DNA from: an uncultured virus (IMG/VR IMGVR_UViG_3300006137_000088)
Taxonomy: Duplodnaviria > Heunggongvirae > Uroviricota > Caudoviricetes
IMG/VR virus record: IMGVR_UViG_3300006137_000088
Length of the DNA stretch: 20,000 nucleotides
Reading direction: 5' to 3' (one strand)
The translations under genes and the position numbers were made by a program. Position 1 is the first letter of the stretch; the number at the start of each line of letters is the position of its first letter. Shown piece by piece: positions 1 through 20,000 of the stretch. The notes beneath the pieces were generated by a model. It did no database searches, was not told where the DNA came from, and worked only from the letters and a program-made list of their open reading frames with translations.

Positions 1-323
1 TTGATGTGGTTGGTCTCAATCGCAAGTTGGAGCTTTATGATAATAAACATATCGTTCCTATAGCCACTTTCGGCAAGAAGATCTCTCAGGAACAGATGTA
101 TAAGCTCCAGAAAAAGGGAGTGGAGCAAATTGTCATCGGCTACGATAACGATGCAAAGGAAGCCACGTCTAAAATTGCTATGGAGCTTGATAAATACTTC
201 GATGTTCTGATTGCTGATATTCCTGATGGTGTAGGCAAAGATTGGGATGAAATGGATGTTGAGGACATCTATGATGTCTTTGCCTATAATCTTAAAACGG
301 TTAGAGAATTTAATCTTGGATAA
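1..323 (+). CDS. DNA primase, C-terminal TOPRIM part (5' partial)
   Basis: Open from window edge; (F)DVV...ATFGKKISQEQ...IVIGYDNDA...KDWDE matches DnaG-type TOPRIM motifs (DxD; KDxxE). Stop at 321-323, 1 nt before the next ATG. Confidence 0.8.
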   Translation, partial: DVVGLNRKLELYDNKHIVPIATFGKKISQEQMYKLQKKGVEQIVIGYDNDAKEATSKIAMELDKYFDVLIADIPDGVGKDWDEMDVEDIYDVFAYNLKTVREFNLG

Positions 324-324
324 G

Positions 325-2085
325 ATGAAAGAGGTAGTATCATTAAAAGAATGGCTGGATAACCATAATATCACTTATTCTTTGCGTAAGGACGTGGTTG
401 TCATTCCTGGATTTGGCCGTTGTCTTATTCAGGATGATTATGACCACATCTTCAAACAGACTAAAGAGGGGAATGTGGTATTCAACAGCATTGAGAATTA
501 TTCTTATCTGATTGCAGATGAGATATATTATATAGTTTTTCCATTTGGTTGTCGGTGGTTTTACATTGATGTCCGCAAAGATCCATCGGAAGTTCAATTC
601 AAAATACTGCGCTATGTTGGCAATACCCCTACATTCCAACATGAATGTGAATTTTATCCTTTAGGTATTCATTCCGGATATGAGCTATTGAATGGCAGTG
701 GCTTATTGAAAGACTGGTGTACTAAGGCTAAGTTTTTAGGCTACAAAGGGCTGGCTGTGGCAGATAGGAACACTATGGCTGCATCTTTGGATTTACAGCA
801 GTCAGCTACTGATGCCGGATTAAAATATTGCTTCGGATATTCATTAACCGTGCGTACTGGCAAGGATAAGGTCGGAGTAAAGCTCTACTCAGCTACACAA
901 CAGGGGTTTAAGAATATGTTGCGTATTCAAAAAGCCATTGCTGTTGATAACTATGAGACAAAGGAGATAGACCTAATCACTCTTCTTAATCTTGCTGAAG
1001 GCAATACCTTGGTGTTTGATAAGTGGAGTGGCCATTGGCTTACCGAAAATAAGAACGCCCTTCAGGATTTTGTTGAAGCATTTGATGGTTGGGTATTCTT
1101 TCAGGTTGACACTTCAGAATATCGAGCCGACAGAATTGACTCTGCATTATTGCAAAGCCAAAAGGCATTTTTCGACAACTTTTATCAGGGTAATCTGGAG
1201 TATTCAATGAATATTCGCCCAGTTATGATTCAAGATGTTTATTATCTTGATAAAGAGGATTGGCGCACTAAAGTTATTCTCAATAAGGTTGATACTGGAG
1301 CAGCTCACGAGCAATCATATAAGCAATATCTCAAAACGATTGATGAGATATATGATGAGTTCCGCACTCTCTTCTCCGATAGATATGACGATGAAGTTTT
1401 CTATGATATGTGTGAAGCGACTGCCGACATCATTGAGAACGCTTCGGCTGCTTATGATCTTAGCGATAACTATGCCCCCAAGTATGATATGACTCCCCAG
1501 GAACGTGAGAAGTATGGCGATACTTTAACTATGTTCCGATCATTGATTGAGGAAGGATTTAAGAAGCTGGTTCCTGAAGGAGAGGAAGAAGCGTATCGTA
1601 AGCGTGTCGAATATGAGAAGTACGTTATTGAAAGCACCGATAATGTTGATTATTTTCTCATCCAGAGAGATGAACTGAATTGGGCCCAGGAAAATGGTAT
1701 CTTGACTGGAATTGGTCGAGGTTCTGCCGGTGGGTGCCTACTACTCTATCTTATGGGTATCACATTTATTGATCCCCTGAAATATGATTTGATTTTTGAG
1801 CGTTTCTTGTTGCCGGAGCGCGCCGGTCTGGAGCCGGATAAGGTAACTGTTATGGCCGATGATATAGAGTCCTCAGATTACTTTGAGTTGGCCTTAGATG
1901 ATGATAAGATACTCTTGCTCGATAAGGATGCTGAGTTAGTTGTGATCAGAAATGGTGAGCAGCTAACCGTATATGCAGATGAGTTGCAAGAAGGTGATGA
2001 CATTCAGTTCGATAACTGTGATATACTTCACACCTTACCCAAGAAACTTCTGCATGAAAATTCGAGCAATAACTCACAAAACTAA
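325..2085 (+). CDS. dnaE: DNA polymerase III alpha (DnaE), N-terminal chain: N-extension + PHP domain + start of palm, ending in a Hint-like tail
   Basis: PHP-like LGIHSGYELLNG and LAVADRN; YFLI...GIGRGSAGGCLLLYLMGITFIDPLKYDLIFERFLLPER is the DnaE signature. ATG at 325 chosen because it directly follows the primase stop. Confidence 0.9.
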   Translation: MKEVVSLKEWLDNHNITYSLRKDVVVIPGFGRCLIQDDYDHIFKQTKEGNVVFNSIENYSYLIADEIYYIVFPFGCRWFYIDVRKDPSEVQFKILRYVGNTPTFQHECEFYPLGIHSGYELLNGSGLLKDWCTKAKFLGYKGLAVADRNTMAASLDLQQSATDAGLKYCFGYSLTVRTGKDKVGVKLYSATQQGFKNMLRIQKAIAVDNYETKEIDLITLLNLAEGNTLVFDKWSGHWLTENKNALQDFVEAFDGWVFFQVDTSEYRADRIDSALLQSQKAFFDNFYQGNLEYSMNIRPVMIQDVYYLDKEDWRTKVILNKVDTGAAHEQSYKQYLKTIDEIYDEFRTLFSDRYDDEVFYDMCEATADIIENASAAYDLSDNYAPKYDMTPQEREKYGDTLTMFRSLIEEGFKKLVPEGEEEAYRKRVEYEKYVIESTDNVDYFLIQRDELNWAQENGILTGIGRGSAGGCLLLYLMGITFIDPLKYDLIFERFLLPERAGLEPDKVTVMADDIESSDYFELALDDDKILLLDKDAELVVIRNGEQLTVYADELQEGDDIQFDNCDILHTLPKKLLHENSSNNSQN

Positions 2086-5050
2086 TACCTCTCTTGTTTC
2101 AGATTGCTATGCCGGCGATGGATATGTGAAACGCAATCACGGCTCTCTCCCTGATATTGATTCTGACTTCAGTGCGGTTCGCCGTGATGAGGTAAAAGCA
2201 TATCTGGAAAGACGCTATAACAAAGATGGTCTCCAGCGTGTCTTTTCAGCTGGTACATTTACAACTGAGAAGATAAAGTCAGTCATCAAAGATGTGGCCA
2301 GAACCCACAAAATATCTCAGGCTACCACTAATTATCTGACAGCGATACTGGATGATAATATGACGTGGACTGACCTTATGAAAATGGCTTCTACCGACAA
2401 ACGTATGAGGGATTTCATTCAGAAATATCCTGACGTGTTTGAGGAAATACTGCCGATTATGGGTCAGGCTCGCTCTGCTGGTATTCACGCCTCCGCACTC
2501 ATCATCACCCCAGAATATGTCAAAGGTGAGCGTGTAGAGTGTTTTGACCTATTGCCTATCCGAAAGATGGGCGACCTATTGGTATCTGAGATTTCAGGCA
2601 ACGATATTGATGCTATCGGTATTTTGAAGAATGACGTGTTGGGCATTAAGGAGCTTACCAGACTTTCAGATACGCTCAATCTTGTTGAGAGTGAGTATGG
2701 TGTCAAGTATAATATTCTTGAAATCGCTTCTAAGTACCTGAATGATGAAAAGGTATTTAAGATCATTCGTGACGGCAATACTCAGGGTGTGTTCCAGATG
2801 GGTGGTGAAGGCATTACTAAGTTTATCAAACGTCTGGCTCCAGACAATATTAATGACCTAATCGCTTCAGTTGCGCTTTTCCGTCCAGGCCCTCTCGATT
2901 CAGGAGCTGCCGACAACTATGTTCGTGCAAAGCGAGGTGAATATGAGCCTACCTATTTATGGGGAACTTATGAAATCTTGAAAGATACTTTCGCTCAGAT
3001 GGTTTATCAGGAGCAGATTTCGCGTGTGGCCCAAAAGGTCGGTGGCCTTAGTCTTGGTGACGGTGTGAATCTTGTAAAGGCTTTGAGTAAGAAAAAGCTG
3101 GAGAAGGTTCGTAAGTTTCAAGCTAAGTTCTTTGCCGGAGCCAAGCAAAACGGGTGTCCTAAAGAAGCTGCTGATCAAATCTGGAGCAATGTAGAGGATG
3201 CGGCAAAGTATTCTTTCAATGCTTGTATCGCCGGCCACGAATACTTGTGGGGCCGACATAAGGAAAAAGGTGCTGGCACTCGTATCAATATTGGTGATAT
3301 GTGGCGTACCAAAAACGACTATGAATGGGCCAAAGCTAACAATAGGCTCGGACTTAGAAATAAGTATCGTAAGTTTGGTTACGGCACTTGTTGGTCTTTG
3401 AATGAAGATGAGAAGCTGGTCATCAATCGTATTGTGGATATACGTTATCAGGGTGTTCGCCCAGTTTATCGTATTACATTGGCAAATGGCAGTACGATTG
3501 ATGTAACCGACAACCATAAACATCCAACATTGGATGGCCAAAAGCGTACTGATGAGCTTATCCCCGGAGAGGATTTTATGTATATCCGTGTGGGTTGGAT
3601 TAAGGAAGATACAACCTATAGGTTTACTGACAAGGGTAAATTGAATAATCCTCGGTATCATTCTAATGATAATGTGGAGGCCCATAGCATTAATGCACAG
3701 AAAGGTCATCAGGGTTTTATGACTCGTGATTCCAATTATACAAAGCTGGAGTATGATAAGCAGCATCTGAAGAAAGATCACTGTGAGAAATGTGGTAAGC
3801 ATTTGAAGCGACTGGAGATTCATCATATCAATGGTGATCATTCAGATGTTGGTGAGAACTATTCCAATATTCAGACTCTATGCCCCAGTTGTCATAAGAA
3901 AGCTCACTATGAGATGGGGCGTGTAAAAATGGGGCGTAAGGGCCTTGGCACTGCTGCTGTGCAGGTAGTTTCAGTGGAATATCTTTGCGATACGGCAGTG
4001 TATGATGTAGAAATGGAACATCCCTATCATACTTTCCTTACTGGGAAGGGGGTAGTGACGTGCAATTCTCACGCTACAGCTTATGGGTTGACGGCTTATG
4101 TTGGTGCATGGCTCAAAACTTACTATCCGACCGCTTTCTATACTGTAGTTTTACGCGACCAAGATGAGGATAAGATGGCGGTTCTTATGAATGAAATCAA
4201 GACTGTCGGTGGCACGGAGCTGGAGAAACCAAATATCAACATCTCAGGTGAAAATTTCACGGCAGACTTCAAAAATAATAAGATTTACTGGTCTTTATCT
4301 CGCATTAAGCAATTAGGCCCTAAAGCGGTAAAGTATATCGTTCAGGAGCGCAATCTGTATGGTGAGTTTTATGACCTGGAAGATTTTATCAAGCGTATCT
4401 TCAAAAGCAAGTTCAAAAACTTTGATGATGAAGGAACGGCAGAGACTCGTGAACGCTGCCCGGTAACAGCAAGAAGCGTCCGCAATCTGATTTTTGCAGG
4501 AGCCTTTGACGCTTGCGAAAATGTTGGCTCAGTCCTGGAACGATATGGCCTATTAGAAAAGGCTGCTACTCTTTTAGGATTTAAGCTGACTGAGAAGGAT
4601 ATTCCTGAAGAAATGCGAGATAAGCATTACTGGTGGAGCCGTCAGCAAATCACTGTTTCTGGTCACGGCACTATTGATTATCGTAGGATCTATGATAATA
4701 TGGAGAAGCCAAAGAGTGTTTCAGCAAACAAGTACATCGAGTTCTCAGACCTCAGTAATATGTTCTATGAGGTCAGAAAAGGTGTCATTTGTGCAGCCAT
4801 CTGTTCTGTGACTGATAAATCCTATAAGGATAAGCGAACTGGCGAAACCAAGCACTTTGGCAAAATCGAGCTTCAGCAGAACACAGAGACCAATATCCTT
4901 ACTATCTGGGATGATTGGGATATTTGGAAAAAGGAGCTGAAGAAAGCAGAGGGTCGAATGATTGTGGCAGTGGTGAATGTAAAATGGAGTGATTACGATG
5001 AGAAGAACACTCTTCAAATCGGTAGAAGTTCATTCTTAAAGTTGATTTGA
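2054..5050 (+). CDS. dnaE: DNA polymerase III alpha (DnaE), C-terminal chain (catalytic palm, fingers, HhH, OB fold) containing an intein
   Basis: SLPDIDSDF, GIHASALII, LKNDVLGIKEL, TQGVFQM, ALFRPGP, VYQEQI, YSFNA/SHATAY, LKTYYP, LSRIKQLG and a C-terminal OB-like segment. Likely start ATG 2054 (MKIRAITH...), overlapping the upstream ORF by 32 nt. Confidence 0.9.
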   Translation: MKIRAITHKTNTSLVSDCYAGDGYVKRNHGSLPDIDSDFSAVRRDEVKAYLERRYNKDGLQRVFSAGTFTTEKIKSVIKDVARTHKISQATTNYLTAILDDNMTWTDLMKMASTDKRMRDFIQKYPDVFEEILPIMGQARSAGIHASALIITPEYVKGERVECFDLLPIRKMGDLLVSEISGNDIDAIGILKNDVLGIKELTRLSDTLNLVESEYGVKYNILEIASKYLNDEKVFKIIRDGNTQGVFQMGGEGITKFIKRLAPDNINDLIASVALFRPGPLDSGAADNYVRAKRGEYEPTYLWGTYEILKDTFAQMVYQEQISRVAQKVGGLSLGDGVNLVKALSKKKLEKVRKFQAKFFAGAKQNGCPKEAADQIWSNVEDAAKYSFNACIAGHEYLWGRHKEKGAGTRINIGDMWRTKNDYEWAKANNRLGLRNKYRKFGYGTCWSLNEDEKLVINRIVDIRYQGVRPVYRITLANGSTIDVTDNHKHPTLDGQKRTDELIPGEDFMYIRVGWIKEDTTYRFTDKGKLNNPRYHSNDNVEAHSINAQKGHQGFMTRDSNYTKLEYDKQHLKKDHCEKCGKHLKRLEIHHINGDHSDVGENYSNIQTLCPSCHKKAHYEMGRVKMGRKGLGTAAVQVVSVEYLCDTAVYDVEMEHPYHTFLTGKGVVTCNSHATAYGLTAYVGAWLKTYYPTAFYTVVLRDQDEDKMAVLMNEIKTVGGTELEKPNINISGENFTADFKNNKIYWSLSRIKQLGPKAVKYIVQERNLYGEFYDLEDFIKRIFKSKFKNFDDEGTAETRERCPVTARSVRNLIFAGAFDACENVGSVLERYGLLEKAATLLGFKLTEKDIPEEMRDKHYWWSRQQITVSGHGTIDYRRIYDNMEKPKSVSANKYIEFSDLSNMFYEVRKGVICAAICSVTDKSYKDKRTGETKHFGKIELQQNTETNILTIWDDWDIWKKELKKAEGRMIVAVVNVKWSDYDEKNTLQIGRSSFLKLI
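3224..4066 (+). mobile_element. Intein (281 aa) with HNH homing endonuclease inserted in dnaE
   Basis: Interrupts conserved YSFNA|SHATAY; starts Cys (CIAGH), block B IDVTDNH, block F VYDVEM..HTFL, ends VVTCN followed by Ser+1; central CEKC...LEIHHINGD...N...NIQTLCPSCHKKAH HNH motif. Confidence 0.93.
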
Positions 5051-5051
5051 T

Positions 5052-5951
5052 ATGTCGTTTCTTATTGATATACGCGAGGAACTGGATGATCAGATTCAGA
5101 AACAGCTTCGCAAGTTTAGGCAAGAATGTGCTGGTACCGGCTATAATGGCTGGTACCGGATTCAAGCCGCCATTGCTAAAGCTCGTGATTTGACCATTTA
5201 CCACGATAAGATTGAGAATTACATAATGCCCAATCTTTTTGATGAGAATGGAGATGCGATTGCGTGGTATCACTGGCGTGACCCCCAGCAAGTTCAGGTC
5301 AATATGATAAAACGTAATCTGCAAACATCCTCCAAACCCAGCAGAAAACGTGGTCGTGTCACTCCGACCAGACTACGGATGCTGATGAAGGAGATTCTGG
5401 ACTATAGAATAAACGAATACTTAAATCCCAAACAAGATATGGCTAAACTTAAAATTCTGTGTATTGTAGGTGGTTCAGGCTGTGGCAAGACTTTAGCCTC
5501 ATTGCACCTCAAATACCACAAGGATGCAAATGTGATTTGCTCCTTCACCACCAGACCCCCCAGACCTACGGAAGTGGAGGGGAGAGACCACCATTTCATT
5601 GACATTGTACCAGACCGAACAGAGCTGATTGCTTATGCTCATTTTGGTGGATATTATTACTATGCTACCAAATGGCAGGTATTTGGTCCTTGCACCGTCT
5701 ATGTCATTGATGAGAAGGGACTTGAAAATCTGCGTAATGACTTTGGTGATGTCTATGACATCTACACTGTCTTGATTAAGCGAGATAAGGCTCTTCGCCG
5801 GAAATCTGGCATTGATGAAACTCGCTTGCGTCGAGATGAACGTCGTGACCTGAAAGATGAGGATTATGACTATGTGATTATCAATAACGGCAAGAAAGCA
5901 GCTCTTTTTGAGAGCATTGAGTGTATCTACGAAGAAATCAAAAACAAGTAA
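5052..5951 (+). CDS. Guanylate kinase-like protein with ~129-aa unknown N-terminal region
   Basis: From internal Met at 5439: ILCIVGGSGCGKT (P-loop), SFTTRPPRPTEVEGRDHHF, VIDEKG, YDYVIINN - guanylate kinase motifs. Confidence 0.8.
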   Translation: MSFLIDIREELDDQIQKQLRKFRQECAGTGYNGWYRIQAAIAKARDLTIYHDKIENYIMPNLFDENGDAIAWYHWRDPQQVQVNMIKRNLQTSSKPSRKRGRVTPTRLRMLMKEILDYRINEYLNPKQDMAKLKILCIVGGSGCGKTLASLHLKYHKDANVICSFTTRPPRPTEVEGRDHHFIDIVPDRTELIAYAHFGGYYYYATKWQVFGPCTVYVIDEKGLENLRNDFGDVYDIYTVLIKRDKALRRKSGIDETRLRRDERRDLKDEDYDYVIINNGKKAALFESIECIYEEIKNK

Positions 5952-5952
5952 T

Positions 5953-6735
5953 ATGGCAGCTCCCGTAGAAAAAAGCAACGTAGTGGTTGCTATTGTGTAT
6001 GACTTTGAAACTGGAGGGTTGGATTGCACCAAGAGCGCAGCCACTCAGATTTCTCTTCATGCAGTCCGTCTTGATACCTTTGAAGTAACTGAGAAATACT
6101 CGGCTTACATCTATCCTTATAGTAAGAAGGCCGATCTTGGCAAACCAAAGAAAAAGGTTCTCAAAAATAAGTATGACACCGAAGAAGAAGAGCTGATGGA
6201 GTATAGCTCTACTGCCCTGGATATAAGTGGTGTGACAATGGATTTGCTTTATCAGATGGGCAAGCCTATAGAGGATGTCTGCAATGAGATATGTGATTTC
6301 ATTGAAAGGAATACTCTTCCAGTTGTGGCCGGCAATAAGCCATTTATGGTTGGCCAAAATCCGCTGTTTGATAACGGTTTTATGCAGCAGATTATGCTTT
6401 ATACTGGGATATGGTCTCGTTTCATTAAACTTGTTCGTGGCCATAAGGATTTCTGGGGCAATTTCCAACCCACCCAGCTTGATACGATTTTATTATCTCA
6501 GCTCACCTTTGATAACGATAAAAGTATCACTACTTGGAAACTGGAAGCAATGGCAGAGCGTCTGGGTATTGATCTGGATGATGCTCACGATGCAGATGCT
6601 GATGTTACGGCCACCAGAGAAATTCTCAGGGTACTTACGGCAAGAATGAGAGAGCAATCAGCTGGTGGAGGTACTGCTATCGGAAGTCTGGCGGCTGAGA
6701 AGCGAGAAAAACTTAGAGATCATTTCAAAATATAA
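5953..6735 (+). CDS. DEDDh 3'-5' exonuclease (DNA pol III epsilon-like)
   Basis: ExoI VYDFETGGLD, ExoII GQNPLFD, ExoIII AHDADADV; ATG 5953 lies 1 nt after the upstream stop. Confidence 0.9.
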   Translation: MAAPVEKSNVVVAIVYDFETGGLDCTKSAATQISLHAVRLDTFEVTEKYSAYIYPYSKKADLGKPKKKVLKNKYDTEEEELMEYSSTALDISGVTMDLLYQMGKPIEDVCNEICDFIERNTLPVVAGNKPFMVGQNPLFDNGFMQQIMLYTGIWSRFIKLVRGHKDFWGNFQPTQLDTILLSQLTFDNDKSITTWKLEAMAERLGIDLDDAHDADADVTATREILRVLTARMREQSAGGGTAIGSLAAEKREKLRDHFKI

Positions 6736-6738
6736 CTT

Positions 6739-7251
6739 ATGAAGAGCAATTTTCAATTCGATAAAAAGACTGGTACGATGGTGCCGGCCAGTGATGCGGT
6801 AGCTCAGGGCATTAAGGCAAATGTTCATAAGGAGGTGGTTGAGTCGAAATCTGACAAGACCACCACCCAGCCTCAGTTTCAGCAAGAGAAGAAGATTGAT
6901 GTTAAGGCCGATACTGTCAATATCAATCGTAATCCAGTTGTTCAGATGAAACGTGTGGGCCATAACACCCCTATACAGTTGATTGATGAGAATGGTATGC
7001 CAGAGGCTTATCTCGACTCAACCACAACTGGAGTGATGATGTTCCGGGAGAGAGAGGATTATGACATCTGCCAGATCAGTGATGAAAAGACAGGTAAGGT
7101 TCTCGCATACATCGGTGGATATGCCCTTCAGTTCAATTTCAATATGGCAGAATTGAATACGATGGAGCGTATTGAGCAATGTTTGCAAGGACTTGTAAAA
7201 CTTTTCCGACATCAGATAATGAATCAAAATCTAAGGAACTCTAACCCTTAA
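6739..7251 (+). CDS. Hypothetical protein
   Basis: 170-aa ORF starting 3 nt after the exonuclease stop, same strand; no motif recognised. Confidence 0.7.
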   Translation: MKSNFQFDKKTGTMVPASDAVAQGIKANVHKEVVESKSDKTTTQPQFQQEKKIDVKADTVNINRNPVVQMKRVGHNTPIQLIDENGMPEAYLDSTTTGVMMFREREDYDICQISDEKTGKVLAYIGGYALQFNFNMAELNTMERIEQCLQGLVKLFRHQIMNQNLRNSNP

Positions 7252-7318
7252 CCGTAAGACACAGAGGCTTTGTGTGTAAGTTTTCTATTATCTATAAAGG
7301 AATAATTCAATATAGATA

Positions 7319-7861
7319 ATGGAAAATATAAAGCTCACAAACCTTGAAGAGAAGTTCTGCTTGGTCTTTGCTTGCGGGCCTTCTCCATATAACGGCAATG
7401 CACGAAAAACCTATGATCTCGTGTTTAACGGGAGCACAGGATTGCTTTATGACCCTTCAAAAGATGGTATAGACGAGCATACTCGGAATGAGGTGGAAAC
7501 CTCTATTGCCGTTAGGACACTTATGATGCGTGACGATATAAAGGACCGCATTGACCAGCTGAAAAGTGAAAATATGGTCAATGCGGCCACTTTGCGTCCG
7601 CGCCTGACTGAAACCCTTTTGAAGATTGCTGATGAGTGTTCAACTCTTCATGTAACTGACAGATGGGGTAATACTATGTCACCAGCCGCACTCCGTTCTG
7701 TTGCGGTCAACGCTATCTCAAAGCTCACCGATATGTATGGTATCAAAGAAGATATTGCGCATAAGGTTATGCTGGAGGGTGCTGATGGTGATGGCATCAC
7801 ATTTAACCTTATTGTGCCGGAGGCAAGTAAGGAAAATGGAATTGATAAAGTGATTGAATAA
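7319..7861 (+). CDS. Putative terminase small subunit
   Basis: LTNLEEKFCLVF...GNARKTY...LMMRDDIKDRIDQL...LLKIA...AVNAISKLTDMYGI follows the SPP1/SF6-type TerS pattern (LTxKQxxF..NATxA..LL..I..I..A..L...G). Confidence 0.65.
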   Translation: MENIKLTNLEEKFCLVFACGPSPYNGNARKTYDLVFNGSTGLLYDPSKDGIDEHTRNEVETSIAVRTLMMRDDIKDRIDQLKSENMVNAATLRPRLTETLLKIADECSTLHVTDRWGNTMSPAALRSVAVNAISKLTDMYGIKEDIAHKVMLEGADGDGITFNLIVPEASKENGIDKVIE

Positions 7862-7881
7862 CAACTTAAAAATTTGATATA

Positions 7882-8211
7882 ATGGAAAGTAAGACAAATT
7901 CAATCATTGGAGATTTCATAATCAATAATGCCAAGTCCATATTCACTTTCATTATATTTGTTTGCGGATTGTACATTCAGTACCAAGCAAGTATGATGAG
8001 AATTGACAATATGGAGAAAGAGATTGCCCAGATCAAAGTTCAGATTGACGATCAGTATGTCAAGCTCGACAATATGAAGCTCGACAAAGCTGTCTTTGAG
8101 GCAACGATGAGATCATTTACTGATATGTCAACGGATATACGTCAGATCCGTGACAGATTAGAGGACATCCTCGGAGACCATCAACGTCATAATCCGCAAG
8201 CAAACAGATGA
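7882..8211 (+). CDS. Putative holin-like membrane protein
   Basis: One hydrophobic segment (SIFTFIIFVCGLYI) then coiled-coil; upstream of the endolysin. Confidence 0.5.
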   Translation: MESKTNSIIGDFIINNAKSIFTFIIFVCGLYIQYQASMMRIDNMEKEIAQIKVQIDDQYVKLDNMKLDKAVFEATMRSFTDMSTDIRQIRDRLEDILGDHQRHNPQANR

Positions 8212-8468
8212 ATGAGCTAAAAGTCGGAGATAGAGTTACAATCCGATACTCCAAAAAATTGGAGCAGAATGGCAACAGCCTCCTTACAAACCGGACTGGC
8301 ATTGTTACTCGGATTTTATTTACCGGTGGAAATTTGACTGGAGCCTATGTGGATGTGAAAGTAATGAGACGTGTCAGGAACTACTACATTCCAATCAGCT
8401 CTATCGAAGGGCCGGATTTGATTAACAAAATGCGAACACTAAGCATATTAAAATCAACTGTATTATAA
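8208..8468 (+). CDS. Small basic hypothetical protein (SH3/KOW-like LKVGDRVTI start)
   Basis: ATGA overlap with the upstream stop; LKVGDRV...TGIVTRI pattern. Confidence 0.65.
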   Translation: MNELKVGDRVTIRYSKKLEQNGNSLLTNRTGIVTRILFTGGNLTGAYVDVKVMRRVRNYYIPISSIEGPDLINKMRTLSILKSTVL

Positions 8469-8470
8469 CT

Positions 8471-9157
8471 ATGACTGTTTTGAAAATCGGTAGTAGAGGT
8501 GAAGAAGTAAAAACTCTACAGAAGAAGCTAAACATTACAGCGGACGGTATCTTCGGAAAAGATACTGATGCAGCTGTTAAGGCATATCAGAAATCACATG
8601 GACTGACTGTTGATGGGATTGTCGGCGCTCACACTTGGGAAAGTCTTGGTTTCCCAGCAACCAATCGGTTCATTGATGAGATCATTATCCACTGTTCGGC
8701 CACCAAAGAAGGCGTTAATTATTCGATTGACAAGATTGACGCTTCACATAAGGCTCGGAAATTCTCATCGTATGTTGATACCAACGGCAAGACACGATAT
8801 ATCGGGTATCACTATATAATCCTTCGTGATGGTACAATCGTGAAGTGTCGCCCGGAAACAAAGATTGGGTGTCACGCTTCAGGCCATAATACAAGGTCAA
8901 TCGGAGTGTGCTATATTGGTGGTCTTGATGCAAAAGATACCAATGGCACAATGATTAAGGACACCCGCACTCCCCAGCAGAAAGCCAGCCTTATTACTGT
9001 CATCAAAGACATCAAGAAGCGTTACGGCACAATCGCAAGGGTAATCGGCCATCGTGACACTTCTCCTGACCTGAATGGTAATGGCGTTATTGAGCCATAC
9101 GAATTTATTAAGGGCTGTCCTTGCTTCGATGCTATCCCTGAATATTCAAAACTCTAA
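8471..9157 (+). CDS. Endolysin: peptidoglycan-binding domain + N-acetylmuramoyl-L-alanine amidase (T7 lysozyme/Amidase_2 type)
   Basis: LKIGSRGEEVKTLQ...DGIFG...AVKAYQ...GLTVDGIVGAHTW (PG_binding_1); IIIHCSAT, IGYHY, GCHASGHNTRSIGVCYIGG, GHRD, KGCPCFD (Zn amidase). Confidence 0.95.
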   Translation: MTVLKIGSRGEEVKTLQKKLNITADGIFGKDTDAAVKAYQKSHGLTVDGIVGAHTWESLGFPATNRFIDEIIIHCSATKEGVNYSIDKIDASHKARKFSSYVDTNGKTRYIGYHYIILRDGTIVKCRPETKIGCHASGHNTRSIGVCYIGGLDAKDTNGTMIKDTRTPQQKASLITVIKDIKKRYGTIARVIGHRDTSPDLNGNGVIEPYEFIKGCPCFDAIPEYSKL

Positions 9158-9168
9158 ATTTCAACAGT

Positions 9169-9765
9169 ATGTGGAAAACTATATTAAGCAAATGTAGCCT
9201 ATATATCGTCATAGGAGTTCTCTGCATTTCCTTATGGCAAACTTATAGTCAAGCTACCAAATACCAACATAAGGCCGACACTCTGGAGGCCACCATCAGC
9301 GATCTCACTCAGGAAATTGAATACACTAAAATTCAGCTGAATGACTCTATCGCGGTATATCAGGCCGAGGTCAAAACTCTGAATATCACACAGTCAAATT
9401 TGCAGGCCAAGTATGATAAACTTCTTGCTTCTTCTAAGCTGAAGCCCAAGGATGTCAGCAATGTGACTGAGGTGGCGACTGTAACTCATAGTGTAGATAC
9501 TGTTATCGCTGTGGTTGATACATTTGGAGGTATTACAGCTAAGTTAGAAGATAATTTTGTCAATATAGATGTTGAGGTATTGCCGGATAGAAACGCTATT
9601 ATAGATTACGAGGTGCGTGACAGTCTGACATTGCTCAATATTCAGAAAAAGCACTCCTGGTTGTTCGGTCTGATTAAATGGAAAGAACATAAGGGTGTTC
9701 GAGTGATAAATCACAATCCGAAAGCGAATATCGTTAGTTTACAAACCATAGATATAATGGAATGA
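9169..9765 (+). CDS. Putative spanin/Rz-like lysis protein
   Basis: N-terminal transmembrane segment followed by coiled-coil; immediately downstream of the endolysin. Confidence 0.55.
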   Translation: MWKTILSKCSLYIVIGVLCISLWQTYSQATKYQHKADTLEATISDLTQEIEYTKIQLNDSIAVYQAEVKTLNITQSNLQAKYDKLLASSKLKPKDVSNVTEVATVTHSVDTVIAVVDTFGGITAKLEDNFVNIDVEVLPDRNAIIDYEVRDSLTLLNIQKKHSWLFGLIKWKEHKGVRVINHNPKANIVSLQTIDIME

Positions 9766-9872
9766 TGAAACAGATAAAGACAAAGCCAATCATGCCGAAG
9801 GATTTGAAGCAGATTGGGAAGAAACACGTTGATAAGCTGCACAGTATTAAATGCCAAAGTAAAAAAGATTGA
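9762..9872 (+). CDS. Small lysine-rich ORF (36 aa)
   Basis: ATGA overlap with the stop of the upstream gene; MMKQIKTKPIMPKDLKQIGKKHVDKLHSIKCQSKKD; ends before a terminator hairpin. Confidence 0.4.
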   Translation: MMKQIKTKPIMPKDLKQIGKKHVDKLHSIKCQSKKD

Positions 9873-9907
9873 AAAGGGTTTTAATAATAATGTGTTATTA
9901 AGCGATG

Positions 9908-9939
9908 ATCCACTCTACTGAGAAGTAGGGTGGATTTTT
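9908..9939 (+). terminator. Intrinsic terminator-like hairpin after the lysis cassette
   Basis: ATCCACTCTACT-GAGA-AGTAGGGTGGAT followed by TTTT. Confidence 0.7.
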
Positions 9940-9972
9940 CTTGCCGGACTATTATTAGAAAAGAAAGATATA

Positions 9973-11556
9973 ATGGCAAGATTAGAGCGACCGAGAGGTC
10001 TAAAAATAACATTTAAGCCATCAGCAAGACAGTATGAGCTATGGAACGCCCTGCAACCTAATCATTGTGATAAGTGTGGGGGTAAGCTCATTATGAAACC
10101 TAATGGATTTGATAGCAAAGGGCATCAGGTGTATAGGGCTACTTGTGAGAATTGTGGGAATACCGATATTCCTGAGCAAGTCTTAGGAGGTGGTTCTGCC
10201 GGCGGTGGTAAATCATATATTGGTTGTTGTTGGCTGGTATGCAGTTGCATACAATTTCCCGGCATCCGTATGGTGGTTGCCCGAAAGGTTCGTAAGACCC
10301 TTTTGGAGACTACTTGGAAAACCTTAAAGGACGTGCTAAATTCGTGGGGATTAAAGCAAGATGTGCATTATCATATAAATAATGTTACTTATATCATTAC
10401 ATTCTGGAATGGTTCAGAAATAATGGCAATGGATTTGACCCCCAGCCCCCAGGACCCTGACTTCAACTCCCTTGGTTCATTGGAAATCACTGGAGGCTTC
10501 ATTGATGAGGTGTCTGAGGTGTCTGAAAAGGCTGTGGAAGTGCTGGCATCCCGTATTCGTTATAAGATTGCTGAGACCTTTGTAGTCGGTAAACTATTTA
10601 TGTCAACCAATCCTTGCTTGACTTGGGTGCGCTCAACCTTTGTGATGACTGATGATGGAGATCCAGTAGAATTACAATCCGGCTACCGTTACATTCCATT
10701 CAGTTTGTTTGATAATCCGAATGAGTCATTCAGGGCTATCTACTATAACAAGTTGAGTAAACTAAGAAATAAAGCTGACCGGGACCGTCTATTGTATGGT
10801 AACTGGCTCTTTACCACAAGTAATAAGATGGCTGCCTACTGGAACTTTGATGGTGACACACATCTGGTTCATAATTTAAGAGAGCAGTCTTATGACCCGA
10901 TGAAGCCGCTCATTCTCAGTTTTGACTTCAATGTAAATCCATATATGAGTTGTTTGCCCATTCAGATTGATTGGGAGAATAAGATTGTGTATGTTTTCCC
11001 TGAATATGTCGGCTACCCCAAAGACAAGAGAAACAACACCCCAGCTTTCACAAGATGGATAGCCTCTCAGTTGGTTGCTGACGGTCATATCGGTGGTGTA
11101 TTGCTGACTGGCGATCCCGCTGGTCTATCTCGTTCCACTCAGACTGAAGAAGGGGTCAATAACTTTACCATTGCCAATAAGAATATGACCAATGCTGTGC
11201 TGAAGCCGAAAATTCAGCTTTTGAGCAAGCAGCCGGCAATGGTGACACGACTGGAATTTATCAATGAATTACTGCATAATTTCAAAGGCTGGAAGGTCTA
11301 TATTGACGCTCGCTGCCACAGACTGATTGAGGACTTTGTATATCAGAAGAAAAATCCTGACGGAACTAAAGAAAAGAAGAAGGTTCTTAATGATAATGGA
11401 GAGCGTGTTGAGCGTTGGGGCCATTTCTCAGATTGTTTCGACTATGCGATGATTTACTATTTGAGTTCAATCTACACTCAGTATAAAACAGCCTCAACTG
11501 AGATAGTCACCACCATAGATTCAGAGGACACTGTATATGGGGAATTTGACTATTAA
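9973..11556 (+). CDS. Terminase large subunit
   Basis: Q motif (PSARQ), Walker A GGSAGGGKS, Walker B GGFIDEVSE, STNP coupling motif, RNase H-like SFDFN ... HFSDCFDY. Confidence 0.92.
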   Translation: MARLERPRGLKITFKPSARQYELWNALQPNHCDKCGGKLIMKPNGFDSKGHQVYRATCENCGNTDIPEQVLGGGSAGGGKSYIGCCWLVCSCIQFPGIRMVVARKVRKTLLETTWKTLKDVLNSWGLKQDVHYHINNVTYIITFWNGSEIMAMDLTPSPQDPDFNSLGSLEITGGFIDEVSEVSEKAVEVLASRIRYKIAETFVVGKLFMSTNPCLTWVRSTFVMTDDGDPVELQSGYRYIPFSLFDNPNESFRAIYYNKLSKLRNKADRDRLLYGNWLFTTSNKMAAYWNFDGDTHLVHNLREQSYDPMKPLILSFDFNVNPYMSCLPIQIDWENKIVYVFPEYVGYPKDKRNNTPAFTRWIASQLVADGHIGGVLLTGDPAGLSRSTQTEEGVNNFTIANKNMTNAVLKPKIQLLSKQPAMVTRLEFINELLHNFKGWKVYIDARCHRLIEDFVYQKKNPDGTKEKKKVLNDNGERVERWGHFSDCFDYAMIYYLSSIYTQYKTASTEIVTTIDSEDTVYGEFDY

Positions 11557-11575
11557 TAAATAAAACAGCAATAAT

Positions 11576-12781
11576 ATGATATATCATCGTTTTCTGACAA
11601 ATAGGGATTACTTTTGCATCGCTACGGAAGAGCACATGAGGCAGCTTATTCGTGGTGTGGAAGATCGTATTCCACAAGCGGAGCAAAGAGCCGAAATGCA
11701 ATTATTGGAATTTCTCGACCAGTATTATGAGATTGAAAAGGTGTTGGCTGTCGGTAAGAATATCAGGGAGTATAATATCAATGTGTCTTACCCCGGCCAG
11801 GCGTGGATCAAAAAAGATGAGAAAATCTTTAAGACATTGACCTGCATCAATGGTCTCAAAAGACCTACTAAGGTGGAATATTGGAAGCAGGTTAATGATT
11901 TTATCAACCCCTGTCTCATTGAACACGCTAAGAAATACTCTCAGCTTCGGATGTATCCTAAAGGCGAAGTTGTCAAGTTCGGAACTGAATATTGGCAATG
12001 CGCAGTTCCTCACGGATATGAGGCTGGAGAAATTCATGTTCCCGGTGTAAAAGCATGGCGTGAAGCCGAAATAATCCCCTGGGAACCTAATATGGAATGG
12101 GAGAAAGATCAGGTATGCTCTTACAATGACCAATTCTATCAATTCCTTGGTAAATCAGAGGAAGAAGAGGAAGAGCCGACCGAACCCACTCCAGAGTTAC
12201 CCGAAGAGCCTGCGACACCTGAAGAACCTGAAGATGTCGAAGCTCTTTCTGAAGATAATCCAGAACCAATAGAGGGTAATGATGAAGATCCTGAAGATGG
12301 TGAAGAACCCACTCCAGAGTTACCGAGTGACGAGGCTGTTCTTACTCCAGAGGAAGATGATTGCTGGGGCCTTATCGGAGATTATTCTGAAGAGTTAGAA
12401 TATGACTACTCAGAAGATGCTCGTGATTATGTTGTGGCAGAAGGAACGGTGTTCTATCCCGTTCTTAATCCTAATCCTGATAAACTTGTTGATGGCGTCA
12501 ATATCACAAGAGATGACCCCAGAAACAGCAATATCGTTGCTCATTTAAGTCGTATCGCACTTTATCATCTTCATTCAATCATTTCTGCCACCAACATTCC
12601 AGAAACGCGCCGGTGGGCTTATGAGGACTCTATGCAGTGGCTCTATAATGCTTCCAAGTTCAAGATCAATCCTCAGCTTCCCCGGAAAAAAGAACGTGAT
12701 TCTTGTGATCCAAAAGTGGACTGGGCGTTAGAGACGTTTCAAAGAAGCTACGACCCGAATGAAAACATTTGGTTGATATAA
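11576..12781 (+). CDS. Mu gp36/DUF1320-like head-completion protein with large internal insertion
   Basis: N-terminal FLTNRDY...AEQRAEMQLLEFLDQYYEIEKVL and C-terminal DPRNSNIV...IALYHLHSIISATNIPETRRWAYEDSMQWL resemble the two halves of Bacteroidetes gp36-like proteins. Confidence 0.6.
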   Translation: MIYHRFLTNRDYFCIATEEHMRQLIRGVEDRIPQAEQRAEMQLLEFLDQYYEIEKVLAVGKNIREYNINVSYPGQAWIKKDEKIFKTLTCINGLKRPTKVEYWKQVNDFINPCLIEHAKKYSQLRMYPKGEVVKFGTEYWQCAVPHGYEAGEIHVPGVKAWREAEIIPWEPNMEWEKDQVCSYNDQFYQFLGKSEEEEEEPTEPTPELPEEPATPEEPEDVEALSEDNPEPIEGNDEDPEDGEEPTPELPSDEAVLTPEEDDCWGLIGDYSEELEYDYSEDARDYVVAEGTVFYPVLNPNPDKLVDGVNITRDDPRNSNIVAHLSRIALYHLHSIISATNIPETRRWAYEDSMQWLYNASKFKINPQLPRKKERDSCDPKVDWALETFQRSYDPNENIWLI

Positions 12782-12802
12782 AAATCTATTCTTTCTTGTC
12801 TG

Positions 12803-12850
12803 ATAGGGCGGTTCAACTCAGAAAATAAAGAGTTGGCCGCCTTATTTATT
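12803..12850 (+). terminator. Terminator-like hairpin at end of phage late genes
   Basis: ATAGGGCGG-T-TCAACTC ... GAGTTG-G-CCGCCTTAT followed by TTATT. Confidence 0.6.
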
Positions 12851-12938
12851 AAGAATATTTAACACTTATAGGGTATTGATGAGGCTTAAAATTCAAATTT
12901 TAGTGAAGTAATCACTCTTAAAATTCAAGTTTTTTAGC

Positions 12939-12946
12939 TAATTTTG
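12939..12946 (+). promoter_or_regulatory. Bacteroidetes -7 promoter element facing the att site
   Basis: TAATTTTG matches the TAnnTTTG consensus; no clear -33 TTTG seen. Confidence 0.4.
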
Positions 12947-13061
12947 CAGTACAAAACGCGGAGTTGTGATACAACTTGTGCATATTTTGTGACAAAATCG
13001 AACCATTAAATTACTGCAACTGACTGAATTTCAGCATAAAAGATATAAAGGTGGGGAGTCC

Positions 13062-13074
13062 CCTGGTGGCACCA
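13062..13074 (+). other. Attachment site core: duplicated 3' end of a tRNA (probably tRNA-Phe)
   Basis: CCTGGTGGCACCA matches the 3' end of Bacteroidales tRNA-Phe as recalled (…GGTTCGATTCCTGGTGGCACCA); no tRNA 5' part upstream; sits at the junction between the two gene sets. Confidence 0.7.
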
Positions 13075-13088
13075 CCTAAGCAAAAGTT

Positions 13089-13125
13089 AAATCGCTAATT
13101 CACATCGAATTGGCGATTTTTCTTT
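13089..13125 (+). terminator. Hairpin/terminator downstream of tRNA fragment
   Basis: AAATCGCTAATTC-ACATC-GAATTGGCGATTT followed by TTCTTTT. Confidence 0.65.
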
Positions 13126-13306
13126 TAGTCACTATCGCCCGTAGTCACTATAATAGTCACTATCTAAACCCCTCTAAATCACAATAAATCGGCTTGATTA
13201 AATGCTCTTAAAAAGTTCCGTTTAATCTTCACAGCAATTAAACGCTCCTTAAATCCACCATACAAAAATAGTGACTATCCGCGTGGCGCGCAGGTATAGT
13301 CACTAT
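13126..13306. repeat. Five copies of TAGTCACTAT (four direct, one inverted)
   Basis: 13126-13135, 13142-13151, 13154-13163, inverted at 13268-13277, and 13297-13306. Confidence 0.85.
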
Positions 13307-13310
13307 ATTT

Positions 13311-15059
13311 CTACATTGAGAGGCGTGTGCCGGATTGTTTTGTGTCGAGGTCCTCGTATCGGGAGTGGTTGCCGACTTCCCATTCGCGGTTTTCGCCGCG
13401 GTCGGTGCCGACGTTGAAGCATGAAAGGACTTTCGCGAAATTGAGTGCAAAAACGTTTGCGGTCTGCTGCGTGAAATCCTGCGGATGCGATAGAACTCGT
13501 ACTCCTGTCTGGTCTTTGGTTGTCTGACGTATTCGCTGTATGATTGCTCTTGCATCTTCTCTTGTCAGGTAATGTACGGCGAGATTCAGTAGATATTCTG
13601 GTCTACTGTCCGGTGAAAGTCTGCGATAATCACTTTCATCCTGGCTATCCATTGCTATCATTGGAATTGGCATACCGTCATTCATTGTAATCCTCAGTGC
13701 ATATCTTCCATCCTTTCTCTTGACGGCATTGACGGATTGGATTCTGTTCCTGAAGTCATGGATTGGCTGTCGTGAGAGGTATGCCATAAGGATCTCTACC
13801 GTGAACATAGTAGCGGCTATCGTCAGGGCTACGTCTTCCTTGTCGTCAGGTTTCACACCATTGTACCATGCTACATGACGCAAGGTAATCGGCTTCTGAT
13901 ATGTGCTACCGTCCTTCATCCTGATACGCATATAATCTTTACGCCCATCGTTGCCAATCTCAACTTTGAGCATATCACGGTAAACATCAAGCAGCGAAGG
14001 CTTGCGTTCCTGTTTAGGTGCGAAGTCTATCAGCTCAGACAGTTTCATCACCTTGCTGCCGTCAAAGGCTATCTTTCCGGCATGGTCGACTATTCCATAT
14101 CCACGAACCTGCCTGTTCTTGTCCTTCTGGAAACAGATGTCTATGCCGAAACTCTTTTTGAGGGTGAAGATAAGCTGTTGAAGCTGCTCCTGTCGCTCTT
14201 TACTCAACGGTTTTCCGTTTTTGTCGAGGATTTTCTTTATATCCGGATTGGATTTTGGGCGCGTCGGCTTTTTCTTCTTGGACTTTGAGACCTCGGGACT
14301 ATTGAGACTTTGATACTTTCCCTCCGCAATCTCAGCCTTATATTTCTTGATAATGGCACGAAGTTGGGTCGCACGATCCTTGCGTTTTTGGCTGTTCTTG
14401 ATAATATGCTTGAATATGTCTCCTACGGAGATTTTTCCTGCATCGCCTCCATTTTTCAAAAGCCGATAGCCGTCAAGCGATTTCTCCATCTTAAAGCCGA
14501 AAGATCTGACTATGTTTGCAAACTGTCCTTCCGTCTCATAATCGTAACTGAAAATCCGCTCAATATCCCTGTTGATATCGGAAGCGAGAATACAGTTGGC
14601 ACAGGCATTGAGTCTGCGAATATCCTGATGGTCGGAGATAGCGTAACCATTAGGCTGAATCCTCGTAGACAGTATATGTACGTGGTTGTTGTCCGTGTCA
14701 TGATGGGCATAGACAAAGTAAGGCTGCTTCTCGTAACCCATGCCTTTCATCAGTTCTCGGGCAAAGTCTGTGAGTTCCTGCGGTGTCATGGTGCGTCCTT
14801 CAACAGATGCCGACACATGAAACTGAAAACGGTCGGTATTTGTATTGCCGTAGGTCTTTGACCTCTCTTTCAGGTAGCGTCCCACCTCGGTAGCCGTGTT
14901 AAGTCCGAAACGGTGCATGGTCTCGACTGTGTGGCGCAGTCTTTCGCTTACATTTGCCATCAACATCAGTTCGGCGACACCGGCCGCAACCTTGTCTTCG
15001 TTGTATTTTGCACCGGGGAATCTTCCACCATGTGCATCACTGAGCTTCTTGACAATCAT
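13311..15059 (-). CDS. Relaxase/mobilization nuclease (MOBP-type)
   Basis: Motif I Tyr (GAKYNEDK), FQFHVSAS, HUH motif YAHHDTDNNHVHILSTRI. Confidence 0.93.
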   Translation of the reverse strand: MIVKKLSDAHGGRFPGAKYNEDKVAAGVAELMLMANVSERLRHTVETMHRFGLNTATEVGRYLKERSKTYGNTNTDRFQFHVSASVEGRTMTPQELTDFARELMKGMGYEKQPYFVYAHHDTDNNHVHILSTRIQPNGYAISDHQDIRRLNACANCILASDINRDIERIFSYDYETEGQFANIVRSFGFKMEKSLDGYRLLKNGGDAGKISVGDIFKHIIKNSQKRKDRATQLRAIIKKYKAEIAEGKYQSLNSPEVSKSKKKKPTRPKSNPDIKKILDKNGKPLSKERQEQLQQLIFTLKKSFGIDICFQKDKNRQVRGYGIVDHAGKIAFDGSKVMKLSELIDFAPKQERKPSLLDVYRDMLKVEIGNDGRKDYMRIRMKDGSTYQKPITLRHVAWYNGVKPDDKEDVALTIAATMFTVEILMAYLSRQPIHDFRNRIQSVNAVKRKDGRYALRITMNDGMPIPMIAMDSQDESDYRRLSPDSRPEYLLNLAVHYLTREDARAIIQRIRQTTKDQTGVRVLSHPQDFTQQTANVFALNFAKVLSCFNVGTDRGENREWEVGNHSRYEDLDTKQSGTRLSM

Positions 15060-15070
15060 ACTCCCTGGAT

Positions 15071-15454
15071 TTATGATTTGAGCATTTCATACAGATAGCG
15101 CAATATATCCTGAATAATTTTCATCTCTCCACCGAATTGACTGAAGGGAAGAAGGTCGTTGGCGGTAAAGGCAAGTGGCGACATCTTCATCTTCTCGTTT
15201 ATGCACTTGACAGCCTGATTGTGGTTAACACCGATTTTGTCAAGCTTCTTAATGGCTGTTGAAATAAGTGCTATCAGTCGAGGATTGGTTCCTGTTGGTT
15301 CCGCAGTAACAGCTTCTTCGGAATATTTGAGAGTGGCGCATCTTATCAGCGCGCTCATATTTCCTTTGAAATAGGTTGCGGCCTTTTCACGCATCTGTTT
15401 GTATATAGTCTCATCAACTCTGGTATTTATAGTGATTTCTTTCTTCTTTGACAT
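15071..15454 (-). CDS. MobC-like relaxosome accessory protein (ribbon-helix-helix)
   Basis: ITINTRVDETIY...MSALIR and KLDKIGVNHNQAVKCIN (the IGxNxNQ MobC signature); directly upstream of relaxase. Confidence 0.85.
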   Translation of the reverse strand: MSKKKEITINTRVDETIYKQMREKAATYFKGNMSALIRCATLKYSEEAVTAEPTGTNPRLIALISTAIKKLDKIGVNHNQAVKCINEKMKMSPLAFTANDLLPFSQFGGEMKIIQDILRYLYEMLKS

Positions 15455-15568
15455 GTTATGTGATAATTATATAAATAGGTTATTTGACCATTCTTACATT
15501 AGATAAATAGAGTATTGAGATATTTGATAATTGTATAATTGTATACTTGTCATATTAGAGCAATGGGA

Positions 15569-15606
15569 CATTTGAGCATTTGAGCATTTGAGTATTTGAG
15601 TATTTG
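15569..15606. repeat. 8-bp tandem repeat (C/T)ATTTGAG
   Basis: catttgag catttgag catttgag tatttgag tatttg. Confidence 0.9.
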
Positions 15607-15612
15607 CACATT

Positions 15613-15866
15613 CGATAATTAGGTTAGTACATCATTTGAATATCCGGTTACATTACCCCGGTGTTTTCGGTTAACAGAACCAACGAACCGAGGTGTCTCA
15701 GTTCTTCCGACCGACAAACCGAGGTATCTCGGTTGCTGAACATGCGATAATCAGGTTATTACATCATTTGAATATCCAGTTATATTACCCCGGTGTTTCC
15801 GGTTGCCCGAACTAACGAACCAAGGTGCCTCAGTTCCTCCAACCGACAAACCGAAGTATCTCGGTT
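15613..15866. repeat. Imperfect tandem duplication, two 122-bp copies (period 132 bp)
   Basis: 15613-15734 and 15745-15866 both run CGATAAT..GGTTA.TACATCATTTGAATATCC.GTTA.ATTACCCCGGTGTTT...CCGACAAACCGA.GTATCTCGGTT. Confidence 0.9.
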
Positions 15867-15929
15867 ACCATATCTCAAGTACCAAAGTCTGCGAGTTTCG
15901 AGCGGAATTAACCCTCACCTATGGGGGAG

Positions 15930-15975
15930 GCAGATTTGCCGTTGTGTATACAATCGGCATATCTTGCAAAGCAAG
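15930..15975 (+). other. Putative oriT
   Basis: Inverted repeat GCAGATTTGCCG-TTGT..ACAA-T-CGGCATATCTTGC; its end TATCTTGC resembles the MOBP nic consensus YATCCTG/Y; upstream of mobC-relaxase. Confidence 0.55.
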
Positions 15976-16327
15976 GTTGACCTCCATTTCATAGCTTGTG
16001 CAACATCAAATTTCCTACATTCTTATGCTCTTGACTGCTCCTTGTAATCCAATGAACCGGAGTTCCCCGATACATAGGTTAGACAGACCGACGTATCTAA
16101 GATGCTCCAACCGAGAACCAAGCAACCGAGGTACTAAAGTTATTAGAACATTGAATCATCGGATAACTCGGTTATTCAATAGTTGGGTTATTTGAATATT
16201 GGGTAATTATAGCATTTGGTAAATGGGATATTAGAACATTGGGTATTTATGAGATTTGTAAATTGATATTTTGATAATTTGTATATAGGGTTATTTGATT
16301 ATTGGATAATCCGCTCAGAATATCAAA

Positions 16328-16383
16328 GTCTCAAAATCTCATTGTCTCATTGTCTCATTGTCTCATTGTCTCATTGTCTCATT
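16328..16383. repeat. 8-bp tandem repeat GTCTCATT (five perfect + two degenerate copies), iteron-like
   Basis: gtctcaaa atctcatt (gtctcatt)x5, overlapping the DUF3987 stop codon. Confidence 0.9.
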
Positions 16384-17785
16384 TGGATATATCGATTTTG
16401 CAATATCGTCCATGTGCGTCTTTTGTGATAAAACCTCTGCCGCCTTCTTTCAAGAATCTGAATATTGAGGCACGTGAGATACCGAGTTTCTGTGCTTCTC
16501 GCAAAATTTCCTTCGTCGCAAACGAGTCCCCGAGATTTCCGAGCAGTTCAGTGTATCGTGTATCAAGCATACCGGTCTCCAGTTCCGGAGATATCCGTTC
16601 TTCCATCGTCCTGAAATATTCGGTCAGCAGTATTGCGCGTTCCGCACTCTCAATGTCGATTAGCTCCATAGATACGCCATCACAAATACCTCTCATAATC
16701 TGGATAACAAGGCAAAAACGTATAAGATACGTTTCAAGTTTTCCACATAGTGCCCTGACGGCATCTGAATCGGTGGCGGAATATTCGGCATTGCTCACCT
16801 CGATTTTCCAACGGTTCACACGGATTTTTGCCTCTGGAGAAAATGGAAGCTCATGTGAGATTACATTTCCCTCTTGGTCTGTTGTGGGAGTAAAGCCTAC
16901 CACCTTTCGGATTATTGTATCCCATTGTGCCAATACATCATCTGGCATATCAGTGTCATTCCATGCCGGCATTTCGTTGATTTCGGGGTACACTTTTAGG
17001 AAACGTGATGAAAAACCATTCAACATGCGTTTCCCTCCGAACTGTTCACCGAGACGTCCAGGCTGAGTAGTACCGATTATAGAGCAATACGGTTTCGACA
17101 AGAAAATATGCTCATTGTTTGATTTTCGACTATATTTGAATGGCGTACCGCTGAAGAGACTTAGAAAGTAGCCTTCATCAGAACCGTTATAGCGGTTGAA
17201 GTTGGAAAGAAGGCTGTCTATCTCGTCCTTGTATGTGAGAACTCCACGCGGATTGTCACGCAACGCTCCGATCAGTGCTTCTATTGTTGAATCAACGACC
17301 ACATGACATTTACGGATAGGAACAGCCATTTCCTCGGGCAATGAATTTTTCTCGCGTTGCTTGGCTGACATGCGTTCCCATTTGCGGTAACCCTCCATCT
17401 CCTTGCAATATATCCGGTCATATTCGCTGTCTATCTTTAACAGGGGTGCGACAGCCTGTTGCAGTGGCGGTGTCTTGCCACAGCTTGGTGAACCGACAAG
17501 CACCATGTAGATTATCGGACGGTCAATCCATCCGGTCATAAAACGGACTGACCATGTGTTGCCCATAGCTGCCGCAAACACCGTCAGGACTGAAGCTGCC
17601 GTGAAGTCTACGTTAAAGTTCTCGTATTCTTCAAAGGCTTCAACGATATTGCGGATTCCTTCCGGAAAAACCTCAAGGGGAAAAGTAGGAGAATCAGACA
17701 AGAGATCTTCTTCAAATTCATCCGAGTCGTCTTCTATCAAGCCACAAGCCGGTATAGGCGGTCTCTTGGGGTTGTAGTTTCTCAT
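16379..17785 (-). CDS. DUF3987/YfjI-family P-loop protein (putative helicase)
   Basis: FPLEVFP start, YMVLVGSPSCGKTPPL Walker A, DSTIEAL, RGVL..KDEI, SIIGTTQP, NGFSSRFL. Confidence 0.85.
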   Translation of the reverse strand: MRNYNPKRPPIPACGLIEDDSDEFEEDLLSDSPTFPLEVFPEGIRNIVEAFEEYENFNVDFTAASVLTVFAAAMGNTWSVRFMTGWIDRPIIYMVLVGSPSCGKTPPLQQAVAPLLKIDSEYDRIYCKEMEGYRKWERMSAKQREKNSLPEEMAVPIRKCHVVVDSTIEALIGALRDNPRGVLTYKDEIDSLLSNFNRYNGSDEGYFLSLFSGTPFKYSRKSNNEHIFLSKPYCSIIGTTQPGRLGEQFGGKRMLNGFSSRFLKVYPEINEMPAWNDTDMPDDVLAQWDTIIRKVVGFTPTTDQEGNVISHELPFSPEAKIRVNRWKIEVSNAEYSATDSDAVRALCGKLETYLIRFCLVIQIMRGICDGVSMELIDIESAERAILLTEYFRTMEERISPELETGMLDTRYTELLGNLGDSFATKEILREAQKLGISRASIFRFLKEGGRGFITKDAHGRYCKIDISK

Positions 17786-17790
17786 AGCAG

Positions 17791-18126
17791 TTAGATGTTA
17801 AGGTTACGATTTCCGAGAGCCTTGCGGACTTCATATTCAGGATAGAGAACTTTGTTCCCAGTCTTGACGGGTTTAAGTATTCCCTTGTTTGCCCAATGCC
17901 AAAGAGTGGCATCGCAGACGCCGAAGAGTTCCTTTACTTCGGTTTTGGTGAGCATACGCTCCTTCTTTGCGGCCTCGACCATTGAGCCGAGTTCATCCTT
18001 TGCACGACGGATCAGATCATCGGAAAAGGCTTTGAGGTCTTCGGCGCTCATCTCGACTTTGACGTGGGCGCGACCCTCATTGAGAATATCTAAAATGTGT
18101 TCCATATTTATTTCTATTACCGTCAT
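17791..18126 (-). CDS. Excisionase-like helix-turn-helix protein (HTH_17/MerR-like)
   Basis: MLTKTEVKELFGVCDATLWHWANKGILKPVKTGNKVLY. Confidence 0.88.
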   Translation of the reverse strand: MTVIEINMEHILDILNEGRAHVKVEMSAEDLKAFSDDLIRRAKDELGSMVEAAKKERMLTKTEVKELFGVCDATLWHWANKGILKPVKTGNKVLYPEYEVRKALGNRNLNI

Positions 18127-18191
18127 AGTTTGGGCGGTTCCGCTGACGGCTTAAGACGGAAACGCCACCGTTCCGAAATGGAACGATGGCG

Positions 18192-18199
18192 CAAAAGTA
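18192..18199 (-). promoter_or_regulatory. Bacteroidetes -7 promoter element for the xis-DUF3987 operon
   Basis: Minus strand TACTTTTG (TAnnTTTG) ~65 nt upstream of xis ATG, followed by a leader hairpin. Confidence 0.55.
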
Positions 18200-18287
18200 T
18201 AGCGGATTTTTTTGAAATAAGAAGAATTAGCTATTCGTTCAGGTCGCGAACCCAGAAACGAATCAAACGAATTGAAAAGGGGTTATT

Positions 18288-19247
18288 TCAGTCGAGGTTT
18301 TCAGGATTTTTCAGCAAAACTTCGGTCTTTATCTTGTCAATTGCGAAACGATTTTCAGGCTCGTTTTTTCCATATCTCTTGCCGTGAGGTAACAGGCTTT
18401 GGAGAGAATTAACGTCCTTTTGGACTTGTCGCGTTCCTACGATTTTGGCATCAGGGAAAGAGGTTTTCAATGCATTCATGAACCGGGTAACAGTCAGATT
18501 AGTCTTGATTTCATCAGTTTCAATAAGCGCAACGTATAAACACGCTACATCAATTCCGCGTACATTATACTTCAACCAATCACCAATACGATTCACCATA
18601 TTCTGATCATGAGTCGCTACAATAGCAGACAAATCCTCAACAAACTTCTCTTTCTTAGCTTGCTTGATAGGCGAAAGAGCGGCTTCCGCTACGTCATCAA
18701 TCACACTTAACGCCCATTCGGCAATATTACCACCTTCAAGGCATTTCTTGTAATTGAGATACTCGCCCAATTCTTTGCATGAACGCTGTTTTGTTCCGAC
18801 CAGACGCTTCATGACATCTTTAAGGAACTTGGAAAGCTGCCATTTGGCTTGCCTATTGTCAGACAACGCGATTGCATCCTCAATGTCCTCAATCACCATT
18901 TCCGAAGACCGACCGTATTTCAGCCAAGCAGCGAAAGGCAAACGATACTTCTCCCAATCCTCGTCCCCATTCGAATTAGTAAGCATCTGTTCAGTAAACC
19001 CCGACTGATGCAGGATCTCTACAAGCTCATCAACATTCACGCTGTCGATGTCAATCATATCCTCCAACCGTTTCTGAAATTCCGGAGAGGCAATAAAGGC
19101 TGCTTGCCCCATGAGAAATGTCTCCAATAAATCAGTATCACCCATTTCCATAGCAACCTCTCCATACTCCTGCGGATGGCTATCCATCCACGCCTTCAAA
19201 TCTTCCTTGCTCCTTTCAGGATCAATATTATTCCGGTTATCAATCAT
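18288..19247 (-). CDS. Hypothetical protein of the mobilizable element
   Basis: ~319-aa ORF co-oriented with xis; ATG at 19247 preferred over TTG at 19253; no catalytic motif recognised. Confidence 0.75.
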   Translation of the reverse strand: MIDNRNNIDPERSKEDLKAWMDSHPQEYGEVAMEMGDTDLLETFLMGQAAFIASPEFQKRLEDMIDIDSVNVDELVEILHQSGFTEQMLTNSNGDEDWEKYRLPFAAWLKYGRSSEMVIEDIEDAIALSDNRQAKWQLSKFLKDVMKRLVGTKQRSCKELGEYLNYKKCLEGGNIAEWALSVIDDVAEAALSPIKQAKKEKFVEDLSAIVATHDQNMVNRIGDWLKYNVRGIDVACLYVALIETDEIKTNLTVTRFMNALKTSFPDAKIVGTRQVQKDVNSLQSLLPHGKRYGKNEPENRFAIDKIKTEVLLKNPENLD

Positions 19248-19602
19248 ATTCAAAAGTGTTTAGACTGTAAAATTACAATAGCCTTAAGCCATTAGACGTT
19301 ATCGCTTCGCGCTTGCGTAGCAAGAATTGTGCAACAACAAAGTTCGTTCATTTCAATTGCTAAATCACCCTCTTTGGACACAATTCTCATCTTTTCCCAT
19401 AAAATCCCACATTATACCATCTCCATTAGACCAAAATAGTAAGAGATAGCAGTAACTCATGCACATATTGTCTCCGTTTCCCAATCGCACTTTAGGGGCT
19501 GAAATCAGTCATAAACAAACCAACGAGTCCATTCTTCGCAACATTCTCATAGCAAGCACGGTGGATTATTCAAAAATCAGTTGCTCACCTCCCAAATTTT
19601 TG

Positions 19603-20000
19603 GGCTCAAGCCGAAAGCACGGTGCATATGTTAAATTGGGCAATTAGAAGTGTTAAATTTTTTAGGCGTAGAGTTTGACCAATCGGAAGATGAAGAAGTC
19701 GCGGTCTCGGACACCACGCATTTGTGAGCGAAAGATCTTGACTTTAGAGTTGAATGCCTCGGCGGAGGCATTGGTCGCACGACGACGGAAGTAGTTCAGG
19801 ATAGTTGGAGCGTGGTTCTTGAATGTTTTGATTACCGAGCGGAAGTTGTTGTTACCAAGAGCCATTACCTTTTCATACCACTTGTTCATCCGCCCCATGG
19901 CTTTTGTCGGTGAGATTTTAGCGTTGAAAATCTTGCGCAGCTCCATCGCAAGGCTGTATGCAGCCTTCAATATTGGATAGTATTTGAACAGTATGTTGAC
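19603..20000 (-). mobile_element. ISL3-family insertion sequence (partial)
   Basis: Transposase C-terminus plus candidate terminal repeat GGCTCAAGCCGAAA beginning 19603, flanked by AT-rich AATTTTTG. Confidence 0.7.
19662..20000 (-). CDS. ISL3-family transposase, C-terminal part (5' partial)
   Basis: LKAAYSL...LRKIF...ILNYF...TNASAEAFNSKVKIFRSQMRGVRD is the ISL3 C-terminal signature; frame open to the window edge. Confidence 0.9.
   Translation of the reverse strand, partial: VNILFKYYPILKAAYSLAMELRKIFNAKISPTKAMGRMNKWYEKVMALGNNNFRSVIKTFKNHAPTILNYFRRRATNASAEAFNSKVKIFRSQMRGVRDRDFFIFRLVKLYA

Follow-up and report, generated by a model that had tools for sequence, protein, structure and literature searches.

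A replicative DNA polymerase gene split in two in an uncultured phage, with putative split-intein remnants at the cut

Layout of the split dnaE

The window analysed here is a stretch of 20,000 nt from an uncultured virus of the Caudoviricetes (IMG/VR record IMGVR_UViG_3300006137_000088). In it, dnaE consists of two overlapping genes on the forward strand, chain 1 (325-2085) and chain 2 (2054-5050), with the following features:

325..2085, + strand: dnaE chain 1, with PHP domain, N-terminal part of the palm (GRGSAGG motif) and tail (ORF and Pfam)
1798..1821, + strand: ERFLLPER, the final polymerase residues of chain 1 (aligned to unsplit phage DnaEs)
1822..2031, + strand: tail core, 70 aa, AGLEP...DILH, resembling a Hint N-fragment; Ala1, and D-K-D-A in place of the block B T-x-x-H
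2032..2085, + strand: variable tail end and stop codon; 2054-2085 is shared with the start of chain 2
2054..5050, + strand: dnaE chain 2, with head, catalytic PDxD motif, remaining palm, fingers, HhH and a true intein (ORF and Pfam)
2054..2143, + strand: head, 30 aa, MKI...RNHG, resembling a Hint C-fragment; ends in His-Gly without Asn
2144..2170, + strand: SLPDIDSDF, motif with the catalytic aspartates of the C-family polymerase palm
3224..4066, + strand: true HNH-containing intein, 281 aa, with Cys1, T-D-N-H as block B and ...VTCN followed by Ser (Pfam and residues read)

Chain 1 lies in frame 1; its most likely start is ATG 325, and its stop codon is TAA at 2083-2085. Its polymerase part ends at 1821 with ...FERFLLPER, after which an extension of 87 aa follows, AGLEPDK...DDIQFDNCDILHTLPKKLLHENSSNNSQN. 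Chain 2 opens at ATG 2054, in the +1 frame and 32 nt inside chain 1; it starts with MKIRAITHKTNTSLVSDCYAGDGYVKRNHG, and SLPDIDSDF comes directly after, its catalytic Asp residues being presumably those assigned from E. coli Pol III alpha. Direct reading of the sequence therefore bears out the first-pass annotation, in which a normally contiguous DnaE motif was described as broken and resumed in the +1 frame at ATG 2054. In Pfam, chain 1 matched PHP and also DNA_pol3_alpha (E 7e-28); of the 260 positions of the latter profile, 3-100 lie in chain 1 and 94-260 in chain 2, and this division at about position 100 indicates that a single domain has been cut there. In aligned unsplit phage DnaEs, 2 to 4 residues separate ER from LPD, and because this spacing varies the exact junction is uncertain by 1-2 residues (H/GS or HG/S, the slash marking the junction). 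The true intein within chain 2 sits at FNA/C...N/SH. Its Pfam Intein_splicing score of 31.6 bits is below the cut-off of 35.8, and HNH was matched as well; only some relatives carry it, chain 2 having 717 aa without and 998 aa with this element.

Age and conservation of the split

The dnaE split is real and old. Among the close IMG/VR loci that extend past chain 1, 19 of 21 have chain 2 overlapping in the +1 frame, so the layout of the window recurs in close relatives. At one locus (L023) the chain 2 frame is closed one codon upstream of the position homologous to ATG 2054. Chain 2 was not located on the records L025 and L026, both of which are fragments (16% and 41% complete) and so have no bearing on its absence. 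In more distant Bacteroidota phages other genes often lie between the dnaE halves; in Bacteroides phage BS-TP1 a PIF1-type helicase gene separates them, and Cellulophaga and Tenacibaculum phages have two adjacent dnaE genes in their annotation. Indeed, the split explains why such phage genes are annotated as 'PHP domain protein' plus a separate 'DNA polymerase III alpha', or are mislabelled. In a sister clade we found an in-frame head at 45 loci, in most cases 0.6-1.9 kb downstream; the interval holds genes for an N6/N4 methylase and an HNH_3/NUMOD4 endonuclease (at the sister-clade locus L028: HNH_3 and NUMOD4, E 6e-14). A free-standing homing endonuclease gene between the halves is absent in the window, where they overlap by 32 nt.

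At E<=0.001 we obtained 752 stand-alone homologues of chain 1 (398-604 aa among the 120 matches listed) and 670 homologues of chain 2, and neither a PHP domain nor a fused form occurs among the best 120 of these 670. Split forms always carry both parts, tail and head. One sequence from one contig, P0167, is a contiguous DnaE with the insert retained, although it needs no clasp between chains; a search for further contiguous forms with P0167 returned only P0167 itself among 8000 scored candidates.

Tail and head alike are translated and under constraint. The dN/dS ratio is 0.094 for the tail and 0.062 for the head (2087-2143), with 0.030 for both polymerase cores, i.e. purifying selection acts on both extensions. 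The variable tail end (2032..2085) has a dN/dS of 0.31 and a pLDDT <50, and differs in sequence and length among relatives. Across the dnaE split, the contigs of four runs, each from a different study, align collinearly and show neither indel nor joint, and no joint was seen in RNA-library contigs from three studies, a type of data that cannot exclude rare forms. An Rfam scan of 1500-2500 found no intron families at E<=10, its six matches being at chance level (best 24 bits, threshold 70); together with a dN/dS of 0.06-0.09 in both frames this rules out a group I or group II intron. An overlap of 32 nt between ORFs in adjacent frames is also what a frameshift error would look like, but the same arrangement recurs in independent assemblies without indels, in many relatives the halves are separated by other genes, both frames evolve under coding-type constraint and the best 120 chain 2 homologues are free of PHP domains, so that an artefact, pseudogene, intron or programmed frameshift in an organism making one continuous DnaE is refuted for practical purposes.

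Similarity of the extensions to Hint domains

When the tail profile (A7) was compared with PDB sequences, the best two matches were the Aes123 PolB1 split intein (E 0.0017) and the Mja TFIIB mini-intein (E 0.0057), both aligned on block B. Profile alignments to two solved inteins (9hth and 5o9j) placed D34-K-D-A37 on T-x-x-H, in agreement with the earlier reading that DKDA replaces TxxH, and across 26 tails A37 has a conservation of at least 90%. Weak Pfam Intein_splicing matches were found for 4 of the 26 (best E 5e-4); ten Cys1-clade tails had no match at E<=1, hence the four lie among the other 16 members. The tail has a block-A-like onset, A-G-L-x-P-D-K-V-T-V, and its homologue in the large sister clade begins with Cys (C-G-L-x-W-..-T-V); to speak of 'no block A', as the first-pass annotation did, was an overstatement. 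The same holds for 'half a Hint fold', as tail core and head together, at about 100 aa, amount to some three quarters of a minimal intein. A comparison with the window's own true intein by hhalign was negative for tail (probability 1.4%) and head (0.1%), the tail alignment covering only 14 columns around ADELQEGDD / TDELIPGED, and a profile search of 1.84 billion representatives returned no active intein related to the tail. In the ESM Atlas the P0167 insert found DnaE fragments only (score 0.85). With DnaE families left out, the window tail yielded one cluster there (score 0.75) with Intein_splicing on 28% of its members, which we treat as a lead only.

The conserved positions of the head are M-K-[IV], D17, G23 and H29, and L-P-D-I-D-x-D is invariant in 22 heads. 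Its profile gave five matches to PDB sequences at E 0.45-0.79, none of them an intein. The Hint-like reading of the two extensions is supported by profile-to-sequence matches and by fold. The loci L003 and L028 have identical tails and quite different heads, which means that tail-head pairing cannot be very specific.

As for the residues needed for splicing, position 1 of block A is Ala in the window instead of a nucleophile (Cys or Ser). In 225 sequences we found Ala 148 times, Cys 69 times (including the whole L027-L091 set), Met four times, Gly and Ser once each, and Val and Thr in two unsplit outgroup DnaEs. Cys and Ala alternate across lineages of the tree; as the deep support in this FastTree phylogeny of 141 chain 1 cores is weak (0.47-0.9), no ancestral state (Cys1 or Ala1) can be inferred. 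The block B His is replaced by Ala. The head ends with ...R-N-H-G before S-L-P-D and has no terminal Asn; indeed, neither Asn, Gln nor Asp is terminal in the heads of the window or of the Cys1 clades. With an H/G junction the +1 residue would be Gly, with a G/S junction Ser; among clades it is Gly, Ala or Ser. As in split inteins, two separately encoded fragments flank the halves of one host protein. Canonical splicing is excluded because the block B His is Ala, a terminal Asn is missing and the window has Ala1; the loss of canonical residues reported earlier (Ala1, DKDA, His-Gly end) was read again in the window.

Could the module have kept some other chemistry, such as N-terminal cleavage, a thioester, ester or disulfide link via Cys1 or the head Cys, or an unknown splicing route? 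Cys1 survives in 69 of the 225 sequences, the His preceding the junction shows at least 90% conservation, and S/N/H-D-C-Y occurs in the heads of all close relatives of the window. Against this, besides the block B Ala and the missing terminal Asn, Gln or Asp in the window and Cys1 clades, stand the Cys/Ala alternation at position 1, the change of the +1 residue with the clade, and the head Cys itself, which only 44 of 88 heads from wider relatives have, the others having A, G, V or S there (84 of these 88 heads end in xHGS; Cys1-clade heads end in G-G-H-A/S). The suggestion of non-canonical chemistry has thus lost ground, and we regard retained chemistry as very improbable. Equally slight is the chance of a covalent staple between the chains without Hint excision (thioester, ester or disulfide), using the junction His together with Cys1 in the sister clade or the head Cys in the window clade; if true, it would be a new outcome of intein chemistry.

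At the level of fold, Hint domains took ranks 1-28 of 48,161 chains, and chains of bacterial intein-like (BIL) and hedgehog domains were among the matches. For the AlphaFold model of the P0167 insert the top of the Foldseek list consisted almost entirely of inteins (best E 2.8e-3), and for the window tail alone all 17 listed entries were Hint folds, including the Npu DnaE N-fragment chain. MAFFT alignments in which short heads were misplaced on the tail were left out of folding. The models are of low confidence (mean pLDDT 56.6 and 58.4, with 62-83 only in the central strands and 29-44 in the head-equivalent part of P0167). Fold scores are middling; E never reaches 0.001 in Foldseek, and with the tail-only model all E values were >0.8 and P-type ATPase A-domains were mixed in. 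These A-domains, present in both the sequence and the fold lists, share the v-x-R-d-G-x-x-x-v-x-a-x-e-L-x-x-G-D motif of the extensions, which, together with the only moderate confidence of models and scores and the lack of a sequence signal in the head, would fit extensions unrelated to inteins: a small beta-hairpin domain inserted in the palm, with a homing endonuclease gene later invading and splitting the gene, as happened to Aeh1 nrdA. We consider this origin distinctly unlikely. Taken together, assignment of the module to the Hint superfamily at the fold level is quite likely, and Hint ancestry of the extensions has moderate and consistent support, to which the sister clade, with Cys1 retained and an HNH endonuclease gene between its dnaE halves, adds.

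The proposed clasp and its relation to known systems

The first 72 residues of the tail contain 21 D/E versus 4 K/R and the head 5 K/R versus 2 D/E (net charge +3), so the charge count of the first-pass annotation holds. Among 48 distinct pairs the tail core is negative in all (mean -7.6) and the head positive in 45 (mean +2.3). We propose that two chains with genes of their own make up the replicative polymerase, with the cut inside the palm between ER and LPDID. Chain 1 would contribute the PHP domain together with the nucleotide-binding G-S motif, and chain 2 the catalytic aspartates; since motif and aspartates lie on different chains, an active site would exist only in the assembled pair. 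A degenerate split intein would be divided over the cut, with the acidic tail of 70 aa representing block A, block B and the following hairpins and the 30-aa basic head the C-fragment. Lacking the block B His, the terminal Asn and, in the window, Cys1, this module cannot splice canonically. Instead, tail and head would most likely find each other via their opposite charges and co-fold into one small beta domain, by which the polymerase halves would be permanently joined without a peptide bond. That such a dead split-intein clasp joins the two chains is, on balance, the arrangement we favour; tail-head binding and the need for a clasp are inferred from split-intein behaviour, the conserved opposite charges and selection.

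The insert could also be Hint-derived but selected for another role, with the palm halves associating unaided and the beta domain acting near the active site (contact with DNA, clamp or helicase/primase, or higher-order assembly). The contiguous DnaE P0167 retains the insert, the same tail is paired with divergent heads, and the tails of Aeromonas phage Aeh1 NrdA are reported to be essential yet unneeded for the heterodimer (PMC3045599), from which it follows that tails do not automatically mean a clasp. P0167, however, is a single sequence from one contig, tail and head are both always present in split forms, and their opposite charges are conserved; we therefore hold such a different role to be unlikely.

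If the clasp exists, a split intein would have given up splicing and instead persisted as the permanent joint between two subunits of a replicative polymerase, fixed across a large Bacteroidota phage family (752 chain 1 and 670 chain 2 homologues at E<=0.001). Beside the usual cycle in which inteins invade, decay and are lost, this would be a third outcome; it would also link trans-splicing and interaction tails as answers to gene fragmentation by mobile endonucleases, and would offer small, naturally non-reactive, charge-paired dimerisation tags.

Bacterial intein-like domains, BIL2, hedgehog Hint and HO, an endonuclease called a 'degenerated intein', likewise show a Hint fold that outlives loss or change of splicing, as we propose here. 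These are single-chain proteins that mostly still cleave or transfer, whereas the present module comprises two chains, and we know of no non-splicing Hint relative described as a two-chain subunit joint. The Ssp/Npu DnaE split intein has a different insertion site, that of the window's own true intein, and its splicing yields a mature polymerase of one chain, in contrast to the window module without canonical splicing. For the cyanobacterial DnaE split inteins, charge pairing is described as driving association of the fragments (PMC2677866).

Closest in layout are the fractured genes of Dassa et al. 2009 (PMC2677866), which combine split inteins with a free-standing homing endonuclease gene and include three integration points in DnaE. 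Common to both are a phage-type replication gene, dnaE included, in two pieces that each end in a Hint part, and an HNH endonuclease gene between the halves, here in the sister clade. The split inteins described there keep Cys1, Thr, His, Asn and Cys+1 and have N parts of 88-105 aa; here His, Asn and, in the window, Cys1 are lost and the module is shorter (N part 70-87 aa). The window has in common with Aeh1 NrdA (Crona et al. 2011, PMC3045599) that a mobile endonuclease gene has broken an essential phage enzyme at the active site. The Aeh1 tails are described as novel sequence made by the insertion, not Hint-derived as proposed here, and act in tetramer and holoenzyme assembly, not in heterodimer formation. 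In the open-access literature searched we found no description of a non-splicing split-intein joint. We see the module as a variation on split inteins and fractured genes.

A palm domain divided over two chains

The window belongs to a linear IMG/VR virus record of 43.9 kb (~40% complete according to CheckV) that carries genes for a primase, a DnaB-type helicase, an endolysin and a large terminase subunit; the closest named relative of the virus is Bacteroides phage BS-TP1. Its dnaE, the gene for DNA polymerase III alpha, is split.

Split dnaE and its neighbours in the window
..323, end of the primase gene, upstream neighbour of the split dnaE
325 (ATG) to stop codon 2083-2085, + strand, dnaE chain 1 (ORF, frame 1)
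2054 (ATG) to 5050, + strand, dnaE chain 2 (ORF, +1 frame, overlapping chain 1)
3224-4066, + strand, true intein of 281 aa with in-frame HNH domain (Pfam and residues read)
5052.., guanylate-kinase-like gene, downstream neighbour of the split dnaE

The last of these (5052-5951, +) encodes a 299-aa protein whose C-terminal 165 aa match a phage guanylate kinase (phrog_1815, E 3e-24) and whose N-terminal 130 aa are without match.

Chain 1 contains a PHP domain and positions 3-100 of the 260 of the Pfam profile DNA_pol3_alpha, chain 2 positions 94-260 together with the finger domain and HhH; the profile is thus shared out over two chains and a single palm domain is cut. The cut lies between ...ERFLLPER (ending at 1821) and SLPDIDSDF (2144-2170), with chain 1 running 87 aa beyond it (the tail) and chain 2 having 30 aa ahead of it (the head). 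The first-pass annotation had described this broken motif, with an acidic tail and a basic head, and its description and charge counts proved correct on recounting the sequence. G-R-G-S-A-G-G on chain 1 is parted from P-D-x-D on chain 2, which we take, after the structures of E. coli and Taq Pol III alpha, to be the nucleotide-binding motif and the aspartates, respectively; with active-site motifs on separate chains, activity would therefore need both chains in register.

In all 48 distinct tail-head pairs the tail core carries a net negative charge (-17 in the window), and in 45 of them the head carries a net positive one (+3 in the window). Split-intein fragments, according to excerpts of PMC2677866, associate tightly ahead of the chemistry, the N part being acidic and the C part basic. 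The acidic tail and basic head may associate and co-fold in the same manner; association and co-folding would have been retained and the splicing chemistry lost, leaving the module as a permanent non-covalent joint of the polymerase chains. Such a clasp is the simplest reading of our analysis and appears reasonably probable. We consider it rather unlikely that the module is Hint-derived but serves another role, as might be suggested by the split NrdA of Aeh1, whose tails are essential for higher-order assembly and not for the heterodimer (abstract), by the contiguous metagenomic DnaE P0167, which retains the insert, and by two loci (L003 and L028) that pair identical tails with different heads.

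Probable Hint ancestry and splicing residues

A tail profile of 49 sequences (A7) was searched against all PDB sequences. The best match was the fused Aes123 PolB1 split intein (9hth, E 0.0017), followed by the Mja TFIIB mini-intein (5o9j, E 0.0057) and by PI-PkoII and the KlbA intein (E 0.13-0.17), with P-type ATPases beside them (E 0.13); a smaller tail profile (A1) matched 5o9j at E 0.014. In the profile alignments D34-K-D-A37 of the window falls on block B T-x-x-H of both inteins, A37 being conserved in at least 90% of the tails, and weak Pfam Intein_splicing matches were found in 4 of 26 tails (best E 5e-4). The P0167 insert was modelled by AlphaFold2 together with flanks of 17 and 25 residues (alignment A6), with low confidence (mean pLDDT 56.6; residues 31-80 at 62-83, head-equivalent part at 29-44). 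The Foldseek list for this low-confidence model consists almost purely of inteins, BIL and hedgehog domains to about rank 37, with a best E of 2.8e-3 and none reaching 0.001, and VIA-align over the Foldseek top 1000 placed 46 Hint entries ahead of the first other fold. The window tail modelled alone (A7) has five strands and a mean pLDDT of 58.4 (residues 20-62 at 65-82); every Foldseek E exceeded 0.8, with ATPase A-domains interspersed. Tails of the sister clade start C-G-L-x-W-..-T-V, i.e. with Cys1 and a block-A-like start; the site of the insert is a catalytic motif, and the sister-clade halves are separated by an HNH endonuclease gene. All in all, a Hint ancestry of the tail/head module is probable. 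The ATPases mixed into both the PDB sequence and the Foldseek lists would fit a module of other origin, as would the head, for which alone no intein similarity was detectable by sequence (profile against PDB sequences), and the negative hhalign of tail and head against the window's own intein; we regard such an origin as improbable. It also counts against a Hint ancestry that a search of 1.84 billion representatives (43 matches, E<=0.001, three large multi-stretch proteins at E 2e-4 to 7e-4 among them) brought up no active intein relative of the tail, the five matches inspected being DnaE chain 1 forms or P0167.

Canonical splicing by the module is ruled out by its residues. In the window, Ala occupies position 1, block B has Asp and Ala in place of Thr and His, and the head ends ...R-N-H-G, followed by S-L-P-D. 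The x-H-G-S end recurs in 84 of 88 related heads, heads of the Cys1 clade end G-G-H-A/S, and a terminal Asn after His was found in none of the clades examined. Where exactly the junction falls is uncertain by one or two residues, since the spacing between R and L-P-D in unsplit phage DnaEs ranges from two residues (Moorella phage) to four (Chryseobacterium phage); no reading of the junction gives Asn and a +1 nucleophile together. Residual chemistry is very improbable: only 44 of 88 wider relatives share the Cys that the window's close relatives have in the head (S-D-C-Y), and position 1 switches between Cys and Ala across a tree of 141 chain 1 cores whose support is weak. In contrast to tail and head of the window, the true intein of chain 2 has Cys1, block B T-D-N-H and ...C-N then Ser. 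It is present only in some relatives (chain 2 of 717 aa without, 998 aa with it), and other chain 2 lengths (860-1356 aa) suggest other inteins. Running from C to N between F-N-A and S-H, it occupies the cyanobacterial DnaE site.

Age and distribution of the split

The dnaE split is old, and each half is a gene of its own. In BS-TP1, where the tail of the chain 1 homologue is 59% identical, a PIF1-type helicase gene (441 aa) comes next and then chain 2 with a homologous head (M-R-I-T-K-I-...-L-D-C-F-V-D-S-G-Y-V-K-L-E-H-G, then S-L-P-D).

Gene between the halves in BS-TP1
L001:4450-5775, PIF1-type helicase gene

In its GenBank record (L001:5690-7390; record 1-1701, minus strand) this chain 2 homologue is unannotated and runs off the linear record start; the annotated gene overlying it is a small ORF (gp1) of the opposite strand. 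Cellulophaga phages phi13:1 and phiST and Tenacibaculum phage Larrie have two adjacent annotated 'DNA polymerase III alpha' genes with the identical cut site and shorter extensions (tail 53 aa, head 16 aa); 'M-G' after G-R may be extein here, since the unsplit form has V-G at that place. The unsplit, insert-free DnaE of Chryseobacterium phage MA9V-3 (L093) groups with this clade (L002, L004, L092; support 0.994, FastTree, chain 1 cores), which hints at precise module loss or independent gain.

The large sister clade was covered by 67 loci (L003 and L027-L092, including one Cellulophaga-phage-like locus, L092), 45 with an in-frame head, 16 with a frame-shifted variant and 6 truncated, the head usually lying 0.6-1.9 kb past chain 1. 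In L028 the gap (L028:4593-5895) is occupied by genes for an N6/N4 DNA methylase and an HNH_3/NUMOD4 endonuclease, the endonuclease gene ending at the head ATG; the cargo varies by phage, from these two genes to the helicase of BS-TP1 and the tRNAs and integrase of L025. Database-wide we found 752 chain-1-type and 670 chain-2-type protein matches (E<=0.001), and the PHP domain is absent from the best 120 of the 670. The sole contiguous form found, P0167, is a 1257-aa metagenomic singleton from one 16.4-kb contig; its 93-aa insert (residues 484-576), between P-E-R and S-M-P-D-I-D, starts C-G-L-L-P-N-D-V-T and ends G-K-P, and it may have arisen by natural re-fusion or represent the ancestor before the split.

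Nearer to the window are 22 IMG/VR loci (75-100% identity), one of which stops within the tail. Chain 2 overlaps chain 1 in the +1 frame, as in the window, in 19 of the other 21; in L025 and L026 chain 1 is followed by tRNA-Met, a tyrosine integrase gene and tRNA-Ser, and chain 2 was not found on these two fragmentary records. The stretch L025:4588-6370 with these three genes may represent an inserted island or the end of a prophage. Over 1400-2700, contigs from four public runs, each of a different study and three being RNA libraries, are collinear, with no inserted or deleted letters or joints seen (rare forms could escape contigs); inside 1822-2146 they differ by two substitutions only, which we read as conservative. 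Mouse-gut metagenome runs of several studies gave full word share over 1400-2700, metatranscriptome libraries of three studies, which may contain DNA, a share of 0.71 (a variant with 21 substitutions). An Rfam scan at E<=10 yielded no intron, only six chance-level matches.

dN/dS by Nei-Gojobori, window against nine close loci
1822-2031, tail core: 0.094
2087-2143, non-overlapping head: 0.062
Flanking polymerase cores: 0.030
Last 17 tail codons: 0.31

With low dN/dS in both extensions, each is therefore translated in its own frame and constrained; the last 17 codons are predicted to form a loose linker. Against the shared layout, the collinear contigs, the Rfam result and dN/dS in both frames, an artefact, an intron or a frameshift has a negligible probability.

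In the 16 frame-shifted sister-clade loci the head ORF stops at ...G-G-H-S-A-L-P-stop (TAA or TGA), and exactly 7 extra bases (T-R-A-N-N-C-G) before G-A-T-A-T-H-G-A-Y, the D-I-D codons, shift the polymerase core to the +1 frame.

Loci with the 7-base variant
L003:7112-7240; L059, L061, L070, L075, L080-L084, L086, L089, L027, L031, L034, L038

L080 and L086 have no ATG, GTG or TTG in the polymerase frame upstream of the catalytic motif, and in L080 the take-off codon CCG repeats 7 nt downstream. The heads form an allele type of their own (FVGKGL) behind differing chain 1 backgrounds. From its sequence, the site looks like a candidate for recoding by +1 frameshift or 7-nt hop, resembling T4 gene 60 and the mobA cassette.

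Comparison with known systems

Split inteins and fractured genes are already known; a natural non-splicing split-intein joint is without precedent in the open-access literature searched. The sister-clade layout, where the insert is placed at a catalytic motif and the halves flank an HNH endonuclease gene, corresponds to the 'fractured gene' of Dassa et al. 2009 (PMC2677866, excerpts), in which an endonuclease gene lies between split-gene halves. The dnaE module would resemble a split intein in the association step and falls outside the splicing split inteins, since the three defining residues tested were not found. In its mode of working it would be like the tails of Aeh1 split NrdA, which, judging by the abstract, is the closest experimental precedent (PMC3045599).
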